DNA of 64,000 nucleotides, taken from Escherichia coli. Its GTDB lineage: Bacteria; Pseudomonadota; Gammaproteobacteria; Enterobacterales; Enterobacteriaceae. The stretch lies in NCBI RefSeq assembly GCF_041886205.1, contig NZ_CP169029.1; one strand, given 5' to 3'. The position numbers and the translations under genes were made by a program. This document shows positions 1 through 64,000 of the stretch, one piece after another. The notes under the pieces are model-generated. The model saw only the letters and a program-made list of their open reading frames with translations, searched no databases and was not told the origin of the DNA. How positions within the stretch are numbered: position 1 is the first letter of the stretch; each line of letters begins with the position of its first letter.

Positions 1-698
1 CGCGCCTGGCAAGCGCGTTGCACATACGGGTTATGATTGCCCTGCACCTTCGCGATGCGTTCATCGCGCTCGCACTCCCAGTCGGTAACCGGATACATCT
101 TGTTCCATGCGTTGAACAGCTGCGTTTGCTGGCGAGAGAGTGTCAGGTTGTATTGGTCGCGCATATAGAAGTAGGTGCGCGCAATGGCACCGCGTGCACG
201 CGCTGGTGGTTCGGCAGCTTTTTCTTTGAAATCGACCTTCATGGCGCATTGACCGTACTGGCCTTCACCGCCATTCCACTGGCTGTACATAAAGTTGCCG
301 CGATCGCCATTCACCTCACCGACTGACGGCTGCAGGTTATGCATATCGCTTTCCATCTTGCGATAGACCGGATCTTTAGCGCAGTTTTTACGTCCACCGT
401 CCTGCCAGCACTGGCGCTGGTGACCGAACTGCCAGGCGGGAACGACATGTTCCCACTCTACGCGGCTGGCGCGGTTTTCATTTTTGCGCACCTGATAGCC
501 GCACGATTGCAGATCAACAACGCCTTTTTTGCCCTGCCAGTTAATTTTACATCCGCAATAAAACGTACCGGGCGCGTCAGCGTGGACTTTTACCGCCGCG
601 GCTTTCGCCTGAGAAAAACTATTGATACCTTCGGCCAACGCCGGGCCGGAAAATGCTGCGCTCAGTACCACCGCAGCAATAGACAAATAACGGTACAT
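1..698 (-). CDS. endA: DNA-specific endonuclease I, 3'-truncated by window edge (last few codons and stop missing)
   Basis: Reverse complement of 661-698 reads ATG TAC CGT TAT TTG = [13 protein letters not shown], the EndA signal peptide; reverse complement of window start reads ...VQRACQAR, the EndA C-terminus. No stop in window, so absent from ORF track. Confidence 0.9.
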
Positions 699-792
699 CA
701 CTTACTCCGTGTTAAAACGAGCCAGCAACGTAGCGAAAGTTGTTTTGGTATGCAATCAGCCAGATCAGGAAAGTTCCTGATAGTTCAGATGG

Positions 793-1290
793 TTATTTCG
801 CAACCAGCTGTTCACCGCAGTGAACACAGCGATAGACGGCCTCGCCACGAACTACGCGATTATGGCGGCGTACGGTAAGCTGATGCTCCTGGCACTTGCA
901 GCGGTAGGGGAAGGTGTTGCGACGCACGGATTGCAGTTCGAACTGATGCGTACGACGGGCGGGAACACCCAGCACGTTTTCCATCATCCACTTCCACTCT
1001 TTGCCATGTGGCGCTACGCGGCCGAAATGTTTCCATACCAGCAAATGTGCCAGTTCGTGCGGCACCACTTCTTCAATAAAGGCTTCACTGTTTTCCAACA
1101 GCAAAACGGGATTGAGGCGAATTTCATAGCTTTCCAGCCAGGCTGTTCCGGCGGAGGTTCCGCGCTGGGTGTAAGAGAGTTTTGGCTCCGGGTAGTTACG
1201 CCCTAGCTTCAGGTTGGCCTGGGCGAGTTTTTCCCGCAGGCGACGCATAACGGCCTGTTGGATGGCGATAGGGAGACGGGATGTTTTCAT
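793..1290 (-). CDS. sprT: SprT-family zinc metalloprotease-like protein (YggI), 165 aa
   Basis: ORF track 793..1290 minus, ATG start at 1288-1290 (rc); HExxH motif ([11 protein letters not shown]) and C-terminal Cys pairs; position between endA and galP. Confidence 0.92.
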
Positions 1291-1366
1291 AGCGGCAGAG
1301 GATAGAGCGAAGAAAAGATGACTGCAAGAGGTGGCTTCCTCCGCGATGGGAGGAAGCTTGGGGAGA

Positions 1367-2761
1367 TTAATCGTGAGCGCCTATTTCGCGCAGTTTACGA
1401 CCTTTCATCAGATTACGTTCAATATGTTCCAGCGAAACGTGTTTGGTTTCCGGTACCAGCCACAATGTCAGCAGGATAAACAGTACGTTCAGAGCCGCAT
1501 ACACCCAGAAGGTGTTGGCGTTACCCAGCGTGTTGAGCATGGTCAGGAACGTTGCGCCAACGATCATGTTGGCAATCCAGTTGGTGGCAGTGGAGCAGGT
1601 GATGCCAAAATCGCGGCCTTTCAGCGGCTGAATTTCGGAGCACAGTACCCAAATCAGCGGACCGGCACTCATGGCAAAACCGACAATAAACATCAGCAGC
1701 ATGGCGATGGCGAAATACTGCGCCGACGGAGAGTGAATACCGATATGCATCATTGTACCGAGTACGCCCATGCCAGCAGCCATCACCAGGAAGCCCAGCG
1801 TTAGCGTTGGTTTACGTCCCCAGCGGTCAACAAGGCCGATTGCGATAAAGGTGGCAAGTACGTTGGTCAGGCCGACAATCACGGTCCCCCACATTTGCTC
1901 GGTAGTGTTGGTATAACCCGCCAGTTCGAAGATTTTCGGCGCGTAATACATGATGACGTTCATCCCGGTGAATTGCTGCATTACCTGCAACAGTACGCCA
2001 AGGAACACCGCGCGGCGGAAGTTGCTGTTCTCTTTAAACAGCGCCCAGCCACTCTGTTTAACCTGCAAACTTTCACGGATTTCATCCAGTTCGCGTTTCG
2101 CTTCCGCGCTGGTGTCACGCAGGCGTAGCAGCACGCGTTCGGCATCAACAAAACGGCGTTTGGCGGCAAACCAACGTGGGCTGTCTGGCAGGAAGAAGAC
2201 ACCAATCAGCAGCAAAATTGCCGGGATGATAATCACACCCAGCATCCAGCGCCATGCACCGGTGTAGCTGAAGGCTGTATCAGAAAGATAAGCACCGAGG
2301 ATCCCGATAGTGATCATCAACTGATACATCGAGATCATACTGCCACGAATTTTTTCCGGCGCAATTTCAGAGAGGTACAGCGGTGCGGTATAAGAGGCCA
2401 CACCCACCGCCAGCCCCAGTAGAACGCGGGAAAGAATCAGTACTTCAACGTTTGGCGCAGCCGCAGAGAACAGCGAACCGGCAACAAACAAAATTGCGCC
2501 GATCATCAGGCTCTTTTTGCGCCCGAGTTTAAAGGAGAGCCAGCCGCTGCCCACCGCACCGACTGCCGCACCGAACATCATGGAGCTTACGACCCATTCT
2601 TGCGTGTGCGAAGTAATCTGGAATTCATCTGCAATAAACGGCAGTGCGCCAGCAATTACACCGATATCCAGGCCAAAGAGTAATCCCGCCAGAGCGGCAA
2701 GGAAGCAGACGAAAAACGTCATTGCCTTGTTTGACCGCCCCTGTTTTTTAGCGTCAGGCAT
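1367..2761 (-). CDS. galP: Galactose:H+ symporter, MFS sugar porter, 464 aa
   Basis: ORF track 1367..2773 begins at a TTG; true ATG is 4 codons in (rc of 2759-2761) giving [38 protein letters not shown], the GalP N-terminus; 12-TM sugar porter signatures. Confidence 0.95.
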
Positions 2762-2824
2762 GATGCCCTCCAATATGGTTATTTTTTATTGTGAATTAAG
2801 ATAGGTGAGTACGACGTAAAAAGA

Positions 2825-2840
2825 TGTGAAGCAAATCACA
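2825..2840. promoter_or_regulatory. CRP binding site upstream of galP (TGTGA-N6-TCACA)
   Basis: Sequence tgtgaagcaaatcaca is a perfect match to both CRP half-sites, 64-80 bp upstream of the galP ATG. Confidence 0.6.
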
Positions 2841-2843
2841 TCA

Positions 2844-2859
2844 GTGTAATCGCTTACAC
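2844..2859. promoter_or_regulatory. GalR/GalS-type operator upstream of galP
   Basis: gtgtaatcgcttacac is a 16-bp near-palindrome matching the gal operator pattern GTGnAAnCGnTTnCAC, immediately adjacent to the CRP site. Confidence 0.6.
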
Positions 2860-3139
2860 TAACATTTATCTTAGTTATGGTTTAAGTGCATGAAAATAAT
2901 TGAGTTATATCATCATAGATTAAACGCTGTTATCTGCAATTAAGACTTTACTGAAAAGAAATGTAACAACTGTGAAAACTGAATAATAATATGAAAATAT
3001 TACAAATATTTGGCTGGTGTTATTGGTGTAATCGGTTTCAGTAGTGATGATAATTTGCGATAAAACGTGTTGAGGAAGAATGATGTTATTGTGCGGGCAG
3101 CTTTTTGCCGGATGCGGCGTGAATGCCTATCCACCGCGG

Positions 3140-3177
3140 TGAGGTAAAAGAAAAAGGCCAGCGCGAGGCTGGCCTTT
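3140..3177 (-). terminator. Rho-independent terminator downstream of metK
   Basis: On the minus strand: GC stem aggccagc/gctggcct followed by a U-rich tract (ttttcttttacc), directly after the metK stop at 3197. Confidence 0.7.
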
Positions 3178-3196
3178 GAAAGCAGGTGAAGAAAGA

Positions 3197-4351
3197 TTAC
3201 TTCAGACCGGCAGCATCGCGCAGCAGCTGCGCTTTGTCGGTTTTTTCCCACGGGAAATGTTCACGACCAAAGTGACCGTATGCTGCGGTTTCTTTGTAGA
3301 TCGGGTGCAGCAGATCCAGCATCTGAATCAGACCGTATGGGCGCAGGTCGAAGAACTCACGTACCAGCAGAGTCAGTTGTTCAGAAGGCACTTTCTCAGT
3401 ACCGAAAGTTTCTACCATGATGGAGGTCGGTTCAGCCACGCCGATTGCGTAGGAAACCTGAATTTCACAACGATCGGCCAGGCCAGCAGCAACGATGTTT
3501 TTCGCGACATAACGTGCTGCGTAGGCTGCGGAACGGTCCACTTTTGATGGATCTTTACCAGAGAATGCTCCGCCACCGTGACGTGCCATGCCGCCGTAGG
3601 TATCAACGATAATTTTACGACCAGTCAGACCGCAGTCACCCATCGGGCCACCGATAACAAAACGACCGGTCGGGTTGATGAAGAATTTGGTGGCAGAAGT
3701 CAGCCATTCAGCGGGCAGAATCGGCTTGATGATCTCTTCCATTACCGCTTCTTGCAACGATTTCTGGTCGATCTCTTCAGAGTGCTGAGTGGAAAGCACG
3801 ACAGCATCGATACCAACGATTTTGCCGTCGTCATACTGAAAAGTCACCTGGCTTTTCGCGTCCGGGCGCAGCCACGGCAGAGTGCCGTTTTTACGCACTT
3901 CAGCCTGACGCTGTACCAGACGGTGTGCATAGGTGATAGGTGCTGGCATCAGCACGTCGGTTTCATTAGTTGCGTAGCCAAACATCAGACCCTGGTCACC
4001 CGCGCCCTGTTCCAGCGGATCGGCACGGTCAACGCCCTGGTTGATGTCAGGAGACTGTTTGCCGATAGCGCTCAGAACCGCACAGGAGTTAGCGTCAAAG
4101 CCCATGTCGGAATGCACATAGCCAATTTCGCGAACGGTGTTACGGGTGATCTCTTCGATGTCTACCCAGGCGCTGGTGGTGATTTCGCCGCCAACTAAAA
4201 CCATGCCGGTTTTTACGTAGGTTTCGCAAGCAACGCGTGCTTTCGGATCCTGTTCGAGGATCGCGTCTAAAACGGCATCAGAAATTTGGTCAGCAATTTT
4301 GTCAGGATGCCCTTCAGAGACGGACTCGGACGTAAAAAGGTGTTTTGCCAT
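3197..4351 (-). CDS. metK: S-adenosylmethionine synthetase, 384 aa
   Basis: ORF track 3197..4363; true start is the ATG at rc 4349-4351 giving [32 protein letters not shown]; GHPDK and [12 protein letters not shown] motifs present. Confidence 0.97.
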
Positions 4352-4406
4352 ATTTAATATCACCTAAAGAGAATTTGGTTAGCTCAAACTGTTGTGTGGA
4401 TTTTCT

Positions 4407-4658
4407 GTGGTAGCGGATCCTACCACGACTCTGCAGGTTAAAAACACTGGCAGTCTGAGTGTTAATCGGTATGGATGGATTAACATCTGGATGGCTATTT
4501 TAGGTCAATTCTTCACCCTATTTCCACTTTTTTTTGAATCGTGTCTCATTCTGTTAAAAACGTGGCTGGAAATTTTTCCTGACAATGCCGGCATTCTGCG
4601 TATTTATCTTTTGCAATTTTCTGCCATTGTGGGGTATAAAACGCGGCGCGCGGCTTAA
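4407..4658 (+). CDS. Small hypothetical protein (83 aa from GTG), possibly corresponds to yqgD; may not be expressed
   Basis: ORF track 4392..4658 (88 aa from TTG); GTG at 4407 gives 83 aa. Hydrophobic, no recognizable domain. Assignment is by position and length only. Confidence 0.3.
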
Positions 4659-4870
4659 ATAAAAAGCACACGACGTTTCTTTCGTGTTGCCACTTCCAGC
4701 CGGGTTGAAATCAGAGTTTTGGCTTGTGGGTTCGTCTTAACAGGCGGCCGTGGAGGTGATACGAAATAATGAACCGTTGTCTGCTGCTTAACCTGTCTCA
4801 CCGTTCTGGTGAAGATTCGTTCCCCGCACTCTGCATCTCTGCTTTGCATACCTGCCGATGTTATACCCAT
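4655..4870 (-). CDS. Small hypothetical protein (71 aa), possibly corresponds to yqgC
   Basis: ORF track 4655..4870 minus, ATG start; 71 aa, basic, no domain recognized; lies in the metK-speA divergent intergenic region. Confidence 0.3.
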
Positions 4871-5005
4871 CTCGGCGCTTCTCAGGATTCAAGAGCTGGT
4901 TACAGTTACTGAGGACTGAACAAGGGCGCTCTTGTAAAAACAAGAGTTTTCTCGTGGTTTCGCCGAACTGTCACACTTACGTTCGGTTATGTGCTTAATA
5001 ATGTT

Positions 5006-5137
5006 ATGAAAAAGAAACCGGTTGCGCAGTTGGAGCGTCAGCATTCACTGCTGGAAAATCCATGTGCTTATGGGTTGTTATCGCAGTTCCAGGCTGCGAT
5101 AGTCGTTAACTGTTTTACACTTAATAAAATAATTTGA
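5006..5137 (+). CDS. yqgB: Small leader ORF upstream of speA (43 aa), YqgB-like
   Basis: ATG at 5006 translates to [43 protein letters not shown], stop TGA at 5135-5137, 8 bp before the speA ATG; below the ORF-track size cut-off. Confidence 0.5.
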
Positions 5138-5145
5138 GGTTCGCT

Positions 5146-7122
5146 ATGTCTGACGACATGTCTATGGGTTTGCCTTCGTCAGCGGGCGAACACGGTGTAC
5201 TACGCTCCATGCAGGAGGTTGCAATGAGCTCCCAGGAAGCCAGCAAGATGCTGCGTACTTACAATATTGCCTGGTGGGGCAATAACTACTATGACGTTAA
5301 CGAGCTGGGCCACATCAGCGTGTGCCCGGACCCGGACGTCCCGGAAGCTCGCGTCGATCTCGCGCAGTTAGTGAAAACTCGTGAAGCACAGGGTCAGCGT
5401 CTGCCTGCACTGTTCTGTTTCCCACAGATCCTGCAGCACCGTTTGCGTTCCATTAACGCCGCGTTCAAACGTGCGAGGGAATCCTACGGCTATAACGGCG
5501 ATTACTTCCTTGTTTATCCGATCAAAGTTAACCAGCACCGCCGCGTGATTGAGTCCCTGATTCATTCGGGCGAACCGCTGGGTCTGGAAGCCGGTTCCAA
5601 AGCCGAGTTGATGGCAGTACTGGCACATGCTGGCATGACCCGTAGCGTCATCGTCTGCAACGGTTATAAAGACCGCGAATATATCCGCCTGGCATTAATT
5701 GGCGAGAAGATGGGGCACAAGGTCTATCTGGTCATTGAGAAGATGTCAGAAATCGCCATTGTGCTGGATGAAGCAGAACGTCTGAATGTCGTTCCTCGTC
5801 TGGGCGTGCGTGCACGTCTGGCTTCGCAGGGCTCGGGTAAATGGCAGTCCTCCGGCGGGGAAAAATCGAAGTTCGGCCTGGCTGCGACTCAGGTACTGCA
5901 ACTGGTTGAAACCCTGCGTGAAGCCGGGCGTCTCGACAGCCTGCAACTACTGCACTTCCACCTCGGTTCGCAGATGGCGAATATTCGCGATATCGCCACG
6001 GGCGTTCGTGAATCTGCGCGTTTCTATGTGGAACTGCACAAGCTGGGCGTCAATATTCAGTGCTTCGACGTCGGCGGCGGTCTGGGCGTGGACTATGAAG
6101 GCACCCGTTCGCAGTCCGACTGCTCCGTAAACTATGGCCTCAATGAATACGCCAACAACATCATCTGGGCGATTGGCGATGCGTGTGAAGAAAATGGTCT
6201 GCCGCATCCGACGGTAATCACCGAATCGGGCCGTGCGGTGACTGCGCACCATACCGTGCTGGTGTCGAATATCATCGGCGTGGAACGTAACGAATATACG
6301 GTGCCGACCGCGCCCGCAGAAGATGCGCCGCGCGCGCTGCAAAGCATGTGGGAAACCTGGCAGGAAATGCACGAACCGGGAACTCGCCGTTCTCTGCGTG
6401 AATGGTTACACGACAGCCAGATGGATCTGCACGACATTCATATCGGCTACTCTTCCGGCACCTTTAGCCTGCAAGAACGTGCATGGGCAGAACAACTCTA
6501 TCTGAGCATGTGCCATGAAGTGCAAAAGCAGCTGGATCCGCAAAACCGTGCGCATCGTCCGATAATCGACGAACTGCAGGAACGTATGGCGGACAAAATG
6601 TACGTCAATTTCTCGCTGTTCCAGTCAATGCCGGATGCATGGGGGATCGACCAGTTGTTCCCGGTTCTGCCGCTGGAAGGGCTGGATCAAGTGCCGGAAC
6701 GTCGCGCAGTGCTGCTGGATATTACCTGTGACTCTGACGGTGCTATCGACCACTATATTGATGGTGATGGTATTGCCACGACAATGCCAATGCCGGAGTA
6801 CGATCCAGAGAATCCGCCGATGCTCGGTTTCTTTATGGTCGGCGCATATCAGGAGATCCTTGGCAATATGCACAACCTGTTCGGTGATACCGAAGCGGTT
6901 GACGTGTTCGTGTTCCCTGACGGTAGCGTAGAAGTAGAACTGTCTGACGAAGGCGATACCGTGGCGGACATGCTGCAATATGTACAGCTCGATCCGAAAA
7001 CGCTGTTAACCCAGTTCCGCGATCAAGTGAAGAAAACCGATCTTGATGCTGAACTGCAACAACAGTTCCTTGAAGAGTTCGAGGCAGGTTTGTACGGTTA
7101 TACCTATCTTGAAGATGAATAA
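5146..7122 (+). CDS. speA: Biosynthetic arginine decarboxylase (PLP-dependent), 658 aa
   Basis: ORF track 5134..7122 starts at a TTG; ATG at 5146 gives [56 protein letters not shown], the SpeA N-terminus; length matches 658 aa. Confidence 0.97.
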
Positions 7123-7138
7123 TTAAGATTATTCCGCT

Positions 7139-7180
7139 GGCGGGTCGATTTATTTACGTAAATCGGCCCGCTTTCTTTTT
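7139..7180 (+). terminator. Rho-independent terminator downstream of speA
   Basis: Imperfect hairpin gcgggtcgattta...taaatcggcccgc followed by tttcttttt, 17 bp after the speA stop. Confidence 0.6.
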
Positions 7181-7267
7181 ATATATTCTTAAAAATAATC
7201 TCGCTGCTTTTCTTATTAAATAATCTCCCTACAATCGCTGCATTAATTAAATGCAGAGGGAACGGTT

Positions 7268-7999
7268 ATGAAAAAATGGAAAGTACGTAGCGCGTTGGTG
7301 GCATTAATCGTGCTGCTGGCCGGTTGTTCCAGTAATGCGCAGTATAATAGCAGTGCATCGGGCAATGTCGGCACTGCCTGGGGTGGGGATGTGCACTCAA
7401 CGGTTCAGGGCGTATCTGCTGAGCGAGCCTGGCGCGATCCGGCAGAGATGATCGTTATTAGTTATTCGACTAATGTTCCTTCCGGCTACGACCGCGTTTA
7501 TAGCATTCGTATTAACGAACTGGAATATGCTATTCGCGATGGTAATTTTAATTCTCTACCTATTACGCGGATTTATGATTCATCCAATAATGAACCACGC
7601 TATATTGTCCATGCCAGAGTCGGAATGAATTATCAATTATATGTCCGTAATTACAGTCGTAACACCAACTACGAGATCGTTGCTACGGTTGATGGCATGG
7701 ATGTGCTGAACGGCAAGCAAGGTTCGCTGAATAACAACGGCTATATTGTGAATGCCGGAGATTCGTTAGCGATTAAAGGATTCCGCAAAGATAAACATAC
7801 CGAAGCGGCTTTTCAGTTCGCCAACGTTGCTGATTCCTACGCAGCCAATTCGGCGCAAGGCGATGTGCGTAATACCGGTGTAATCGGCTTTGCCGCCTTT
7901 GAATTACAAGGCCCGGCGCAAAACGCGCTGCCGCCGTGCTCTGGACAAGCCTTTCCGGCAGATAACAATGGCTATGCGCCGCCACCGTGTCGGAAATAG
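7268..7999 (+). CDS. Predicted lipoprotein of unknown function, 243 aa (accessory gene between speA and speB)
   Basis: ATG at 7268 preceded by RBS agaggga; N-terminus MKKWKVRSALVALIVLLAGCSS has a signal peptide with lipobox LAG-C; mature part rich in N/S/Y/G; two Cys near the C-terminus (PPCSGQAFPADNNGYAPPPC). No family recognized by eye. Confidence 0.75.
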   Translation: MKKWKVRSALVALIVLLAGCSSNAQYNSSASGNVGTAWGGDVHSTVQGVSAERAWRDPAEMIVISYSTNVPSGYDRVYSIRINELEYAIRDGNFNSLPITRIYDSSNNEPRYIVHARVGMNYQLYVRNYSRNTNYEIVATVDGMDVLNGKQGSLNNNGYIVNAGDSLAIKGFRKDKHTEAAFQFANVADSYAANSAQGDVRNTGVIGFAAFELQGPAQNALPPCSGQAFPADNNGYAPPPCRK

Positions 8000-8065
8000 C
8001 AACCTCGCTTGATGCCTCGCCCATTTAAGGCGATAATTAGCACAAACTTGTGTTTCGCAAATCCA

Positions 8066-8107
8066 ACCCTTCCTCGTCGGGCCTAACGACGCGGAAGGGT
8101 TTTTTTA
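8066..8107 (+). terminator. Rho-independent terminator downstream of the lipoprotein gene, upstream of speB
   Basis: Hairpin cccttcctcgtcg / cgacgcggaaggg followed by ttttttta. Confidence 0.65.
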
Positions 8108-8134
8108 TATCGACTTTGTAATAGGAGTCCATCC

Positions 8135-9055
8135 ATGAGCACCTTAGGTCATCAATACGATAACTCACTGGTTTCCAATGCCTTTGGTTTTTTACGCCTG
8201 CCGATGAACTTCCAGCCGTATGACAGCGATGCCGACTGGGTGATCACCGGCGTGCCGTTCGACATGGCCACCTCTGGCCGTGCCGGTGGTCGTCACGGTC
8301 CGGCAGCGATCCGTCAGGTTTCGACGAATCTGGCCTGGGAACACAACCGCTTCCCGTGGAATTTCGACATGCGTGAGCGCCTGAACGTCGTGGACTGCGG
8401 TGATCTGGTATATGCCTTCGGCGATGCCCGTGAGATGAGCGAAAAACTGCAGGCACACGCCGAGAAGTTGCTGGCTGCCGGTAAGCGTATGCTCTCTTTC
8501 GGTGGTGACCACTTTGTTACGCTGCCGCTGCTGCGTGCTCATGCTAAGCATTTCGGCAAAATGGCGCTGGTACACTTCGACGCCCACACCGATACCTACG
8601 CGAACGGTTGTGAATTTGACCACGGCACCATGTTCTATACCGCGCCGAAAGAAGGTCTGATCGACCCGAATCATTCCGTGCAGATTGGTATTCGTACCGA
8701 GTTTGATAAAGACAACGGCTTTACCGTGCTGGACGCCTGTCAGGTGAACGATCGCAGCGTGGATGACGTTATCGCCCAGGTGAAACAGATTGTGGGTGAT
8801 ATGCCGGTTTACCTGACTTTTGATATCGACTGCCTGGATCCTGCTTTTGCACCAGGCACCGGTACGCCAGTGATTGGCGGCCTGACCTCCGATCGCGCTA
8901 TTAAACTGGTACGCGGCCTGAAAGATCTCAACATCGTTGGGATGGACGTAGTGGAAGTGGCTCCGGCATACGATCAGTCGGAAATCACCGCTCTGGCAGC
9001 AGCGACGCTGGCGCTGGAGATGCTGTATATTCAGGCGGCGAAAAAGGGCGAGTAA
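8135..9055 (+). CDS. speB: Agmatinase (agmatine ureohydrolase), 306 aa
   Basis: ORF track 8135..9055; [26 protein letters not shown]...; arginase-family Mn-binding motifs ([18 protein letters not shown]). Confidence 0.97.
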
Positions 9056-9061
9056 GCACCA

Positions 9062-9182
9062 GATGCGATGCCACCCGTAGGCCGGATAAGATGCAGTCAG
9101 CATCGCATCCGGCAATGCGCACAGGGTAACAAATGTGCCATTGATGTCAGATGCGGCGTGAACGCCTTATCTGACCTACGTT
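9062..9182. repeat. REP/BIME palindromic unit cluster
   Basis: Contains gtaggccggataag...gcatcgcatccggca and gatgcggcgtgaacgccttatctgacctacg, matching the REP consensus (GCCGGATGCGGCGTGAACGCCTTATCCGGCCTAC-like), between convergent speB and loiP. Confidence 0.7.
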
Positions 9183-9197
9183 CGACACCACCAGGCT

Positions 9198-9956
9198 TTA
9201 CTTAATCCCATCCGCGCTCATGCGATCGCGAATATGCTGGGCGCGTTCGGCGGATGCCGGATGGTCGTCAAACATTGAGCTTTGACGGCCTTCTTCCAGC
9301 TTCGCCAGTTTTTCAAAGCTGGTGGCAAGACCTGCCGGGCTGATGCCGCGTTGGCGCAGAAGATCGTAAGAATAATCATCGGCTTCTGCTTCCTGGCGCT
9401 GGGAGAATTGCGAATTGACTAATTTCTCGCCCAGATCACCAAGTTGTGATTGAGATAAACTGCCGACAATCCCGCCCGCAGAGGCCGCAGCTACTCGCAC
9501 GGCATTTGTACCAAGTGCCACCTGCATCCCTTTCTTCACATGACCTAACGCCACATGGCCCATTTCATGGCCGATTACCGCTTCAACTTCGTTGTCGGTC
9601 ATCATATCCATCAGGCCGCTATAGACGCGGATGCAGCCGTTCGCCATCGCAAAGGCGTTCACATCTTTCGCTATATACACTTTGTAATTTACCGGCTGAC
9701 CGTTGATATTGTTGCCTAGCGCATTGGCAATAGTTGTCAGACGTTTAGCGTATTCGCTATTGGCTGGCGCAATCGTCGCCTTGCTGTCCATCTCCTGACA
9801 TGCCTGATCGCTCAGGGTTTTCACCTGCGCATCACTCAAACTGTAAGCCTGAAAAGCTTCCGCTCCTGATGAGAGCAGTCCGTTGGAGTCCATATTCTGG
9901 CAACCAGTCAGTACCGTTGCCACGCTCATTGCTACCAATAAGGCGCGAATTTTCAT
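9198..9956 (-). CDS. loiP: M48-family outer-membrane metalloprotease lipoprotein LoiP (YggG), 252 aa
   Basis: ORF track 9198..10175 over-extends upstream; the ATG at rc 9954-9956 gives MKIRALLVAMSVATVLTGCQN (lipobox) and HEMGH zinc motif. Confidence 0.93.
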   Translation of the reverse strand: MKIRALLVAMSVATVLTGCQNMDSNGLLSSGAEAFQAYSLSDAQVKTLSDQACQEMDSKATIAPANSEYAKRLTTIANALGNNINGQPVNYKVYIAKDVNAFAMANGCIRVYSGLMDMMTDNEVEAVIGHEMGHVALGHVKKGMQVALGTNAVRVAAASAGGIVGSLSQSQLGDLGEKLVNSQFSQRQEAEADDYSYDLLRQRGISPAGLATSFEKLAKLEEGRQSSMFDDHPASAERAQHIRDRMSADGIK

Positions 9957-10233
9957 GTTTTCTCTTCCGCACAAGGTCAGGATTATTCTAAAAATGCGCC
10001 GTTTGCAGGTGAATCGACGCTCAGTCTCAGTATAAGGAAAAGCGCAGCGGACGGGCGAGTAGATTGCGCAACATGCGAGCATGATCCAGAGATTTCTGAA
10101 GCGGCAAAAGGATGTTCCATGTACATGACGCGCGGCTTGCGGTAAATTGTTGGCAAATTTTCCGGCGTAGCCCAAAACGCGCTGTCGTCAAGTCGTTAAG
10201 GGTGTGCCCTTCATCATCCGATCTGGAGTCAAA

Positions 10234-12225
10234 ATGTCCTCACGTAAAGAGCTTGCCAATGCTATTCGTGCGCTGAGCATGGACGCAGTACAGAAAGCCA
10301 AATCCGGTCACCCGGGTGCCCCTATGGGTATGGCTGACATTGCCGAAGTCCTGTGGCGTGATTTCCTGAAACACAACCCGCAGAATCCGTCCTGGGCTGA
10401 CCGTGACCGCTTCGTGCTGTCCAACGGCCACGGCTCCATGCTGATCTACAGCCTGCTGCACCTCACCGGTTATGATCTGCCGATGGAAGAACTGAAAAAC
10501 TTCCGTCAGCTGCACTCTAAAACTCCGGGCCACCCGGAAGTGGGTTACACCGCTGGTGTGGAAACCACCACCGGTCCGCTGGGTCAGGGTATTGCCAACG
10601 CAGTCGGTATGGCGATTGCAGAAAAAACGCTGGCGGCGCAGTTTAACCGTCCGGGCCACGACATTGTCGACCACTACACCTACGCCTTCATGGGCGACGG
10701 CTGCATGATGGAAGGCATCTCCCACGAAGTTTGCTCTCTGGCGGGTACGCTGAAGCTGGGTAAACTGATTGCATTCTACGATGACAACGGTATTTCTATC
10801 GATGGTCACGTTGAAGGCTGGTTCACCGACGACACCGCAATGCGTTTCGAAGCTTACGGCTGGCACGTTATTCGCGACATCGACGGTCATGACGCGGCAT
10901 CCATCAAACGCGCAGTTGAAGAAGCGCGCGCAGTGACTGACAAACCGTCCCTGCTGATGTGCAAAACCATCATCGGTTTCGGTTCCCCGAACAAAGCCGG
11001 TACCCACGACTCCCACGGTGCGCCGCTGGGCGACGCTGAAATTGCCCTGACCCGCGAACAGCTGGGCTGGAAATACGCGCCGTTCGAAATCCCGTCTGAA
11101 ATCTATGCTCAGTGGGATGCGAAAGAAGTAGGCCAGGCGAAAGAATCTGCATGGAATGAGAAGTTTGCGGCTTACGCGAAAGCTTATCCGCAGGAAGCGG
11201 CTGAATTTACCCGCCGTATGAAAGGCGAAATGCCGTCTGACTTCGACGCCAAAGCGAAAGAGTTTATCGCTAAACTGCAGGCTAATCCGGCGAAAATCGC
11301 CAGCCGTAAAGCGTCTCAGAATGCTATCGAAGCTTTCGGTCCGCTGTTGCCGGAATTCCTCGGCGGTTCTGCTGACCTGGCACCATCTAACCTGACCCTG
11401 TGGTCTGGTTCTAAAGCAATCAACGAAGATGCTGCGGGTAACTACATCCACTACGGTGTTCGCGAGTTCGGTATGACCGCGATTGCTAACGGTATCTCCC
11501 TGCACGGTGGTTTCCTGCCGTACACCTCCACCTTCCTGATGTTCGTGGAATACGCACGTAACGCCGTACGTATGGCTGCGCTGATGAAACAGCGTCAGGT
11601 GATGGTTTACACCCACGACTCCATCGGTCTGGGCGAAGATGGCCCGACTCACCAGCCGGTAGAGCAGGTCGCTTCTCTGCGCGTAACCCCGAACATGTCT
11701 ACATGGCGTCCGTGTGACCAGGTTGAATCCGCGGTCGCGTGGAAATACGGTGTTGAGCGTCAGGACGGCCCGACTGCGCTGATCCTCTCCCGTCAGAACC
11801 TGGCGCAGCAGGAACGAACTGAAGAGCAACTGGCAAACATCGCGCGCGGTGGTTATGTGCTGAAAGACTGCGCCGGTCAGCCGGAACTGATTTTCATCGC
11901 TACCGGTTCAGAAGTTGAATTGGCGGTTGCTGCCTACGAAAAACTGACTGCTGAAGGCGTGAAAGCGCGCGTGGTGTCCATGCCGTCTACCGACGCATTT
12001 GACAAGCAGGATGCTGCTTACCGTGAATCCGTACTGCCGAAAGCGGTTACTGCACGCGTTGCTGTAGAAGCGGGTATTGCTGACTACTGGTACAAGTATG
12101 TTGGCCTGAACGGTGCTATCGTCGGTATGACCACCTTCGGTGAATCTGCTCCGGCAGAGCTGCTGTTTGAAGAGTTCGGCTTCACTGTTGATAACGTTGT
12201 TGCGAAAGCAAAAGCGCTGCTGTAA
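10234..12225 (+). CDS. tktA: Transketolase 1, 663 aa
   Basis: ORF track 10204..12225; ATG at 10234 gives [41 protein letters not shown]; TPP-binding motifs. Confidence 0.97.
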
Positions 12226-12240
12226 TTAGCATTTCGGGTA

Positions 12241-12267
12241 AAAAGGTCGCTTCGGCGACCTTTTTTA
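12241..12267 (+). terminator. Rho-independent terminator of tktA
   Basis: aaaaggtcgc-ttcg-gcgacc followed by ttttttatt, 16 bp after the tktA stop. Confidence 0.85.
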
Positions 12268-12386
12268 TTGCCTTGATATGTCCGTTTGCGGACAGGCAAT
12301 AGGTAAATAGTGATGTGTATCGCAAATATTTATATGAAATAAATATTAACTATGTAATGCGTATCACAATATGCATATTGACATTT

Positions 12387-12409
12387 ATTTTTATATCCAT
12401 AAATAACTG
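12387..12409. promoter_or_regulatory. Perfect 10-bp inverted repeat (ccataaataa-ctg-ttatttatgg), candidate operator in the cmt operon promoter region
   Basis: Seen directly in sequence about 125 bp upstream of the cmtB ATG in an AT-rich promoter region; function inferred. Confidence 0.35.
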
Positions 12410-12533
12410 TTATTTATGGAATTAATAATTCATTGTTTTTAAAGCATCGATTTCCTCGCTGGATTGCTTTCATTAAACCGCACGAGTATTTTATTTTTAC
12501 CGCCGGACAGTACCCTAAAAATAAGGATAATTT

Positions 12534-12977
12534 ATGCGGCTTAGTGATTATTTTCCAGAATCATCAATCTCAGTTATATATTCAGCAAAAGATTGGCAGG
12601 AAGCTATCGATTTCTCGATGGTATCATTGCTGGATAAAAACTATATCAGCGAGAATTACATTCAGGCAATTAAAGATTCCACCATTAACAATGGCCCTTA
12701 TTATATTCTCGCACCAGGCGTGGCAATGCCTCATGCGCGACCGGAATGTGGGGCGCTTAAAACCGGGATGTCTTTGACATTACTTGAACAAGGTGTTTAT
12801 TTTCCGGGGAATGACGAACCAATTAAATTACTCATCGGACTCTCTGCTGCCGATGCCGATTCGCACATTGGCGCTATTCAGGCGTTAAGTGAATTACTGT
12901 GCGAAGAAGAAATACTCGAACAACTCTTAACAGCATCATCAGAAAAACAATTAGCGGACATTATCAGCCGCGGATAA
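12534..12977 (+). CDS. cmtB: PTS mannitol-type EIIA component (cryptic), 147 aa
   Basis: ORF track 12534..12977; PTS EIIA(Mtl/Ntr-type) fold, conserved His (VAMPHAR). Confidence 0.93.
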   Translation: MRLSDYFPESSISVIYSAKDWQEAIDFSMVSLLDKNYISENYIQAIKDSTINNGPYYILAPGVAMPHARPECGALKTGMSLTLLEQGVYFPGNDEPIKLLIGLSAADADSHIGAIQALSELLCEEEILEQLLTASSEKQLADIISRG

Positions 12978-13004
12978 TTACTCTCTCCTCTACAGGATAA
13001 TATT

Positions 13005-14393
13005 ATGGAAAACAAGTCTGCTCGTGCAAAGGTCCAGGCTTTTGGGGGCTTTTTGACTGCAATGGTCATCCCCAATATTGGTGCTTTTATTGCCTGGGGT
13101 TTTATTACTGCGTTATTTATTCCCACCGGTTGGCTGCCTAACGAACATTTCGCCAAAATTGTCGGCCCGATGATTACCTATTTATTGCCCGTGATGATTG
13201 GTTCTACCGGTGGTCATCTGGTCGGCGGTAAACGCGGCGCGGTCATGGGCGGAATAGGTACTATTGGTGTGATCGTCGGCGCAGAGATCCCGATGTTCCT
13301 TGGCTCAATGATTATGGGGCCGCTCGGTGGGCTGGTCATAAAATATGTTGATAAGGCACTGGAAAAACGCATACCTGCCGGTTTTGAGATGGTTATCAAT
13401 AACTTCTCATTAGGTATCGCGGGGATGCTCCTTTGTCTGCTGGGTTTTGAAGTGATCGGCCCGGCGGTGTTAATTGCCAATACTTTCGTCAAAGAGTGTA
13501 TTGAGGCGCTGGTACATGCGGGTTATCTGCCTCTGCTGTCAGTCATCAATGAACCGGCGAAAGTGCTTTTCCTTAATAATGCGATCGATCAGGGCGTCTA
13601 TTATCCGCTGGGAATGCAACAGGCTTCGGTTAACGGCAAATCCATCTTCTTTATGGTGGCCTCTAACCCAGGTCCGGGCCTGGGGCTGCTGCTGGCGTTT
13701 ACCTTGTTTGGTAAAGGGATGAGTAAACGTTCTGCGCCAGGGGCGATGATTATTCACTTCCTCGGTAGGATCCACGAACTGTATTTCCCGTATGTGCTGA
13801 TGAAGCCGCTGACCATTATTGCCATGATTGCGGGCGGTATGTCTGGCACCTGGATGTTTAACTTACTGGACGGTGGTCTGGTGGCTGGCCCAAGTCCGGG
13901 GTCTATCTTTGCTTACCTGGCACTGACGCCGAAAGGTTCGTTCCTGGCGACAATTGCCGGTGTTACGGTAGGTACCCTGGTGTCCTTTGCTATCACTTCG
14001 CTGATACTGAAGATGGAAAAAACGGTGGAAACGGAGAGCGAAGATGAGTTTGCTCAGTCAGCCAATGCGGTTAAGGCGATGAAACAAGAGGGTGCATTCT
14101 CGTTAAGTCGGGTTAAGCGTATCGCCTTTGTTTGCGATGCGGGGATGGGCTCCAGTGCGATGGGCGCGACCACCTTCCGTAAACGCCTGGAAAAAGCGGG
14201 GCTGGCAATTGAAGTAAAACATTACGCCATAGAAAACGTGCCTGCGGATGCGGATATCGTCGTTACTCATGCCAGTCTGGAAGGGCGCGTGAAACGTGTG
14301 ACGGATAAACCACTGATATTGATTAGTAACTATATTGGCGATCCAAAACTCGACACTTTATTTAATCAATTAACCGCCGAACATAAACACTGA
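13005..14393 (+). CDS. cmtA: PTS mannitol-type EIICB component (cryptic), 462 aa
   Basis: ORF track 13005..14393; polytopic EIIC followed by EIIB domain with the phosphorylatable Cys (FVCDAGMGSSAMG). Confidence 0.93.
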   Translation: MENKSARAKVQAFGGFLTAMVIPNIGAFIAWGFITALFIPTGWLPNEHFAKIVGPMITYLLPVMIGSTGGHLVGGKRGAVMGGIGTIGVIVGAEIPMFLGSMIMGPLGGLVIKYVDKALEKRIPAGFEMVINNFSLGIAGMLLCLLGFEVIGPAVLIANTFVKECIEALVHAGYLPLLSVINEPAKVLFLNNAIDQGVYYPLGMQQASVNGKSIFFMVASNPGPGLGLLLAFTLFGKGMSKRSAPGAMIIHFLGRIHELYFPYVLMKPLTIIAMIAGGMSGTWMFNLLDGGLVAGPSPGSIFAYLALTPKGSFLATIAGVTVGTLVSFAITSLILKMEKTVETESEDEFAQSANAVKAMKQEGAFSLSRVKRIAFVCDAGMGSSAMGATTFRKRLEKAGLAIEVKHYAIENVPADADIVVTHASLEGRVKRVTDKPLILISNYIGDPKLDTLFNQLTAEHKH

Positions 14394-14407
14394 TTACAGA
14401 GGTAAAA

Positions 14408-15685
14408 ATGAAAACCAAAGTTGCTGCTATTTATGGCAAGCGGGATGTCCGTCTGCGCGAATTTGAACTGCCAGAAATTACCGATAATGAACTTTTGGTG
14501 AGTGTAATTTCTGACAGTGTCTGTTTATCCACCTGGAAAGCGGCGTTACTCGGTAGTGAACATAAACGCGTACCCGACGATTTAGAAAATCATCCGGTCA
14601 TTACCGGGCATGAATGTGCCGGGGTTATTGTCGAAGTGGGTAAAAATCTCACTGGCAAATATAAAAAAGGCCAGCGTTTTGTATTGCAACCGGCGATGGG
14701 GTTACCAAGCGGATATTCAGCGGGCTACAGCTACGAATATTTTGGCGGTAACGCCACCTATATGATTATTCCCGAGATCGCCATTAATTTGGGCTGCGTA
14801 TTACCGTATCACGGCTCTTATTTTGCTGCGGCGTCGCTGGCAGAGCCTATGTGCTGCATTATTGGCGCTTATCATGCCAATTATCACACCACGCAATATG
14901 TTTATGAGCATCACATGGGCGTCAAACCTGGCGGCAATATTGCACTGCTGGCGTGTGCAGGTCCGATGGGCATTGGCGCTATCGATTACGCCATTAACGG
15001 CGGCATACAACCGTCGCGGGTGGTGGTGGTCGATATCGACGACAAACGTCTGGCGCAGGTACAGAAGCTGCTGCCGGTGGAACTGGCGGCCAGTAAAGGC
15101 ATTGAGCTGGTGTATGTGAATACCAAAGGGATGAGTGATCCTGTCCAGATGCTGCGGGCGCTGACAGGAGATGCCGGGTTCGATGACATTTTTGTTTATG
15201 CGGCGGTGCCTGCTGTCGTTGAGATGGCTGATGAATTACTGGCGGAAGATGGCTGTCTGAACTTCTTTGCCGGGCCGACGGATAAAAACTTCAAAGTGCC
15301 GTTTAATTTCTACAACGTCCATTACAACAGCACGCACGTAGTCGGTACATCCGGCGGTTCAACGGACGACATGAAAGAGGCGATTGCCCTTAGCGCCACA
15401 GGACAGTTACAGCCGTCGTTTATGGTGACCCATATTGGTGGCCTGGATGCGGTGCCAGAAACCGTGCTCAATCTGCCGGATATCCCTGGCGGTAAAAAAC
15501 TCATTTATAACGGCGTGACCATGCCGCTCACTGCCATTGCCGATTTTGCCGAAAAAGGCAAAACCGATCCGCTGTTTAAAGAGCTGGCGCGGCTGGTTGA
15601 GGAAACGCACGGCATCTGGAATGAACAGGCCGAGAAATATCTGCTGGCACAATTTGGCGTTGATATTGGGGAGGCCGCGCAATGA
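14408..15685 (+). CDS. yggP: Zn-dependent medium-chain polyol dehydrogenase-like protein, 425 aa
   Basis: ORF track 14408..15685; MDR/alcohol dehydrogenase-like catalytic and Rossmann regions; the stop overlaps the yggF start. Confidence 0.9.
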   Translation: MKTKVAAIYGKRDVRLREFELPEITDNELLVSVISDSVCLSTWKAALLGSEHKRVPDDLENHPVITGHECAGVIVEVGKNLTGKYKKGQRFVLQPAMGLPSGYSAGYSYEYFGGNATYMIIPEIAINLGCVLPYHGSYFAAASLAEPMCCIIGAYHANYHTTQYVYEHHMGVKPGGNIALLACAGPMGIGAIDYAINGGIQPSRVVVVDIDDKRLAQVQKLLPVELAASKGIELVYVNTKGMSDPVQMLRALTGDAGFDDIFVYAAVPAVVEMADELLAEDGCLNFFAGPTDKNFKVPFNFYNVHYNSTHVVGTSGGSTDDMKEAIALSATGQLQPSFMVTHIGGLDAVPETVLNLPDIPGGKKLIYNGVTMPLTAIADFAEKGKTDPLFKELARLVEETHGIWNEQAEKYLLAQFGVDIGEAAQ

Positions 15686-16647
15686 TGTCCCTGGCGTGGC
15701 CATTATTTCGCGTTACGGAACAGGCAGCGTTGGCTGCCTGGCCGCAAACCGGATGTGGCGACAAAAATAAAATTGATGGCCTGGCGGTCACCGCGATGCG
15801 ACAGGCATTAAACGACGTCGCTTTTCGTGGACGAGTGGTTATCGGCGAAGGAGAAATTGACCATGCGCCGATGCTGTGGATTGGCGAAGAGGTGGGCAAA
15901 GGCGATGGGCCAGAAGTCGATATCGCGGTTGACCCGATTGAAGGCACGCGGATGGTAGCGATGGGGCAGAGCAATGCGCTGGCGGTCATGGCTTTCGCCC
16001 CTCGAGATAGCCTGTTACATGCGCCCGATATGTATATGAAAAAGCTGGTTGTTAATCGACTGGCGGCGGGCGCGATTGATCTGTCTTTGCCTCTGGCGGA
16101 CAACTTGCGCAACGTGGCGCGGGCGTTAGGCAAACCGCTGGACAAGCTGCGCATGGTTACGCTGGATAAACCGCGCCTGAGTGCCGCGATTGAAGAAGCA
16201 ACACAGCTGGGCGTGAAGGTTTTCGCTCTGCCGGATGGCGATGTCGCCGCCAGCGTGCTGACCTGCTGGCAGGATAATCCTTACGATGTGATGTACACCA
16301 TCGGCGGTGCGCCAGAAGGCGTGATTTCTGCCTGTGCCGTTAAAGCATTAGGCGGGGATATGCAGGCCGAGCTGATTGACTTTTGCCAGGCTAAAGGGGA
16401 TTACACGGAAAATCGGCAGATTGCAGAGCAGGAGCGCAAGCGTTGCAAGGCAATGGGCGTTGACGTTAACCGTGTGTACTCGCTCGATGAACTGGTGAGG
16501 GGGAACGATATCCTCTTTAGCGCTACGGGCGTGACGGGCGGTGAGCTGGTGAACGGTATCCAACAGACGGCGAATGGGGTGCGGACGCAGACATTACTGA
16601 TCGGCGGCGCGGACCAAACGTGTAATATAATAGACTCCCTGCATTGA
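15682..16647 (+). CDS. yggF: Class II (GlpX-type) fructose-1,6-bisphosphatase paralog, 321 aa
   Basis: ORF track 15682..16647; GlpX-family sequence (IDGLAVTAMRQALN...GEGEIDHAPML...). Confidence 0.9.
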   Translation: MMSLAWPLFRVTEQAALAAWPQTGCGDKNKIDGLAVTAMRQALNDVAFRGRVVIGEGEIDHAPMLWIGEEVGKGDGPEVDIAVDPIEGTRMVAMGQSNALAVMAFAPRDSLLHAPDMYMKKLVVNRLAAGAIDLSLPLADNLRNVARALGKPLDKLRMVTLDKPRLSAAIEEATQLGVKVFALPDGDVAASVLTCWQDNPYDVMYTIGGAPEGVISACAVKALGGDMQAELIDFCQAKGDYTENRQIAEQERKRCKAMGVDVNRVYSLDELVRGNDILFSATGVTGGELVNGIQQTANGVRTQTLLIGGADQTCNIIDSLH

Positions 16648-16668
16648 TGGTGATCTATCGGAAGACCA

Positions 16669-17178
16669 ATGGCGACGCTGACAGAAGATGATGTGCTTGA
16701 GCAACTGGATGCACAGGACAATTTATTTTCATTTATGAAAACTGCGCATTCTATTTTGCTCCAGGGGATACGCCAGTTTCTGCCGTCGCTGTTTGTCGAT
16801 AACGATGAAGAGATCGTCGAATATGCAGTGAAGCCGTTACTCGCCCAAAGCGGCCCGCTTGACGATATTGATGTTGCACTGCGTTTGATTTATGCGCTGG
16901 GGAAAATGGATAAATGGCTGTACGCCGATATCACGCATTTTTCCCAGTTCTGGCATTACCTGAACGAACAGGATGAAGCGCCCGGATTTGCCGATGACAT
17001 GACCTGGGATTTTATCAGCAACGTCAATAGCATAACCTGCAATGCGACGCTCTATGACGCGTTGAAAGCGATGAAATTCGCCGATTTCGCCGTCTGGTCA
17101 GAGGCGCGTTTTAGCGGGATGGTCAAAACGGCGCTGACGCTGGCAGTAACGACCACCTTAAAGGAATTAACGCCGTGA
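16669..17178 (+). CDS. yggD: MtlR-like regulator (mannitol operon repressor family), 169 aa
   Basis: ORF track 16669..17178; small acidic helical protein in the cmt/ygg operon. Confidence 0.88.
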   Translation: MATLTEDDVLEQLDAQDNLFSFMKTAHSILLQGIRQFLPSLFVDNDEEIVEYAVKPLLAQSGPLDDIDVALRLIYALGKMDKWLYADITHFSQFWHYLNEQDEAPGFADDMTWDFISNVNSITCNATLYDALKAMKFADFAVWSEARFSGMVKTALTLAVTTTLKELTP

Positions 17179-17888
17179 AAATTGAATTAACGGTGAATGG
17201 GCTGAAGATACAGGCACAGTACCAGAACGAAGAGATAGAAAATGTACATAAACCGTTGCTGCGCATGTTGGCGGCCTTACAGACGGTAAATCCGCAGCGG
17301 CGTACGGTGGTTTTTCTTTGCGCTCCGCCGGGGACGGGTAAATCAACCCTAACCACCTTCTGGGAATATCTCGCGCAACAAGACCCGGAGCTGCCCGCTA
17401 TACAGACGCTGCCGATGGATGGTTTTCACCATTACAATAGCTGGCTGGATGCGCATCAATTGCGCCCCTTCAAAGGCGCTCCAGAGACATTTGACGTTGC
17501 GAAACTGGCGGAAAATCTGCGCCAGGTCGTGGAAGGGGATTGTACGTGGCCGCAGTACGATCGACAAAAGCATGATCCTGTTGAAGATGCGTTGCACGTT
17601 ACCGCACCACTCGTCATCGTCGAAGGAAACTGGCTATTACTGGATGATGAAAAGTGGCAGGAGTTGGCATCTTTCTGCGATTTTTCTATTTTTATTCATG
17701 CACCTGCTCAAATTCTGCGGGAGCGCTTGATTAGTCGTAAAATTGCGGGAGGATTATCGCGGCAAGCAGCCGAAGCATTTTATGCCCGAACCGATGGCCC
17801 CAATGTCGAGCGTGTGCTGATGAATAGCCGTCAGGCCAATCTGATAGTAGAGATGACTGAAGAAGGCCGGTATCACTTCACAAGCTGA
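17175..17888 (+). CDS. yggC: P-loop NTPase / putative nucleoside-sugar kinase, 237 aa
   Basis: ORF track 17175..17888, GTG start overlapping the yggD stop; Walker A motif CAPPGTGKST. Confidence 0.88.
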   Translation: MKIELTVNGLKIQAQYQNEEIENVHKPLLRMLAALQTVNPQRRTVVFLCAPPGTGKSTLTTFWEYLAQQDPELPAIQTLPMDGFHHYNSWLDAHQLRPFKGAPETFDVAKLAENLRQVVEGDCTWPQYDRQKHDPVEDALHVTAPLVIVEGNWLLLDDEKWQELASFCDFSIFIHAPAQILRERLISRKIAGGLSRQAAEAFYARTDGPNVERVLMNSRQANLIVEMTEEGRYHFTS

Positions 17889-18172
17889 CAATTTATTCCA
17901 GTTATTGCAGGGTTATTATTACGCCAGCCTGGAATAAAGCTTCCCACAAAAGGGGATAAAAGTGTGATGTGAGTCAGATAAATGTCTTCTTCGGCTGGAC
18001 AAACATTCCTTTTATTCCACGTTTCGCTTATCCTAGCTGAAGCGTTTCAGTCGATTAAATGTTCGACAATTAACCAATCAGTCGCAGTTTGCGACAGGTA
18101 AGGTTTCCCCGGACGATTTGCTGGATTACTCTGTCTGGCAAATTTGCTCAGGGAAAACCTTGCAGGAGATCT

Positions 18173-19192
18173 ATGACCGTACGCGTAGCGATAAATGGCT
18201 TCGGTCGCATCGGGCGTAATGTGGTTCGTGCTTTGTATGAATCCGGACGCCGGGCGGAAATTACCGTGGTGGCAATCAACGAACTGGCGGATGCTGCGGG
18301 CATGGCGCATTTGTTGAAATATGACACCAGCCATGGCCGTTTTGCATGGGAAGTACGACAGGAACGCGATCAACTTTTTGTTGGTGATGACGCCATCCGC
18401 GTATTGCATGAACGTTCACTGCAATCGCTCCCCTGGCGTGAACTTGGCGTTGATGTAGTCCTCGACTGCACCGGCGTATATGGCTCCCGCGAGCATGGCG
18501 AAGCGCATATTGCCGCCGGGGCCAAAAAAGTGCTCTTTTCACATCCTGGCAGTAACGATCTCGACGCGACCGTTGTTTACGGCGTCAATCAGGATCAACT
18601 TCGTGCGGAACACCGCATCGTTTCTAACGCTTCCTGTACCACGAATTGCATAATTCCCGTCATCAAATTGTTAGATGATGCGTACGGTATTGAGTCCGGC
18701 ACTGTGACCACAATTCACTCCGCCATGCACGATCAACAGGTTATTGATGCATACCATCCTGACCTGCGTCGCACCCGGGCAGCCAGCCAGTCGATCATTC
18801 CGGTCGATACTAAACTGGCCGCCGGTATCACACGATTTTTTCCGCAATTTAACGATCGCTTTGAAGCGATTGCGGTACGTGTGCCAACCATAAATGTGAC
18901 GGCAATCGATTTAAGCGTGACGGTGAAGAAACCTGTAAAAGCCAATGAAGTCAACCTGTTGCTGCAAAAAGCAGCACAAGGTGCATTTCATGGTATAGTT
19001 GACTATACGGAATTGCCGTTGGTCTCTGTAGATTTTAACCACGATCCGCACAGTGCCATTGTCGATGGCACCCAAACCCGGGTCAGTGGCGCACACCTGA
19101 TCAAAACGTTGGTCTGGTGCGATAACGAATGGGGCTTTGCTAACCGAATGCTCGACACGACGTTAGCTATGGCTACTGTTGCTTTCAGGTAA
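18173..19192 (+). CDS. epd: D-erythrose-4-phosphate dehydrogenase, 339 aa
   Basis: ORF track 18089..19192; ATG at 18173 gives [21 protein letters not shown]; GAPDH-family with catalytic SCTTNC. Confidence 0.95.
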
Positions 19193-19241
19193 GACGCAAG
19201 CAGCGTCTGCAAAACTTTTAGAATCAACGAGAGGATTCACC

Positions 19242-20405
19242 ATGTCTGTAATTAAGATGACCGATCTGGATCTTGCTGGGAAACGTGTATTTATCCGTGC
19301 GGATCTGAACGTACCAGTAAAAGACGGGAAAGTAACCAGCGACGCGCGTATCCGTGCTTCTCTGCCGACCATCGAACTGGCCCTGAAACAAGGCGCAAAA
19401 GTGATGGTAACTTCCCACCTGGGTCGTCCTACCGAAGGCGAGTACAACGAAGAATTCTCTCTGCTGCCGGTTGTTAACTACCTGAAAGACAAACTGTCTA
19501 ACCCGGTTCGTCTGGTTAAAGATTACCTCGACGGCGTTGACGTTGCTGAAGGTGAACTGGTTGTTCTGGAAAACGTTCGCTTCAACAAAGGCGAGAAGAA
19601 AGACGACGAAACCCTGTCCAAAAAATACGCTGCACTGTGTGACGTGTTCGTAATGGACGCATTCGGTACTGCTCACCGCGCGCAGGCTTCTACTCACGGT
19701 ATCGGTAAATTCGCTGACGTTGCGTGCGCAGGCCCGCTGCTGGCAGCTGAACTGGACGCGCTGGGTAAAGCACTGAAAGAACCTGCTCGCCCGATGGTGG
19801 CTATCGTTGGTGGTTCTAAAGTATCTACCAAACTGACCGTTCTGGACTCCCTGTCTAAAATCGCTGACCAGCTGATTGTTGGTGGTGGTATCGCTAACAC
19901 CTTTATCGCGGCACAAGGCCACGATGTGGGTAAATCCCTGTACGAAGCTGACCTGGTTGACGAAGCTAAACGTCTGCTGACCACCTGCAACATCCCGGTT
20001 CCGTCTGATGTTCGCGTAGCAACCGAGTTCTCTGAAACTGCACCGGCTACCCTGAAATCTGTTAACGATGTGAAAGCTGACGAGCAGATCCTGGATATCG
20101 GTGATGCTTCCGCTCAGGAACTGGCTGAAATCCTGAAGAATGCGAAAACCATTCTGTGGAACGGTCCGGTTGGCGTGTTCGAATTCCCGAACTTCCGCAA
20201 AGGTACTGAAATCGTGGCTAACGCTATCGCAGACAGCGAAGCGTTCTCCATCGCTGGCGGCGGCGACACTCTGGCAGCAATCGACCTGTTCGGCATTGCT
20301 GACAAAATCTCCTACATCTCCACTGGCGGCGGCGCATTCCTCGAATTCGTGGAAGGTAAAGTACTGCCTGCAGTAGCGATGCTCGAAGAGCGCGCTAAGA
20401 AGTAA
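19242..20405 (+). CDS. pgk: Phosphoglycerate kinase, 387 aa
   Basis: ORF track 19179..20405; ATG at 19242 gives [25 protein letters not shown]. Confidence 0.97.
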
Positions 20406-20619
20406 AAAATCACAGGGCAGGGAAACCTGCCCTTGTTTCAGCGCGCTTTTAGAGCACGCATTTTTTCATACTCTAAATAATTCGAGTTGCAGGAAGGCGA
20501 CAAGAGAGTGAATCCCCAGGAGCTTACATAAGTAAGTGACTGGGGTGAGCGAACGCAGACGCAGCACATGCAACTTGAAGTATGATGAGTATAAGGCCCG
20601 ACGATACAGGACAAGAGAC

Positions 20620-21699
20620 ATGTCTAAGATTTTTGATTTCGTAAAACCTGGCGTAATCACTGGTGATGACGTACAGAAAGTTTTCCAGGTAGCAAAAGAA
20701 AACAACTTCGCACTGCCAGCAGTAAACTGCGTCGGTACTGACTCCATCAACGCCGTACTGGAAACTGCTGCTAAAGTTAAAGCGCCGGTTATCGTTCAGT
20801 TCTCCAACGGTGGTGCTTCCTTTATCGCTGGTAAAGGCGTGAAATCTGACGTTCCGCAGGGTGCTGCTATCCTGGGCGCGATCTCTGGTGCGCATCACGT
20901 TCACCAGATGGCTGAACATTATGGTGTTCCGGTTATCCTGCACACTGACCACTGCGCGAAGAAACTGCTGCCGTGGATCGACGGTCTGTTGGACGCGGGT
21001 GAAAAACACTTCGCAGCTACCGGTAAGCCGCTGTTCTCTTCTCACATGATCGACCTGTCTGAAGAATCTCTGCAAGAGAACATCGAAATCTGCTCTAAAT
21101 ACCTGGAGCGTATGTCCAAAATCGGCATGACTCTGGAAATCGAACTGGGTTGCACCGGTGGTGAAGAAGACGGCGTGGACAACAGCCACATGGACGCTTC
21201 TGCACTGTACACCCAGCCGGAAGACGTTGATTACGCATACACCGAGCTGAGCAAAATCAGCCCGCGTTTCACCATCGCTGCGTCCTTCGGTAACGTACAC
21301 GGTGTTTACAAGCCGGGTAACGTGGTTCTGACTCCGACCATCCTGCGTGATTCTCAGGAATATGTTTCTAAGAAACACAACCTGCCGCACAACAGCCTGA
21401 ACTTCGTATTCCACGGTGGTTCCGGTTCTACTGCTCAGGAAATCAAAGACTCCGTAAGCTACGGCGTAGTAAAAATGAACATCGATACCGATACCCAATG
21501 GGCAACCTGGGAAGGCGTTCTGAACTACTACAAAGCGAACGAAGCTTATCTGCAGGGGCAGTTGGGTAACCCGAAAGGCGAAGATCAGCCGAACAAGAAA
21601 TACTACGATCCGCGCGTATGGCTGCGTGCCGGTCAGACTTCGATGATCGCTCGTCTGGAAAAAGCATTCCAGGAACTGAACGCGATCGACGTTCTGTAA
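20620..21699 (+). CDS. fbaA: Fructose-bisphosphate aldolase class II, 359 aa
   Basis: ORF track 20536..21699; ATG at 20620 gives MSKIFDFVKPGVITGDDVQKVFQVAKENNFALPAVN. Confidence 0.97.
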   Translation: MSKIFDFVKPGVITGDDVQKVFQVAKENNFALPAVNCVGTDSINAVLETAAKVKAPVIVQFSNGGASFIAGKGVKSDVPQGAAILGAISGAHHVHQMAEHYGVPVILHTDHCAKKLLPWIDGLLDAGEKHFAATGKPLFSSHMIDLSEESLQENIEICSKYLERMSKIGMTLEIELGCTGGEEDGVDNSHMDASALYTQPEDVDYAYTELSKISPRFTIAASFGNVHGVYKPGNVVLTPTILRDSQEYVSKKHNLPHNSLNFVFHGGSGSTAQEIKDSVSYGVVKMNIDTDTQWATWEGVLNYYKANEAYLQGQLGNPKGEDQPNKKYYDPRVWLRAGQTSMIARLEKAFQELNAIDVL

Positions 21700-21722
21700 G
21701 ATATTCCTTTCTGCTTATCTCA

Positions 21723-21750
21723 AGGCCCGCTCTGCGGGTCTTTTTTTCGC
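21723..21750 (+). terminator. Rho-independent terminator of fbaA
   Basis: ggcccgc-tct-gcgggtc followed by tttttttcgcc. Confidence 0.8.
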
Positions 21751-21765
21751 CAAAAGCAAAATTGC

Positions 21766-21862
21766 CTGATGCGCTACGCTTATCAGGCCTACACGTATCC
21801 TGCAATATATTGAATTTGCAGGTTTTTGTAGGCCGGATAAGGCGTTCACGCCGCATCCGGCA
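21766..21862. repeat. REP/BIME pair between fbaA and mscS
   Basis: gcctgatgcgctacgcttatcaggcctac and gtaggccggataaggcgttcacgccgcatccggca in inverted orientation. Confidence 0.7.
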
Positions 21863-22056
21863 TGACAAAGCGCACATTGATATCTGTCTGAGCCCCGCTC
21901 TGCGGGGATTTTTTCGCTAAAAGCAAGGTGATTCAGATGAGAAATCTGTGATCTATTTGGCAAAATTATGCTTTATTGTTTACCCTTGTCAGACTGCCCG
22001 TCATAAGGCGGCGGAGTGTATTTCTCCATTTTGAGTCAGTTGAAAAGGAATATTGA

Positions 22057-22917
<861 letters not shown>

Positions 22918-23055
22918 TCAACGCTGAGGCCAGATAATACTCTCTGGCCTCTCTCTTATTAGTTATTCTGATTGCCAATTAATATTATCAATTTCCGCTA
23001 ATAACAATCCCGCGATATAGTCTCTGCATCAGATACTTAATTCGGAATATCCAAC

Positions 23056-23691
23056 GTGTTTTCTTATTACTTTCAAGGTCTTGCTCTTGGGGCAGCTATG
23101 ATTCTGCCGCTCGGCCCACAAAATGCTTTTGTGATGAATCAGGGCATTCGTCGTCAGTACCACATTATGATTGCCTTACTTTGCGCTATCAGCGATTTGG
23201 TCCTGATTTGCGCGGGGATTTTTGGTGGTAGCGCGTTATTGATGCAGTCGCCGTGGTTGCTGGCGCTGGTCACCTGGGGCGGCGTAGTCTTCTTGCTGTG
23301 GTATGGTTTTGGCGCTTTTAAAACAGCGATGAGTAGTAATATTGAGTTAGCTAGTGCCGAAGTCCTGAAGCAAGGCAGATGGAAAATTATCGCCACCATG
23401 TTGGCAGTGACCTGGCTGAATCCGCATGTTTACCTGGATACTTTTGTTGTACTGGGCAGCCTTGGCGGGCAGCTTGACGTCGAACCAAAACGTTGGTTTG
23501 CGCTCGGGACAATTAGCGCTTCTTTCCTGTGGTTCTTTGGTCTGGCTATTCTCGCAGCCTGGCTGGCACCGCGCCTGCGCACGGCAAAATCACAGCGCAT
23601 TATCAATCTGGTAGTGGGATGTGTCATGTGGTTTATAGCCTTGCAGCTGGCGAGAGACGGTATTGCTCATGCACAAGCCTTGTTCAGTTAG
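23056..23691 (+). CDS. argO: Arginine exporter (LysE family), 211 aa
   Basis: ORF track 23056..23691, GTG start; LysE/ArgO-type membrane protein. Confidence 0.9.
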
Positions 23692-23783
23692 GCGCTATCT
23701 GATGGAAAAATAAAACAGAGGCGCTAAGCTTGCCTCCAGAGGTCCTGAATTTTGGGCAAGTCAATTAACACGGAGAGACTAAC

Positions 23784-24524
23784 GTGAAGTTCAAAGTTAT
23801 CGCCCTGGCGGCATTAATGGGTATTAGCGGGATGGCAGCGCAGGCTAACGAATTGCCGGATGGACCGCATATTGTCACCTCCGGTACGGCAAGTGTGGAT
23901 GCGGTGCCAGACATTGCCACTCTTGCGATTGAAGTTAACGTGGCCGCGAAGGATGCCGCTACAGCCAAGAAACAGGCAGATGAGCGCGTCGCACAATACA
24001 TTTCCTTCCTTGAACTCAATCAGATCGCGAAAAAAGATATCAGCTCAGCGAATTTACGCACCCAGCCAGATTATGATTATCAGGATGGTAAAAGTATCCT
24101 GAAAGGCTACCGCGCTGTGAGAACGGTGGAAGTCACGCTCCGTCAGTTAGACAAACTGAATTCCTTGCTGGATGGCGCGCTGAAGGCGGGTCTTAACGAA
24201 ATTCGTTCAGTGTCGCTGGGCGTGGCGCAGCCGGATGCCTATAAAGACAAAGCGCGTAAGGCAGCGATTGATAACGCGATTCATCAGGCGCAGGAACTGG
24301 CGAACGGCTTTCATCGTAAACTGGGGCCGGTATATAGCGTGCGCTACCATGTTTCCAACTATCAGCCCAGCCCAATGGTGCGGATGATGAAAGCCGATGC
24401 CGCGCCGGTGTCTGCCCAGGAAACTTACGAGCAGGCCGCTATTCAGTTTGATGATCAGGTCGATGTGGTCTTCCAGTTAGAACCTGTGGATCAACAACCC
24501 GCTAAAACACCTGCAGCACAATAA
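23784..24524 (+). CDS. yggE: Periplasmic SIMPL/DUF541-family protein YggE, 246 aa
   Basis: ORF track 23784..24524, GTG start; signal peptide MKFKVIALAALMGISGMAAQA. Confidence 0.9.
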   Translation: MKFKVIALAALMGISGMAAQANELPDGPHIVTSGTASVDAVPDIATLAIEVNVAAKDAATAKKQADERVAQYISFLELNQIAKKDISSANLRTQPDYDYQDGKSILKGYRAVRTVEVTLRQLDKLNSLLDGALKAGLNEIRSVSLGVAQPDAYKDKARKAAIDNAIHQAQELANGFHRKLGPVYSVRYHVSNYQPSPMVRMMKADAAPVSAQETYEQAAIQFDDQVDVVFQLEPVDQQPAKTPAAQ

Positions 24525-24690
24525 TACTTGTAGCCCGACGTATTCGTCGGGCTAATGCCTTTACCCGATATTGCCTCCTTTTTCTGTAATTTTCTGTAAA
24601 ACCATGACGTAATCACCTATCTTTGCTCGCGGTTTCATCAAGGATAGGCTGACTGAAACGGTTAAGCGGACAAGGATGCGGGGAGGGGGG

Positions 24691-25587
24691 ATGGACATTT
24701 TTATTTCGAAAAAGATGCGCAATTTCATTTTATTAGCGCAAACCAATAATATTGCCCGGGCGGCAGAAAAAATCCATATGACGGCTTCGCCATTTGGTAA
24801 AAGCATTGCCGCGCTGGAAGAACAAATTGGCTATACGCTATTTACCCGCAAAGATAATAATATCAGCCTCAATAAAGCCGGTCAGGAACTGTATCAAAAA
24901 CTGTTCCCGGTTTATCAACGACTTTCTGCGATTGATAATGAAATCCATAACTCAGGGCGTCGTTCACGAGAAATTGTGATTGGCATAGATAATACTTATC
25001 CGACAATTATTTTCGATCAGTTGATTAGTCTCGGAGATAAGTATGAAGGCGTGACCGCCCAGCCAGTTGAGTTCAGCGAAAACGGCGTTATCGATAATCT
25101 TTTTGACCGTCAGTTAGATTTTATTATCTCCCCACAGCATGTATCTGCACGAGTTCAGGAACTGGAAAACCTGACTATCAGTGAATTACCACCGCTGCGA
25201 TTGGGCTTTCTCGTTTCTCGCCGTTATGAAGAGCGTCAAGAGCAAGAGCTGCTTCAGGAGCTGCCCTGGCTACAAATGCGCTTTCAAAACCGGGCTAACT
25301 TCGAAGCAATGATTGATGCGAATATGCGACCTTGTGGGATCAATCCAACCATTATTTATCGTCCCTACAGTTTTATGGCCAAAATCAGCGCCGTGGAGCG
25401 CGGACATTTTCTGACGGTGATCCCGCATTTTGCCTGGCGACTGGTGAATCCGGCAACGCTGAAATATTTTGATGCACCGCACAGGCCGATGTATATGCAG
25501 GAATATCTTTATTCAATCAGAAATCATCGTTATACCGCCACGATGCTTCAGCATATTGCTGAAGATCGTGACGGGACAAACCATTAA
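24691..25587 (+). CDS. ygfI: LysR-family transcriptional regulator, 298 aa
   Basis: ORF track 24676..25587; ATG at 24691 with strong RBS (ggggagggggg); N-terminal wHTH (ARAAEKIHMTASPFGKSIAALEEQIG). The stop overlaps the scpC stop by 4 bp. Confidence 0.88.
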   Translation: MDIFISKKMRNFILLAQTNNIARAAEKIHMTASPFGKSIAALEEQIGYTLFTRKDNNISLNKAGQELYQKLFPVYQRLSAIDNEIHNSGRRSREIVIGIDNTYPTIIFDQLISLGDKYEGVTAQPVEFSENGVIDNLFDRQLDFIISPQHVSARVQELENLTISELPPLRLGFLVSRRYEERQEQELLQELPWLQMRFQNRANFEAMIDANMRPCGINPTIIYRPYSFMAKISAVERGHFLTVIPHFAWRLVNPATLKYFDAPHRPMYMQEYLYSIRNHRYTATMLQHIAEDRDGTNH

Positions 25588-27062
25588 CCCAGCATCGAGC
25601 CGGTTGCAATTAAATTACGGTGTAAGTCGAAGACGTGGCTAAGATCGTGGTGAATATGTCCGCCGGGCGCATTTTCCAGATAGCGATGCAGATAATCCCG
25701 ATACATAGGATGTGCACAATTATCAATGATAGTGCGGGCGCGTTGAAGCGGGGAAAGACCGCGCAGATCGGCGATCCCTTGTTCGGTGATGATCACTTTG
25801 ACGCTGTGTTCGCTGTGATCAACATGGCTGCACATTGGCACGACGGTTGAGATCTTGCCTTCTTTAGCAATCGACGGAGCCATAAAGATCGACAGATACG
25901 CGTTGCGTTCAAAATCACCGCTGCCGCCGATGCCGTTCATCAGATCGACCCCGGCTACGTGCGTTGAGTTGGCATGCCCGTAAATATCAAACTCCAGGCC
26001 GACGTTCAGAGCGATGACGCCCAGACGACGGATGATTTCCGGGTTATTGGAAATCTCCTGCGGACGCAACACAATGCGGCTGGCAAAGTAATCCATATTG
26101 TCGTAAATCTTGCGCAGGGAATCGGCCGAGATTGTCAGGCTGGAGGCGCTGGCCCCGCTGATTTTGCCGGTTTCCAGTAAATGCACCACCGATTCCTGTA
26201 GCACTTCCGAATACATCATAAAAGGAGGAATTTCCGGATTTTCCCCCAGACGCGCCATTACCGCATTATTGATGTTGCCCACGCCACTTTGCAGCGGCAG
26301 AAATTCCGGCGGAATACGCCCATGCGCCATTTCCTGCAACAAGAACGTGACCACGTTATCGGCAATCTGCTGGCACATGGGATTTTGCTTATCCAGCGTA
26401 TTACCGGCATCGGGCAAGTTGGTTTCCACGACGGCGACAATCTTTTTCGGATCGATTTGCACATAGCGGGTACCGACGCGATCCATTGCATGGAAGATCG
26501 ACACGCTATTGCGCCGCGGTGGCGCGCCAGGAATCACAATATCCGCCAGTTCTGCAACGCGCGGATCGTGATAGTGATTGAGTTCAATGATCACTTTCTT
26601 CGCTCGCAGCAGCCAGGTCGGCGCATTACCGATCCCGCTGGTTAACCAGACTCGACCATCCGGTGCCAGTGCCGATGCTTCAATGACGGCAACATCAATG
26701 TCGCCGAAGAAACCGTAATTGACCATTTGCGCCACTTCGCTCAAATGCAGGTCAACGAAACTCACCGCGCCCTGATTGATCTTTTTACGTAAACCGGACG
26801 ATGTTTGATATGGTGCACGCCAGGAAACAGCATCGGCGTCAGAAAGTACATCGTCAGCGGCGGCGCTGATTGACGCACCCGTCAGCAGGCGAATTTGATA
26901 CGGCTTTTTGGCCTCATGCTGTTCGTTAGCTCTGCGGGCAATCGCGGTGGGTAGGGCTTTCGGCGAACCCGCCGGGGTAAAGCCGCTAAATGCCACCATG
27001 TCGTTATGCTGGATAATTTCTGCCGCTTCATCGGCGGTCATCCTTGTCCACTGAGTTTCCAT
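25584..27062 (-). CDS. scpC: Propionyl-CoA:succinate CoA transferase, 492 aa
   Basis: ORF track 25584..27062 minus; acetyl-CoA hydrolase/transferase family. Confidence 0.95.
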   Translation of the reverse strand: METQWTRMTADEAAEIIQHNDMVAFSGFTPAGSPKALPTAIARRANEQHEAKKPYQIRLLTGASISAAADDVLSDADAVSWRAPYQTSSGLRKKINQGAVSFVDLHLSEVAQMVNYGFFGDIDVAVIEASALAPDGRVWLTSGIGNAPTWLLRAKKVIIELNHYHDPRVAELADIVIPGAPPRRNSVSIFHAMDRVGTRYVQIDPKKIVAVVETNLPDAGNTLDKQNPMCQQIADNVVTFLLQEMAHGRIPPEFLPLQSGVGNINNAVMARLGENPEIPPFMMYSEVLQESVVHLLETGKISGASASSLTISADSLRKIYDNMDYFASRIVLRPQEISNNPEIIRRLGVIALNVGLEFDIYGHANSTHVAGVDLMNGIGGSGDFERNAYLSIFMAPSIAKEGKISTVVPMCSHVDHSEHSVKVIITEQGIADLRGLSPLQRARTIIDNCAHPMYRDYLHRYLENAPGGHIHHDLSHVFDLHRNLIATGSMLG

Positions 27063-27085
27063 TTTTACTCCTTCGTTCGCAGGGA

Positions 27086-27871
27086 TTAATGACCAACGAA
27101 ATTAGGTTTACGTTTTTCGAGGAAAGCGTTCATTCCTTCCTGGTAATCTTCGCTGTCATAAACCGCGCGGCGCATCCCCTGAATACGTTCAAATTCATCG
27201 GAGTTCATGGTGTGCGCTTCGCCCAGTACACGCAGCTCTTCTTTGATAACAGCAATGGCTAACGGCGCTTTCTCAGAGATGTGGTGCGCCATTTGTAAGG
27301 TGAAATCTTCCAGTTCCTCCACTTCCACAACATGGTTGAGGATGCCGACAGCCAACGCGCGCTGGGCGGTGATTGGCGAAGCGGTAAAAATCAGTTCTTT
27401 AACAATGTGGAAGCCCGCGTCGCGGGTCAGGTTGTGAATACCGACCAGGTTATACGGGACGCCGAGGTTTACAGGCGTCATTGAGAAGGTTGAGGTATTG
27501 GCGGCGATGATCAGATCGGAACTCATGATCATTTCAAATGCGCCACCCCAAACACTACCTTCCACCATCGAAATGATCGGTTTCGGGAATTTTTGGATCA
27601 TGCGGGTGATTTGACGCAACGGATCATCATAGGAGAGCGGATCGCGACCGCCAGACGGCAGTTCGTGAATATCGTGGCCTGCGGAGAAGACTTTGGATCC
27701 ACTCGGCGCGCGCAAAATGATACAGCGAATTTCGGGCCGGTTGAGATCGCTTAATGCCTGCATAAGATCATCAATAAAGACTTTACTTAAGGCATTAAGT
27801 TTGCGGCCATAGTTAAACTCAATGACCGCCACTTTGTTGATAGTGACAACGTTAACATACTGATAAGACAT
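27086..27871 (-). CDS. scpB: Methylmalonyl-CoA decarboxylase (crotonase fold), 261 aa
   Basis: ORF track 27086..27913; ATG at rc 27869-27871 gives MSYQYVNVVTINKVAVIEFNYGRKLNAL. Confidence 0.93.
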   Translation of the reverse strand: MSYQYVNVVTINKVAVIEFNYGRKLNALSKVFIDDLMQALSDLNRPEIRCIILRAPSGSKVFSAGHDIHELPSGGRDPLSYDDPLRQITRMIQKFPKPIISMVEGSVWGGAFEMIMSSDLIIAANTSTFSMTPVNLGVPYNLVGIHNLTRDAGFHIVKELIFTASPITAQRALAVGILNHVVEVEELEDFTLQMAHHISEKAPLAIAVIKEELRVLGEAHTMNSDEFERIQGMRRAVYDSEDYQEGMNAFLEKRKPNFVGH

Positions 27872-27881
27872 AAAAATTCCT

Positions 27882-28877
27882 TTAATCAAAATATTGCGTC
27901 TGGATAAATTCACTGAGCTGCCGCAGGCCGGTGCGCGGTGAGAGCGTATTGTTTTTGACCGCTAAAAGCGTCTGGCGGTAATAGCGATCGAAATCTTCAT
28001 TCGCGAACAGGTGATTCAGTACTTCTTCTTCGGTCTGCTTACGCAGCCATTCCACCGATTGTTGTTGCCGCACTTGTTGTAAACGACCACTGGCAGTTAG
28101 CGCGGTTTTGAAGTCGATGATGGCGTGCCAGATCTCATCGATTCCACGTTTTTCCAGTGCGCTACAAGTCAGAACCCGTGGCTGCCATTCGTCGTATTTA
28201 CGTCGCAGAATATGCAGGGCACTCTCGTACATATGCCGGGCAATGGCGACATTGGTATGGTTATCGCCATCGTCTTTGTTGATAACGAGCAGATCAGCCA
28301 CTTCCATCAGCCCTTTTTTAATGCCCTGCAGATCATCGCCGCCACCGGCAATTTGCAACGAGATAAAACAGTCCACCATGCGGGCGACTTCCGTTTCCGA
28401 CTGCCCGACGCCAACCGTTTCGACAATCACTACGTCATAACCCGCCGCTTCGCATAACAGCATTAATTCCCGCGCTCGCTGACTGGCACCGCCCAGATGA
28501 CCGGAGGATGGTACCGGGCGAATAAACGCCGCTTCGGCACGCGCCAGGTCATTCATGCGGGTTTTATCCCCGAGAATGCTACCGCCAGTGACCGGGCTGC
28601 TGGGATCGACCGCAATAACCGCGACCTTTAATCCCTCACGAATCAACAACATGCCAAAGGCTTCAAGAAAGGTACTTTTCCCCGCGCCGGGTGTGCCGGT
28701 AACGCCCAGTCGCAGGGCGTTACCGCAGTACGGCATAATGGCATCAAGCAGTTGCGTACTTAGCGCCTGATGACGCGGGTGACGGCTTTCCACCAGCGTC
28801 ATGGCCTGGGCGAGTGTGGCACGCTCACCCTGACGTAAGCGGCGAATACTTTCTGCCAGCGTGGCTTCATTAATCAT
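27882..28877 (-). CDS. argK: MeaB/ArgK-type G-protein chaperone for methylmalonyl-CoA mutase, 331 aa
   Basis: ORF track 27882..28877; P-loop GTPGAGKST; the start overlaps the scpA stop by 8 bp. Confidence 0.95.
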
Positions 28878-31014
28878 GATGCTGGCTTATCAGATTCAGT
28901 ACGTCGCGCACACTGTCGAGCATAGGTGTACCTGGACCATAAATCGCCGCCACGCCGCGCTCTTGCAGGAAGGCGTAATCCTGCGGTGGAATGACGCCAC
29001 CGGCGACTACGCAGATATCTTCGCGTCCCCATTTTTTCAGCGCTTCGACCAGTTCCGGGATCAGCGTTTTATGACCGGCAGCCAGTGAGGATGCGCCCAC
29101 TACGTGAACGTCGTTTTCTACGGCCAGGCGGGCGATCTCTTCAGGTGTAGAGAACATCGGGCTTAAATCTACGTCGAAACCGAGATCGGAATAGGCGCTG
29201 GCGATCACTTTTGCGCCGCGATCGTGCCCATCCTGGCCCATTTTAGCGATCAGAATGCGCGGGCGACGACCATTGTCGGCAAGGAACTGCTCCGTTTGCG
29301 CAACAATGGCATCGAACTCGGAGGCCGATTTCTCAGATTGATGATAGCTTTGCGCAATCACGCCGGTAACACACTGGCTTGGCACCAGATAACGGTCGAA
29401 AGCGGCTTCCAGCGCATCGGAAATTTCACCCAGGGTGGCGCGAACGCGAGCGGCATTAACAGCGGCAGCCAGCAGGTTTTCGTTATGCTGTGCGGCGTGA
29501 GTCAGGGCGTTCAACGCGGCGGTTACGGCGGCATCATCACGGGTGGCGCGAATGCGTTCCAGCGAAGCAATTTGCTCGTTACGCACCATCACGTTGTCGA
29601 TCTCAAGTACATCGGTTTCGTCTTCGTGATCCAGTTTGTACTTGTTGACACCAACGATGACACGTTTGCCCTGGTCGATAAGCGACTGTTCGCGCGCTGA
29701 GGCCTCTTCGATCATTCGTTTTGGCAGACCTGCTTCGATCGCTTTCGCCATGCCACCGGCTTCGTCGATCTGTTGGATAATGGCTCTGGCTTGTTTGACG
29801 ATTTGATCGGTCAGCGACTCAACGTAATAGGATCCGGCCAGCGGATCGACGGTGCGGCAGAGTTCTGATTCTTCCTGGATGATGATCTGGGTGTTGCGGG
29901 CAATGCGTGCGGAGAAATCGGTAGGCAAACCAAGCGCTTCGTCAAAGGCGTTGGTATGCAGTGACTGAGTACCGCCCAGCGTCGCAGCCAGTGCTTCAAT
30001 GGTGGTGCGGATAACGTTGTTATACGGATCCTGTTCAGTCAGGCTCCAGCCTGAGGTCTGGCAGTGGGTACGCAGCGCCAGTGATTTCGGGTCCTGTGCG
30101 CCAAATCCACTGACCGCTTCGCTCCATAAATAACGTGCCGCACGCAACATGGCGACGTTCATAAACAGATCCATGCCGATGCCGAAGAAGAACGACAGGC
30201 GAGGAGCGAAGTCATCAATTTTCAGCCCGGCGGAGATTGCTGCTTTGATGTACTCAATCCCATCGGCGAGCGTAAATGCTACCTGCTGCACGCAGTTGGC
30301 ACCCGCTTCACCCATGTGGTAACCGCTGATACTGATGGTATTAAATCGCGGCATGTTGCCAGAACACCAGGCGATGATGTCGGCGATAATGCGCATTGAC
30401 GGTTTTGGCGGGTAAATATAGGTGTTGCGGCAAAGATACTCTTTGAGGATATCGTTTTGAATGGTGCCGGTCAGTTTATCAGGTGTAACACCTTGCTCTT
30501 CTGCGGCGACGATATAAAACGCCAGTACTGGTAGCACTGCGCCATTCATGGTCATCGAAACCGACATTTTTTCCAGCGGGATCTGGTCGAACAGGACTTT
30601 CATATCTTCCACGGTGTCGATAGCGACGCCCGCTTTGCCGACGTCGCCCGCCACGCGCGGGTTATCGGAGTCGTAGCCTCGGTGGGTGGCAAGGTCAAAC
30701 GCAACGGAAAGACCTTTTTGCCCGGCGGCCAGGTTACGGCGATAAAAAGCGTTGGACTCTTTTGCTGTTGAAAAACCAGCATACTGACGGATGGTCCACG
30801 GTTGGGCGGTATACATAGTGGCACGCGGGCCACGAACGTAGGGCGGCAAACCAGGAAGGGTACCTGTCACCTCCAGATTATCGAGATCGGCTTCGGTATA
30901 CAGCGGCTTGATGGCGATCCCTTCCGCGGTTTGCTGAACCAGCGAGTCGACAGTTTTCTCCCGACGGCTCAATTCCTTGTTGGCAAGCTGTTGCCACTCC
31001 TGCACGTTAGACAT
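28870..31014 (-). CDS. scpA: Methylmalonyl-CoA mutase (B12-dependent), 714 aa
   Basis: ORF track 28870..31035; ATG at rc 31012-31014 gives [40 protein letters not shown]. Confidence 0.96.
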
Positions 31015-31217
31015 TATTTGCTCCGTAAAACGCAATCAAAATGAGGGTATTTGCGCCTACGGTGAGCTTTTTACGTGGGTTTGTCGCCAGCAAAAAAAAT
31101 GCATTCAGACGTCGTTTTTTGCCGCCTGAGATTTGTCTATTTTGTGATGTGATTCAAGGAATACAAAAAGAAGTGAGGGAAATGCCTGATATGTGCTATC
31201 AGGCATTATTTGATGGA

Positions 31218-32111
31218 TTAATCCTGACGAAGGACTTTGTGACCATAATCGAGTAACGCATCAGTGACTTTACGCATCATGCGGCTTTCAGGAGCAAAGC
31301 GGTGCCAGTAGAGCATCCGTCGTTGAAATAGCCCAGGCGTTAAGTCAATCAGTTCACCGCTGGCCAGCTCTTTCTCGATTTGCAGGTGCGGGATCATACA
31401 GCAGGTGGTGCCCTGGCGAGCAAGTTGTACGAACGCTTCTGAAGAATTAACGATATGGCAGGGTACGCTGCCTGGAGGCAGATCGAAGTTTTGCTGCAAA
31501 AAGGCCTGGTGCATATCGTCAAGATGGTCAAACGCGACCACTGGCGCTTTCAGTAATGCCGAACGCGTTACGCCGTTAGGGAAATATTTTTCGGCAAAGG
31601 GTTTTGAGCTGACGAACAGATAGTCGAGCGCACCGAGCTTATCGACAAGACAACTCGGCAGCGCCTGATGTTGAATACTCACCGCGCCGACCACTTCGCC
31701 GCGGCGCAGACGTTCCTGAGTGCGGGTTTCATCTTCTACCTGCAAGTTGAGGCGGATAGGCGAATCAGCCAACACAGGAGCCAGTGCCGGAAGCAACCAC
31801 GTCGCCAGACTGTCGGCGTTGACCGCCAGTGAAAGCAGCAGCGGAGTCGAACCGGTTTGTTCATCGCCCAGCCACTCTTCTTCCAGCAACTCCACCTGGC
31901 GCAGCAGTGCCAGCAGTTTTTGCCCTTGTTCCGTCGGGCGCGGCGGTACGGTACGCACCAACAGCGGCTGCCCGAACATATTTTCCAGTTGCTTAATGCG
32001 CTGTGAGACGGCTGATTGTGTAATGCACAGCTTTTGTGCCGCGCGCTCAAATCCTCGTTCACGTATCACCGCATCCAGTGCCTGTAATGTTCTGTAGTCC
32101 GGGCGTTTCAT
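31218..32111 (-). CDS. argP: LysR-family regulator ArgP (IciA), 297 aa
   Basis: ORF track 31218..32177; ATG at rc 32109-32111 gives [43 protein letters not shown]. Confidence 0.95.
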
Positions 32112-32252
32112 TGCTGTTGTCTGCTCCTGGTAAATGCTTTTTCCTGCACTATGACACAATTTTGTGTCAGGTTGCATATACCGAAGCCGTCGGCGGGTAA
32201 CATTTGTATTCGTGGTTAAACGCGCAGCTTAAAAGATCAGGGATGTGCGCTA

Positions 32253-32483
32253 ATGCATTTCGCTCAGCGAGTTCGCGCCCTGGTTGTGTTGAATGGCGTG
32301 GCGTTATTGCCTCAATTTGCCTGTAAACAGGGGCTTGCGAACGGTGAACTGGTGCGCCTGTTTGCACCGTGGAGCGGCATACCCAGATTGTTGCATGCCT
32401 TATTTGCGGGGCGAAAGGGGATGCCTGCCATTGCGCGATATTTTATGGATGAGTTAACCACGCGGCTTGCCAACGGGGTCTGA
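32253..32483 (+). pseudogene. yqfE: Fragment of a LysR-family regulator (C-terminal effector-domain remnant), yqfE-like
   Basis: 76-aa ORF (MHFAQRVRALVVLNGVALLPQFACKQGLANGELVRLFAPWSG...) resembles only the C-terminal end of a LysR substrate-binding domain; no HTH domain upstream. Confidence 0.5.
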
Positions 32484-32538
32484 ATCGCTTTTTTTGTATA
32501 TAATGCGTGTGAAATTTCATACCACAGGCGAAACGATC

Positions 32539-33198
32539 ATGACGCAGGATGAATTGAAAAAAGCAGTAGGATGGGCGGCACTTCAGTATGTTCAGCCCGG
32601 CACCATTGTTGGCGTAGGTACAGGTTCCACCGCCGCACACTTTATTGACGCGCTCGGTACAATGAAAGGCCAGATTGAAGGGGCCGTTTCCAGTTCAGAT
32701 GCTTCCACTGAAAAACTGAAAAGCCTCGGCATTCACGTTTTTGATCTCAACGAAGTCGACAGCCTTGGCATCTACGTTGATGGCGCAGATGAAATCAACG
32801 GCCACATGCAAATGATCAAAGGCGGCGGCGCGGCGCTGACCCGTGAAAAAATCATTGCTTCGGTTGCAGAAAAATTTATCTGTATTGCCGACGCCTCCAA
32901 GCAGGTTGATATTCTGGGTAAATTCCCGCTGCCAGTAGAAGTTATCCCGATGGCACGTAGTGCAGTGGCGCGCCAGCTGGTGAAACTGGGCGGTCGTCCG
33001 GAATATCGTCAGGGCGTGGTGACCGATAACGGCAACGTGATCCTCGACGTCCACGGGATGGAAATCCTTGACCCGGTAGCGATGGAAAATGCGATTAATG
33101 CGATTCCGGGCGTGGTGACTGTTGGTCTGTTTGCCAACCGTGGCGCGGATGTCGCGCTGATCGGCACGGCTGATGGCGTTAAAACCATTGTGAAATGA
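32539..33198 (+). CDS. rpiA: Ribose-5-phosphate isomerase A, 219 aa
   Basis: ORF track 32467..33198; ATG at 32539 gives [39 protein letters not shown]. Confidence 0.96.
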
Positions 33199-33452
33199 TC
33201 TGACGGGGGAACCTCCCCCGTTAAAAAAATTCTCTTCATTAAATTTGGTGACATGTGTCACGTTTTTACCCGGCTATTGTCGATTGCTCTAAATAAATCC
33301 TCTAAACCAGCATATTCAACCAAGAAATACCTTTGCGTGATATTTCCTCAACATCGCGACGCAAACGTTCATATTGCCGCAATATTATTTTTTGATATGT
33401 TGAAAGGCGGATGCAAATCCGCACACAACATTTCAAAGACAGGATTGGGTAA

Positions 33453-34685
33453 ATGGCAAAGGTATCGCTGGAGAAAGACAAGATTAAGTTTCTGCTGGTA
33501 GAAGGCGTGCACCAAAAGGCGCTGGAAAGCCTTCGTGCAGCTGGTTACACCAACATCGAATTTCACAAAGGCGCGCTGGATGATGAACAATTAAAAGAAT
33601 CCATCCGCGATGCCCACTTCATCGGCCTGCGATCCCGTACCCATCTGACTGAAGACGTGATCAACGCCGCAGAAAAACTGGTCGCTATTGGCTGTTTCTG
33701 TATCGGAACAAACCAGGTTGATCTGGATGCGGCGGCAAAGCGCGGGATCCCGGTATTTAACGCACCGTTCTCAAATACGCGCTCTGTTGCGGAGCTGGTG
33801 ATTGGCGAACTGCTGCTGCTATTGCGCGGCGTGCCGGAAGCCAATGCTAAAGCGCACCGTGGCGTGTGGAACAAACTGGCGGCGGGTTCTTTTGAAGCGC
33901 GCGGCAAAAAGCTGGGTATCATCGGCTACGGTCATATTGGTACGCAATTGGGCATTCTGGCTGAATCGCTGGGAATGTATGTTTACTTTTATGATATTGA
34001 AAACAAACTGCCGCTGGGCAACGCCACTCAGGTACAGCATCTTTCTGACCTGCTGAATATGAGCGATGTGGTGAGTCTGCATGTACCAGAGAATCCGTCC
34101 ACCAAAAATATGATGGGCGCGAAAGAAATTTCACTAATGAAGCCCGGCTCGCTGCTGATTAATGCTTCGCGCGGTACTGTGGTGGATATTCCGGCGCTGT
34201 GTGATGCGCTGGCGATCAAACATCTGGCGGGGGCGGCAATCGACGTATTCCCGACGGAACCGGCGACCAATAGCGATCCATTTACCTCTCCACTGTGTGA
34301 ATTCGACAACGTCCTTCTGACGCCACACATTGGCGGTTCGACTCAGGAAGCGCAGGAGAATATCGGCCTGGAAGTTGCGGGTAAATTGATCAAGTATTCT
34401 GACAATGGCTCAACGCTCTCTGCGGTGAACTTCCCGGAAGTCTCGCTGCCACTGCATGGTGGTCGTCGTCTGATGCACATTCACGAAAACCGTCCGGGCG
34501 TGCTAACTGCGCTGAACAAAATCTTCGCCGAGCAGGGCGTCAACATCGCCGCGCAATATCTACAAACTTCCGCCCAGATGGGTTATGTAGTTATTGATAT
34601 TGAAGCTGACGAAGACGTTGCCGAAAAAGCGCTGCAGGCAATGAAAGCTATTCCGGGTACCATTCGCGCCCGTCTGCTGTACTAA
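33453..34685 (+). CDS. serA: D-3-phosphoglycerate dehydrogenase, 410 aa
   Basis: ORF track 33453..34685; MAKVSLEKDKIKFLLVEGVHQKALESLRAAGYTNIEFHKGALDDEQL... Confidence 0.97.
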   Translation: MAKVSLEKDKIKFLLVEGVHQKALESLRAAGYTNIEFHKGALDDEQLKESIRDAHFIGLRSRTHLTEDVINAAEKLVAIGCFCIGTNQVDLDAAAKRGIPVFNAPFSNTRSVAELVIGELLLLLRGVPEANAKAHRGVWNKLAAGSFEARGKKLGIIGYGHIGTQLGILAESLGMYVYFYDIENKLPLGNATQVQHLSDLLNMSDVVSLHVPENPSTKNMMGAKEISLMKPGSLLINASRGTVVDIPALCDALAIKHLAGAAIDVFPTEPATNSDPFTSPLCEFDNVLLTPHIGGSTQEAQENIGLEVAGKLIKYSDNGSTLSAVNFPEVSLPLHGGRRLMHIHENRPGVLTALNKIFAEQGVNIAAQYLQTSAQMGYVVIDIEADEDVAEKALQAMKAIPGTIRARLLY

Positions 34686-34704
34686 TTCCCCTTCTCTGAA
34701 AATT

Positions 34705-34737
34705 AACGGGCAGGTCACTGACTTGCCCGTTTTTTTA
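34705..34737 (+). terminator. Rho-independent terminator of serA
   Basis: acgggcaggtc-actgac-ttgcccgt followed by ttttttt. Confidence 0.85.
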
Positions 34738-34864
34738 TCCCTTCTCCACACCGTTGCCGCGTTGCGCATTCTACTTTGCGAGTCTGCTCCAGAAAATAAA
34801 TCAAAGTCAGATCAATGCGTTGTGTTTATTTAATGGGGATTTACGATGGCGGGACAGCATGGGG

Positions 34865-35010
34865 CTGTAACGGTAAAGCCCTCACCGAAGCGAGGGCTTA
34901 AAGGAGAAGGGTTATGATGCGACTTGTCATCATACTGATTGTACTGTTACTGATAAGTTTCGGAGCTTATTAACAGTCAGTCTCAGGGGAGGAGTCATCC
35001 TCCCTTACCC
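34865..35010 (-). ncRNA. sibC: Sib antisense sRNA, copy 1 (approximate ends)
   Basis: Sib antitoxin RNAs are encoded opposite to and fully overlapping ibs; a minus-strand hairpin plus short U-tract (rc of 34877-34898) marks a probable 3' end. Ends are inferred, not mapped. Confidence 0.5.
34914..34973 (+). CDS. ibsC: Ibs-family type I toxin, 19 aa (MMRLVIILIVLLLISFGAY)
   Basis: ATG ATG CGA CTT GTC ATC ATA CTG ATT GTA CTG TTA CTG ATA AGT TTC GGA GCT TAT TAA; RBS aaggagaagggtt upstream; matches the Ibs hydrophobic toxin pattern. Confidence 0.8.
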   Translation: MMRLVIILIVLLLISFGAY

Positions 35011-35255
35011 TTACTCACTAAATTAGGTCAAAGAATCAACGATGTCAATCAGGGCGATGCGGGGTGCATCGCCCTGAACCGATCATTTGATAGACCCTTC
35101 ATCGCCCACGTTTACTGCCGTAATAGATCCTTTTTCCCAAAAATTATCTCTGTTTTGCATGGGGTTTTTCGAGCACGCTCGAAGAAAAGATTTAAAGGTA
35201 GATCAATGCGTTGTGGTTATTTAAAGAGAGCTTACGATAGCTGGGCAGCATGGGG

Positions 35256-35400
35256 CTGTAACGGTAAAGCCCTCACCGAAGCGAGGGCTTGAAGGAGAAG
35301 GGTTATGATGCGACTTGCCATCATACTGATTGTACTGTTACTCATAAGTTTCCCAGCTTATTAACAGTCAGTCACAGGGGAGGAGCAATCCTCCCTTACC
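35256..35400 (-). ncRNA. Sib antisense sRNA, copy 2 (approximate ends)
   Basis: Second repeat unit, same architecture as copy 1 shifted by 391 bp. Confidence 0.5.
35305..35364 (+). CDS. Ibs-family type I toxin, second copy, 19 aa (MMRLAIILIVLLLISFPAY)
   Basis: Same frame and RBS as copy 1; differs at 2 residues (V5A, G17P). Confidence 0.8.
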   Translation: MMRLAIILIVLLLISFPAY

Positions 35401-35464
35401 CTTACTCACTAAATTAGGTTAAAGAATCAACGATGTCAATCAGGGCGATGCAGGTGTGTCGCCC

Positions 35465-36013
35465 TCACCACTCCCAGACTTTCGACGGTGTAACCACCGC
35501 AGGAAGAGGGATATCCCACTCTTCAACGGGGAGTTTTTCCACCAACTGACAATCATGCGCATAACCCACCGGTTGCATTTTATAGTGCTGCCAGTTTTGT
35601 AAGGTCCGATCATAAAAACCACCGCCCATTCCCAGGCGCTGGCCGTACTCATCAAAGGCGACCAGCGGTGTGATCAACACGTCTAATCGGGAAAGGGGTA
35701 GCACGTCACGCACATCCAGTTTTGGCTCATGGATCTTCAACCTGTTCATCACCAGTTCGCTTTGCGGATGGTAATTCAGGAACAGCAAATTACCGGCACT
35801 AAAGGGATGCAAAACTGGAAGATATACGCGCTTACCGGCGCGCCAGAGTTGTTCTATGAGTGGCTGGGTGTCGAGTTCGCCATCAAAAGAGAGGAATACA
35901 GCGACCGTATGTGCCATCACCACCGGGGGATAAGTCATCATCCGGGTAGCGGCTTGTTGACCCATTTCCTGCTGTTGTTCCGGCGTTAACGTACGACGAC
36001 GTTGCCGAATCAT
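35465..36013 (-). CDS. ygfA: 5-formyltetrahydrofolate cyclo-ligase family protein, 182 aa
   Basis: ORF track 35465..36211 over-extends into ssrS; ATG at rc 36011-36013 gives MIRQRRRTLTPEQQQEMGQQAATRMM; lies directly downstream of 6S RNA on the same strand. Confidence 0.9.
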   Translation of the reverse strand: MIRQRRRTLTPEQQQEMGQQAATRMMTYPPVVMAHTVAVFLSFDGELDTQPLIEQLWRAGKRVYLPVLHPFSAGNLLFLNYHPQSELVMNRLKIHEPKLDVRDVLPLSRLDVLITPLVAFDEYGQRLGMGGGFYDRTLQNWQHYKMQPVGYAHDCQLVEKLPVEEWDIPLPAVVTPSKVWEW

Positions 36014-36085
36014 TTTGCGGATTTCTTGTCGGGATAATGTCAGTGGGAGTTCTGGTAGTTGCGTCATGGCTGGTGCCAGATAAGA

Positions 36086-36271
36086 AGGGAATCTCCGAGA
36101 TGCCGCCGCAGGCTGTAACCCTTGAACCCTTGGTTCAAGGTGAATGTGTCGTCGCAGTTTTAAGGCTTCTCGGACGGACCGAGCATGCTCACCAACCGCG
36201 GAGCGCCACATTCTTGTGGTATGAAATATCGGCTCAGGGGACTGGCCCGCTTGCGAACATCTCAGAGAAAT
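36086..36271 (-). ncRNA. ssrS: 6S RNA (SsrS), RNA polymerase-sigma70 regulatory RNA
   Basis: Reverse complement of 36086-36271 reads AUUUCUCUGAGAUGUUCGCAAGCGGGCCAGUCCCCUGAGCCGAUAUUUCAUACCACAAGAAUGUGGCGCUCCGCGG...GGAGAUUCCCU, which matches the E. coli 6S RNA sequence as recalled. Confidence 0.95.
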
Positions 36272-36312
36272 TTTGTCTTCACGGTTACTCTACCACAGTA
36301 AACCGAAAAGTG

Positions 36313-36708
<396 letters not shown>

Positions 36709-36809
36709 CTATAGCTACCCTGATGAGAAGAGACAAGCCCTTTTCTGGTCCACCAGGGCCCAAAGTGGTAGCATATCATGAATATTCCTCCCTTTGACGA
36801 CGAATGCTT

Positions 36810-37388
36810 ATGTCTATACAGAACGAAATGCCTGGTTACAACGAAATGAACCAGTATCTGAACCAACAAGGGACGGGTCTGACCCCTGCTGAGATGCATG
36901 GTTTAATCAGTGGGATGATATGTGGCGGTAACGATGACAGCTCATGGCTACCGCTACTTCACGACCTGACGAACGAAGGCATGGCTTTCGGTCATGAGCT
37001 GGCACAGGCACTGCGTAAAATGCACTCTGCCACCAGCGATGCCCTGCAGGATGACGGCTTCCTTTTTCAGCTTTATCTGCCTGATGGCGATGATGTCAGC
37101 GTTTTCGATCGGGCTGATGCATTGGCAGGTTGGGTTAATCACTTCCTGCTTGGTCTTGGCGTTACGCAACCGAAGCTGGATAAAGTGACCGGCGAAACCG
37201 GTGAAGCTATCGACGATCTGCGTAACATTGCGCAACTGGGTTACGACGAAGACGAAGATCAGGAAGAGCTTGAAATGTCGCTTGAAGAGATCATCGAATA
37301 CGTTCGTGTTGCCGCGCTGTTATGCCACGACACCTTTACTCATCCGCAACCGACCGCGCTAGAAGTACAAAAACCGACTCTACACTAA
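36810..37388 (+). CDS. ygfB: UPF0149 family protein YgfB, 192 aa
   Basis: ORF track 36804..37388; the second ATG (36810) gives [17 protein letters not shown]; either start is possible. Confidence 0.9.
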
Positions 37389-37413
37389 AAACAAAAAACG
37401 TAAGGAGAGTGTT

Positions 37414-38739
37414 ATGAGTGAGATATCCCGGCAAGAGTTTCAGCGTCGCCGTCAGGCCCTGGTGGAGCAAATGCAACCCGGCAGCGCCGCGCTGATTTTT
37501 GCTGCACCAGAAGTAACACGTAGCGCCGACAGCGAATACCCCTATCGTCAGAACAGTGACTTCTGGTACTTCACCGGCTTTAACGAACCGGAAGCGGTGC
37601 TGGTGCTGATTAAAAGCGATGACACTCATAACCACAGCGTTCTGTTTAACCGCGTTCGCGACCTGACGGCGGAGATCTGGTTTGGCCGTCGCTTAGGCCA
37701 GGATGCCGCGCCAGAGAAACTGGGCGTTGACCGCGCACTGGCATTCAGCGAAATCAATCAGCAACTTTATCAACTACTTAACGGCCTGGATGTGGTTTAC
37801 CATGCCCAGGGCGAATATGCATATGCTGATGAAATCGTGAACAGTGCGCTGGAAAAACTGCGTAAAGGTTCGCGGCAAAATCTCACCGCACCGGCAACGA
37901 TGATCGACTGGCGTCCTGTTGTTCATGAAATGCGCCTGTTCAAATCGCCAGAAGAGATTGCCGTACTCCGCCGCGCGGGAGAAATCACCGCCATGGCACA
38001 TACCCGGGCGATGGAAAAATGCCGTCCGGGAATGTTCGAGTACCATCTGGAAGGCGAAATTCACCACGAATTTAACCGCCACGGTGCGCGCTATCCGTCC
38101 TATAACACCATTGTCGGCAGCGGTGAAAACGGCTGCATTCTGCACTACACCGAAAACGAGTGTGAAATGCGCGACGGCGACCTAGTGTTGATTGACGCGG
38201 GTTGTGAATACAAAGGTTACGCTGGCGATATTACCCGCACCTTCCCGGTCAACGGCAAATTCACTCAGGCTCAGCGTGAAATCTACGACATTGTGCTGGA
38301 GTCTCTCGAAACCAGCCTGCGCCTGTATCGTCCGGGAACTTCCATTCAGGAAGTCACCGGTGAAGTGGTGCGCATCATGGTTAGCGGCCTGGTAAAACTC
38401 GGCATCCTGAAAGGTGATGTTGATGAACTGATCGCTCAGAACGCCCATCGTCCTTTCTTTATGCATGGCCTTAGCCACTGGTTAGGACTGGATGTCCATG
38501 ACGTGGGTGTTTATGGTCAGGATCGCTCGCGCATTCTGGAACCGGGCATGGTACTGACCGTAGAGCCAGGGCTGTATATTGCGCCGGATGCAGAAGTGCC
38601 AGAACAATATCGCGGTATCGGCATTCGTATTGAAGACGACATTGTGATTACCGAAACCGGCAACGAAAACCTCACCGCCAGCGTGGTGAAAAAGCCGGAA
38701 GAAATCGAAGCGTTGATGGCAGCTGCGAGAAAGCAATGA
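37414..38739 (+). CDS. pepP: Xaa-Pro aminopeptidase (aminopeptidase P II), 441 aa
   Basis: ORF track 37414..38739; M24 metallopeptidase motifs (HGLSHWLGLDVHD). Confidence 0.96.
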   Translation: MSEISRQEFQRRRQALVEQMQPGSAALIFAAPEVTRSADSEYPYRQNSDFWYFTGFNEPEAVLVLIKSDDTHNHSVLFNRVRDLTAEIWFGRRLGQDAAPEKLGVDRALAFSEINQQLYQLLNGLDVVYHAQGEYAYADEIVNSALEKLRKGSRQNLTAPATMIDWRPVVHEMRLFKSPEEIAVLRRAGEITAMAHTRAMEKCRPGMFEYHLEGEIHHEFNRHGARYPSYNTIVGSGENGCILHYTENECEMRDGDLVLIDAGCEYKGYAGDITRTFPVNGKFTQAQREIYDIVLESLETSLRLYRPGTSIQEVTGEVVRIMVSGLVKLGILKGDVDELIAQNAHRPFFMHGLSHWLGLDVHDVGVYGQDRSRILEPGMVLTVEPGLYIAPDAEVPEQYRGIGIRIEDDIVITETGNENLTASVVKKPEEIEALMAAARKQ

Positions 38740-39914
38740 GCGTAATCATCGTCGGTGGCGGCATGGCGGGCGCGACGCTGGCGCTGGCTATTTCCCGGTT
38801 AAGTCACGGGGCGCTGCCGGTACATTTGATTGAAGCGACCGCGCCAGAGTCACATGCTCATCCGGGCTTTGATGGACGAGCGATTGCGCTGGCGGCGGGT
38901 ACCTGTCAGCAACTGGCGCGCATCGGCGTCTGGCAATCTCTGGCGGATTGCGCAACCGCCATCACTACCGTGCATGTCAGCGATCGTGGTCATGCCGGAT
39001 TCGTCACCCTCGCCGCAGAAGATTACCAACTGGCGGCGCTGGGGCAGGTTGTCGAATTGCACAATGTCGGGCAACGGCTGTTTGCATTGCTGCGCAAAGT
39101 ACCTGGCGTAACGCTGCATTGCCCTGATCGCGTGGCTAACGTTGCCCGTACTCAGAGTCAAGTTGAAGTGACGCTGGAGAGTGGCGAGACGCTGACGGGC
39201 CGCGTGCTGGTAGCCGCTGATGGCACCCATTCAGCGTTAGCCACTGTGTGCGGCGTTGACTGGCAGCAGGAGCCTTACGAACAACTGGCAGTGATTGCCA
39301 ACGTTGCGACTTCTGTTGCGCACGAAGGCCGCGCTTTTGAACGCTTCACGCAACATGGCCCGCTGGCGATGTTGCCGATGTCTGATGGACGCTGTTCGCT
39401 GGTCTGGTGTCATCCACTGGAACGGCGCGAAGAGGTGCTGTCGTGGAGTGACGAGAAGTTTTGCCGTGAGCTCCAGTCGGCCTTTGGCTGGCGACTTGGA
39501 AAAATTACCCACGCCGGTAAACGCAGTGCTTATCCGCTGGCGTTAACCCGCGCCGCCAGAGCTATTACCCATCGTACCGTGCTGGTGGGCAATGCGGGGC
39601 AAACCCTGCACCCGATTGCCGGGCAAGGGTTCAACCTCGGTATGCGAGATGTGATGAGTCTTGCGGAAACCCTGACTCAGGCGCAGGAGCGCGGAGAAGA
39701 CATGGGGGATTACGGCGTATTGTGCCGTTATCAGCAGCGTCGACAGAGCGATCGCGAAGCAACCATTGGCGTCACGGACAGCCTGGTACATCTTTTTGCC
39801 AACCGTTGGACGCCATTGGTTGTCGGGCGCAACATCGGGCTGATGACGATGGAATTATTCACCCCGGCACGCGATGTGCTGGCGCAGCGCACCCTCGGTT
39901 GGGTGGCGCGTTGA
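38736..39914 (+). CDS. ubiH: 2-octaprenyl-6-methoxyphenol hydroxylase (FAD-dependent), 392 aa
   Basis: ORF track 38736..39914; FAD-binding GxGxxG (MSVIIVGGGMAGATLALAI); start overlaps the pepP stop (ATGA). Confidence 0.96.
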   Translation: MSVIIVGGGMAGATLALAISRLSHGALPVHLIEATAPESHAHPGFDGRAIALAAGTCQQLARIGVWQSLADCATAITTVHVSDRGHAGFVTLAAEDYQLAALGQVVELHNVGQRLFALLRKVPGVTLHCPDRVANVARTQSQVEVTLESGETLTGRVLVAADGTHSALATVCGVDWQQEPYEQLAVIANVATSVAHEGRAFERFTQHGPLAMLPMSDGRCSLVWCHPLERREEVLSWSDEKFCRELQSAFGWRLGKITHAGKRSAYPLALTRAARAITHRTVLVGNAGQTLHPIAGQGFNLGMRDVMSLAETLTQAQERGEDMGDYGVLCRYQQRRQSDREATIGVTDSLVHLFANRWTPLVVGRNIGLMTMELFTPARDVLAQRTLGWVAR

Positions 39915-39936
39915 AGGCGGTTTTAAGGAATAAACA

Positions 39937-41139
39937 ATGCAAAGTGTTGATGTAGCCATTGTTGGCGGCGGCATGGTGGGGCTGGCGGTTGCCTGCGGCT
40001 TACAGGGTAGCGGCTTACGCGTTGCCGTACTGGAGCAGCGCGTACCGGAACCTCTGGCGGCGGATGCACCACCACAACTGCGCGTTTCGGCTATCAATGC
40101 CGCCAGCGAAAAATTACTCACCCGTCTTGGCGTCTGGCAGGACATTCTCTCTCGTAGGGCCAGTTGTTATCACGGTATGGAAGTGTGGGACAAAGACAGT
40201 TTTGGTCACATTTCGTTTGACGATCAAAGCATGGGCTATAGCCATCTTGGGCATATCGTTGAAAACTCAGTGATTCACTACGCGCTGTGGAACAAAGCGC
40301 AGCAGTCGTCAGATACCACTCTGTTGGCCCCCGCAGAATTACAGCAGGTCGCCTGGGGAGAAAACGAAACCTTCCTGACGCTGAAAGATGGCAGTATGTT
40401 AACGGCGCGTCTGGTGATTGGCGCGGACGGCGCTAATTCCTGGTTGCGCAACAAAGCCGATATTCCGCTGACTTTCTGGGATTATCAGCATCACGCGCTG
40501 GTAGCGACCATTCGCACGGAAGAACCGCATGATGCGGTGGCGCGGCAGGTTTTCCATGGCGAAGGCATTCTGGCCTTTTTACCGCTTAGCGATCCGCATC
40601 TTTGCTCGATTGTCTGGTCACTGTCGCCAGAGGAAGCGCAGCGTATGCAGCAGGCAGGGGAAGACGAATTTAATCGCGCGTTAAATATCGCTTTTGATAA
40701 TCGCCTGGGCTTATGCAAGGTTGAGAGCGCGCGTCAGGTGTTCCCACTGACGGGGCGTTATGCGCGCCAGTTTGCCGCGCACCGTCTGGCGCTGGTGGGC
40801 GACGCCGCGCATACCATTCACCCGCTGGCGGGGCAGGGGGTAAATCTCGGCTTTATGGATGCTGCAGAGCTGGTTGCTGAACTGAAACGGTTGCATCGTC
40901 AGGGTAAAGACATCGGGCAGTACATTTATCTGCGTCGCTATGAGCGTAGCCGCAAGCACAGTGCGGCGATGATGCTGGCTGGTATGCAGGGATTCCGCGA
41001 TCTGTTTTCCGGTACCAATCCGGCGAAAAAACTGCTGCGTGATATTGGTTTGAAACTGGCCGACACGCTTCCTGGCGTTAAGCCGCAACTTATCCGCCAG
41101 GCGATGGGATTAAACGATTTGCCTGAATGGCTGCGTTAA
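39937..41139 (+). CDS. ubiI: 2-octaprenylphenol hydroxylase UbiI (VisC), 400 aa
   Basis: ORF track 39937..41139; MQSVDVAIVGGGMVGLAVACGL; paralog of UbiH. Confidence 0.95.
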   Translation: MQSVDVAIVGGGMVGLAVACGLQGSGLRVAVLEQRVPEPLAADAPPQLRVSAINAASEKLLTRLGVWQDILSRRASCYHGMEVWDKDSFGHISFDDQSMGYSHLGHIVENSVIHYALWNKAQQSSDTTLLAPAELQQVAWGENETFLTLKDGSMLTARLVIGADGANSWLRNKADIPLTFWDYQHHALVATIRTEEPHDAVARQVFHGEGILAFLPLSDPHLCSIVWSLSPEEAQRMQQAGEDEFNRALNIAFDNRLGLCKVESARQVFPLTGRYARQFAAHRLALVGDAAHTIHPLAGQGVNLGFMDAAELVAELKRLHRQGKDIGQYIYLRRYERSRKHSAAMMLAGMQGFRDLFSGTNPAKKLLRDIGLKLADTLPGVKPQLIRQAMGLNDLPEWLR

Positions 41140-41180
41140 AAATTTCTCTTCTGCTGTTTATTTGATACCCATCACACTTT

Positions 41181-41212
41181 CATCTCCCGGTTTTTTCGCC
41201 GGGAGATTTTCC
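41181..41212 (+). terminator. Rho-independent terminator downstream of ubiI
   Basis: tctcccgg-ttttttcg-ccgggaga followed by ttttcc. Confidence 0.8.
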
Positions 41213-41586
41213 TCATTTGAAATAAACTAATTTCACCTCCGTTTTCGCATTATATTTTCTAATGTCACGAATTTTTGATTTAGTGTTTTTTGACATTTTT
41301 TCAGCTCTTAATGTTGCCTTATTCAAATTAACTTTCTCATCACATCATCTTTATATAGAAACTGGTGTATTTTTTGGTTTTTTATTCTGTTGCGGTTTTG
41401 GCGTTTTTTAACCATAAGCTAATGTGATGATCAATTTTACCTTATGGTTAACAGTCTGTTTCGGTGGTAAGTTCAGGCAAAAGAGAACGATTGCGTTGGG
41501 GACCGGGAGTGGCTCTGATGCTGGGTTTCGTGGTGATAATTTCACCATGAAAAAGTTGTCAGCCCCGCTTATTCAATGAGGACAAG

Positions 41587-42681
41587 ATGGCACAACAGAC
41601 TCCTTTGTACGAACAACACACGCTTTGCGGCGCTCGCATGGTGGATTTCCACGGCTGGATGATGCCGCTGCATTACGGTTCGCAAATCGACGAACATCAT
41701 GCGGTACGTACCGATGCCGGAATGTTTGATGTGTCACATATGACCATCGTCGATCTTCGCGGCAGCCGCACCCGGGAGTTTCTGCGTTATCTGCTGGCAA
41801 ACGATGTGGCGAAGCTCACCAAAAGCGGCAAAGCCCTTTACTCGGGGATGTTGAATGCCTCTGGTGGTGTGATAGATGACCTCATCGTCTACTACTTTAC
41901 TGAAGATTTCTTCCGCCTCGTTGTTAACTCCGCCACCCGCGAAAAAGACCTCTCCTGGATTACCCAACACGCTGAACCTTTCGGCATCGAAATTACCGTT
42001 CGTGATGACCTTTCCATGATTGCCGTACAAGGGCCGAATGCGCAGGCAAAAGCTGCCACACTGTTTAATGACGCCCAGCGTCAGGCGGTGGAAGGGATGA
42101 AACCGTTCTTTGGCGTGCAGGCGGGCGATCTGTTTATTGCCACCACTGGTTATACCGGTGAAGCGGGCTATGAAATTGCGCTGCCCAATGAAAAAGCGGC
42201 CGATTTCTGGCGTGCGCTGGTGGAAGCGGGCGTTAAGCCATGCGGCCTGGGCGCGCGTGACACGCTGCGTCTGGAAGCGGGTATGAATCTTTATAGTCAG
42301 GAGATGGACGAAACCATCTCTCCTTTAGCCGCCAATATGGGCTGGACTATCGCCTGGGAACCGGCAGATCGTGACTTCATCGGTCGTGAAGCCCTGGAAG
42401 TGCAGCGTGAGCATGGTACAGAAAAACTGGTTGGTCTGGTGATGACCGAAAAAGGCGTGCTGCGTAATGAACTGCCGGTACGCTTTACCGATGCGCAGGG
42501 CAACCAGCATGAAGGCATTATCACCAGCGGTACTTTCTCCCCGACGCTGGGTTACAGCATTGCGCTGGCGCGCGTGCCGGAATGTATTGGCGAAACGGCG
42601 ATTGTGCAAATTCGCAACCGTGAAATGCCGGTTAAAGTGACAAAACCTGTTTTTGTGCGTAACGGCAAAGCCGTCGCGTGA
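41587..42681 (+). CDS. gcvT: Glycine cleavage system T protein (aminomethyltransferase), 364 aa
   Basis: ORF track 41587..42681; [38 protein letters not shown]. Confidence 0.97.
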
Positions 42682-42704
42682 TTTACTTTTTTGGAGATTG
42701 ATTG

Positions 42705-43094
42705 ATGAGCAACGTACCAGCAGAACTGAAATACAGCAAAGAACACGAATGGCTGCGTAAAGAAGCCGACGGCACTTACACCGTTGGCATCACCGAACAC
42801 GCTCAGGAGCTGTTAGGCGATATGGTGTTTGTTGACCTGCCGGAAGTAGGCGCAACGGTAAGCGCGGGCGATGACTGCGCGGTTGCCGAATCAGTAAAAG
42901 CGGCGTCAGACATTTATGCGCCAGTAAGCGGTGAAATCGTGGCGGTAAACGACGCACTGAGCGATTCCCCGGAACTGGTGAACAGCGAACCGTATGCAGG
43001 CGGCTGGATCTTTAAAATCAAAGCCAGCGATGAAAGCGAACTGGAATCACTGCTGGATGCGACCGCATACGAAGCATTGTTAGAAGACGAGTAA
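42705..43094 (+). CDS. gcvH: Glycine cleavage system H protein (lipoyl carrier), 129 aa
   Basis: ORF track 42702..43094 starts at a TTG; ATG at 42705 gives [20 protein letters not shown]; lipoyl-Lys motif region ESVKAASD. Confidence 0.96.
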
Positions 43095-43103
43095 CGGCTT
43101 TAT

Positions 43104-43175
43104 TCCTCTTCTGCGGGAGAGGATCAGGGTGAGGATATTTACGCCTCACCCTCACTCTCTTCGCAAGGAGAGAGG
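43104..43175. repeat. GC-rich imperfect palindromic intergenic repeat (BoxC-like) between gcvH and gcvP
   Basis: cctcttctgcgggagaggatcagggtgaggatatttacgcctcaccctcactctcttcgcaaggagagagg; shares the motifs gggagagg / agggtgagg / atatttac / cctcaccc with the element after gcvP. Confidence 0.45.
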
Positions 43176-43211
43176 TTCACAATTCACTGCACGTTTCAGG
43201 AACCATCGCTC

Positions 43212-46085
43212 ATGACACAGACGTTAAGCCAGCTTGAAAACAGCGGCGCTTTTATTGAACGCCATATCGGACCGGACGCCGCGCAACAGCAAGAAATGCT
43301 GAATGCCGTTGGCGCACAATCGTTAAACGCGCTGACCGGCCAGATTGTACCGAAAGATATTCAGCTTGCGACTCCGCCGCAGGTTGGCGCACCGGCGACC
43401 GAATACGCCGCGCTGGCGGAACTCAAGGCTATTGCCAGTCGCAATAAACGCTTCACGTCTTACATCGGCATGGGTTACACCGCCGTGCAGCTACCGCCGG
43501 TTATCCTGCGTAACATGCTGGAAAATCCGGGCTGGTATACCGCGTATACTCCGTATCAACCTGAAGTCTCGCAGGGCCGCCTTGAAGCACTGCTCAACTT
43601 CCAGCAGGTAACGCTGGATTTAACCGGGCTGGATATGGCCTCTGCTTCTCTTCTGGACGAAGCCACCGCTGCCGCCGAAGCAATGGCGATGGCGAAACGC
43701 GTCAGCAAACTGAAAAATGCCAACCGCTTCTTTGTTGCTTCTGACGTTCATCCGCAAACGCTGGATGTGGTCCGTACTCGTGCCGAAACCTTTGGTTTTG
43801 AAGTGATTGTCGATGACGCGCAAAAAGTGCTCGACCACCAGGACGTCTTCGGCGTGCTGTTACAGCAGGTCGGCACTACTGGTGAAATTCACGACTACAC
43901 CACGCTTATTAGCGAACTGAAATCACGCAAAATTGTGGTCAGTGTCGCCGCCGATATTATGGCGCTGGTGCTGTTAACTGCGCCGGGTAAACAGGGCGCG
44001 GATATTGTTTTTGGTTCGGCGCAACGCTTTGGCGTACCGATGGGCTACGGTGGCCCACACGCGGCATTCTTTGCGGCGAAAGATGAATACAAACGCTCAA
44101 TGCCGGGCCGTATTATCGGTGTATCGAAAGATGCAGCTGGCAATACCGCTCTGCGCATGGCGATGCAGACTCGCGAGCAACATATCCGCCGTGAGAAAGC
44201 GAACTCCAACATTTGTACTTCCCAGGTACTGCTGGCAAACATCGCCAGCCTGTATGCCGTTTATCACGGTCCGGTTGGCCTGAAACGTATCGCTAATCGC
44301 ATTCACCGTCTGACCGATATCCTGGCGGCGGGCCTGCAACAAAAAGGTCTGAAACTGCGTCATGCACACTATTTCGACACTTTGTGTGTGGAAGTGGCCG
44401 ACAAAGCGGGCGTACTGGCGCGTGCCGAAGCGGCTGAAATCAACCTGCGTAGCGATATTCTGAACGCGGTGGGGATCACCCTTGATGAAACCACCACGCG
44501 CGAAAACGTGATGCAGCTTTTCAGCGTACTGTTGGGGGATAACCACGGTCTGGACATCGACACGCTGGACAAAGACGTGGCTCACGACAGCCGCTCTATT
44601 CAGCCTGCGATGCTGCGCGACGACGAAATCCTCACCCATCCGGTGTTTAATCGCTACCACAGCGAAACTGAAATGATGCGCTATATGCACTCGCTGGAGC
44701 GTAAAGATCTGGCGCTGAATCAGGCGATGATCCCGCTGGGTTCCTGCACCATGAAACTGAACGCCGCCGCCGAGATGATCCCCATCACCTGGCCGGAATT
44801 TGCTGAACTGCACCCGTTCTGCCCGCAGGAACAGGCCGAAGGTTATCAGCAGATGATCGCGCAGCTGGCTGACTGGCTGGTGAAACTGACCGGTTACGAC
44901 GCCGTTTGTATGCAGCCGAACTCTGGCGCACAGGGCGAATACGCGGGCCTGCTGGCGATTCGTCATTATCATGAAAGCCGCAACGAAGGGCATCGCGATA
45001 TCTGCCTGATCCCGGCTTCTGCGCACGGCACTAACCCCGCTTCTGCACATATGGCAGGAATGCAGGTGGTGGTTGTGGCGTGTGATAAAAACGGCAACAT
45101 CGATCTGGCTGATCTGCGCGCGAAAGCGGAACAGGCGGGCGATAACCTCTCCTGTATCATGGTGACCTATCCTTCCACCCACGGCGTGTATGAAGAAACG
45201 ATCCGTGAAGTGTGTGAAGTCGTGCATCAGTTCGGCGGTCAGGTTTACCTTGATGGCGCGAACATGAACGCCCAGGTTGGCATCACCTCGCCGGGCTTTA
45301 TTGGCGCGGACGTTTCGCACCTCAACCTGCATAAAACTTTCTGCATTCCGCACGGCGGTGGTGGTCCGGGTATGGGACCGATCGGTGTGAAAGCGCATCT
45401 GGCACCGTTTGTACCGGGTCATAGCGTGGTGCAAATCGAAGGCATGTTAACCCGTCAGGGCGCAGTTTCTGCGGCACCGTTCGGTAGCGCCTCTATCCTG
45501 CCAATCAGCTGGATGTACATCCGCATGATGGGCGCAGAAGGGCTGAAAAAAGCAAGCCAGGTGGCAATCCTCAACGCCAACTATATTGCCAGCCGCCTGC
45601 AGGATGCCTTCCCGGTGCTGTATACCGGTCGCGACGGTCGCGTGGCGCACGAATGTATTCTCGATATTCGCCCGCTGAAAGAAGAAACCGGCATCAGCGA
45701 GCTGGATATTGCCAAGCGCCTGATCGACTACGGTTTCCACGCGCCGACGATGTCGTTCCCGGTGGCGGGTACGCTGATGGTTGAACCGACTGAATCTGAA
45801 AGCAAAGTGGAACTGGATCGCTTTATCGACGCGATGCTGGCTATCCGCGCAGAAATTGACCAGGTGAAAGCCGGTGTCTGGCCGCTGGAAGATAACCCGC
45901 TGGTGAACGCGCCGCACATTCAGAGCGAACTGGTCGCCGAGTGGGCGCATCCGTACAGCCGTGAAGTTGCGGTATTCCCGGCAGGCGTGGCAGACAAATA
46001 CTGGCCGACGGTGAAACGTCTGGATGATGTTTACGGCGACCGTAACCTGTTCTGCTCCTGCGTACCGATTAGCGAATACCAGTAA
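43212..46085 (+). CDS. gcvP: Glycine dehydrogenase (decarboxylating), glycine cleavage P protein, 957 aa
   Basis: ORF track 43212..46085; [41 protein letters not shown]. Confidence 0.97.
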
Positions 46086-46107
46086 TTTACTGATTCGACT
46101 ATTTTCT

Positions 46108-46130
46108 AAAGGCGCTTCGGCGCCTTTTTA
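46108..46130 (+). terminator. Rho-independent terminator of gcvTHP
   Basis: aaaggcgc-ttcg-gcgcc followed by ttttta. Confidence 0.85.
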
Positions 46131-46159
46131 GTCAGATGACAAAGTACAAAAGTGCTCAG

Positions 46160-46270
46160 ACAGTCCCCTCGCCCCTTTGGGGAGAGGGTTAGGGTGAGGG
46201 GAACAGGCCGGCACTGGCGCGAATATTTACCCTCACCCCGGCCCTCTCCCTGAAAGGGCGAGGGGAAAAG
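46160..46270. repeat. GC-rich imperfect palindromic intergenic repeat (BoxC-like), downstream of gcvP
   Basis: cccctcgcccctttggggagagggttagggtgaggggaacaggccggcactggcgcgaatatttaccctcaccccggccctctccctgaaagggcgaggggaaaag; same motif family as 43104-43175. Confidence 0.45.
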
Positions 46271-46350
46271 CGTGCCAACATTGAAGATTGAGCCAGTTTG
46301 TTAGCAATCTCAAAGATACGTCAACGAATTAATTTTTCTCGGAAAAACAA

Positions 46351-47094
46351 ATGGCTATAGCACTTGTGACCGGTGGCAGTCGCGGCATCGGGCGGACAAC
46401 TGCATTACTGTTGGCGAAAGAAGAGTATACGGTGGCGGTTAATTATCAACAAAACCTCCATGCGGCGCAGGAAGTGGTGAACTTAATCACGCAAGCCGGT
46501 GGCAAGGCATTCGTGCTCCAGGCGGATATCAGCGACGAAAATCAGGTCATCGCAATGTTTACAGCAATCGATCAGCACGATGAACCGCTAGCAGCGCTGG
46601 TCAATAACGCCGGGATCTTGTTTACCCAGTGCACCGTTGAAAACCTTACCGCAGAGCGAATCAACCGAGTACTTTCCACCAACGTGACGGGATATTTTCT
46701 CTGCTGCCGCGAGGCGGTAAAACGCATGGCGCTTAAAAATGGTGGCAGTGGCGGCGCTATCGTCAATGTCTCTTCGGTGGCCTCACGGTTGGGTTCGCCA
46801 GGGGAATATGTTGATTACGCGGCATCGAAAGGGGCGATTGATACGTTAACCACCGGACTATCGCTGGAAGTCGCCGCGCAGGGGATCCGCGTTAACTGCG
46901 TGCGGCCAGGGTTTATTTATACCGAAATGCACGCCAGCGGCGGCGAGCCTGGACGCGTCGATCGCGTTAAGTCGAACATCCCCATGCAGCGTGGTGGACA
47001 GGCAGAAGAGGTCGCGCAGGCCATTGTCTGGCTACTAAGTGATAAAGCCTCTTACGTCACGGGAAGTTTTATCGATTTGGCGGGCGGGAAATAA
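46351..47094 (+). CDS. ygfF: Short-chain dehydrogenase/reductase family oxidoreductase, 247 aa
   Basis: ORF track 46351..47094; SDR motifs TGGSRGIGR (NAD(P) binding) and YxxxK (YAASK). Confidence 0.9.
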   Translation: MAIALVTGGSRGIGRTTALLLAKEEYTVAVNYQQNLHAAQEVVNLITQAGGKAFVLQADISDENQVIAMFTAIDQHDEPLAALVNNAGILFTQCTVENLTAERINRVLSTNVTGYFLCCREAVKRMALKNGGSGGAIVNVSSVASRLGSPGEYVDYAASKGAIDTLTTGLSLEVAAQGIRVNCVRPGFIYTEMHASGGEPGRVDRVKSNIPMQRGGQAEEVAQAIVWLLSDKASYVTGSFIDLAGGK

Positions 47095-47150
47095 AACAGG
47101 GAAGTTGTCTGACCGGATGCAACAAGTATTGCATCCGGTACTTCATCGAC

Positions 47151-48611
<1,461 letters not shown>

Positions 48612-48628
48612 TTACAGGAAATAGTACC

Positions 48629-48940
48629 ATGCAGCCAAACGACATCACTTTTTTTCAACGTTTCCAGGATGACATTCTGGCTGGGCGTAAAACCATCACC
48701 ATCCGCGACGAGTCTGAATCGCACTTCAAAACGGGTGATGTGCTTCGTGTCGGGCGTTTTGAAGATGACGGTTATTTTTGCACGATTGAAGTCACCGCAA
48801 CCTCAACCGTAAGGCTGGATACGCTGACTGAAAAACATGCAGAGCAGGAAAATATGACCCTGACTGAACTGAAAAAGGTCATTGCCGACATCTATCCCGG
48901 CCAGACACAGTTTTATGTGATTGAATTTAAATGCCTTTAA
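48629..48940 (+). CDS. yqfB: ASCH-domain protein YqfB, 103 aa
   Basis: ORF track 48629..48940. Confidence 0.88.
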
Positions 48941-49100
48941 ATTGAACTCACGCCTGTTAGTTGAAATTTCGCATTTAATTTCATGATTTTTAGGAGATTA
49001 GTCTCAAATCAGAATTTATTTTAGCTAACAGGTGTTCACTGGAACTATTCTCAGTTACGCTGGAGAGGTATACATGTGCGTGTACGTTTCTCCGGAGTAA

Positions 49101-49763
<663 letters not shown>

Positions 49764-49770
49764 TGGGTAT

Positions 49771-49952
49771 GCCTTTGTAGGCCTGATAAGACGCGCCAGC
49801 GTCGCATCAGGCATCGGAGCGCAACCGCCGGATGCGGCGTGAACGCCTTATCCGATCTACGGGCCTCGTCCCTGTTGTGATAAAGGCATCAAATCCCAGA
49901 CATGATAAGACGCGTCAGCGTCGCATCAGGCGATAAATGCCTGATGCGATAC
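49771..49952. repeat. REP/BIME cluster (at least 3 REP units) between convergent yqfA and ygfZ
   Basis: gtaggcctgataagacgcgccagcgtcgcatcaggc, gccggatgcggcgtgaacgccttatccgatctac, and gataagacgcgtcagcgtcgcatcaggc. Confidence 0.7.
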
Positions 49953-49958
49953 AGAGAT

Positions 49959-50939
49959 TTACTCTTCGAGCGAATACGGCAGCGGCTCGATATGCAGTGT
50001 ATTCGCATCGTCGCGTACGCGGAAGATGCTGTCCGGTTCCATATCGTTATTCATGACGACCTGTACCACGACCTGACCATCTTCCAGTTTTACCGCAGCC
50101 AGCACCGTACCGGTACGACGCCAGTTCTCGCCCATTTTCAGCTCTAAGTCTTCACCAGCTTCCGGCAGTCGGCTGGCGCTACCTGCCAGCAACCAGAGCG
50201 CGCGTTTGTTGGCACCACGGAATTTTGCTCGCGCCACCATCTCTTGTCCGGTATAGCAGCCTTTTTTAAAGCTGATGCCGCCCAGCGCCTGGAGGTTGGT
50301 CGCCTGTGGGATAAACTGCCCGCTGTTGGCGGCATCAATCACCGGGAAACCCGCTTCAATGTTTAATGCCAGCCACTGTTGGCTATTGTTCAGTTCCGCT
50401 TCACCGCGCAGTTTATCGGTCAGCATATTAGCAGTAGCTTCATCGGTTACGATCAGGAAACGTTCTGCCGGGTGTTCAAACCATAGCAAAGTGGTCGCGC
50501 CTTCTTTAACTACCTGTTTTTCTTTCGAAGGCAGTTCACTAAAGAGATTTGCCAGCGCGGCGCGCGCCTGAAAACCGGCAACACCAAGCAGCACACGCTC
50601 GTCGTCTGGCGCGATGGTCACTTTAGAGAATACCGCATATTTTTTCAGTTCAGTCAGCTGCGGTTCACGTACGCTGCGCCGTTCAATCCATGCAAAGCCA
50701 TCGCCGTCGCGGAACAGACGTAAATTGCTCCACATTTTACCTTTGGCGTCGCAATGGGCGGCGAGCAGGTGCTGATCTTCTGCCATCTGGCTGACATCTG
50801 CTGTCACCTGACCCTGCATATATTTTTCGCTGTCCGCGCCAGTAATGGTGGCAAGCGCCCAGTCATCAAGCGTCATCAGCGTCAGCGGTAAACGGGCAGA
50901 AGCCGTAGGCTGACGGGGAGGAAAAGGTGTAAAAGCCAT
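49959..50939 (-). CDS. ygfZ: tRNA-modifying / folate-binding Fe-S cluster repair protein YgfZ, 326 aa
   Basis: ORF track 49959..50939 minus; [48 protein letters not shown]; conserved KGCYTGQE motif. Confidence 0.93.
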
Positions 50940-51169
50940 AATAGAGTCCTGAGTTGCTTAACGGCGTATTAATGACTAATGGTAAAAGAGCTATGAGGCA
51001 ATGCAAGTGCTTTCACTACGCGATCTGTGCCTTCTGCGAGGCGACTTCCAAAAAAATGAAGCCATTGAATTGTTGTGAATTAATTTCGCGATCGCGATGG
51101 TGTTTACTGATATTCCCGTAAAAGAAGGCGAAAAACACGTTACAATAGCGGGGTACTGGATTTTCGTGA

Positions 51170-51836
<667 letters not shown>

Positions 51837-51875
51837 AGATGACGGCAAAGCATATGCGCTAAGCCGTCAGTGAGA

Positions 51876-52397
51876 TCAGGCGTAATGCTCTGCCATTTCG
51901 TTGAGGATTTGCTCGCACCAGCTCTGAATACGCTCGTCGCTAAGGTCATACTGGTTAGTTTCATCCAGCGCCAGACCCACGAACAGTTGCCCGTCAGCAA
52001 TCACCGGTTTCGGGCTGGTAAATTCATATCCTTCCGTTGGCCAGTAGCCGACGAACTTCACGCCTTTGGTCGAGAGTTTGTCATGCAGCATACCGAGCGC
52101 ATCGAGGAACCACTCGCCGTATCCCAGTTGATCGCCAAGCCCATACAGCGCAACAATTTTACCTTCGAGGTTCAGGTCGTCGAGCTGATCCCAGACGGCT
52201 TCCCAGTCTTCCTGGATTTCGCCAAAATCCCAGGTCGGGATACCCAGAATGAGCACATCGTACTGCTCCATTAATTTCGGGGAGTCGTCCTTGAGGTTAT
52301 GTAAGGTCACCAGTTCTGGGCCGATAATATCGCGGATTTTTTCTGCCGCCATTTCGGTGTAACAGGTGCTGGAACCGTAAAAAAGACCCATATTCAT
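51876..52397 (-). CDS. fldB: Flavodoxin 2, 173 aa
   Basis: ORF track 51876..52397 minus; [23 protein letters not shown] flavodoxin FMN-binding N-terminus. Confidence 0.95.
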
Positions 52398-52508
52398 AAC
52401 GTAAGCTTCTCGATTCTGCTGTGGCTTTTGCGGCTAGTGTATCAGAATCGCTTTAGTCACGGCACAATAAGGCATAATGGATCAAATGAGTGACCATAAG
52501 GGGCGCAA

Positions 52509-53405
52509 GTGAAACAGGATCTGGCACGCATCGAGCAGTTTCTTGATGCTCTGTGGCTGGAAAAAAATCTGGCTGAAAATACGTTGAACGCTTACCGTCG
52601 CGATCTGTCAATGATGGTGGAGTGGTTGCATCACCGCGGGTTGACGCTGGCGACGGCGCAAAGTGACGATTTGCAGGCATTACTGGCAGAACGGCTGGAG
52701 GGCGGGTATAAAGCCACCAGCTCAGCGCGTTTGCTGAGTGCAGTGCGCCGATTGTTCCAGTATCTTTATCGCGAAAAGTTTCGTGAAGACGATCCCAGTG
52801 CGCATCTCGCTTCACCGAAATTGCCCCAGCGTTTGCCAAAAGATTTAAGCGAAGCGCAGGTCGAACGTTTATTACAGGCACCATTAATTGATCAGCCACT
52901 GGAGCTACGCGATAAAGCCATGCTTGAAGTGTTGTATGCTACCGGGCTGCGTGTCTCTGAACTGGTCGGACTGACAATGAGTGATATCAGCCTGCGTCAG
53001 GGCGTAGTGCGGGTCATTGGTAAAGGCAACAAAGAGCGCCTGGTACCGTTAGGTGAAGAGGCGGTTTACTGGCTGGAAACCTATCTGGAACATGGGCGTC
53101 CGTGGCTGCTGAATGGTGTGTCAATTGACGTGTTGTTTCCCAGCCAGCGTGCGCAGCAGATGACGCGACAGACCTTCTGGCACCGCATTAAACATTATGC
53201 TGTGCTGGCGGGTATCGACAGCGAAAAGCTGTCACCGCATGTGTTGCGTCACGCTTTTGCCACCCATTTATTAAATCATGGTGCGGATTTACGCGTGGTG
53301 CAGATGCTACTGGGCCACAGCGACCTCTCCACCACGCAAATTTATACGCATGTCGCTACCGAGCGTCTGCGGCAACTTCATCAACAGCATCACCCGCGGG
53401 CGTGA
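52509..53405 (+). CDS. xerD: Site-specific tyrosine recombinase XerD (chromosome dimer resolution), 298 aa
   Basis: ORF track 52509..53405, GTG start; catalytic R...HxxR...Y region (LRHAFATHLLNHGADLRVVQMLLGHSDLSTTQIYTHV). Confidence 0.95.
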   Translation: MKQDLARIEQFLDALWLEKNLAENTLNAYRRDLSMMVEWLHHRGLTLATAQSDDLQALLAERLEGGYKATSSARLLSAVRRLFQYLYREKFREDDPSAHLASPKLPQRLPKDLSEAQVERLLQAPLIDQPLELRDKAMLEVLYATGLRVSELVGLTMSDISLRQGVVRVIGKGNKERLVPLGEEAVYWLETYLEHGRPWLLNGVSIDVLFPSQRAQQMTRQTFWHRIKHYAVLAGIDSEKLSPHVLRHAFATHLLNHGADLRVVQMLLGHSDLSTTQIYTHVATERLRQLHQQHHPRA

Positions 53406-53429
53406 TGTCTGAAAAGAACGGGAAGATTT

Positions 53430-54140
53430 ATGAAGAAAGGTTTTATGTTGTTTACTTTGTTAGCGGCGTTTTCAGGTTTTGCTCAGGCTGATGACGCGGC
53501 AATTCAACAAACGTTAGCCAAAATGGGCATCAAAAGCAGCGATATTCAGCCCGCGCCCGTAGCTGGCATGAAGACAGTTCTGACTAACAGCGGCGTGTTG
53601 TACATCACCGATGATGGTAAACATATCATTCAGGGGCCAATGTATGACGTTAGCGGCACGGCTCCGGTCAATGTCACCAATAAGATGCTGTTAAAGCAGT
53701 TGAATGCGCTTGAAAAAGAGATGATCGTTTATAAAGCGCCGCAGGAAAAACACGTCATCACCGTGTTTACTGATATTACCTGTGGTTACTGCCACAAACT
53801 GCATGAGCAAATGGCAGACTATAACGCGCTGGGGATCACCGTGCGTTATCTTGCTTTCCCGCGCCAGGGGCTGGACAGCGATGCAGAGAAAGAAATGAAA
53901 GCTATCTGGTGTGCGAAAGATAAAAACAAAGCGTTTGATGATGTGATGGCAGGTAAAAGCGTCGCACCAGCCAGCTGCGACGTGGATATTGCCGACCATT
54001 ACGCACTTGGCGTCCAGCTTGGCGTTAGCGGTACTCCGGCAGTTGTGCTGAGCAATGGCACACTTGTTCCGGGTTACCAGCCGCCGAAAGAGATGAAAGA
54101 ATTCCTCGACGAACACCAAAAAATGACCAGCGGTAAATAA
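53430..54140 (+). CDS. dsbC: Periplasmic disulfide isomerase DsbC, 236 aa
   Basis: ORF track 53430..54140; signal peptide and thioredoxin active site CGYC. Confidence 0.96.
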   Translation: MKKGFMLFTLLAAFSGFAQADDAAIQQTLAKMGIKSSDIQPAPVAGMKTVLTNSGVLYITDDGKHIIQGPMYDVSGTAPVNVTNKMLLKQLNALEKEMIVYKAPQEKHVITVFTDITCGYCHKLHEQMADYNALGITVRYLAFPRQGLDSDAEKEMKAIWCAKDKNKAFDDVMAGKSVAPASCDVDIADHYALGVQLGVSGTPAVVLSNGTLVPGYQPPKEMKEFLDEHQKMTSGK

Positions 54141-54145
54141 TTCGC

Positions 54146-55879
54146 GTGAAACAACAGATACAACTTCGTCGCCGTGAAGTCGATGAAACGGCAGACTTGC
54201 CCGCTGAATTGCCTCCCTTGCTGCGCCGTTTATACGCCAGCCGGGGCGTGCGCAGTGCGCAAGAACTGGAACGCAGTGTTAAAGGTATGTTGCCCTGGCA
54301 GCAACTGAGCGGTGTCGAAAAGGCCGTTGAGATCCTTTACAACGCTTTTCGCGAAGGAACGCGGATTATTGTGGTCGGTGATTTCGACGCCGACGGCGCG
54401 ACCAGCACGGCTCTAAGCGTGCTGGCGATGCGCTCGCTTGGTTGCAGCAATATCGACTACCTGGTACCAAACCGTTTCGAAGACGGTTACGGCTTAAGCC
54501 CGGAAGTGGTCGATCAGGCCCATGCCCGTGGCGCGCAGTTAATTGTCACGGTGGATAACGGTATTTCCTCCCATGCGGGGGTTGAACACGCTCGCTCGTT
54601 GGGCATTCCGGTTATTGTTACCGATCACCATTTGCCAGGCGAAACATTACCCGCGGCGGAAGCGATCATTAACCCTAACTTGCGCGACTGTAATTTCCCG
54701 TCGAAATCACTGGCAGGCGTGGGTGTGGCGTTTTATCTGATGCTGGCGCTGCGCACCTTTTTGCGCGATCAGGGCTGGTTTGATGAGTGTGGCATCGCAA
54801 TTCCTAACCTGGCAGAACTGCTGGATCTGGTAGCGCTGGGGACAGTAGCGGACGTCGTGCCGCTGGACGCTAATAATCGCATTCTGACCTGGCAGGGGAT
54901 GAGTCGCATCCGTGCCGGAAAGTGCCGTCCGGGGATTAAAGCGCTGCTGGAAGTGGCAAATCGCGATGCGCAAAAACTCGCCGCCAGCGATTTAGGTTTT
55001 GCGCTGGGGCCACGTCTCAATGCTGCCGGGCGACTGGACGATATGTCCGTCGGTGTGGCGCTGTTGCTGTGCGACAACATCGGCGAAGCGCGCGTGCTGG
55101 CAAATGAACTCGATGCGCTAAACCAGACGCGAAAAGAGATCGAACAAGGAATGCAAGTTGAAGCCCTGACCCTGTGCGAGAAACTGGAGCGAAGTCGCGA
55201 CACGCTACCCGGCGGGCTGGCAATGTATCACCCCGAATGGCATCAGGGCGTTGTCGGTATTCTGGCTTCGCGCATCAAAGAGCGTTTTCACCGTCCGGTT
55301 ATCGCCTTTGCGCCAGCAGGTGATGGTACGCTGAAAGGTTCAGGTCGCTCCATTCAGGGGCTGCATATGCGTGATGCACTGGAGCGATTAGACACACTCT
55401 ACCCTGGCATGATGCTGAAGTTTGGCGGTCATGCGATGGCGGCGGGTTTGTCGCTGGAAGAGGATAAATTCGAACTCTTTCAACAACGGTTTGGCGAACT
55501 GGTTACTGAGTGGCTGGACCCTTCGCTATTGCAAGGCGAAGTGGTGTCAGACGGTCCGTTAAGCCCGGCCGAAATGACCATGGAAGTGGCGCAGCTGCTG
55601 CGCGATGCTGGCCCGTGGGGGCAGATGTTCCCGGAGCCGCTGTTTGACGGTCATTTCCGTCTGCTGCAACAGCGGCTGGTGGGCGAACGTCATTTGAAGG
55701 TGATGGTCGAACCGGTCGGCGGCGGTCCACTGCTGGATGGTATTGCTTTTAATGTCGATACCGCTCTCTGGCCGGATAACGGCGTGCGCGAAGTGCAACT
55801 GGCTTACAAGCTCGATATCAACGAGTTTCGCGGCAACCGCAGCCTGCAAATTATCATCGACAATATCTGGCCAATTTAG
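54146..55879 (+). CDS. recJ: Single-stranded-DNA-specific 5'-3' exonuclease RecJ, 577 aa
   Basis: ORF track 54146..55879, GTG start; DHH/DHHA1 motifs (VVGDFDADGATS, DHH). Confidence 0.96.
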   Translation: MKQQIQLRRREVDETADLPAELPPLLRRLYASRGVRSAQELERSVKGMLPWQQLSGVEKAVEILYNAFREGTRIIVVGDFDADGATSTALSVLAMRSLGCSNIDYLVPNRFEDGYGLSPEVVDQAHARGAQLIVTVDNGISSHAGVEHARSLGIPVIVTDHHLPGETLPAAEAIINPNLRDCNFPSKSLAGVGVAFYLMLALRTFLRDQGWFDECGIAIPNLAELLDLVALGTVADVVPLDANNRILTWQGMSRIRAGKCRPGIKALLEVANRDAQKLAASDLGFALGPRLNAAGRLDDMSVGVALLLCDNIGEARVLANELDALNQTRKEIEQGMQVEALTLCEKLERSRDTLPGGLAMYHPEWHQGVVGILASRIKERFHRPVIAFAPAGDGTLKGSGRSIQGLHMRDALERLDTLYPGMMLKFGGHAMAAGLSLEEDKFELFQQRFGELVTEWLDPSLLQGEVVSDGPLSPAEMTMEVAQLLRDAGPWGQMFPEPLFDGHFRLLQQRLVGERHLKVMVEPVGGGPLLDGIAFNVDTALWPDNGVREVQLAYKLDINEFRGNRSLQIIIDNIWPI

Positions 55880-55969
55880 CGTCATCTTCTCTATAAAAAA
55901 GAGCGTGGATTGGGTACAATCCCGCTCTTATCACCGCATTTTGACTAGCTCAATAAAAGAAATCAGACC

Positions 55970-57068
55970 ATGTTTGAAATTAATCCGGTAAATAATCGCA
56001 TTCAGGACCTCACGGAACGCTCCGACGTTCTTAGGGGGTATCTTTGACTACGACGCCAAGAAAGAGCGTCTGGAAGAAGTAAACGCCGAGCTGGAACAGC
56101 CGGATGTCTGGAACGAACCCGAACGCGCACAGGCGCTGGGTAAAGAGCGTTCCTCCCTCGAAGCCGTTGTCGACACCCTCGACCAAATGAAACAGGGGCT
56201 GGAAGATGTTTCTGGTCTGCTGGAACTGGCTGTAGAAGCTGACGACGAAGAAACCTTTAACGAAGCCGTTGCTGAACTCGACGCCCTGGAAGAAAAACTG
56301 GCGCAGCTTGAGTTCCGCCGTATGTTCTCTGGCGAATATGACAGCGCCGACTGCTACCTCGATATTCAGGCGGGGTCTGGCGGTACGGAAGCACAGGACT
56401 GGGCGAGCATGCTTGAGCGTATGTATCTGCGCTGGGCAGAATCGCGTGGTTTCAAAACTGAAATCATCGAAGAGTCGGAAGGTGAAGTGGCGGGTATTAA
56501 ATCCGTGACGATCAAAATCTCCGGCGATTACGCTTACGGCTGGCTGCGTACAGAAACTGGCGTTCACCGCCTGGTGCGTAAGAGCCCGTTTGACTCCGGC
56601 GGTTGTCGCCACACGTCGTTCAGCTCTGCGTTTGTTTATCCGGAAGTTGATGATGATATTGATATCGAAATCAACCCGGCGGATCTGCGCATTGACGTTT
56701 ATCGCGCGTCCGGCGCGGGCGGTCAGCACGTTAACCGTACCGAATCTGCGGTGCGTATTACCCACATCCCGACCGGGATCGTGACCCAGTGCCAGAACGA
56801 CCGTTCCCAGCACAAGAACAAAGATCAGGCCATGAAGCAGATGAAAGCGAAGCTTTATGAACTGGAGATGCAGAAGAAAAATGCCGAGAAACAGGCGATG
56901 GAAGATAACAAATCTGACATCGGCTGGGGCAGCCAGATTCGTTCTTATGTCCTTGATGACTCCCGCATTAAAGATCTGCGCACCGGGGTAGAAACCCGCA
57001 ACACGCAGGCCGTGCTGGACGGCAGCCTGGATCAATTTATCGAAGCAAGTTTGAAAGCAGGGTTATGA
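55970..57068 (+). CDS. prfB: Peptide chain release factor 2, 365 aa, made by programmed +1 ribosomal frameshift (frame 0: 55970-56044; frame +1: 56046-57068)
   Basis: ATG at 55970 gives [25 protein letters not shown], then in-frame UGA at 56045-56047 within the shifty motif CUU UGA C preceded by the SD-like AGGGGG; the +1 frame continues [12 protein letters not shown]... to the stop at 57068 (ORF track 56187..57068 is in this frame); SPF and GGQ motifs present. Confidence 0.95.
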
Positions 57069-57077
57069 GGAACCAAC

Positions 57078-58595
57078 ATGTCTGAACAACACGCACAGGG
57101 CGCTGACGCGGTAGTCGATCTTAACAATGAACTGAAAACGCGTCGTGAGAAGCTGGCGAACCTGCGTGAGCAGGGGATTGCCTTCCCGAACGATTTCCGT
57201 CGCGATCATACCTCTGACCAATTGCACGCAGAATTCGACGGTAAAGAGAACGAAGAACTGGAAGCGCTGAACATCGAAGTCGCCGTTGCTGGCCGCATGA
57301 TGACCCGCCGTATTATGGGTAAAGCGTCTTTCGTTACCCTGCAGGATGTGGGGGGCCGCATTCAGCTGTACGTTGCCCGTGACGATCTGCCGGAAGGCGT
57401 TTACAACGAGCAGTTCAAAAAATGGGACCTCGGCGACATCCTCGGCGCGAAAGGTAAACTGTTCAAAACCAAAACCGGCGAACTGTCTATCCACTGTACC
57501 GAGCTGCGTCTGCTGACCAAAGCACTGCGTCCGCTGCCGGATAAATTCCACGGCTTGCAGGATCAGGAAGCGCGCTATCGTCAGCGTTATCTGGATCTCA
57601 TCTCTAACGATGAATCCCGTAACACCTTTAAAGTGCGCTCGCAGATCCTCTCTGGTATTCGCCAGTTCATGGTGAACCGCGGCTTTATGGAAGTTGAAAC
57701 GCCGATGATGCAGGTGATCCCTGGCGGTGCCGCTGCGCGTCCGTTTATCACCCACCATAACGCGCTGGATCTCGACATGTACCTGCGTATCGCGCCGGAA
57801 CTGTACCTCAAGCGTCTGGTGGTTGGTGGATTCGAGCGTGTATTCGAAATCAACCGTAACTTCCGTAACGAAGGTATCTCCGTACGTCATAACCCAGAGT
57901 TCACCATGATGGAACTCTACATGGCTTACGCAGATTACAAAGATCTGATCGAGCTGACCGAATCGCTGTTCCGTACTCTGGCACAGGATATTCTCGGTAA
58001 GACGGAAGTGACCTACGGCGACGTAACGCTGGACTTCGGTAAACCGTTCGAAAAACTGACCATGCGTGAAGCGATCAAGAAATATCGCCCGGAAACCGAC
58101 ATGGCGGATCTGGACAACTTCGACTCTGCTAAAGCGATTGCTGAATCTATCGGCATCCACGTTGAGAAGAGCTGGGGGCTGGGCCGTATCGTTACCGAGA
58201 TCTTCGAAGAAGTGGCAGAAGCACATCTGATTCAGCCGACCTTCATTACTGAATATCCGGCAGAAGTTTCTCCGTTGGCGCGTCGTAACGACGTTAACCC
58301 GGAAATCACAGACCGCTTTGAGTTCTTCATTGGTGGTCGTGAAATCGGTAACGGCTTTAGCGAACTGAATGACGCGGAAGATCAGGCGCAGCGCTTCCTG
58401 GATCAGGTTGCCGCGAAAGATGCAGGTGACGACGAAGCGATGTTCTACGATGAAGATTACGTTACCGCACTGGAACATGGCTTACCGCCGACAGCAGGTC
58501 TGGGAATTGGTATCGACCGTATGGTAATGCTGTTCACCAACAGCCATACCATCCGCGACGTTATTCTGTTCCCGGCGATGCGTCCGGTGAAATAA
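57078..58595 (+). CDS. lysS: Lysyl-tRNA synthetase (constitutive), 505 aa
   Basis: ORF track 57078..58595; [33 protein letters not shown]. Confidence 0.97.
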
Positions 58596-58611
58596 GCATT
58601 ACGTTATGCTC

Positions 58612-58642
58612 ACAACCCCGGCAAATGTCGGGGTTTTTTTAT
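58612..58642 (+). terminator. Rho-independent terminator of prfB-lysS (overlaps the idi 3' end)
   Basis: aaccccggc-aaatgt-cggggtt followed by ttttttta. Confidence 0.75.
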
Positions 58643-59187
58643 TTAAGCTGGGTAAATGCAGATAATCGTTTTCTGGCTTCGCGATTTGTCGCCTGCATCA
58701 CCATCCACGGACTGAACGCCCACGGTGTGGCATCAATACCGTGTAATACATCTGCTAAATCACACCATTGATAATCCATCACTTCATCATCATTGATCTG
58801 TAACGCGCTGGTCGTGCGTGCGGCAAATACAGGGCACACTTCATTCTCAACAATGCCACTCGGATCGGCGGCGCGGTAGCGAAAGTCAGGATAGATAGAT
58901 TCAGGAGGCGTAATTTCCACGCCAAGCTCATAACGGCAACGGCGGATCACCGCGTCTTCGCTGCTTTCTCCCAGTTGTGGGTGCCCACAAACCGAGTTAG
59001 TCCACACGCCAGGCCATGCTTTTTTGCTCAGTGCGCGGCGGGTAACTAATAATTGACCTTTGGCATTAAACAGCCAACTGGAGAACGCGAGATGTAAGCG
59101 GGTGTCTGCCGTGTGTGCGGCATACTTTTCCAGCGTACCCGTGGGAACTCCCTGTGCATTCAATAAAATGACGTGTTCCGTTTGCAT
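58639..59187 (-). CDS. idi: Isopentenyl-diphosphate delta-isomerase (type 1, Nudix fold), 182 aa
   Basis: ORF track 58639..59187 minus; [41 protein letters not shown]. Confidence 0.95.
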
Positions 59188-59436
59188 AATTTCTCACATG
59201 TAATTCTGATCACTCATCATTATAGATAATTGAAGAGTGAAATGATTAACCAAGTGAGCGTTTATCGACAACCGCCCGTTTTGAGCGGATGTCGACAGGT
59301 AAAAACCATTTAAAAAAGTAGCATCATATATTTGAAGCGACTTTCAATGGCCATTGCAACACAGTCAGAAATAACAGGAATAGAGAGAGTAAAAAGCAAC
59401 AGCAGACTGAATATAGCGCGCATTAAAAAATTCATA

Positions 59437-60885
59437 TTATTCTCCATGCTCATTTTTCTTCAGCTTGCGCATCAGAAGCCACATACGTACTGTCCTGACT
59501 TTTAAATCTTTATCAGAGACGGATTCCTTCACCAGGTCAGCATGATGCTGGTAGCCATTAAAGAAGACGTTCAGCACAACGGCGCTAAGGGTTGCGAGCA
59601 TAATGCCGCTATGCAGCAACGGTTGCAGTACGGCCGGTAACTTAGAAAAGAAATCGTGAGAGAGCGTCGGAGTCATGCCAACGCCGAGACTGATCGCCAC
59701 AATATAGAGGTTGTAACGGTTGGTGGTGTAGTTACAGCGCGACAGAATTCGAATCCCTGTCGCCAGTACCATGCCGAACATCACCAGACCAGCGCCGCCC
59801 AGCACAAATTGCGGAATGGAGGCTACCAGCACCGCCATTTTTGGCACCATGCCAAACAGGATTAATATAATTCCCGAAGAAATACACACCCAGCGGCTAT
59901 GAACGCGCGTCACGCTAACCAGGCCAACGTTTTGAGAAAATGACGTGTGGGGGAAGCTGTTAAACGTGCCGCCTATCATTGTCCCTACGCCATCGACACG
60001 CAGCCCGCGAATAATATCGTGTGAAGAGAGTTTACGACCGACTATTTCACCCAGTGCCAGGAACATCCCCATCGACTCGATAAACACGATGATTAACACG
60101 GCAGTCATGGTCAGAATGGAAACGGGATCGAAAATCGGCATACCAAACGACATCGGGGTGACAATCGCAAACCACGAGGCATCATGTAGCCCGGATAAAT
60201 TGACTTCATTCATCATCCACGAAAGTAAAAAGCCAAATACAATCCCCAGTAATACGGCGACGTTGGACATAAATCCTTTCGCATAGCGAGTAATGAGCAA
60301 GATAAAAATTAAGACGGCAAAGGAGATACCTAAATAAACGGGATTACCATATTGCGGATTCCCTTTACCTCCGGCGGCCCAGTCAATACCCACCTGAATG
60401 ATGCTAAGCCCGATAGAAGTAATAACCACACCGGTAACCAGTGGCGGGAATAAAGGCATCAAGCGACCGATAAGTGGCGCTAATAATGTGGTGATAAAAC
60501 CCGCGGCGATAGTGGCACCAAAGATCCCCAGCAGGCCGATATCCGGGTTCATCCCAATGGCTATCATTGGTGTTACAGCAGCAAAGGTCACCGACATAAT
60601 CACCGGCAGGCGGATCCCCATAAAGCGGCCGATACCGATACATTGCAATAATGTGACGATCCCGCAGCAAAAGAGATCCGAGCTAATGAGCATCGCAATA
60701 GCTTCTTTTGAGAGGCCCAGTCGGTCACCAATCATAAGAGGAACAGCGACTGCACCTGCGTACATGACAAGGACGTGTTGCAGACCGAGTATGATCAGCT
60801 TTCCTGGTGATAATATGCGGTCAACCTCATCAGTTGGGCGGTCTTGCCCAGAAGATGAGGGAAGTTGGGAATCTATGGCGCTCAT
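59437..60885 (-). CDS. uacT: NCS2-family nucleobase (uric acid/xanthine) permease, 482 aa
   Basis: ORF track 59437..61014 over-extends; ATG at rc 60883-60885 gives MSAIDSQLPSSSGQDRPTDEVDRILSPGKLIILGLQHVLVMYAGAVAVPLMIG. Confidence 0.92.
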   Translation of the reverse strand: MSAIDSQLPSSSGQDRPTDEVDRILSPGKLIILGLQHVLVMYAGAVAVPLMIGDRLGLSKEAIAMLISSDLFCCGIVTLLQCIGIGRFMGIRLPVIMSVTFAAVTPMIAIGMNPDIGLLGIFGATIAAGFITTLLAPLIGRLMPLFPPLVTGVVITSIGLSIIQVGIDWAAGGKGNPQYGNPVYLGISFAVLIFILLITRYAKGFMSNVAVLLGIVFGFLLSWMMNEVNLSGLHDASWFAIVTPMSFGMPIFDPVSILTMTAVLIIVFIESMGMFLALGEIVGRKLSSHDIIRGLRVDGVGTMIGGTFNSFPHTSFSQNVGLVSVTRVHSRWVCISSGIILILFGMVPKMAVLVASIPQFVLGGAGLVMFGMVLATGIRILSRCNYTTNRYNLYIVAISLGVGMTPTLSHDFFSKLPAVLQPLLHSGIMLATLSAVVLNVFFNGYQHHADLVKESVSDKDLKVRTVRMWLLMRKLKKNEHGE

Positions 60886-61320
60886 CAGTGTTTCTCCTTT
60901 CGCCCGCCAGAGTAAAAAGCAACCGTTTACGTTAATGAAACTGTCTAAACACATGCTCGTGGAGTGCCAGTTTTTGCGAGGAAGGGGAGTTAGAGACAGG
61001 AATTGCGGAGGCAATCACATAATCGTGGTTAAACCACGAAAATGAGAAGAGAACCTGACAATGGAATTATCTGTAATTTTCTCATATTGATATTTCATTA
61101 ATCATTCTGGCATGTCGCACTCTCGCATTTAATCGTTTTTATCTGGATAGCGCTCTTTTGATCGGCAATGTTGAAATAATGAAAGCGGCATAGATTGAGG
61201 GGCAATAATTTGAACTCAGTCGCAAAATTATAATTAAAACGGTCATGCTACCTAATATATGCCCGTTTATTGCATCGCGAAATTTGAGAAGACATAACTC
61301 ATTAAATGAAAGGGATGCAA

Positions 61321-61848
61321 ATGAATAAGTTTATCGCTGCTGAAGCTGCGGAATGTATAGGCTGTCATGCTTGTGAAATTGCCTGTGCGGTGGCACACAA
61401 TCAAGAAAACTGGCCGCTGAGTCACAGTGACTTTCGACCGCGTATCCACGTTGTAGGGAAAGGCCAGGCTGCGAATCCGGTGGCCTGCCATCACTGCAAC
61501 AATGCCCCTTGCGTTACGGCTTGTCCGGTTAATGCTCTGACTTTCCAGTCCGATAGCGTACAACTGGACGAGCAAAAATGTATTGGTTGTAAAAGATGCG
61601 CAATCGCTTGCCCCTTTGGCGTCGTTGAGATGGTCGATACGATTGCGCAGAAATGCGACCTTTGTAACCAGCGCAGTTCCGGCACGCAAGCCTGTATTGA
61701 AGTTTGCCCAACACAGGCGTTACGACTGATGGACGATAAAGGGTTACAGCAGATAAAGGTGGCCCGCCAGCGCAAAACGGCAGCAGGAAAAGCGTCATCA
61801 GACGCTCAGCCATCTCGCAGTGCAGCGTTGCTCCCCGTTAACTCGCGT
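61321..61848 (+). pseudogene. ygfT: N-terminal 4Fe-4S ferredoxin-domain remnant of a ygfT-like Fe-S oxidoreductase, truncated at an apparent deletion junction
   Basis: ATG at 61321 (RBS aaaggga) gives MNKFIAAEAAECIGCHACEIAC...CHHCNNAPCVTACP...CIGCKRCAIACP...CDLCNQ...CIEVCP (four Cys clusters). After about residue 176 the frame runs into the reverse complement of ygeW and translates to low-complexity sequence until the stop at 62046. The expected GltD-like flavin/NAD domain is absent. Confidence 0.55.
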
Positions 61849-62827
61849 ACAGGGCTTCGCCATCACGGGTCAGTTCCATCATCTCTTCAGTACAATGCCA
61901 GTCTTTGTGTTGCGCGTTCTGTGCCAGACACTGTTTTTCCAGTGCTTTTAAGCCTTCGTGATCGTTCGCACGCAGCAATTCAGTACGCTCTTCCATCACT
62001 TTGTAAGGTGCCCATGACTTCGGATAAACGATGTCTGCGTCTTTGAAGGCTTCTTCCATGCTGGTGACCTGACGGAAGCTACCACCGGAGGCTTTAGCAT
62101 TGTTTTTCGCCACTTCAACCACATCCGGGATCAGGTCGTAGCCTTCCGGATGGGCCAGGGTGACATCCATACCGAAGCGAGTCATCAGACCGATGATGCC
62201 TTGTGGTACAGAGAGCGGTTTGCCATAGCTTGGAGAGTAGGCCCAGGTCATGGCGATTTTTTTACCTTTCAGGTTTTCCAGTGAACCAAAGTGTTCACGT
62301 AACCACGCGAGGTCAGCCATTGACTGAGTCGGGTGGTCAATATCGCATTGCAGGTTCACTAAAGCCGGACGCTGTGGCAGTACACCCTGCTTGTAACCGT
62401 CATCAAGTGCAGCGCCAACTTCACGCATATAGGCGTTGCCTGCGCCCAGATACATATCGTCGCGAATACCAATAGCGTCGGCGCAGAAGGAGATCATATT
62501 GGCGGTTTCACGCACGGTTTCGCCGTGAGCGATTTGTGATTTGCCTTCGTCGAGATCTTGTTGTGCAAGGCCGAGCAGGTTAAGCGCGGAAGCATAAGAG
62601 AAGCGGGTACGGGTGGAGTTGTCGCGGAATACGGAAATACCTAATCCACTATTAAAGACTTTGGTTGAGATGTTTTCAGCACGCAGTGCTTTTAATGCTG
62701 CGGCAACGTCCAGTACTTGTTTCAGTTCATCTGGCGTCTGTTCCCACGTTAACAAAAAATCTTTCTCGTGAAGGTGAGAGGTCAGCGAATTGATATCCTT
62801 AATCAGCTCATTAACAGTTTTCATCAT
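61838..62827 (-). pseudogene. ygeW: Carbamoyltransferase (YgeW-like) lacking its C-terminal segment
   Basis: ORF track 61838..62827 minus (329 aa); contains the carbamoyl-phosphate-binding STRTR motif but ends ...TRDGEALYAS* with no HxLP-type C-terminal motif. Full-length YgeW is about 396 aa as recalled. Confidence 0.6.
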
Positions 62828-63302
62828 AAAGTCCCGGTAGTGGAATGACAGGCAAAGTGGTTTATTTCACTGTGACTTGCCAAAGTGATTGGTGTTTTCA
62901 CAGCTATACCTGGGACTAACAATAAGTGTGCCAGAATTATCCACGGGGCTGCAAAAGACTAATTTGACGGATAATGTGTGGGGTTGATCACAAATTGATG
63001 CCAGCTTCCGGTTGTTTGTAAAATACGAAAACGTTTGGCTTTTTTTATCGCGTTATTTATTTGCTGCTAAGTATCAGAAATAAGATAAAGGGACAGGCTA
63101 TCCCTCGTCAGTTTGATAAACTCACTGCCGTAATTCTCATATTGATATAGAAATGTGATATCTCTTCCATAATTTCATTAGAAAGTGATAAAAATCTTAT
63201 GTTTTTATCAAAGCCAATTTCGCCTGAGTTAATATCATCATGATCTGTGAACCATCAACGTCTTCAATGATCGACTTTTAAGTAAGTCTGGAAGGTAAAG
63301 CT

Positions 63303-64000
63303 ATGGAGCTTGCTACTACGCAGTCAGTATTGATGCAAATTCAACCGACAATTCAGCGTTTTGCCAGAATGCTTGCCAGCGTTTTGCAGCTTGAGGTTGA
63401 GATCGTTGATGAAAACTTGTGTCGCGTTGCCGGAACGGGCGCGTATGGGAAGTTTCTTGGTCGCCAGTTGAGCGGCAACTCACGCCTGCTCCGCCACGTC
63501 CTGGAAACGAAAACTGAAAAAGTTGTGACACAGTCTCGCTTCGATCCCCTTTGCGAAGGTTGCGATAGTAAAGAAAATTGCCGCGAAAAAGCATTTCTGG
63601 GTACGCCTGTCATTTTACAGGATCGTTGTGTTGGGGTGATAAGTTTGATTGCCGTTACCCACGAGCAACAAGAGCATATCAGTGATAATTTACGCGAATT
63701 TTCTGATTATGTTCGCCATATATCCACCATTTTTGTTTCGAAACTTCTGGAGGATCAGGGGCCAGGAGATAACATCAGTAAAATATTCGCGACCATGATC
63801 GATAATATGGATCAGGGCGTATTAGTTGTTGATGATGAAAGTCGGGTTCAGTTTGTTAATCAGACTGCCTTAAAAACACTTGGTGTTGTACAAAATAATA
63901 TTATTGGGAAACCTATCCGTTTCAGACCATTAACATTTGAGAGTAATTTTACTCATGGACATATGCAGCATATTGTTTCGTGGGACGATAAAAGTGAATT
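63303..64000 (+). CDS. ygeV: Sigma54-dependent transcriptional activator YgeV, N-terminal part (continues beyond window)
   Basis: ATG at 63303 opens a frame with no stop to the window end (MELATTQSVLMQIQPTIQRFARMLASVLQLEVEIVDENLCRVAGTGAYGKFLGRQL...); divergent from ygeW as in K-12. Not in ORF track because it lacks a stop. Confidence 0.85.
   Translation, partial: MELATTQSVLMQIQPTIQRFARMLASVLQLEVEIVDENLCRVAGTGAYGKFLGRQLSGNSRLLRHVLETKTEKVVTQSRFDPLCEGCDSKENCREKAFLGTPVILQDRCVGVISLIAVTHEQQEHISDNLREFSDYVRHISTIFVSKLLEDQGPGDNISKIFATMIDNMDQGVLVVDDESRVQFVNQTALKTLGVVQNNIIGKPIRFRPLTFESNFTHGHMQHIVSWDDKSE

Follow-up and report, generated by a model that had tools for sequence, protein, structure and literature searches.

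The CRP-GalR/GalS composite site at the galP promoter of Escherichia coli and its conservation among enterobacteria

Introduction

At the galE P1 promoter of the galETK operon, CRP binds at -41.5 and the gal operator OE lies at -60.5, with a second operator, OI, at +53.5. GalR at OE contacts the alpha-CTD and blocks open-complex formation beside the CRP bound at -41.5. The lac promoter resembles that of galP in that a sugar-specific repressor of the LacI/GalR family and CRP together give AND-type logic, and in that a distal auxiliary operator allows looping; at lac, CRP occupies a class I position (-61.5) and the main operator lies over the transcription start. Within the gal regulon, mglBAC has, like galP, a transporter promoter that is activated by CRP and repressed by GalR and GalS, while the galS promoter controls the isorepressor itself and is part of a CRP-GalS incoherent feed-forward loop (PMC2516365).

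For galP, published reporter data describe a single, fully CRP-dependent promoter, and its input function has been described as cAMP-dependent (PMC2516365). Its binding by GalR is well documented: galP tops the published table of GalR targets with a ChIP-chip score of 115.4 and an information-theory score of 25.1 bits, and deletion of galR raises the expression of three promoters, that of galP among them (Qian et al., 2016; PMC5110547). The operators of PgalP lie natively at -243.5 and -61.5, and GalR bound the latter (BS2) with a higher affinity than any other site tested (Parisutham et al., 2022; PMC9189660). In the same study, a PgalP reporter appeared to be activated when GalR or GalS was titrated, an outcome not expected of a simple repressor. 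Furthermore, the GalR variant T322R, which forms neither tetramers nor a loop, leaves the AND logic of the galP-derived Gate A as it is in the wild type.

In the following, we describe the galP regulatory region in a stretch of 64,000 nucleotides of E. coli DNA, to which we refer at its full length as the window, and compare it with its orthologs in other enterobacteria and with the promoters introduced above.

Results

Sites in the metK-galP intergenic region

According to the flanking RefSeq annotation, the composite site is located in the metK-galP intergenic region. The features that define this region are the following:

1367-2761, minus strand: galP coding sequence (galactose:H+ symporter), 464 amino acids plus stop, from the translation and the RefSeq annotation
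2825-2840, minus strand: CRP core, TGTGATTTGCTTCACA on the galP sense strand, centre 2832.5, within the full 22-bp site 2822-2843
2844-2859, minus strand: proximal GalR/GalS operator, OI(galP) or BS2, GTGTAAGCGATTACAC in sense orientation, centre 2851.5, promoter position -61.5
3026-3041, minus strand: distal GalR/GalS operator, OE(galP) or BS1, CTGAAACCGATTACAC in sense orientation, centre 3033.5, promoter position -243.5
3153-3177, minus strand: intrinsic terminator of metK, found in a terminator scan, with a 10-bp stem, 6 GC pairs and a T-run

As galP is encoded on the minus strand, the proximal operator lies upstream of the CRP site, and the order in galP sense is GTGTAAGCGATTACAC, TGA, TGTGATTTGCTTCACA, 21 nt, TATCTT, the leader, GGAGGG and ATG. 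Upstream, the galP regulatory region is bounded by the metK terminator. Of 5426 complete E. coli genomes, 5425 contain a 701-bp stretch around the site, together with annotated metK and galP. The window strain is not a K-12 strain; its SNPs relative to MG1655 begin at position 2880 and cluster around the distal operator, and they spare both operators, the CRP site and the core promoter. A REP-like sequence, gccggatgcggcgtgaatgcctatcc, is found at about 3085-3135, in the stretch that separates the distal operator from the metK terminator (3177-3153). The ungapped alignment with MG1655 collapses from about position 3099, which suggests an indel in this element.

In the letters of the window, TGTGAAGCAAATCACA (i.e. 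tgtgaagcaaatcaca) occupies positions 2825-2840 and is followed by tca at 2841-2843 and by gtgtaatcgcttacac at 2844-2859. The CRP consensus extends over 22 bp with A/T flanks, and at galP the operator follows this 22-bp site (2822-2843) with 0 bases between them. The pattern TGTGA-N6-TCACA occurs once in the 64-kb window, at the CRP core, against an expected count of 0.06; 6 of 100 shuffled windows contained one occurrence. The proximal operator shows 0 mismatches to the gal operator consensus GTGTAANCGNTTACAC and fits the 16-bp hyphenated dyad GTGNAANC.GNTTNCAC. Positions 3, 5, 9 and 15 of the gal operator are sensitive to mutation (PMC5110547), and the corresponding consensus bases (G3, A5, G9 and A15) are all intact. 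The runner-up among the operator matches in the window is the distal operator, with 2 mismatches, at a distance of 182 bp.

We further scored the window with position weight matrices built from ChIP-derived sites, 106 for CRP (PMC4287617) and 18 for GalR (PMC5110547), with galP excluded from both sets. The CRP core is the best CRP match in the window, at 16.4 bits, where the ChIP-seq sites have a median of 13.0 bits. For GalR, the galP operators take the first two ranks, with 17.0 bits (proximal) and 16.1 bits (distal). Maxima of random 64-kb sequences reached the galP scores in 15 of 200 cases for CRP and in 26 of 200 for GalR, i.e. in 7-13%. Taken singly, the CRP site or the GalR site is moderately unusual for 64 kb, but not decisive. 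For the composite with its 24 specified bases, by contrast, our arithmetic gives an expected count of about 5e-10 per window.

The sites coincide with published ones. By alignment, 2844-2859 corresponds to MG1655 3088186-3088201 and 3026-3041 to 3088004-3088019, which are the coordinates given for OI(galP), GTGTAATCGCTTACAC, and OE(galP), CTGAAACCGATTACAC, respectively (Qian et al., 2016; PMC5110547). Likewise, TGTGATTTGCTTCACA is the galP CRP site found by ChIP-seq in ETEC H10407 (Haycocks et al., 2015; PMC4287617). A preliminary description of this DNA had proposed perfect CRP half-sites, a gal operator-like dyad 3 bp beyond them, and a regulatory architecture already known for galP. Each of these points holds: the half-sites are exact and unique in the window, the dyad matches the consensus throughout, the gene is galP, and the sites are those mapped previously. 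Both also rank first in the window in the matrix scan that it had suggested as a check, and the mapped operator coordinates, which it had named as a possible source of conflict, are the MG1655 equivalents of 2844-2859.

Core promoter and NagC operator

A literature search for a mapped galP transcription start returned unrelated papers only, and PMC10305011, PMC7907822 and PMC12089948 hold no site-level information. We list the start with a back-calculated position:

2790, minus strand: deduced galP transcription start, equivalent to MG1655 3088255, an A in sense orientation, giving a 29-nt leader
2798-2803, minus strand: candidate -10 hexamer, TATCTT in sense orientation, read from the sequence at a distance of 21 nt beyond the CRP core
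2778-2800, minus strand: NagC operator, CTTAATTCACAATAAAAAATAAC in sense orientation, centred at about +2 and overlapping the transcription start and the end of the -10 hexamer

The start was placed at 2790 because the published operator positions, -61.5 and -243.5 (PMC9189660), in combination with the operator centres at 2851.5 and 3033.5, both lead to this base. Relative to it, the centre of the CRP site at 2832.5 falls at about -42.5, 1 bp off the canonical class II position of -41.5. The galP promoter thus has class II CRP geometry with respect to the deduced start. On the galP strand, the promoter scan detected no sigma-70 consensus promoter, and a -35 consensus is likewise absent.

The string that FITBAR lists as the NagC site of galP (PMC3098098) is identical to this operator, which maps to MG1655 3088245-3088267. 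Repression of galP by NagC has been reported (PMC3098098, PMC5401889), with a single operator at this promoter (PMC5401889). Outside Escherichia, this operator seems less conserved than the CRP and GalR sites: it averages 1.13 bits in an alignment that is less reliable there, with indels downstream of the -10 hexamer, and its cross-genus consensus differs from the box of E. coli. To judge from these sequences, NagC may control galP in some lineages only.

Conservation across enterobacteria

A search for GalP in species-representative genomes yielded 80 loci from about 30 enterobacterial genera, in which GalP is 89-100% identical. Of the 79 loci whose upstream DNA could be used, 74 contain the composite pattern GTGNAANCGNTTNCAC-NNN-TGTGA-N6-TCACA with at most 2 mismatches in its 24 specified bases. 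None of these 74 deviates from the 3-bp gap, and the end of their CRP core is separated from the ATG by 63-69 nt. The mean conservation of the specified columns is 1.86 bits, compared to 0.42 bits in 30 upstream columns, while the bases at the centre of the operator, in the gap and in the CRP spacer are free to change. A gapped alignment of the orthologous galP loci agreed with this and gave the following mean conservation, in bits per column:

Proximal operator: 1.85
CRP half-sites: 1.8
CRP spacer: 0.49
3-bp gap: 0.46
Candidate -10 hexamer: 1.59, as a TAnnnT pattern at a fixed distance
Distal operator: 1.58
Inter-operator DNA: 0.49

Some galP loci are organized differently. Enterobacter sp. 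ENT03 (L053) and Enterobacter sp. kpr-6 (L063) have galP promoters without a CRP site. About 100 nt upstream of galP, they carry a well-kept operator, GTGTAAGCGATTACAT, immediately preceded by a consensus TTGACA, and a further operator follows about 120-130 bp upstream of it; from its sequence, this promoter looks like a rewired variant that is CRP-independent and controlled by GalR. In Silvania confinis (L054), Leclercia sp. (L055) and Silvania hatchlandensis (L064), the sole operator is located at about 130 nt from the ATG. These loci lack the proximal operator as well as the left half of the CRP site, and retain a remnant of the right half, TGACA plus a T-run.

Distal operator, spacing and a conserved island

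The distal operator is present in essentially all loci with the composite site. Its centre lies 181-185 bp from that of the proximal operator in 66 of 70 loci, and 182 bp in the window. The inter-operator DNA thus keeps its length while its sequence changes, suggesting that it is constrained in space, e.g. by looping or phasing. A distance of 182 bp corresponds to 17.3 helical turns at 10.5 bp per turn, or to 17.7 turns at about 10.3 bp per turn, the value derived from the 113-bp, 11-turn gal loop; neither is clearly integral.

Close to the middle of this otherwise variable DNA, we found one further conserved element:

About 2937-2969, minus strand: conserved island, TGTTACAT-N4-TTTCAG-N3-AGTCTGAA, near the inter-operator midpoint at 2942.5, at -147 to -179 relative to the deduced start

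Its columns reach 1.4-1.8 bits, compared to the average of 0.49 in the surrounding inter-operator DNA, and it keeps a distance of 90-93 nt to the proximal and of 75-79 nt to the distal operator. It contains the inverted repeat TTCAG-N6-CTGAA. Inspected by eye, the island does not fit a sigma-70 promoter on either strand, a sigma-E promoter, a second CRP site, an IHF site or a third gal operator, as either key bases are absent or the spacers do not agree. It also does not fit a NagC site by eye, and galP has a single NagC operator (PMC5401889).

The preliminary description of the galP promoter was right in what it covered, but incomplete: it omitted the strand, the second operator at 3026-3041, the NagC operator and the recurrence of the layout at galE P1 and galS.

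Other features of the window

Several further segments of the window differ from MG1655 or match RNA families. About 935 bp between speA and speB (7123-8057) are absent from MG1655 and present in 3558 of 5426 complete E. coli genomes; they contain an open reading frame (7268-7999, plus strand) for a predicted lipoprotein of 243 amino acids with a signal peptide ending in LLAGC, annotated as hypothetical. On the minus strand, 34898-35048 and 35289-35439 encode tandem Sib antitoxin RNAs (Rfam SIB_RNA, 134 and 137 bits). MG1655 has a single sibC/ibsC unit at this place, and by BLAST the K-12 segment is duplicated in the window. The 6S RNA gene (ssrS, 139.8 bits) lies at 36088-36271 on the minus strand, and matches to the REP-derived small RNA families naRNA4 and ES036 of Rfam were found at 49780-49857 and 21785-21827. 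For the right end of the window, 61854-64000, BLAST gave no match to its MG1655 counterpart around ygfT, ygfS and ghxQ; the genes present at this end are strain-specific.

The window also contains other CRP-like sequences. One strong match, TGTGGGGTTGATCACA at 62977-62992, lies inside the strain-specific right end. Another, TTTGATACCCATCACA at 41161-41176, scores 15.75 bits; its position in MG1655, about 3051080-3051095, is within or next to the small yqfI open reading frame between gcvT and ubiI. Two matches 44 bp apart, at 12309-12324 (13.9 bits) and 12353-12368 (14.5 bits), map by colinearity roughly to the tktA-cmtB intergenic region, upstream of cmtB, where the local sequence differs too much from that of K-12 to give a short BLAST match. 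A CRP peak at cmtB is listed by Haycocks et al. (PMC4287617), with a motif string unlike this pair. Exact-string placement of CRP-like matches other than the galP site on MG1655 was unsuccessful because the window strain differs from K-12.

Discussion

Sequence, conservation and published binding and reporter data establish the identity and occupancy of the galP sites, the dependence of the promoter on CRP, its AND logic, and repression in the absence of tetramerization. We are accordingly highly confident in what the CRP, GalR and GalS sites are and in the logic that they implement. The composite itself is real, strongly conserved and already known, and it adds nothing new.

In our reading, cAMP-CRP binds TGTGATTTGCTTCACA at about -42.5, in the position of a class II activator. 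It is needed for transcription at a promoter with a weak -10 hexamer (TATCTT) and no -35 element. The strongest GalR operator of the genome, at -61.5 and also bound by GalS, abuts the upstream edge of the 22-bp CRP site, and when galactose is absent, GalR or GalS at this operator cancels CRP-dependent activation. Expression of galP thus requires both high cAMP and galactose. The operator at -243.5 and the NagC operator over the start site would presumably provide extra repression. As to how the proximal operator acts, GalR at -61.5 may occupy or contact the docking place of the alpha-CTD upstream of class II CRP, so that the open complex is blocked while CRP would stay bound instead of being displaced. 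By analogy with galE P1, where the centre-to-centre geometry of 19 bp is identical, we lean slightly towards this step at galP. The wild-type AND logic of T322R on Gate A means that local action from the proximal operator suffices in that construct.

In physiological terms, the transporter is produced only if galactose is available and glucose is in short supply. This makes galP a textbook-style case of how the cAMP and galactose signals are combined by a repressor placed against a class II activator.

It is possible, though in our view somewhat unlikely, that the main repression instead comes from a DNA loop formed by GalR or GalS between -243.5 and -61.5, from which CRP or RNA polymerase is excluded and for which the abutment is secondary. 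A loop of GalR and HU is established at galETK (PMC5110547), and a model in which a loop prevents CRP binding has been mentioned (PMC2516365). At galP, the spacing of 181-185 bp, kept despite nearly free inter-operator DNA, and the position of the island close to the midpoint speak for such a loop; the spacing suggests that looping matters more than the T322R result implies. However, T322R, which neither tetramerizes nor loops, retains the AND logic on Gate A, which speaks against looping as the main mechanism. In addition, both operators lie upstream, and the galP promoter is thus geometrically outside the loop, unlike the galETK promoters, and the exact 3-bp abutment kept in 74 of 79 loci is not needed by a pure looping model. 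In a variant of the looping model, an architectural protein perhaps binds at the island.

The island could also be a site for a further regulator, or for an architectural protein in a loop that is wholly upstream of the promoter. That the upstream region forms an undescribed conserved higher-order complex, with fixed spacing and the island at the apex of a GalR loop, is a tentative idea suggested by the sequence pattern, and we consider it unlikely; the island may already have been explained by El Qaidi (2009) or Semsey (2007). The fixed inter-operator spacing and the conserved island are the only leads here that seem worth a specialist's time.

Steric competition, in which GalR and CRP do not bind jointly and repression works by exclusion of the activator, is improbable. 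The operator does begin at the first base past the 22-bp CRP site, and exclusive-binding models have been considered for gal promoters (PMC2516365). Yet simultaneous binding has been described for galE P1 at the same 19-bp spacing, and the truly overlapping site is that of mglB, not that of galP (PMC2516365).

Far less probable still is that the palindrome and T-run of the CRP site act on the minus strand as an RNA hairpin or an intrinsic terminator, e.g. as a second safeguard against metK read-through. The terminator scan does flag a 7-bp stem with 3 GC pairs and a T-run, the predicted fold has -9.3 kcal/mol (z = -3.1), and the T-run is fairly well conserved. But only the four inner pairs are invariant in the 74 orthologs, and their sequence is that of the CRP half-site bases. 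The outer three pairs form in 37, 43 and 50 of the 74 loci without compensating changes (C-A in 23), and we rejected the hairpin reading on this covariation logic. Besides, the much stronger metK terminator lies upstream at 3177-3153, and the flanking T-tract belongs to the A/T-flanked 22-bp CRP consensus.

Finally, a chance adjacency of two functionless motifs, which the single-motif matrix scores taken alone would allow, has a negligible probability and is excluded by the co-location of the best CRP and GalR matches of the window 3 bp apart upstream of a galactose transporter gene, by the retention of the composite in 74 of 79 loci, and by published in vivo binding of both proteins (PMC5110547, PMC4287617).

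We therefore return to repression from the proximal operator beside bound CRP as our preferred reading, and compare galP on this basis with the known systems. With galE P1, it shares the complete layout of a 16-bp operator, a 3-bp gap, a 16-bp CRP core, 21 nt and a -10 hexamer: galE P1 reads GTGTAAACGATTCCAC-taa-TTTATTCCATGTCACA, 21 nt, TATGGT, and galP reads GTGTAAGCGATTACAC-tga-TGTGATTTGCTTCACA. The galS promoter has the same operator, 3-bp gap and CRP core, CTGTAACCGTTTCCAT-tgc-TGTGACTCGATTCACG. This 16+3+16 layout, with 19 bp from centre to centre, is thus common to galP, galE P1 and galS, and at galP it has been retained across the Enterobacteriaceae. The galS operator lies natively at -61.5, as does that of galP (PMC9189660), whereas the second galS operator is intragenic (PMC5110547) and that of galP is upstream. 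At mglBAC, a single operator partly overlaps the CRP site and the cAMP response is monotonic (PMC2516365), while the galP operator abuts the CRP site.

galETK and galP are bound by the same proteins and each have a second operator. At galETK, however, OI is located inside galE and a 113-bp loop encloses the promoters, whereas both galP operators lie upstream, 182 bp apart. Measured against the galETK repressosome, galP has two operators that are able to pair, but its promoter is not flanked by them. An HU site at the loop apex and a dependence on supercoiling and on GalR tetramerization also characterize that repressosome; at galP, nothing links the midpoint island to HU, and T322R still represses Gate A. 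galETK moreover has an overlapping, CRP-repressed P2, in contrast to the single, fully CRP-dependent promoter of galP, and its CRP site is weak, where that of galP matches the consensus and is accompanied by an extra NagC operator. Unlike lac, lastly, galP has its CRP in a class II position and its main operator upstream of the activator.

Follow-up and report, generated by a model that had tools for sequence, protein, structure and literature searches.

The closest described systems are leaders in which a short upstream open reading frame (uORF) precedes the regulated gene and Rho is the terminator, such as tnaC-tnaA and speFL-speF, the latter belonging to polyamine metabolism. Repression of arginine decarboxylase by putrescine has long been known. 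Adams et al. 2021 (PMC7815308) described mdtU-mdtJI, the E. coli spermidine exporter, listed speFL as a leader peptide and placed yqgB-speA among their candidate uORF-dependent cases. The same work reported Rho-dependent premature termination in the speA 5' UTR by Northern blotting and lacZ fusions, with rhoR66S and bicyclomycin data. The speA fusions took in the entire 5' UTR; since restricting fusions to the 5' UTR abolished the Rho effect solely for cyaA and eptB, the effect is implied to remain for the speA 5' UTR.

Here we describe the spacer between metK and speA in a window of 64,000 nucleotides of Escherichia coli DNA (contig NZ_CP169029.1), to which all positions refer. It was compared with the spacers of 78 other Enterobacteriaceae species, making 79 sequences with the window itself. 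Two control regions lie back to back in the spacer. On the minus strand, its left ~300 bp hold the promoter and 5' UTR of metK along with Met-box-like operators, and on the plus strand they hold the speA promoter; the right 498 nt (4648-5145) are a long, highly structured speA leader transcript. The components were already known, the small ORFs yqgB, yqgC, yqgD and yqgG all having been annotated previously.

Layout of the spacer and chance expectation

A divergent metK/speA control region had been proposed in a first-pass annotation of this DNA, and this is borne out by the ORF list and annotation: metK is on the minus strand and speA on the plus strand, with 794 bp (4352-5145) between them. 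The three small ORFs reported then are all present. The 43-codon ORF was placed correctly, from an ATG at 5006 to a TGA at 5135-5137, leaving 8 nt (5138-5145) before the speA ATG at 5146, as was the convergent pair at 4392/4407-4658 (plus) and 4655-4870 (minus), which have 4 bp in common (4655-4658). A fourth ORF, yqgG (4769-4912, plus strand, 47 aa), was overlooked though it is annotated in RefSeq. The right-hand ~500 nt went unrecognised as one structured leader RNA.

The full 0.8 kb spacer is kept at 62-97% identity in the 78 other species, in all frames. To set ORF content against chance, the spacer was shuffled 2000 times with its dinucleotide counts preserved. A shuffled spacer is expected to hold about 4.2 ORFs of 43 aa or longer; one or more ORFs that reach 83 aa occur in 40% of the shuffles, and two that reach 71 aa occur in 26%. 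The mere presence of small ORFs in this spacer is no excess over chance. A scan of positions 3900-5500 against Rfam (E <= 1) matched no RNA family.

Table 1. Features of the metK-speA spacer and its flanking genes (window positions)
Feature	Position	Strand	Basis or remark
metK CDS (methionine adenosyltransferase), left spacer boundary	3197-4351	-	ORF list and RefSeq annotation, identical locus
yqgD, annotated 83-codon ORF, GTG start	4407-4658	+	lies over metK 5' UTR/promoter (antisense) and speA promoter
Tandem 8-bp Met-box-like repeats AGCCATCC AGATGTTA ATCCATCC ATACCGAT	4496 down to 4465	-	box scoring
Predicted metK promoter: -35 TGGAAA 4526-4521, -10 TAAAAT 4502-4497, start near 4490	4465-4526	-	consensus scan
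speA promoter: -35 TTGCAA 4611-4616, 18-nt spacer, -10 TATAAA 4635-4640, GC-rich discriminator, start ~4648	4611-4648	+	
speA leader RNA (5' UTR), 498 nt, holds yqgG and yqgB	4648-5145	+	primer pair of published fusion; Rho termination; fold
yqgC, annotated 71-codon ORF, antisense to yqgG	4655-4870	-	
Hairpin P1, near leader 5' end	4666-4690	+	covariation (helix 2)
Closing helix: CACUUCC 4691-4697 with yqgG Shine-Dalgarno GGAGGUG 4752-4758	4691-4758	+	alignment and single-sequence MFE
yqgG, 47-codon uORF, antisense to yqgC	4769-4912	+	RefSeq annotation, PF23505, conservation
Conserved terminator-like hairpin, core 4928-4947, extended 4920-4955, then invariant UUUUCUCGUGGUUUC	4920-4961	+	terminator scan
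Hairpin CCGAAC...GUUCGG, between terminator-like hairpin and yqgB	4963-4986	+	3/6 pairs changed on both sides (helix 14)
yqgB, 43-codon uORF; UGA stop inside speA Shine-Dalgarno UGAGG (5135-5139)	5006-5137	+	NF033844, PF11036, conservation
speA (biosynthetic arginine decarboxylase)	5146-7122	+	ORF list and annotation

The metK and speA promoters

The control of metK by MetJ is established knowledge. The four tandem 8-bp repeats at the predicted metK promoter agree with AGACGTCT at 5/8, 5/8, 4/8 and 4/8 positions and are candidate Met boxes; the block from 4452 to 4501 is among the best conserved of the spacer (identity 0.90-0.98). Across the 79 sequences, little or nothing changes in the -35 core (TTGC), the -10 hexamer and the GC-rich discriminator of the speA promoter. 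The speA transcription start at ~4648 is taken from a cloning primer, not from TSS data: the 'entire 5' UTR' primer of Adams et al. 2021 (PMC7815308) begins GCGCGGCTTAAATAAAAAGC, which is position 4648. With the start at this position, yqgG and yqgB become upstream ORFs of a 498-nt leader.

Two further proposals for control of this region were discarded. SOS gene lists include both of the convergent ORFs, yqgC and yqgD, but the spacer contains no CTG-N10-CAG sequence for LexA and the window-wide count of this motif is at chance level. A sigma-54 site tied to yqgB in print really lies ~5 kb away, inside endA, and is irrelevant here.

Structure of the leader RNA

The fold of the full leader has a z-score of -2.93 relative to shuffles. 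Hairpin P1 covaries, with GC pairs replaced by AU in 8 sequences and AU pairs by GC in 7; its minus-strand reading resembles a terminator with a T-run (scan match 4687-4668). Within the closing helix that follows, which pairs the Shine-Dalgarno (SD) sequence of yqgG with an anti-SD, lie an arm with a variable loop and the covarying hairpin P3 (4728-4750; helix 5), 6 of whose 9 pairs have changed on both sides. This anti-SD/SD helix (helix 3) is 99.5% paired, with both arms invariant in the 79 sequences. A Term-seq 3' end at 4762 lies just 3' of the SD-pairing domain (Adams et al. 2021, PMC7815308). Further downstream, 5 of the 8 pairs of a hairpin inside yqgG (4795-4814; helix 6) covary.

The terminator-like hairpin beyond yqgG has a variable loop and a compensatory change of UA to CG in 19 sequences. 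Its 5' base is 15 nt past the yqgG stop, a distance that is 8-26 nt in 76 of the 79 sequences. The U-rich block 3' of it is invariant yet poor as a U-tract, and the published Term-seq and Rho-region lists give no 3' end at 4928-4947. GGUUUC (4956-4961) is complementary to codons 3-5 of yqgB (GAAACC, 5014-5019), and inside yqgB a hairpin with an invariant stem pairs 5078-5084 with 5096-5102. Helices 13 and 20 (GGUUUC/GAAACC and UUAUCGC/GCGAUAG) are 99.7-100% paired and invariant; being invariant, these two and the anti-SD/SD helix give no covariation evidence. The structure tested was itself derived from the same alignment.

By itself, the 5' domain shows no significant gain in folding over shuffled sequences (z -0.99) and is therefore not claimed to be an autonomous aptamer. 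It is absent in three species, and an insertion in two Citrobacter removes the C-terminal motif of YqgG described below. Therefore, both the 5' domain and this motif are dispensable in some lineages.

Two upstream ORFs precede speA

The overlooked ORF, yqgG, is a genuine upstream ORF in the speA leader. Its product scores 129.9 bits against Pfam PF23505 (gathering cut-off 27), its ATG is kept in 77 of the 78 other species and the ORF is intact in 76. The dN/dS is 0.47, and there are 2 stop cells in frame vs 44-84 in the other frames. SPA-tagged YqgG has been detected, as have ribosome initiation peaks (Weaver et al. 2019). The C-terminus carries the motif G-A-S-Q-D-S-R-A-G followed by 0-6 variable residues before the stop, and it displays synonymous wobble and switching between Arg codon families; Arg42 is kept in 79/79 by way of AGG, AGA, CGG and CGA. 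Judged by these codon patterns, the QDSRAG part of the motif is selected at the peptide level.

The 43-codon ORF, yqgB, is also a genuine upstream ORF and is leader-peptide-like. The leader-peptide layout that the first-pass annotation had seen in it holds: it lies inside the speA 5' UTR and stops at the speA start in 79/79 sequences. YqgB scores 90.1 bits against NF033844 (cut-off 35) and 113.3 bits against PF11036 (cut-off 24). The names of these families, 'acid stress response' and 'virulence promoting factor', are annotations and describe putative functions. The ATG is present in all 78 other species and the ORF is maintained in 68. In the 74 non-Escherichia species there are 0 stop cells in frame vs 21-109 in the other frames; the dN/dS is 0.59 with an interval that reaches 1.10, and part of the 'peptide' conservation coincides with RNA stems. 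In 57 sequences yqgB stops 8 nt short of the speA ATG and in the others it overlaps the ATG, by 8 nt in 21 and by 11 nt in 1; the position of its end at the speA start persists despite insertions of repeat elements of 50-130 nt.

Adams et al. 2021 (PMC7815308) cite YqgB as experimentally validated. INRI-seq, a cell-free ribosome footprinting method, picks up its start codon, which was not detected by in vivo Ribo-RET. Overexpression of YqgB induces heat-shock (aggregation-responsive) proteins and not an arrest-type response. In Salmonella, deletion of yqgB lowers the mRNA of speA and speB, and putrescine or spermidine relieves the phenotype; this combination fits a cis effect on speA. The deletion is not a clean test of translation because leader RNA is removed as well. 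For its own translation, speA has a good Shine-Dalgarno sequence and an internal second start at Met27.

A model for Rho gating, and its rivals

Others have shown that Rho cuts transcripts short within the speA 5' UTR and that a second Rho-associated end lies inside speA. A Rho termination region is placed at K-12 3086055(-), approximately window 5002 (score 3.69, p 8.7e-20), a coarse position from 800-nt windows. The second is a Term-seq 3' end at 3085854(-), window 5203, 57 nt into speA, with a Rho score of 3.09 and flagged 'uORF' (PMC7815308). The reading that we prefer, with a probability of roughly 60%, is that translation of the uORFs gates Rho termination in the speA leader, with speA coupled to yqgB at the level of translation. 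Ribosomes on yqgG would mask the sole putative Rho-loading stretch, because the only C-rich, G-poor (rut-like) part of the leader, at ~4770-4890 with C/G up to 2.1 and recognised by composition alone, is within yqgG. Translation of yqgG would in turn be conditional, since its Shine-Dalgarno sequence pairs with the invariant anti-SD in the conserved 5' domain. A ribosome ending yqgG would stand 15 nt from the hairpin with its U-rich tract, the probable site of a polymerase pause and of Rho action. Finally, the 79/79 geometry suggests that yqgB, by ending in or across the speA ribosome-binding site, couples translation of speA and shields its start from Rho. Polyamine or arginine status is a candidate signal.

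A more specific version of this gating, which we regard as tentative at best, would make YqgG (possibly also YqgB) a metabolite-sensing nascent peptide. On sensing polyamines, arginine or agmatine, its C-terminus would arrest the ribosome with 8-26 nt left to the hairpin and in this way set the access of Rho; the anti-SD 5' domain would contribute an additional input. If this holds, it would supply the mechanism that is missing for putrescine repression of arginine decarboxylase, and would add a third, sequence-unrelated arrest-type leader to enterobacterial polyamine metabolism besides speFL and mdtU.

Alternatively, YqgB and perhaps YqgG could be free-standing proteins that act in trans and are encoded first in a yqgG-yqgB-speA operon, so that the product matters and not the act of translation. 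We consider this doubtful. The published acid and colistin phenotypes of the yqgB deletion suggest such a protein, as do the names 'acid stress response protein' and 'virulence promoting factor' carried by the curated families, but the phenotypes accompany reduced expression of speA and speB and are relieved by polyamines, and no trans-complementation was found in the Salmonella deletion paper. Specific residues are under peptide-level selection, yet dN/dS is only 0.47-0.59 and the patchy conservation is partly explained by RNA stems. Both YqgB and YqgG are detectable when tagged, and one paper reports drug binding to YqgB, but the overexpressed protein induces the heat-shock response given above. 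Furthermore, the YqgB C-terminus can take up 50-130 nt of inserted sequence if the frame still ends at the speA start, which points to selection on where translation ends and not on the protein.

It is quite improbable that the small ORFs are mere passengers in a spacer kept as DNA sites and structured leader RNA, the latter being riboswitch-like or protein-binding, for example. The entire spacer is conserved in all frames and chance yields ORFs of such size, but in the 74 non-Escherichia species only 2 stop cells fall in the yqgG frame and none in that of yqgB, against 21-109 in the five other frames, and 77-78 of 78 species retain the start codons. Many 'conserved codons' are fixed at all three positions, whereas elsewhere third-position wobble and AGR/CGN switching keep the amino acids. 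Several hairpins covary, yet the leader matches no Rfam family, the yqgB frame stays open to the speA start through independent insertions, and the products or start codons of both ORFs have been seen experimentally.

The convergent pair yqgC and yqgD

The start and length of yqgD are kept in 3 of the 78 other species, all of them Escherichia, and yqgC has a comparable length in 8 of 78, the ORF ranging from 2 to 140 codons. For yqgD, the dN/dS is 0.96 with 64 in-frame stop cells; for yqgC, it is 0.88 with 132. At least one E. coli strain, OkiPb01713, has a frameshifted yqgD (pseudogene). Published work found neither ribosome density nor tagged protein for yqgC (Weaver et al. 2019), and the current RefSeq annotation of the locus includes yqgD but not yqgC. 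We judge that yqgC and yqgD look like chance ORFs and not genes. Their sequence is conserved because the promoters, the structure of the leader RNA and the uORF on the opposite strand are conserved.

The first-pass annotation had left translation of this pair open, and the intactness counts and dN/dS values answer it in the negative. It had seen no recognizable domains in either ORF, which is right for YqgD (no family match in Pfam or NCBIfam) and a trivial error for YqgC, which has the eponymous Pfam family PF17430. Purifying selection and ribosome occupancy, named there as checks on the small ORFs, separate the ORFs: selection is absent for yqgC and yqgD while yqgB has a dN/dS of 0.59 and 0 in-frame stop cells, and in published data yqgC is without density while the yqgB start is footprinted in vitro. 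That yqgC and yqgD are genuine young genes restricted to Escherichia, as the K-12 annotation and PF17430 would have it, is barely credible, since their intactness in the 4 other Escherichia sampled (3 for yqgD start and length) is uninformative in a genus that is 95-97% identical, the existence of a Pfam family for YqgC is accounted for by conservation of yqgG on the opposite strand, and the listing of both ORFs in transcriptome tables and of yqgD still in RefSeq is outweighed by the lack of purifying selection, the lack of ribosome density or tagged protein for yqgC, the natural frameshift in yqgD, the course of yqgD across two promoters and the expectation from shuffles that ORFs of such size arise by chance.

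Implications

There are sequence-based grounds to retire yqgC and yqgD, and PF17430 alongside yqgC, whereas yqgG and yqgB are better treated as parts of the speA leader than as stand-alone genes. Effects in cis on speA and polyamine synthesis may largely account for the phenotypes ascribed to the 'YqgB protein', namely acid sensitivity, colistin re-sensitisation and a proposed role as drug target. The speA leader, which combines two uORFs and several covarying hairpins with an SD-sequestering domain and Rho dependence, is among the more elaborate conserved 5' UTRs of E. coli, and it offers a testable route by which polyamine or arginine status could feed back on arginine decarboxylase.

Comparison with known systems

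The trpL, hisL and pheL attenuators resemble the speA leader in that a peptide is followed by a hairpin, here covarying, and a U-tract (4928-4947 plus UUUUCUCGU). They differ in that the speA U-tract is poor and termination is Rho-dependent according to the published data, and a regulatory codon run of the trpL/hisL type is absent from YqgG (four dispersed Arg) and from YqgB (N-terminal KKK). A trp-style antiterminator was also considered. In E. coli, the 5' arm of the hairpin (4928-4934) has a perfect complement in CAAGAGC (4890-4896), but the relationship fails across species: pairing of the yqgG end with the 5' arm has a mean of -12.4 kcal/mol vs -13.1 for shuffled sequences (mean z +0.29; 0/79 below -1.64). 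As the pairing is no better than in shuffled controls across the 79 species, the idea was rejected.

SecM arrests with the motif FxxxxWIxxxxGIRAGP, the codon for the terminal Pro being in the A site. YqgG has Q-x-x-R-A-G in common with SecM but lacks the W-I pair and the Pro, so it was rejected as a SecM-type arrest peptide; the likeness is a resemblance only, which may serve as a lead.

Among the close systems are tnaC-tnaA and speFL-speF. As in speA, the leader has a short ORF whose C-terminal peptide is conserved and whose stop is near the element, putative in speA, that decides termination, and Rho is the terminator. The sequences of YqgG and YqgB are unrelated to TnaC or SpeFL, and overexpressed YqgB gives no arrest-type signature. 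At its downstream end the leader resembles translationally coupled uORF pairs, yqgB stopping within the speA Shine-Dalgarno UGAGG or overlapping the start as AUGUCUGA in 79/79 sequences, and this coupling is putative.

Another close system is mdtU-mdtJI (Adams et al. 2021, PMC7815308). Both have a long 5' UTR in front of a polyamine-pathway gene, a conserved translated uORF and a Rho-dependent 3' end just inside the downstream ORF. A start-codon mutant and spermidine dependence have been assayed for mdtU and Rho dependence alone for the speA leader, which has two uORFs where mdtU is one. The logic of feedback at speA would be opposite to that at mdtU, as a biosynthetic gene should fall at high polyamines.

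Open reading frames between metK and speA

The 794-bp spacer between metK (methionine adenosyltransferase) and speA (biosynthetic arginine decarboxylase) is best read, at a probability of roughly 85%, as a metK promoter and a speA leader containing two real upstream ORFs (uORFs), yqgG and yqgB, with yqgC and yqgD being spurious. The first-pass annotation had placed three small ORFs in this control region, and its coordinates are correct, these being the named genes yqgB, yqgD and yqgC; current RefSeq annotation has yqgD, yqgB and yqgG, and lacks yqgC. The sizes of the ORFs are unremarkable: a shuffled spacer contains about four ORFs that reach 43 aa, and 40% of the shuffles have one that reaches 83 aa. 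As a query, the spacer of this Escherichia coli window is matched at 99% identity or above in 5412 of 5426 complete genomes; the spacer region has no match in Rfam.

Features of the metK-speA region (window positions)
Feature	Position	Strand	Remarks
metK	3197-4351	-	Left flank; ORF list and RefSeq
yqgD	4407-4658	+	83 codons, GTG start
metK promoter-like site	-35, 4526-4521; -10, 4502-4497	-	TGGAAA; TAAAAT; then tandem Met-box-like octamers as far as 4465
speA promoter		+	TTGCA(A/T), 18 nt, TATAAA, GC-rich discriminator; core positions invariant or nearly so
yqgC	4655-4870	-	71 codons; 4 bp shared with yqgD
Leader hairpin P1	4666-4690		Compensatory: 2 pairs with double changes
CACUUCC with GGAGGUG	4691-4697 with 4752-4758		Invariant; second arm is yqgG Shine-Dalgarno
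Leader hairpin P3	4728-4750		Compensatory: 6/9 pairs
yqgG	4769-4912	+	47 aa; antisense to yqgC; RefSeq
Hairpin within yqgG	4795-4814		Compensatory: 5/8 pairs
Terminator-like hairpin	4928-4947		UA to CG in 19 sequences; loop sequence and length variable
GGUUUC with GAAACC	4956-4961 with 5014-5019		Invariant; second arm in yqgB codons 3-5
Hairpin preceding yqgB	4963-4986		Compensatory: 3/6 pairs
yqgB	5006-5137	+	43 codons; ends 8 nt short of speA ATG
UUAUCGC with GCGAUAG	5078-5084 with 5096-5102		Invariant
speA	5146-7122	+	Right flank; ORF list and RefSeq

The metK-speA region was fetched from 80 species-representative Enterobacteriaceae genomes (Escherichia, Salmonella, Citrobacter, Klebsiella, Enterobacter, Kosakonia and Raoultella among the genera), 78 of which have both genes. 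The spacer is syntenic across this sample, with a length of 633-1039 bp and an identity of 62-97% to the E. coli spacer. Because it is conserved throughout, tblastn ‘finds’ all four ORFs everywhere, which is misleading, and it is ORF integrity and substitution pattern that discriminate among them.

Integrity and substitution pattern of the four ORFs (dN/dS over 74 non-Escherichia species)
ORF	Start codon	Start and length	dN/dS	In-frame stop cells
yqgG	ATG 77/78	76/78	0.47 (0.25-0.79)	2, versus 44-84 in other five frames
yqgB	ATG 78/78	68/78	0.59 (0.34-1.10)	0, versus 21-109 in other five frames
yqgC	ATG 74/78	8/78 (2-140 codons)	0.88	132
yqgD	GTG identical 7/78; any start codon 24/78	3/78	0.96	64

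Two sequences lie outside the spacer: a REP-like sequence (GCCGGATGCGGCGTGAATGCCTATCC), identified by eye at about 3100-3140 between metK and galP, just downstream of metK, and a 243-aa ORF (7268-7999, plus strand) between speA and speB with a lipoprotein-like N-terminus (MKKWKVRSALVALIVLLAGCSS...). The latter is a RefSeq ‘hypothetical protein’ without an NCBIfam match above cut-off, at a position where K-12 is not known to have a gene.

The yqgG and yqgB peptides

Arg42 of YqgG is present in 79 of 79 Enterobacteriaceae sequences, encoded by AGG, AGA, CGG and CGA; the codons of Asp40 divide 41:37 between GAT and GAC, and third-position wobble is found at Ser41, Ala43 and Gly44. Peptide-level selection is visible at this C-terminus, and Val6, Ala7, Val33 and Val34 of YqgB have the same wobble pattern. 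The remaining ‘conserved residues’ keep all three bases of their codons and overlap RNA stems, as in G-L-L-S and A-I of YqgB and codons 28-39 of YqgG. Adams et al. (2021, PMC7815308) cite YqgB as validated by experiment; the yqgB start codon has a footprint in a cell-free system and none by Ribo-RET in vivo.

Deletion of yqgB in Salmonella lowers speA and speB mRNA and enzyme levels, a phenotype relieved by polyamines; no trans-complementation was found in the deletion paper. We consider it unlikely that YqgB and YqgG are small proteins acting in trans. The 3' end of yqgB always falls at the speA start. In 57 sequences the stop codon UGA is embedded in the speA Shine-Dalgarno and precedes the ATG by 8 nt, and in 22 yqgB overlaps the ATG by 8-11 nt; this geometry survives 50-130-nt repeat elements inserted into the 3' end of yqgB. 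The yqgG stop precedes the terminator-like hairpin by 15 nt, and by 8-26 nt in 76 of 79 sequences. Conservation of RNA or DNA alone, with the ORFs as passengers, would account for the residues that coincide with stems and not for the wobble elsewhere, and is less probable still.

Repeat elements of about 50-130 nt occur at three different leader sites in various Citrobacter, Enterobacter and other species (columns 10-140, 402-526 and 806-935 of A1, an alignment of 56 leaders). Among the metK-speA loci of these species they lie in L006 (1888-2010) and L015 (1767-1890), inside yqgG of L015 and L027, where the YqgG C-terminal motif is eliminated, and at the yqgB 3' end in L023, L049, L053 and L075. 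From their core (CCCCAGTCACTTAC...GTAAGCTCCCGGGGA) we take them to be ERIC-like. A two-codon mini-ORF (5001-5009, plus strand) overlaps the yqgB start codon in most, not all, of the 56 aligned leaders, reading ATG TTA TGA in E. coli and ATG ATA TGA in most other species.

yqgC, yqgD and the promoters

Whether yqgC and yqgD are translated had been left undecided by the first-pass annotation; the codon-substitution check speaks against both as genes. That they are young Escherichia genes is very improbable. Published experiments fit the division of the four ORFs into real and spurious: yqgC has no ribosome density, and of the tagged proteins YqgG was detected and YqgC was not (Weaver et al.), and one natural E. 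coli strain has a frameshifted yqgD with YqgG and YqgB identical. The yqgD ORF runs antisense over the metK 5' UTR and promoter and then over the speA promoter, which is why its nucleotides are conserved but its reading frame is not. Pfam has a curated family, PF17430 (YqgC), for the minus-strand ORF at 4655-4870, which failed every coding test here; the family's apparent conservation is probably a shadow of yqgG on the opposite strand and of leader RNA structure.

The metK promoter-like site and its octamers together make up one of the best-conserved blocks of the spacer. MetJ controls metK, and the octamers are candidate Met boxes. The speA fusion to the ‘entire 5' UTR’ starts at GCGCGGCTT... 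(4648) and ends at 5145 (Adams et al., PMC7815308), so the leader is 498 nt long with yqgG and yqgB inside it.

Structure of the leader RNA

The RNAalifold structure of A1, whose 56 leaders are non-redundant, was scored by pair counting: 94.6% of cells are paired, versus about 40% when partners are slid 1-3 columns, and 195 cells are changed on both sides, versus 77±7 in shuffles; these figures are qualified by the derivation of the structure from the same alignment. Three further pairings have invariant arms and therefore lack covariation support. Compared with shuffles, the leader as a whole folds better (z -2.93), and its 5' domain taken by itself does not (z -0.99). The sole C-rich, G-poor stretch of the leader, 4770-4890, is within yqgG.

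Read on the minus strand, P1 (4668-4687) with the conserved A-run upstream of it (T-run 4658-4667) resembles an intrinsic terminator (ACACGAAAGAAACGTCGTGT GCTTTTTATT), which could stop antisense transcription short of the metK promoter; among the Term-seq rows of Adams et al. examined for this locus, none gives a 3' end on the minus strand (K-12 plus strand) at P1.

Rho-dependent termination and a proposed mechanism

Both lacZ fusions and northern blots showed Rho-dependent premature termination at speA, the gene with the most striking short 5' transcripts, and the candidate uORF-dependent regulatory sequences named in that study include yqgB-speA (Adams et al. 2021, PMC7815308). As the Rho effect was lost in 5'-UTR-only fusions solely for cyaA and eptB (Adams et al. 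2021, PMC7815308), the speA event is placed in the 5' UTR. The Rho termination region, K-12 3086055(-), corresponds at coarse resolution to about 5002 (score 3.69; Adams et al. 2021, PMC7815308). Term-seq 3' ends lie at 4762, 4 nt 3' of the helix sequestering the yqgG Shine-Dalgarno, and at 5203, 57 nt into speA (Rho score 3.09, flag ‘uORF’; PMC7815308). With the first, a stable and structured piece of roughly 115 nt (4648-4762) would remain from the 5' end of the leader; it might correspond to one of the short, abundant transcripts that were reported, or to a small RNA derived from the 5' UTR. The second falls 3' of the annotated speA ATG (5146) and 5' of a published in-frame internal start, Met27 (5224). 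Initiation at Met27 gives an isoform without 26 N-terminal residues, and the 3' end and this internal start might be linked.

Termination by Rho inside the leader and translation of the uORFs have been shown by others. We suggest that the anti-Shine-Dalgarno helix gates yqgG translation, which would mask a rut-like tract, and that the hairpin downstream of yqgG, with its U-rich block, may act as a pause or termination point. Termination of yqgB in the speA ribosome-binding site would couple speA translation to the uORF and thereby protect early speA RNA from Rho. These specific gating and coupling steps are tentative, with the odds somewhat against them; the combined account of region assignment and steps is moderately favoured. 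Repression of speA by putrescine is described in older literature. For the input signal, the first guess would be polyamine or arginine status. A role for YqgG as a metabolite-sensing arrest peptide supplying feedback on arginine decarboxylase is rather unlikely.

Comparison with known systems

A classical trp-type attenuator was rejected because the antiterminator test failed and regulatory codon runs are absent. Only a loose resemblance (Q-x-x-R-A-G) connects the YqgG C-terminus with the SecM arrest motif, whose defining Pro it lacks. The arrangement is like that of the uORF-controlled, Rho-dependent leaders mdtU-mdtJI, tnaC-tnaA and speFL-speF. Annotation of all four ORFs and Rho dependence were already known, and the two-uORF architecture with its conserved geometry is previously undescribed.

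Follow-up and report, generated by a model that had tools for sequence, protein, structure and literature searches.

Our analysis suggests, with somewhat better than even confidence, that cmtB, cmtA, yggP, yggF, yggD and yggC form one CRP-dependent operon that imports a mannitol-like polyol through the PTS and breaks it down, using the pathway and the YggD-mediated regulation proposed below. That cmtBA-yggPFDC is an operon was already known; what comparison with other bacteria predicts here is a chemistry and an unusual, CRP-anchored mechanism by which it would be switched off. No paper in the searchable literature names a substrate. When a cmtA promoter-GFP fusion was screened in 2025 on 198 carbon sources from Biolog, nucleosides and a general influence of CRP were all that was reported (PMC12412646), in keeping with an initial annotation of this DNA that had called the substrate not established. 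No polyol stood out as an inducer among those 198 carbon sources, which counts against our reading. Taken together, our results support the interpretation given in that annotation in part.

The window, the whole 64,000-nucleotide stretch of E. coli chromosome analysed, matches E. coli strain 6EVA at 100% identity; in that strain the six open reading frames are named cmtB, cmtA, yggP, 'glpX' (the yggF orthologue), fumE (yggD) and yggC, flanked by tkt upstream and epd-pgk-fbaA downstream. The ORF list places all six on the plus strand exactly where the initial annotation had put them (Table 1), and the gene list and tight packing that it described were borne out by gaps of 27, 14, -4, 21 and -4 bases between successive frames, by 4-base overlaps of the ATGA and GTGA types at 15682-15685 and 17175-17178, and by the domains found in gene order: EIIA_2; EIIC and IIB; ADH_N and ADH_zinc_N; FBPase_glpX; MtlR; and a P-loop kinase of the PanK/Udk family. 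The hairpin that follows tkt would mark the upstream boundary of the transcription unit, and terminator prediction inside the six genes gave nothing above chance. From this, the spacing and a gene order kept across genera, we infer that cmtB to yggC are co-transcribed. The yggC-epd interval contains no convincing intrinsic terminator, so read-through from yggC into epd is possible. Proximity to epd-pgk-fbaA had been remarked on in the initial annotation; genome-context comparison showed that this adjacency is kept only in a subset of Enterobacteriaceae, and it is therefore weak evidence for functional coupling. The sigma-54 motif inside yggP is not conserved beyond Escherichia and is probably incidental.

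Table 1 Features of the cmt locus, in coordinates of the window.
Feature	Coordinates	Strand	Basis
Terminator-like hairpin 3' of tkt, GGTCGC-TTCG-GCGACC then T run	12245..12268	+	Sequence read directly
CRP-like site 1, AGTGATGTGTATCGCA, 2 mismatches to TGTGA-N6-TCACA	12309..12324	.	Mismatch scan; paired with site 2
CRP-like site 2, TGTAATGCGTATCACA, 1 mismatch, 44 bp from site 1	12353..12368	.	Mismatch scan
cmtB, PTS EIIA, 147 aa	12534..12977	+	ORF, domains, MtlA alignment
cmtA, PTS EIICB, 462 aa	13005..14393	+	ORF, domains, MtlA alignment
yggP, Zn-dependent medium-chain dehydrogenase, 425 aa	14408..15685	+	Domains, SorE homology
Sigma-54 binding motif CTGGCGGCAATATTGCA within yggP	14928..14944	+	Same as K-12 ChIP-seq site IS35
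yggF, class II (GlpX-type) fructose-1,6-bisphosphatase paralogue, 321 aa; start overlaps yggP stop	15682..16647	+	
yggD (RefSeq fumE), MtlR-family HEPN-fold protein, 169 aa	16669..17178	+	
yggC, PRK/PanK/Udk-family P-loop small-molecule kinase, 237 aa; GTG start overlaps yggD stop	17175..17888	+	
yggC-epd intergenic region	17889..18172	+	

These genes have reportedly been labelled 'cryptic' since their first description, and might be an evolutionary leftover without present function: a growth phenotype is not known, and on mannitol Salmonella Weltevreden, a serovar with the cluster, grows no differently from other serovars. We strongly disfavour this explanation as scarcely credible. All six genes are intact both in the window and in K-12 (amino-acid identity 97-99.6%), and 5425 of 5426 complete E. 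coli genomes carry the locus (99.98%). Comparisons with E. albertii, Citrobacter, Salmonella arizonae, Superficieibacter, Buttiauxella and Enterobacter gave dN/dS values of 0.02-0.19 for all six genes, similar to those of tkt, epd and pgk; this purifying selection means that 'cryptic' does not equate to decaying. The promoter is moreover active and CRP-dependent, and deletion of cmtA gives a phenotype.

The transporter resembles that for mannitol: His67 of CmtB aligns with the MtlA phosphorylation site His554, CmtA is 52% identical to MtlA, and the IIB loop that contains its Cys377 has exactly the sequence found around Cys384 in MtlA. On the strength of the domains and these conserved phosphorylation sites, CmtB (IIA) and CmtA (IICB) would import a polyol and phosphorylate its terminal carbon. 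With 476.9 vs 468.4, CmtA clears the cut-off of the mannitol-IIC subfamily (TIGR00851) and falls just short of the IICBA subfamily cut-off (588.8 vs 589). CmtA-type transporters form a cross-phylum group set apart from MtlA, those of Firmicutes having a median identity of 61% to E. coli CmtA vs 50.5% to MtlA.

YggP is a full-length paralogue of the L-sorbose-1-phosphate reductase SorE, with 46% identity across 98% of its length to an annotated Klebsiella sorE located in a sorCDFBAME-type operon. Cys39/His68/Glu69, a triad of the type that presumably holds the catalytic Zn in such enzymes, is invariant in the YggP alignment. As SorE acts on a ketose-1-phosphate/hexitol-6-phosphate pair, reducing L-sorbose-1-P to D-sorbitol-6-P (PMC12817954), a ketose-1-phosphate product is predicted for YggP, and a second phosphorylation would be needed. 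Judging from homology and gene context, YggP would oxidise the carbon adjoining the phosphorylated one, whereas MtlD yields a ketose-6-phosphate. Counting against our proposal, the YggP of a ΔsorE strain does not make up for the lost SorE (PMC12817954).

Gene context was drawn from 80-81 loci, the best-scoring subset of a scan in which at least 570 genomes were found to carry a relative of YggP, with genes called by a crude ORF finder. A CmtA-type transporter, YggP and YggC are linked across Enterobacterales, Vibrionaceae and Clostridia; in this best-scoring set YggC accompanies YggP in 56 loci and, being present in 50 of the 56 PTS-linked loci, is its most tightly linked partner. 1-Phosphofructokinase (1-PFK; TIGR03828 equivalog, 334-338 bits vs a cut-off of 292) occurs in six loci of the same best ~80 and never together with YggC. 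The YggP homologues linked to 1-PFK branch as a sister clade to those linked to YggC and not from within them, so the kinase swap could mean a different intermediate and not equal function. Given its linkage with YggP and its replacement by 1-PFK in that sister clade, YggC would add the second phosphate, yielding a ketose-1,n-bisphosphate (fructose-1,6-bisphosphate or a close analogue) that a class II aldolase would split. E. coli possesses FruK, which would make YggC redundant if the intermediate were fructose-1-P and thus speaks against this scheme.

The initial annotation had envisaged polyol phosphorylation, oxidation to a keto-sugar phosphate and glycolytic entry via a bisphosphatase. The first two steps are retained in our scheme; YggC had been given no role, and the bisphosphatase proved dispensable. 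Across the best ~80 of at least 570, YggF (20 loci), a YcdX-like PHP phosphatase (14) and PPi-PFK (3; assigned by NF010675, 529 bits) are mutually exclusive, and 13 of 50 loci carry none of them. Being missing or swapped in so many loci, the bisphosphatase appears to play an accessory part and not to be 'the' point of entry into glycolysis: YggF, for which in vitro FBPase activity is credited to Brown et al. 2009 in PMC8719807, may convert some of the bisphosphate back to ketose monophosphate for use in biosynthesis.

These steps would also accommodate D-mannitol itself, the operon then being a second, silent mannitol system, redundant with mtlADR and repressed in the laboratory. YggP would convert mannitol-1-P at C2 to fructose-1-P and YggC would produce fructose-1,6-bisphosphate, from which YggF gives fructose-6-P. 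We consider this unlikely, although the TIGR00851 score and the identity to MtlA favour it, as does a mannitol-type operon of Clostridium ljungdahlii, which has mtlA, a PRD-domain regulator (Gram-positive MtlR type) and mtlF in the order usual for Gram-positives, with mtlD replaced by 1-PFK and a YggP homologue. The module-linked aldolase of Anaerostipes is likewise of the FBP-aldolase type (TIGR01859, 394 vs 343), and FBPase and PPi-PFK suit glycolytic entry at fructose-1,6-bisphosphate. However, mtlA mutants are not known to grow on mannitol, and a mannitol-dependent tolerance phenotype depends on mtlA, not cmtA. The distinctness of the CmtA group, the score just below the IICBA cut-off and the separation of the YggC-linked YggP clade from the 1-PFK-linked one point the same way, and Rahnella keeps the cmt and mtl operons side by side. 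Nor is mannitol reported as a cmtA promoter inducer in the text of the 2025 study (PMC12412646).

It is quite improbable that the substrate is a polyol of seven carbons with one end like that of mannitol, for example volemitol or perseitol. YggP would convert heptitol-1-P to sedoheptulose-1-P and YggC would form sedoheptulose-1,7-bisphosphate, which could leave either as sedoheptulose-7-P (through YggF, the PHP phosphatase or PPi-PFK) followed by transketolase, or as DHAP and erythrose-4-P through class II aldolase. We know of no heptitols on Biolog plates, which would account for the negative inducer screen. Such a substrate would require a kinase other than FruK, fitting the separate YggC-linked clade, and some GlpX-family enzymes are dual FBPase/SBPases (structures matching YggF include PDB 3roj and 5a5l). 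PPi-PFK is found in five loci, three with YggC (best ~80 of at least 570), tkt lies immediately upstream in E. coli and three Vibrio loci, in two loci of Clostridia the module is followed by split transketolase genes, and paper titles record volemitol in brown algae and avocado. This support is entirely circumstantial, however: tkt-epd-pgk-fba is a common gamma-proteobacterial block into which the cmt operon may merely be inserted, the Firmicutes transketolase link consists of two loci, and a literature search including 'volemitol' returned no bacterial heptitol pathway.

We infer that YggD is the regulator of the operon and not primarily a fumarase. A domain search returned the MtlR family only, with no fumarase domain, so that its description as MtlR-like in the initial annotation holds against the RefSeq name 'fumarase E'. 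Among the best-scoring ~80 of at least 570, MtlR-like proteins (38 loci) and PRD regulators (19) never occur together, and all PTS-linked loci but one carry one or the other. According to Lee et al. (NAR 2026, PMC13421365), MtlR uses R167 and L178 to dock on CRP dimers that lie 43-46 bp apart, and the IIB domain of the mannitol transporter MtlA sequesters it when dephosphorylated; the same paper describes the mtl operator as unique in this spacing among 331 CRP-regulated units, and mentions neither YggD nor cmt. The two CRP-contact residues correspond to R147 and L158 of YggD, which are invariant in 41 of 41 YggD-like proteins and are, of 16 invariant positions, the sole ones in the C-terminal half.

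The cmtB promoter is activated by CRP in both lacZ (PMC3105977) and GFP (PMC12412646) fusions, and the sites at 12309 and 12353 are the sole CRP-like pair spaced 43-46 bp in the 64-kb window, their 44 bp spacing matching the published docking geometry of MtlR. With sites called by a simple mismatch rule and orthologous promoters being non-independent samples, a pair 44-45 bp apart was found with up to three mismatches in 23 of 24 Enterobacterales loci, where shuffling gave a mean of 0.6 and a maximum of 3; with up to two mismatches the count was 14 of 24, against a shuffle mean of 0.007. No other spacing bin was enriched in these 24 loci, and the spacer sequences differ among them. As a positive control, the same scan recovered the five mtlA operator sites, spaced 43/44/73/44 bp; in Vibrionaceae, a 45-bp pair was clear in one locus only. 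We posit that YggD, which like MtlR has no DNA-binding domain, would dock on the two CRP dimers upstream of cmtB and act as an anti-activator, blocking CRP-dependent activation, and that transport would free the promoter as dephosphorylated CmtA IIB sequesters YggD. Because MtlR reads CRP spacing and not DNA sequence, it may also repress the cmtB promoter, which would help to explain the 'cryptic' appearance of the operon.

It is very improbable that the genes serve no single pathway, with YggD a genuine fumarase (FumE), YggF a back-up gluconeogenic FBPase, CmtAB a leaky transporter and the clustering functionally meaningless. In favour of this, YggD is described as 'verified as fumarase E' with fumarase activity in vitro, as cited in PMC8464067, and gave no ChIP-exo peaks (PMC8464067); yggF deletion reduces growth in fermentative glycerol use (PMC8719807); and cmtA deletion raises the tobramycin MIC, whilst cmtAB overexpression increases aminoglycoside uptake. 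Yet gene order is kept across genera with stops and starts overlapping, the CmtA-YggP-YggC trio is linked across phyla, and YggD combines its MtlR-only domain match with exclusivity towards PRD regulators and retained CRP-contact residues. An absence of ChIP-exo peaks is also what is expected of a protein reaching DNA only via CRP.

Our preferred reading of a polyol operon controlled by YggD has a close parallel in mtlADR. The two share a mannitol-subfamily PTS transporter with the same IIB active-site loop, CRP-dependence, tandem CRP sites 43-45 bp apart and an MtlR-family gene near the 3' end (last in mtlADR, fifth of six in cmt). The cmt operon differs from mtlADR, whose MtlA is an IICBA protein, in encoding its IIA as a separate protein, in having an unrelated Zn-dependent SorE-family dehydrogenase in place of the mannitol-1-P 5-dehydrogenase MtlD, in adding a kinase and a bisphosphatase, in its separate transporter group and in being dispensable for the mannitol phenotype tested. 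YggD and MtlR share a Pfam family and a fold (PDB 3c8g and 6kcr), and the contact residues, paired sites, identical IIB docking loop and ChIP-exo silence all resemble the MtlR-CRP system, whereas overall identity is only 28% and CRP docking by YggD is a prediction. As in sorCDFBAME, the L-sorbose operon of Klebsiella and E. coli, a PTS-linked enzyme of the SorE type is predicted to act on a phosphorylated hexitol/ketose pair; the sor PTS, however, is of the mannose class (IIA, IIB, IIC, IID), SorE works reductively ahead of an SDR dehydrogenase (SorD, sorbitol-6-P dehydrogenase), a SrlD/SorD-like gene accompanies the YggP clade in 0 of 56 loci, where a kinase stands instead, and loss of sorE is not made good by YggP. 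The predicted phosphorylation of a ketose-1-phosphate to the 1,6-bisphosphate follows the logic of the fructose PTS route fruBKA, where FruK turns fructose-1-P into FBP, and a true 1-phosphofructokinase lies beside YggP homologues in the sister clade, but YggC has a P-loop PanK/Udk/PRK fold with a predicted substrate and FruK the PfkB ribokinase fold. The nearest relatives of YggC in sequence and structure are FrcK of Sinorhizobium meliloti and PDB 3c8u, a 'fructose transport system kinase' (E = 4e-22; Foldseek E = 1e-18, target-normalised TM-score 0.87); like YggC they are encoded beside a sugar transporter, which for FrcK is of the ABC type, and FrcK is not the fructokinase (PMC10433430).

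The six genes of the cmt cluster were recovered as plus-strand ORFs at the coordinates proposed in the initial annotation, joined by junctions of 27, 14, -4, 21 and -4 bases; the two 4-base overlaps had likewise been called correctly. Pfam and NCBIfam searches bore out the predicted domain content of all six genes, which are flanked by tkt and, as had been noted, by epd-pgk-fbaA. With short or overlapping junctions, no internal terminator and a gene order kept in 20 Enterobacterales loci, the cluster has the features of a single operon, and as such it is already known and annotated. The window is 100% identical to E. coli 6EVA, in which the genes are named cmtB, cmtA, yggP, 'glpX' (yggF), fumE or 'fumarase E' (yggD) and yggC; the PGAP name 'glpX' on the yggF orthologue belongs to a paralogue.

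Features of the cmt region (window coordinates)
Feature	Position	Strand	Remark
Terminator-like hairpin	12245-12268	+	3' of tkt; read from sequence
CRP-like site 1	12309		upstream of cmtB; mismatch-count scoring
CRP-like site 2	12353		upstream of cmtB; 44 bp from site 1; mismatch-count scoring
cmtB	12534-12977	+	EIIA
cmtA	13005-14393	+	EIICB
yggP	14408-15685	+	dehydrogenase
Sigma-54 motif CTGGCGGCAATATTGCA	14928-14944	+	inside yggP; identical to K-12 ChIP-seq site
yggP-yggF overlap	15682-15685	+	4 bases
yggF	15682-16647	+	FBPase paralogue
yggD	16669-17178	+	MtlR-like
yggD-yggC overlap	17175-17178	+	4 bases
yggC	17175-17888	+	kinase
yggC-epd gap	17889-18172		no convincing terminator
Inverted repeat TTATTCCAG...CTGGAATAA	~17895-17934		in yggC-epd gap; no T run after it

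A promoter and terminator scan of 12100-18300 returned counts no greater than the shuffle expectation and no internal terminator, and no convincing terminator was seen within the cluster; transcription may read through from yggC into epd-pgk-fbaA. An Rfam search of 11800-18400 at E <= 0.1 gave zero matches. The sigma-54 motif inside yggP corresponds to a K-12 ChIP-seq site placed 744 bp upstream of yggF, but synonymous changes destroy it in every genus except Escherichia, and this loss rules it out as a conserved internal promoter; it is probably incidental. Elsewhere in the species, a 671-aa protein cluster (P0015) fuses a PTS EIIC domain to the YggP dehydrogenase, presumably the product, in one strain or another, of read-through or a frameshift at the 14-base cmtA-yggP junction.

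Of 5426 complete E. coli genomes, 5425 carry the locus, and in 5387 a single stretch spans 80% or more of it. All six genes are under purifying constraint, with dN/dS values (Nei-Gojobori) of 0.02-0.19 in comparisons with E. albertii, Citrobacter, Salmonella arizonae, Superficieibacter, Buttiauxella and Enterobacter; for cmtA and yggP the range is 0.02-0.06, on par with tkt, epd and pgk. Two independent reporter studies found the cmtB promoter to be active and CRP-dependent (PMC3105977; PMC12412646), and deletion of cmtA raises the tobramycin MIC. Given this near-universal presence, the dN/dS values, the active promoter and the cmtA deletion phenotype, 'cryptic' should be taken to mean that no substrate or inducer has been assigned, not that the operon is decaying. 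That only seven genomes are at least 99% identical over the stretch raised the possibility of a divergent allele in the window, which its 98% identity to K-12 rules out; the unusual allele is that of E. coli SCPM-O-B-8794. Set against the window, the locus of that strain (L004) encodes a CmtB that is 88.4% and a YggC that is 93.7% identical, so that the operon ends carry two markedly different E. coli alleles, with dS of 0.45-0.51 there vs 0.09-0.22 in the flanking tkt and pgk, which suggests recombination or an imported allele.

CmtA comprises EIIC (PF02378, 94 bits) and IIB (PF02302, 50 bits) and CmtB is a separate EIIA_2 (PF00359, 102 bits). Cys377 of CmtA lies within CDAGMGSSAMGA (residues 376-387), a loop identical to that around Cys384 of MtlA (taken from L085, a locus with mtlA), and His67 of CmtB aligns to His554 of MtlA, the IIA phosphorylation site. 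CmtA scores 476.9 against the TIGR00851 mtlA model (cut-off 468.4) and 588.8 against the NF011663 IICBA model (cut-off 589). A PDB search with its IIC domain matched structures of IIB domains only. The literature points away from D-mannitol transport and phosphorylation by CmtA in vivo: mannitol-induced antibiotic tolerance requires mtlA, not cmtA, and the promoter study reported no induction by mannitol (PMC12412646). CmtAB does add to aminoglycoside uptake.

YggP aligns over its full length to the annotated sorE of a classical Klebsiella sor operon (45.8% identity over 417 positions, E = 8e-132), and its putative catalytic zinc ligands C39, H68 and E69 do not vary across the family alignment. 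SorE interconverts L-sorbose-1-phosphate and D-sorbitol-6-phosphate (PMC12817954), a pair in which the keto carbon adjoins the phosphorylated one. A SrlD-like gene is present in 0 of 56 YggC-linked loci, and the PTS is of the mannitol class, not the mannose-class sorbose type; lacking this partner and paired with a different PTS, YggP is a paralogue of SorE and not its orthologue. An E. coli ΔsorE mutant is unable to use sorbose (PMC12817954), and YggP is therefore no substitute for SorE. Homology, together with the adjacent 1-phosphofructokinase (1-PFK) genes of a sister clade, suggests that YggP would act on a phosphorylated polyol, generating a keto group beside the phosphate; in our literature search neither 'mannitol-1-phosphate 2-dehydrogenase' nor 'fructose-1-phosphate reductase' was in use.

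YggF falls within the GlpX equivalog (TIGR00330, 586 bits with the cut-off at 259; PF03320, 405 bits; PDB 1ni9, E = 2e-111), and PMC8719807 credits Brown et al. 2009 with demonstrating its FBPase activity in vitro, with kinetics. YggC is a P-loop kinase of the PRK/PanK/Udk type (NF006742, 507 bits against a cut-off of 402), in whose Walker A motif, APPGxGKST, residues A50, P52, G55, K56 and T58 do not vary and conservation of P51 is 90% or higher. Its AlphaFold2 model (pLDDT 96.4) gave as top Foldseek matches 3c8u (FrcK-like), type I pantothenate kinase and uridine-cytidine kinase, each of which transfers phosphate to a primary hydroxyl; model and search confirm the fold and give no clue to the substrate. 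In 2011 YggC was predicted to be a 'sugar/polyol kinase', as work in progress, and the function of its relative FrcK, a Sinorhizobium meliloti kinase encoded near a sugar transporter, is still without assignment (PMC10433430).

A YggP relative occurs in at least 570 species-representative genomes, with 55-68% identity in Vibrionaceae, Lachnospiraceae, Clostridium and Alkalibacterium, and further relatives in Spirochaetes and Lentisphaeria metagenome bins. Neighbours were tabulated from clustered ORFs, called with a crude ORF finder, in 81 loci from among the top hits of at least 570, to which all locus counts in this and the next two paragraphs refer, and the module was found in Enterobacterales, Vibrionaceae and gut Clostridia. 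Enterobacterales carry IIA-IICB-YggP-YggF-YggD-YggC, with YggF missing in Rahnella and Budvicia; Vibrionaceae have a YcdX-like PHP phosphatase in place of YggF; Clostridia and Alkalibacterium show a PRD regulator with IIA-YggC-IICB-YggP, sometimes with a PPi-dependent phosphofructokinase (PPi-PFK) and split transketolase genes; and Anaerostipes has a DeoR regulator, YggC-YggP and an FBP-type class II aldolase. YggC is found beside YggP in 56 loci; among PTS-linked loci, likewise 56 in number, 50 have it. It never occurs together with a bona fide 1-PFK (TIGR03828 above cut-off). No locus combines YggF (20 loci), the PHP phosphatase (14) or PPi-PFK (3) with another of the three, and all three are missing from 13. 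MtlR-like (38 loci) and PRD (19) regulators never share a locus, and one or the other is present in every PTS-linked locus but one. Firmicutes transporters of the CmtA type share a median of 61% identity with E. coli CmtA vs 50.5% with MtlA and are thus nearer to CmtA, which makes CmtA-YggP-YggC a coherent module that has moved across phyla. Neither tkt nor epd-pgk-fbaA is a conserved partner outside E. coli in the loci compared.

In Clostridium ljungdahlii the order mtlA, PRD regulator (the Gram-positive MtlR type), mtlF is kept and mtlD is replaced by a 1-PFK and a YggP homologue, the simplest reading being a route from mannitol-1-phosphate through fructose-1-phosphate to FBP. As a neighbour-joining tree places 1-PFK-linked and SrlD-linked (SorE-like) homologues in a sister clade of the YggC-linked YggP, this kinase swap reveals the logic of the pathway and not the identity of its intermediate.

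Several loci hold further associations. Rahnella L023 and L024 (~10000-17800) carry a cmt-like operon without yggF, one ORF, and then a canonical mtlA-mtlD-mtlR, so that both systems coexist side by side. PPi-PFK, with GGNDS and PKSIDND signatures (NF010675, 529 bits), was seen in five loci, beside the YggC module in Clostridia L002, L035 and L044 and in the SrlD-linked L061 and L074; split transketolase genes lie 3' of the operon in L038 and L044. Eleven sister-clade loci of Clostridia (L058, L061, L063, L067, L071, L074, L075, L079, L080, L082 and L083) feature a sorbitol-6-phosphate dehydrogenase-like SDR, a complete E1/E2/E3 2-oxoacid dehydrogenase complex and a DeoR regulator, some adding LipA/LipB (three loci) or a 436-aa PHP protein. 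This cluster fits no described pathway known to us.

The initial annotation held that the substrate is not established, and indeed none is defined in the literature searched. Across 198 Biolog carbon sources, a cmtA promoter-GFP fusion responded most strongly to uridine and other nucleosides, with no polyol reported, a response common to most other CRP-dependent sugar-transporter promoters tested (PMC12412646). The resemblance of YggC to uridine kinase might suggest a specific uridine link, which we rejected because 14 of 18 transporter promoters, including cmt, respond alike and because ribose and uracil give no induction (PMC12412646). A pentitol route via a pentulose-1,5-bisphosphate is also unlikely by our reasoning, as a quarter of the loci lack a phosphatase and no aldolase route would be available.

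We propose a specific and testable pathway logic centred on YggP and YggC, which is new. Uptake through CmtB/CmtA would yield a polyol phosphate; YggP would oxidise the carbon beside the phosphate to give a ketose-1-phosphate; YggC would add a second phosphate; and a class II aldolase would split the resulting ketose bisphosphate, with YggF, the PHP phosphatase or a reversible PPi-PFK returning part of the flux to ketose monophosphate for biosynthesis. Apart from the published FBPase activity of YggF, we infer every step after uptake. The earlier proposal of polyol uptake and phosphorylation, oxidation to a keto-sugar phosphate and entry to glycolysis via a bisphosphatase is thus supported in part: its opening steps are retained, and the bisphosphatase would be a branch towards biosynthesis.

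The tolerance phenotype, the inducer screen and the transporter group all point away from plain mannitol as the substrate, and towards a relative that yields a ketose with the D-threo C3-C4 configuration that FBP-type aldolases accept. The conservative reading is a hexitol giving fructose-1-phosphate. A heptitol such as volemitol or perseitol, processed via sedoheptulose-1-phosphate and sedoheptulose-1,7-bisphosphate, would account for the use of a kinase other than FruK (the E. coli 1-PFK), for the finding that some GlpX-family enzymes of solved structure act as both FBPase and SBPase, and for the PPi-PFK and occasional transketolase links; the case is circumstantial and draws on few loci. 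In its full form, with CmtA-YggP-YggC as a cross-phylum pathway for a polyol other than a standard hexitol, a heptitol being favoured, and an operon silenced by CRP-anchored YggD and MtlR, we regard this model as improbable. Were the heptitol reading true, YggC would be the first kinase with a PanK/Udk fold to act on a sugar phosphate, and the PHP phosphatase, PPi-PFK and YggF would be interchangeable enzymes that shift the position of phosphate.

YggD belongs to the MtlR family, as initially annotated (PF05068, 177.5 bits): in Pfam and NCBIfam only MtlR-family models match it, with no match to fumarase/aspartase or Fe-S hydrolyase models, so that no fumarase domain backs the name 'fumarase E'. 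It has no DNA-binding domain; the sequence of PDB 3c8g is almost that of YggD, and the MtlR structure 6kcr is a match at E = 7e-13. PMC8464067 describes YggD as 'verified as fumarase E' and as having zero ChIP-exo peaks; judged from its family, any such fumarase activity would reside in a fold unrelated to known fumarases. MtlR, which likewise lacks a DNA-binding domain, was reported in July 2026 to dock on a pair of CRP dimers bound at sites separated by 43-46 bp (optimum 44-45 bp), contacting CRP via R167 and L178, and to be set free when the dephosphorylated IIB domain of MtlA sequesters it (PMC13421365). Although YggD is only 28% identical to MtlR, residues equivalent to R167 and L178 are retained in every one of the 41 YggD-like proteins, and among the 16 invariant positions they are the sole ones in the C-terminal half.

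The two CRP-like sites upstream of cmtB are the only such pair spaced 43-46 bp apart in the 64-kb window; as a positive control, the same scan recovered five mtlA operator sites with spacings of 43/44/73/44 bp. Pairs at 44-45 bp were found in 23 of 24 Enterobacterales cmt-type loci with at most three mismatches (shuffle mean 0.6, maximum 3) and in 14 of 24 with at most two (shuffle mean 0.007), where shuffles keep base composition only and the orthologous promoters share ancestry. The other spacing bins show no enrichment in the 24 loci, and the spacer sequences are not conserved across loci. Taken together, the CRP pair, the conserved contact residues, the regulator-slot counts and the empty ChIP-exo profile mark YggD as a strong candidate to be the second CRP-anchored anti-activator. 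The case that 'fumarase E' may be an MtlR-type regulator acting on a conserved 44-bp CRP pair is new. If, as published, binding depends on spacing alone, MtlR is predicted to bind the cmtB promoter too, which would offer an explanation for the silent operon. Separately, the IIB loop CDAGMGSSAMGA is shared, and either transporter could sequester MtlR or YggD, a form of regulatory cross-talk.

First described some thirty years ago, cmtBA-yggPFDC belongs to the small set of E. coli K-12 carbohydrate operons still lacking an assigned substrate. The comparative data narrow the problem to the phosphate ester made by YggP, the target of YggC and the docking of YggD on CRP, and the role of CmtAB in aminoglycoside uptake lends derepression of the operon some applied interest. 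If the proposed regulation is true, YggD and MtlR would read promoter geometry, not sequence, and the cmtB promoter would be a second natural case of the mechanism published for MtlR only in 2026.

Follow-up and report, generated by a model that had tools for sequence, protein, structure and literature searches.

The 64,000-nt stretch of DNA analysed here (the window) is part of an E. coli chromosome. Within it the pgk coding sequence lies at 19242-20405 on the plus strand (387 aa plus stop, MSVIKMTDL...MLEERAKK*; named pgk in the RefSeq annotation of the identical K-12 region), and fbaA follows on the same strand at 20620-21699 (359 aa plus stop, with 72-99% identical proteins in 80 genomes). 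A query of 421 nt taken around the spacer between them matched many complete E. coli genomes at 100% identity, and in such genomes RefSeq annotates pgk and fbaA on its two sides. The pgk stop codon, TAA, occupies 20403-20405 and the fbaA ATG begins at 20620, which gives a spacer of 214 bp at 20406-20619 and agrees with the preliminary description of this DNA. The spacer differs from that of K-12 MG1655 by two substitutions, was found in full in 5414-5417 of 5426 complete E. coli genomes, and is predicted to fold as a whole with an energy of -80.1 kcal/mol (z = -7.9). The K-12 RefSeq annotation has no feature within it, and the repeat element described below is not marked there as a repeat.

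The fbaA leader, with its Shine-Dalgarno sequence, is conserved and occupies 20595-20619 on the plus strand (GGCCCGACGATACAGGAC..., with AGGA at 20608-20611). The block GGCCGAAGATACAGGAC beside the ATG was kept in Citrobacter, Enterobacter, Kluyvera, Pluralibacter and others when spacers were compared. The fbaA reading frame stays open upstream as far as a GTG at 20536, inside the repeat element, and the open reading frame listing accordingly gives a 387-aa frame at 20536-21699. We argue that this longer frame is a mechanical extension and that the true start is the ATG at 20620, as both the N-terminus, MSKIFDF, and the leader in front of it are conserved.

On the other side of fbaA there is a terminator hairpin, ggcccgctctgcgggtc followed by ttttttt and then ...cgccaaaagcaa, at 21725-21746. 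A near-exact second copy of this unit, gccccgctctgcgggga followed by tttttt...cgctaaaagcaa, lies at 21892-21915, and two REP-like palindromes (21757-21863) separate the copies. The repeated unit looks like a duplication around a REP/BIME insertion. Both copies have Term-seq 3' ends in K-12, at 3070119 and 3069950.

Hairpins after the pgk stop codon

Eight nucleotides past the pgk stop codon lies an 8-bp GC-rich stem (AGGGCAGG/CCTGCCCT) closed by a GAAA loop and followed by UUGUUUC (hairpin 1, 20414-20433, plus strand). Its arms, 20414-20421 and 20426-20433, form eight perfect pairs, six of them GC, with an energy of -17.1 kcal/mol (z = -3.9), and only one of 200 shuffled sequences folded equally well. 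The hairpin and weak T-tract noticed earlier after the pgk stop, with the tail TTGTTTC, are real features of the sequence. The tail, UUGUUUCA, has only four to five U and failed the plus-strand criterion of our terminator scan; several relatives have five to six T at this place. That scan returned one site against 1.1 expected by chance, and its sole site was hairpin 1 read on the minus strand, where the A run includes the pgk stop codon. We gave this match no weight, since there is no minus-strand gene for it to serve and the A run is not conserved.

Hairpin 1 is judged real on the strength of its covariation and of an RNA 3' end mapped at its foot (see below), not of the terminator scan. A GC-rich stem-loop is found 6-16 nt 3' of the pgk stop codon in nearly all sampled Enterobacterales, usually with 4-6 T within the 8 nt after the stem. 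The stem sequences themselves vary by species, and include GGGCAGG/CCTGCCC, CAGGCGGG/CCCGCCTG, ACGGGAGGC/GCCTCCCGT, GAACAGGAAGC/GTTTCCTGTTC, GGGCGGTGCC/GGCACTGCCT and others. Among 16 in-register sequences 96.9% of cells were paired, a figure favoured by our centring each segment on the best hairpin of its species, and two-sided changes were seen at four of the eight pairs. The covariation score was greater than that of all 500 shuffles and all slid controls. Hairpin 1 looks like either a leaky intrinsic terminator or a hairpin that protects 3' ends.

A second, weaker terminator-like hairpin, absent from the preliminary description, lies further into the spacer, directly upstream of the repeat element, and is part of the ancestral spacer. 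This hairpin 2 pairs GCG.GCUU with GAGC.CGC at 20441-20459 on the plus strand and is followed by six U at 20461-20466, the feature as a whole spanning 20441-20466 with an energy of -8.6 kcal/mol. Most Enterobacteriaceae have a small hairpin and a pyrimidine or U run in the same place, with different sequences in Superficieibacter and Mangrovibacter. The K-12 Term-seq tables of Adams et al. (2021) list no 3' end at hairpin 2.

The segment that forms hairpin 2 has a second potential partner. The last ~21 coding nucleotides of pgk (20378-20398) are complementary to 20440-20459, and the predicted helix of ~19 bp would enclose the pgk stop codon and hairpin 1; 20372-20470 as a whole folds with an energy of -47.6 kcal/mol (z = -7.8). 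The same helix is also predicted for E. albertii, C. werkmanii, Citrobacter FP75 and E. cloacae, and is not predicted for Yersinia, Serratia, Pantoea or Erwinia. Among the species compared it showed no compensatory change, and the palindrome AGCGCGCT gives part of the match. If the modelled helix forms, translation of the end of pgk could control the formation of hairpin 2.

An ERIC element in the spacer

The second stem of the preliminary description (ccccag...ctgggg) also exists, with arms at 20514-20527 and 20532-20545 and an energy of -22.6 kcal/mol (z = -6.1). Rather than being a stem tailored to regulation at this locus, it forms the central inverted repeat of a full-length ERIC (IRU) element, a known miniature mobile repeat of enterobacteria, an identity that the preliminary description missed. 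The element occupies 20468-20594 on the plus strand, 127 bp or ~60% of the spacer, and its consensus strand is the transcribed strand. The left terminal inverted repeat (20468-20491) pairs with the right one (20569-20592) over 24 nt with 79% complementarity, and the right repeat is AU-rich (ACUUGAAGUAUGAUGAGUAU). Between them the central stem-loop, 20514-20545, shows the highest conservation within the family alignment.

The identification rests first on the 44-nt ERIC core GTGAATCCCCAGGAGCTTACATAAGTAAGTGACTGGGGTGAGCG, which matched 20508-20551 exactly (44/44) with a chance expectation of 0; this query we take to be the complement of the primer ERIC1R, GTGAATCCCCAGGAGCTTACAT, plus the primer ERIC2, AAGTAAGTGACTGGGGTGAGCG. 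As the stem is the core of a repeat family whose 44-nt core has no matches expected by chance, we judge it to be real. When 20440-20619 was used as a blastn query, the number of matching places per E. coli genome had a median of 12. A 145-nt query (20462-20606) matched 339 plasmid records from more than 10 genera, among them Salmonella, Escherichia, Klebsiella, Citrobacter, Rahnella, Enterobacter, Pantoea and Yersinia. The full-length plasmid copies, which include those of Escherichia, Klebsiella, Citrobacter, Salmonella, Serratia and Rahnella, span query positions 7/8 to 132/133 and so set the limits of the element at 20468-20594.

These limits are also seen when copies are aligned with their flanks. 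We aligned 11 copies, of which eight were fetched as copies of this kind and two came from related chromosomes. Similarity runs from (T/C)ATAC(T/C)C to G(A/G)GTATA, the flanks are unrelated, and the core is conserved in all 11. The right edge of the pgk-fbaA copy reads GAGTA|TA|AGGCC and the left edge TTTTTTC|A|TACTC, one base short of TA; the copy in Citrobacter FP75 has TA at both sides. The copies that we examined elsewhere are likewise intergenic, for example in cusF-cusC, ilvC-ilvY and aceF-lpd.

The unit folds as one long imperfect hairpin of -49.5 kcal/mol (z = -7.0), compared with -39 kcal/mol for the opposite strand. In the consensus fold of nine copies, compensatory changes are seen at 14 of the 38 pairs, and the two ends of the element pair with each other.

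Other families were considered as the source of the stems. REP/BIME elements were rejected, because the sequence matches ERIC and REP-like palindromes occur only downstream of fbaA. Rfam contains no ERIC family, and an Rfam search of 20000-21000 in evalue mode gave nothing beyond a sub-threshold match to V_AS5 and a chance-level match to BSnc120 (E = 0.31). The model of V_AS5 (Vibrio RNA AS5, RF02818) aligns end to end with 20466-20588 on the plus strand (E = 5e-7), and shares with it the ERIC core and the paired ends. We rejected membership of that family, as the score was 40.2 bits against a gathering score of 96. The core common to V_AS5 and ERIC reads GAGUGAAU.CC...GUGACUG..GUG.GCGAACGC, and the V_AS5 family is probably itself built on an ERIC-related Vibrio repeat.

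Spacers in related genera

Using FbaA as a probe, we collected pgk-fbaA junctions from 80 species-representative genomes and extracted their spacers. Spacers of 83-110 bp with no ERIC were found in Citrobacter werkmanii, Pseudocitrobacter, Kluyvera, Enterobacter cloacae, Pluralibacter, Phytobacter, Superficieibacter, Mangrovibacter and others. They follow one plan: the pgk stop codon, hairpin 1 with a T-rich tail, a small hairpin with a pyrimidine or T run, and the leader (A)AGGCCGAAGATACAGGAC...ATG. The E. coli spacer is this short plan with 125-127 bp between TTTTTTC and AAGGCC, and the empty site in most genera reads ...TTTC(C/TA)A(A/C)GGCC....

The spacer of E. albertii, at 142 bp, keeps both ends of the same ERIC and has lost the middle. 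The insertion is thus older than the split between E. coli and E. albertii. Citrobacter sp. FP75 has a 214-bp spacer with a full ERIC (L003 1350-1475 in our set of junctions) in the same place and orientation, 76-78% identical to the E. coli copy. As the FP75 element is also 65-76% identical to unrelated copies in our identity matrix, these figures fit orthology and independent insertion alike. An uncultured enterobacterial genome (MAG CTSoil_132) carries a diverged ERIC-like insert, whose position and orientation are again the same. The junction may be a hot spot, or one ancestral insertion may have been followed by losses. That it is a recurrent, selected landing site for ERIC-type elements, used in E. 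coli/E. albertii, in Citrobacter sp. FP75 and in the uncultured enterobacterium, is conceivable but improbable.

Two observations concern ERIC copies elsewhere. The copies most similar to that of pgk-fbaA come from unrelated E. coli loci, the cusF-cusC spacer (plasmid pEcFELIX533.1; 97-98% identical) and an F-prime region (F128; 92-95%), and the positional counterpart in Citrobacter resembles it less; this is compatible with recent copying or gene conversion among E. coli ERICs. Hafnia paralvei has no ERIC in its pgk-fbaA spacer and has an oppositely oriented one ~200 bp beyond fbaA (L017 2782-2907).

RNA 3' ends in E. coli K-12

The preliminary description had read the spacer as a place of partial termination or processing with an internal fbaA promoter, had named the mapping of RNA ends as the check, and had named uniform read-through with no internal ends as the result that would speak against it. 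A published set of curated Term-seq 3' ends covers MG1655 in three conditions (Adams et al., 2021, eLife; PMC7815308, Supplementary file 1). We converted K-12 coordinates (K) to window positions (w) by w = 20405 + (3071459 - K), and checked the conversion against the printed sequences, which run from 50 nt upstream of each end to 10 nt downstream of it. Read counts are given below in the order of the condition sheets which, if it is that of the caption, is LB at OD 0.4, LB at OD 2.0 and M63 glucose at OD 0.4.

Two of the listed ends fall within the spacer. The first, classed as the primary 3' end of pgk, is K-12 3071427 on the minus strand, window 20437 on the plus strand, with 46373 reads in the first sheet and 45215 in the third (PMC7815308). 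It is not listed in the middle sheet, LB at OD 2.0 if the caption order holds. The RNA ends ...CCUGCCCUUGUU-3', 4 nt past the stem of hairpin 1 and directly after the extended stem of the predicted fold. The second, classed as an orphan, is K-12 3071314 on the minus strand, window 20550 on the plus strand, with 24316, 48771 and 35983 reads (PMC7815308). This RNA ends ...CUGGGGUGAGC-3', 5 nt past the central stem of the ERIC, and, as there is no U tract, processing is its probable origin.

The primary 3' end of fbaA itself, at K-12 3070119/8 on the minus strand, had 160555, 54607 and 120854 reads (PMC7815308) and was the most abundant of these ends in all three conditions. As the fbaA terminator gives the largest 3' end signal, most transcripts read through the spacer into fbaA. 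Supplementary file 2 of the same study lists no Rho termination region naming pgk or fbaA (PMC7815308). Internal ends are thus present at both hairpins together with dominant read-through to fbaA, and coverage is not the uniform read-through that would have spoken against partial termination or processing; that part of the earlier proposal is supported, and the internal promoter, discussed below, is not. On the 3' side, the published tables thus already answer the mapping experiment that was named as the check.

The ERIC core occurs in six rows of Supplementary file 1 of Adams et al., three of which are the pgk-fbaA site. Another site among these rows is the aceF-lpd spacer of K-12 (127588-127911), in whose ERIC the consensus strand is again the transcribed one; a 3' end at 127845 on the plus strand lies ~12 nt past the central stem. 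As this copy shows the same pattern as that of pgk-fbaA, a 3' end after the central stem may be general for transcribed ERICs.

Discussion

We conclude, with considerable confidence, that the pgk-fbaA spacer of E. coli has two layers, an ancestral terminator-like part of ~88 bp and a single inserted 127-bp ERIC, and that fbaA has no promoter of its own within it. The first layer comprises hairpin 1, hairpin 2 with its U run, and the fbaA leader with its Shine-Dalgarno sequence. Hairpin 1 would act as a weak intrinsic terminator, as a barrier to 3' exonucleases, or as both; some transcripts would stop there to give a pgk-only mRNA while most would go on into fbaA. Read-through at hairpin 1 is favoured by the weak U tract and by the nearness of the hairpin to the pgk stop codon. 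The second layer is the ERIC, which entered the spacer downstream of hairpin 2 and its U run and upstream of the fbaA leader at a time before E. coli split from E. albertii, and which is fixed in E. coli.

Once co-transcribed, the element is expected to fold as the long hairpin of its family. The end at 20550 would then be an intermediate of decay or processing: an endonuclease may cut further 3', for example in the AU-rich right arm, and exonuclease trimming after that cut would stall at the central stem, whose predicted energy is -22.6 kcal/mol.

One alternative to partial termination concerns hairpin 1, and we regard it as possible but doubtful. It holds that the hairpin terminates nothing, that read-through is complete, and that the 20437 end arises solely when 3'-to-5' exonucleases stall at the hairpin after a cleavage downstream. 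The U tract is indeed weak (UUGUUUC), and the hairpin begins only 8 nt past the stop codon, where a terminating ribosome would cover its 5' arm. The 20437 end is also unusually near the stem, which fits trimming at least as well as termination, and one of the three condition sheets does not list it. Against this, relatives have a hairpin with a better T run in the same place, an arrangement typical of intrinsic terminators; examples of the run are CAGGCGGGGAAACCCGCCTGTTTTTC in Pseudocitrobacter and Enterobacter sp. and, in P. gergoviae, TTTTTT. Adams et al. class the 20437 end as the primary 3' end of pgk (PMC7815308), a class drawn from Term-seq, which does not distinguish termination from trimming. 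We keep to a leaky intrinsic terminator as the putative role of hairpin 1, which may instead, or in addition, stop exonucleases.

A second alternative gives the ERIC a function. The element would have been co-opted, its fold and an exposed nuclease site uncoupling the stability of the pgk and fbaA segments and so helping to set the Pgk:FbaA ratio, as has been proposed for the ERICs of Yersinia that RNase E cleaves. Orientation-dependent effects of ERICs on the levels of flanking mRNAs in Yersinia (PMC2229807, PMC3184786, PMC10969869) give this some credit. The E. coli element is co-transcribed and fixed, its transcribed strand folds better than the other (-49.5 against -39 kcal/mol), and its internal 3' end is reproducible in all three conditions. 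The aceF-lpd ERIC, in another highly expressed operon, behaves similarly, and ERIC-type inserts are found at the same site in three lineages.

Nevertheless, most related genera do without the element and manage with a short spacer, and in E. albertii the central hairpin has been lost together with most of the rest. A 3' end beside any stable hairpin is also expected from ordinary decay. In Yersinia, ribosomes near the stop codon reportedly block the folding of the ERIC left arm and unmask an RNase E site, according to the 2005 abstract of De Gregorio and colleagues. The left arm at pgk-fbaA begins 62 nt past the stop codon, so that the Yersinia-type adjacency of the ERIC to the upstream stop codon is not found here and ribosome-dependent unmasking is unlikely. 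On balance co-option seems unlikely to us. That the element has a selected role is quite unlikely, given the many relatives without an ERIC and the gutted element of E. albertii. Equally hard to credit is the most ambitious form of the idea, in which the ERIC is a selected RNA module that gives pgk a stable 3' UTR end and lets fbaA decay separately, the junction is a recurrent landing site, and central hairpins define 3' ends in general; taken together, this seems improbable.

The internal promoter remains from the earlier proposal, and would give fbaA a transcript of its own. The spacer is long, fbaA 3' ends outnumber pgk 3' ends in Term-seq, and there are -10-like hexamers in the right arm of the ERIC, TATGAT at 20581-86 and TATAAG at 20590-95. 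These hexamers are generic ERIC sequence, present in all the aligned copies, and our consensus scan of 20100-20900 found no sigma-70-like site, that is, no -35/-10 pair meeting its criteria. Olvera et al. (2009) examined the same 214-nt spacer by 5'RACE with fbaA primers and obtained no product and no start site (PMC2759082). They concluded that fbaA depends on upstream promoters, and place the promoters already described for the operon ahead of epd and within its 3' end (PMC2759082). The literature otherwise has pgk and fbaA co-transcribed from promoters upstream, two of them in the account given by a paper that cites Bardey et al. (2005). With both the scan and the 5'RACE negative (PMC2759082), an internal promoter is very improbable indeed.

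The two-layer spacer is therefore a canonical ERIC copy beside an ordinary intra-operon hairpin; it is nothing new in kind and its components are already known. A literature search pairing ERIC with pgk and fbaA returned nothing relevant. What the present analysis adds is a link between an orphan Term-seq end and the central stem of an ERIC, and a documented comparison with the empty site. Beyond the correct annotation of the spacer its importance is small. More generally, where an intergenic region of an enterobacterium appears structured, the ERIC, REP and BIME families should be checked before locus-specific regulation is proposed. If the ERIC were shown to alter the balance of pgk and fbaA mRNA, it would be a modest E. 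coli example of a miniature transposon tuning the stoichiometry of glycolytic enzymes, a kind of tuning so far argued mainly for Yersinia.

Hairpin 1 resembles the leaky intra-operon terminators and 3' stabilising hairpins known from other operons: it is GC-rich, lies just past a stop codon, has a U-rich tail and has a 3' end at its foot. As with leaky intra-operon terminators, read-through predominates downstream, and conservation of the hairpin extends across genera. It differs from them in its interrupted U tract (UUGUUUC), and is a putative terminator only.

The ERIC family has been known since 1990-91, and Wilson and Sharp reportedly surveyed the ERICs of E. coli K-12 genome-wide in 2006. 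The element in the spacer is like the rest of the family in its length of 127 bp, its identical core, its imperfect terminal inverted repeats with TA-containing ends, its intergenic position and its co-transcription. Like them it belongs to a set of about a dozen detectable copies per E. coli genome that is spread over many enterobacterial genera, it is present or absent at orthologous sites, and it has an internally deleted short variant in a sister species. There is no difference in kind; a clean left TA target duplication is not preserved (CA|TACTC compared with GAGTA|TA). These features match the published traits of ERIC/IRU elements, which are 127 bp long, intergenic and MITE-like, with terminal inverted repeats and TA termini (PMC2229807, PMC3184786, PMC10969869).

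The closest functional comparison is with Yersinia. As summarised in later articles, De Gregorio et al. (2005) described ERICs there as mRNA stability elements (PMC2229807, PMC3184786, PMC10969869), and reviews place an RNase E site in the right, or 3', terminal inverted repeat (PMC2229807, PMC10969869). Like those elements, the copy between pgk and fbaA is co-transcribed between the genes of an operon, folds as a long hairpin, has an AU-rich right arm and is associated with an internal RNA end. It differs from them in its distance from the upstream gene, its left arm being 62 nt from the pgk stop codon with two hairpins between.

Follow-up and report, generated by a model that had tools for sequence, protein, structure and literature searches.

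The two near-identical segments that bracket an inverted pair of REP sequences between fbaA and mscS of Escherichia coli most likely represent a target-site duplication, produced when a BIME-1 element inserted next to the intrinsic terminator of fbaA; we assign this reading a probability of about 0.8. The spacer lies in a 64,000-nucleotide stretch of E. coli DNA (the window, in whose coordinates features are given), and extends for 357 bp from the fbaA stop codon (21697-21699, + strand; open reading frame 20536-21699, annotated as fbaA in matching E. coli records) to the mscS coding sequence (22057-22917, +). Before the event, the spacer would have been about 190 bp long with one terminator, and the insertion would have copied 37 bp of target (the hairpin, its T-run and 12 more bases) so as to leave one copy on each side of the element. 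We regard the fbaA-mscS locus as a well-explained instance of a known element and the wider footprint as a lead. Two results go beyond the initial annotation of this sequence: the unit is now being deleted and amplified through its two copies, and a hairpin is duplicated in the same way at other BIME-1 loci.

The initial annotation had described near-identical direct repeats of roughly 55 bp in the fbaA-mscS spacer, each a hairpin followed by a T-tract. The repeat itself is real, although its true extent is 37 and 36 nt. The best direct alignment pairs 21723-21759 (AGGCCCGCTCTGCGGGTCTTTTTTTCGCCAAAAGCAA; copy 1, 37 nt, +) with 21891-21926 (AGCCCCGCTCTGCGGG-GATTTTTTCGCTAAAAGCAA; copy 2, 36 nt, +) at a start-to-start spacing of 167-168, and 32 of the 37 aligned positions are identical, with four substitutions and one missing base at the stem/T-run junction. 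Its local score of 25.5 exceeds all 300 dinucleotide-preserving shuffles of the 357-bp spacer (mean 10.2, sd 1.45, maximum 16). Each copy consists of a GC hairpin, a T-run and then CGC(C/T)AAAAGCAA, so that copy 1 comprises the hairpin, the T-run and CGCCAAAAGCAA, and both score as terminator-like in a scan, as had been claimed. Copy 1 is the sole copy in the short E. coli allele and in other Enterobacteriaceae; copy 2 is missing from every REP-less orthologue. As for the remainder of the 55 bp, the bases added on the right (21760-21771) are where the REP itself begins, and those added on the left (21716-21722 against 21886-21890) show only weak similarity between the target (ATCTCAAG) and the right-flank end of the element (GTCTGAG).

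The claim that the copies bracket an inverted REP pair also stands, since a Y and a Z1 REP are located between them. The insert is a 131-bp BIME-1 made up of a Y REP, an L linker with an IHF-like site, a Z1 REP and a right flank. BIME-1 is defined by Y and Z1 REPs and an L linker with an IHF site, a definition in which the conserved outer flanks have no part (PMC3333891). Aligned column for column with 19 other BIME-1 loci, the insert has its Y-type REP at 21764-21792 (+, inverted orientation, ending CTAC) and its Z1-type REP at 21828-21862 (+, starting GTAG), in the inverted orientation that characterizes the class. The 35-nt L linker between them (21793-21827, no strand assigned) was recognized by an Rfam match and by the 17-mer TGCAATATATTGAATTT, which is identical in 52 BIME-1 instances, and contains on the - strand a predicted IHF site, ATTCAATATATTG, that matches the IHF consensus, WATCAANNNNTTR, at 12 of 13 positions. 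As RNA, the inverted REP pair folds at -50.5 kcal/mol (z = -6). The outer flanks of BIME-1, which are reportedly motifs A and B of Gilson 1991 and Bachellier 1994, are unevenly preserved at fbaA-mscS. On the left, alignment with the 19 other loci, where the usual flank is TGAGACTGATGACAAACGCAAAACT, leaves an AATT remnant (21760-21763, +), or 4 nt of about 24, so that some 20 nt are missing. The 28-nt right flank (21863-21890, +) is present but diverged (TGACAAAGCGCACATTGATATCTGTCTG as against the consensus TGAACAAAGCGCACTTTGTCAACAATCTGA of other loci), and in E. whittamii the right flank at this locus has the consensus form. BIME-1 is a single-copy element, and there is one copy in the window and one in K-12; where there are two copies (L005 and L212), the doubling came about by way of the target repeats on either side and did not involve linkers of the BIME-2 kind. 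The unit that varies is 167 bp long (21760-21926, +) and occurs 0, 1 or 2 times among Escherichia genomes.

Two Rfam families touch the element. ES036/CssrF (RF02751, listed as an sRNA) matches the L linker at 21785-21827 (-) with 47.3 bits against a gathering score of 37.6, and this Rfam 'sRNA' model therefore matches the BIME-1 repeat itself; naRNA4 gives a partial match to the Z REP at 21831-21866.

The state of the locus before insertion can be approached through its orthologues. One genome per species was scanned with MscS and the fbaA-mscS spacer was taken where fbaA lay within 1.5 kb, a scan that returned no E. albertii, E. fergusonii or Salmonella. It yielded 52 REP-less spacers of 158-218 bp from Citrobacter, Klebsiella, Enterobacter, Kluyvera, Kosakonia, Pluralibacter, Phytobacter and others, together with two divergent genomes labelled 'E. 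coli' (L003 and L004). All 52 lack both a REP and an internal repeat (best score at most 14, against 25.5 in the window), and a simple scan found a single terminator-like hairpin in 49 of them. REP-less orthologues carrying both terminators, which the initial annotation had named as the observation that would argue against an insertion-associated duplication, were looked for and were absent: the 52 spacers are all single-copy, and two terminator copies without a REP were likewise found in none of 3 sequenced short-allele E. coli and 12 sampled short-class rows. Within E. coli, the long form is present in 3719 of 5425 complete genomes (∼69%), and in the other rows sampled (∼31% of genomes) the locus is exactly 167 bp shorter. 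The short allele of ATCC 25922 reads ...AAGGCCCGCTCTGCGGGTCTTTTTTTCGCCAAAAGCAA|GGTGAT..., such that the upstream hairpin, T7 and CGCCAAAAGCAA are joined to the right flank of copy 2, GGTGAT, and it is colinear with the spacers of Citrobacter and Kluyvera. Because REP-less spacers are without the repeat and the short E. coli allele is one unit shorter, we conclude that the duplication came with the BIME. The ancestral fbaA-mscS spacer is best reconstructed from these comparisons as having one terminator and no REP. REP/BIME insertion with target duplication, as initially suggested, is thus borne out by a REP-less E. coli allele that has one terminator and is shorter by exactly 167 bp, and a length polymorphism that divides E. 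coli ∼69% to 31% is explained by BIME-1 plus a terminator copy.

Some spacers in the survey were of other kinds. In 28 of 80 loci (L007-L012, L014, L015 and others, from taxa that include Trabulsiella, Citrobacter amalonaticus, Pseudocitrobacter and Buttiauxella) the fbaA 3' end was absent within 1.5 kb upstream of mscS, reflecting either a larger insertion or another gene order. The 405-bp spacer of Intestinirhabdus alba (L027:∼1096-1500) is enlarged by an ERIC-like element (…TAGTCCCCGGGAGCTTACTGAGGTAAGTGACCGGGGTGGGCG…), not a BIME, and the 494-bp spacer of Entomohabitans (L036) by unrelated sequence.

Inside Escherichia the history is more involved. The odd junctions of the element (AAAAGCAA|AATTGCC on the left and ...CTGA|G on the right) are common to E. 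coli, E. whittamii (L006) and Escherichia sp. E1V33 (L005), and identical idiosyncratic junctions in three lineages indicate that the insertion happened once. In E1V33 the spacer is 527 bp long and holds three terminator copies and two BIMEs (T-BIME-T-BIME-T). A search of E. coli genomes for the junction unique to such a doubled array returned strain SW070917 (L212), whose 524-bp spacer is arranged T1-BIME-T2-BIME-T2, T1 and T2 being the terminators of copies 1 and 2. Its middle copy has the T2 hairpin followed by the start of the BIME, the reciprocal of the deletion product, and the crossover falls inside the 18-nt TTTTTTCGCCAAAAGCAA common to both copies. The copies recombine unequally, deleting or doubling the 167-bp unit, and both reciprocal products are seen.

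Given this activity, the long form might be the older one within Escherichia and all short E. coli alleles might be secondary precise deletions by copy-copy recombination, that is, 'excision of a whole BIME-1'. We take this to be a serious contender that falls a little short of even odds. The junctions common to E. coli, E. whittamii and E1V33 imply a single, old insertion, the doubled array occurs in two lineages and testifies that copy-copy recombination takes place, and a crossover within the 18-nt core would yield the short allele exactly. In addition, a local neighbour-joining tree built from 1.76 kb of the flanking genes has a patchy distribution of alleles, with short ones (E. coli ATCC 25922, DA33135 and ChlosBP, plus L003 and L004) scattered among long ones (the K-12/O157 clade, E. 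whittamii and E1V33). This patchiness means that some Escherichia short alleles may be secondary deletions or recombinational replacements instead of never-occupied sites. Homologous allele replacement accounts for it equally well, however, in a region that is recombinogenic: L004 (CP089930.1, 'E. coli strain E69') is a mosaic in which the last 900 nt of fbaA are 98.8% and mscS 89% identical to the window, placing a recombination breakpoint at or near the spacer. Moreover, wholesale secondary deletion would alter only the history within Escherichia and would leave the origin of the repeat unexplained, as all 52 spacers from outside species are single-copy and colinear with the short allele. 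For that origin, target duplication by BIME-1 remains our preferred reading.

Both copies of the duplicated segment are capable terminators by sequence, each with a GC-rich hairpin and an immediate T-run, and both coincide with RNA 3' ends in vivo. T1, the original intrinsic terminator of fbaA (21722-21747, +; terminator scan, fold and Term-seq), has a 9-pair stem at 21722-21742 and a T7 run at 21741-21747. T2, the duplicated terminator (21893-21914, +; terminator scan and Term-seq), has a stem of 6 GC pairs at 21893-21907, followed by an A and a T6 run at 21909-21914. The initial annotation had proposed 3'-end mapping as the means of deciding which hairpin ends fbaA transcripts, and the dominant Term-seq 3' ends of MG1655, a K-12 strain whose copy 2 has a single nucleotide difference from that of the window, have been published (Adams et al. 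2021, PMC7815308, supplementary file 1). The method maps RNA 3' ends whether they come from termination or processing. An end in the T1 T-run (MG1655 3070118/9, -), classed as primary for fbaA, is listed in all three growth conditions (160555 reads in LB at OD 0.4, 54607 in LB at OD 2.0 and 120854 in M63); one at the last T of the T2 T-run (3069950, -), classed as orphan, is listed in LB at OD 2.0 only, with 44902 reads, and is unlisted in LB at OD 0.4 and in M63. In a ProQ study the fbaA 3' UTR was given as the last 91 nt of the transcript, from +1038, an end that falls in the T1 T-run. Together with the Term-seq ends, this identifies T1 as the main working terminator of fbaA. A promoter scan found no promoter-like site on the + strand between T1 and T2, and the late-growth RNA that ends at T2 may stem from read-through of T1. 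The tandem terminator arrangement, which the initial annotation had offered as an alternative to insertion, therefore holds true in a functional sense, in that the fbaA 3' end of K-12 has two working terminators.

This raises the question of whether the arrangement is a functional module under selection, with the repeat reflecting function and not insertion history; an IHF-bound BIME flanked by two terminators could, for example, shield mscS from the strong expression of the pgk-fbaA operon, or a stationary-phase transcript could have its end at T2. The appearance of the T2 3' end only at OD 2.0, where it comes near T1 in strength (44902 against 54607 reads), would fit such a role, as would the majority status of the long allele (69%) and the retention in E. 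coli T2 of a 6-pair GC stem despite a change on both sides (G.T to C-G). We nevertheless think it unlikely that function accounts for the repeat, because the unit is missing from 31% of E. coli genomes and from all other genera, its copy number ranges from 0 to 2, and in E. whittamii the T2 hairpin has decayed to the point of destruction with T1 intact. Any function acquired after the event would in any case leave the origin of the repeat unexplained, and insertion with duplication of the terminator continues to be the better account.

Two neighbouring features of the locus are also worth recording. The segment at 21945-22010, 5' of mscS (TGTGATCTATTTGGCAAAA … TTGTTTACCCTT), has been kept across Escherichia, Klebsiella, Kluyvera and Kosakonia, unlike the remainder of the spacer, and probably contains the promoter or regulatory region of mscS; directly upstream of it lies the BIME unit. 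On the other side of fbaA, the pgk-fbaA spacer (20470-20595) carries a complete ERIC/IRU repeat (…GAGTGAATCCCCAGGAGCTTACATAAGTAAGTGACTGGGGTGAGCG…), located after the terminator of pgk and before the start of fbaA, and an 'orphan' 3' end (MG1655 3071314, -) is listed inside it in all three conditions (Adams 2021).

The connection between BIME-1 and hairpin duplication extends to other places. Scanning metagenome contigs with the linker 17-mer recovered the 52 BIME-1 instances at 20 distinct loci, and many of these loci have the same architecture: a locus-specific hairpin, TGAGACTGATGACAAACGCAAAACT, Y-L-Z1, TGAACAAAGCGCACTTTGTCAACAATCTGA, and then the same hairpin again followed by a T-run. The hairpin copies hold fixed positions, the left one ending ∼24 nt ahead of the Y REP and its partner on the right starting ∼29 nt after the Z1 REP. 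When the left flank of each of the 20 loci was scored against its own right flank, with the right flanks of other loci as control, the own-locus score exceeded the 99th percentile of the cross-locus control at 8 of 20 (Mann-Whitney p = 3.7e-4); about half of the sampled BIME-1 loci are without a recognisable second hairpin copy. In every one of the five locus pairs for which filled and empty alleles could be aligned, there is one hairpin when the site is empty and the same hairpin on both sides of BIME-1 when it is filled, such that a direct repeat surrounds the insert and one copy remains in the empty site, as in a target duplication. Filled and empty alleles differ by 171 bp at metE-ysgA (duplication of 19 nt), 176 bp at srmB-yfiE (25 nt), 174 bp at ymdF-rutG (23 nt), 171 bp at yacH-lpdA (about 21 nt) and 167 bp at fbaA-mscS (37 nt), the polarity of the change having been established by outgroup comparison at fbaA-mscS alone among the five. 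The length of the duplication is thus not constant (19, ∼21, 23, 25 and 37 nt) and tracks the hairpin. At the four typical loci the upstream hairpin copy is without a T-run and the downstream copy alone keeps it.

Individual loci vary. At fbp-yjfF (L205) and chbG-katE (L213) the BIME-less E. coli allele carries a wholly different terminator hairpin that is not alignable, the entire spacer having been replaced, and gldA-yijF is nearly fixed (filled in 5229 genomes). The 3' ends listed for srmB-yfiE and ymdF-rutG are Rho-dependent antisense ends only (Adams 2021); at srmB-yfiE (L109 and K-12) the Rho table gives each of the convergent genes a Rho-dependent end antisense to its partner (2714601, +, and 2713962, -). 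The same data list no dominant Term-seq end at the duplicated hairpins of srmB-yfiE, which suggests that termination at these decayed hairpin copies is poor. A second BIME in the window (49777-49948), with several REPs and short linkers and not of the BIME-1 type, has no obvious duplicated flanking hairpin; the duplicated-hairpin footprint may be specific to BIME-1.

The other loci also bear on the order of events at fbaA. Tandem terminators are common and useful, and RNA 3' ends are found at both copies, so that the terminator might have been duplicated first, by a local tandem duplication that was selected or drifted as a double terminator, with the BIME inserting between the copies later. 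We consider this very improbable: there is no REP-less two-copy spacer in 52 species, 3 sequenced short-allele strains and 12 sampled short-class rows, long and short alleles differ in length by precisely the BIME and one copy, and the same architecture at four other BIME-1 loci with unrelated hairpins would not be expected from independent prior duplications. A chance likeness of two GC-rich terminator hairpins can be dismissed, for although hairpins with T-runs do have composition in common, a score of 25.5, where shuffles reach no more than 16 and cross-locus comparisons have their 99th percentile at 12, already refutes it, and the 18 nt 3' of the stem, which are not part of any hairpin, are identical between the copies in K-12.

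The duplication goes with the BIME, it begins and ends at the feet of the hairpin, and its size follows that of the hairpin (19-25 nt at four loci and 37 nt at fbaA), unlike the duplications of classical transposons. How the hairpin comes to be duplicated we infer from this footprint in the sequence. The geometry suggests that the target would be cut on opposite strands at, or just past, the two feet of the hairpin, and such cuts would be expected of a hairpin extruded as a cruciform or a single-stranded stem-loop during joining of the element. At most BIME-1 loci the downstream cut would fall right at the 3' foot of the stem, causing the upstream copy to lose its T-run. The right junction at fbaA is standard (+28). 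The left one lies 18 nt further downstream than usual, at a point where there is similarity between the target (CCAAAAGCAA) and the stretch of left flank that the element lacks (ACAAACGCAA), with GCAA exactly in common; this could reflect microhomology-guided joining or be a coincidence. With its left junction so placed, the fbaA duplication includes the T-run and CGCCAAAAGCAA, the element is without ∼20 nt of its left flank, and, with a complete terminator in each copy, most of the BIME falls outside the fbaA mRNA. The consensus flanks of BIME-1 are themselves alike in direct orientation (left …TGATGACAAACGCAAAAC… and right …CATGAACAAAGCGCAC…), and at several loci the target sequence 5' of the hairpin is similar to the last bases of the right flank (ATCT.A). 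Such likeness between flank and target could come from a target preference or from an older duplication.

A broader proposal, which we advance tentatively and on balance lean against, is that BIME-1 integrates specifically at GC-rich terminator-type hairpins and duplicates the whole hairpin, with the length of the duplication set by DNA structure and not by an enzyme, a signature that would be previously undescribed. If this is correct, a duplication set by structure would indicate that the element integrates where a hairpin or cruciform is extruded, and offers a testable handle on the unsolved question of how REP/BIME sequences spread. At typical loci, the T-run and the working terminator would have been moved downstream of the element and the BIME placed in the 3' UTR, which would explain the location of BIME-1 at the 3' ends of transcription units.

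Several parts of this picture are ordinary when set beside known systems. Intrinsic terminators, tandem terminators and repeat-mediated deletion or amplification are all familiar. The fbaA arrangement resembles tandem intrinsic terminators in having two hairpin and T-run signals in series with in-vivo 3' ends at both, and differs in that T1 and T2 lie 168 bp apart with a structured repeat element between them, as a by-product of insertion. Deletion and doubling of the unit by a crossover inside the repeat are likewise what unequal crossing-over or slippage between short direct repeats would give, with nothing unusual about them; the repeat here is only 36-37 nt long, with an identical core of 18 nt.

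The element also agrees with BIME-1 (RIB/RIP) as described in its REP types, their orientation, the L linker, the presence of a single copy and the position at the 3' end of a transcription unit. It departs from that description in a left flank short by ∼20 nt and in that an element described as single-copy can be doubled here through its flanking repeats; bracketing by a duplicated locus-specific hairpin is not mentioned in the literature covered. Presence/absence variation of BIME-1 among E. coli isolates had already been reported (Bachellier 1997 as summarised in PMC1187871; PMC3333891). A hairpin-sized target duplication is undescribed in Ton-Hoang 2012, Nunvar 2010, Delihas 2011, Corneloup 2021, Bertels & Rainey 2011 and Chiapello 2005, a search outside of which the key BIME literature of the 1990s lies; should that literature already contain the footprint, the finding becomes an ordinary, well-explained instance.

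Like the target-site duplications of IS elements and MITEs, the direct repeats at BIME-1 loci flank the insert and are represented by one copy in the empty site. Classical target-site duplications are 2-14 bp long with a length fixed by the enzyme, whereas the length here tracks hairpin size (19-25 nt, and 37 nt at fbaA). Class C bacterial group II introns, which are retroelements, insert after intrinsic terminators without duplicating them; like BIME-1 they settle beside a terminator hairpin, where landing does no harm, but the BIME-1 insertion duplicates the hairpin. The candidate machinery is TnpA(REP)/RAYT. REPs resemble the subterminal hairpins of IS200/IS605-type elements, and in vitro TnpA(REP) both cleaves BIME DNA and joins it again; its cuts can fall some way from a REP, and it has been proposed that a unit could in this way take up flanking sequence (PMC3333891). 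The enzyme is a candidate with an unproven role in dissemination. The IS200/IS605-type family is described as generating no larger target duplications (PMC2817692), and the elements on either side of tnpA(REP) in E. coli are Y/Z2 BIME-2 and not BIME-1. Insertion without a larger target duplication, as in IS200/IS605-like elements and the proposed RAYT mode, does not describe the 19-37 bp duplications at these five loci. REP/BIME repeats are among the most abundant elements of enterobacterial genomes, and a consistent footprint with a locus-specific hairpin on both sides of BIME-1 constrains any model of their spread; it argues against simple IS608-like single-strand cut-and-paste and points to terminator hairpins as the targets.
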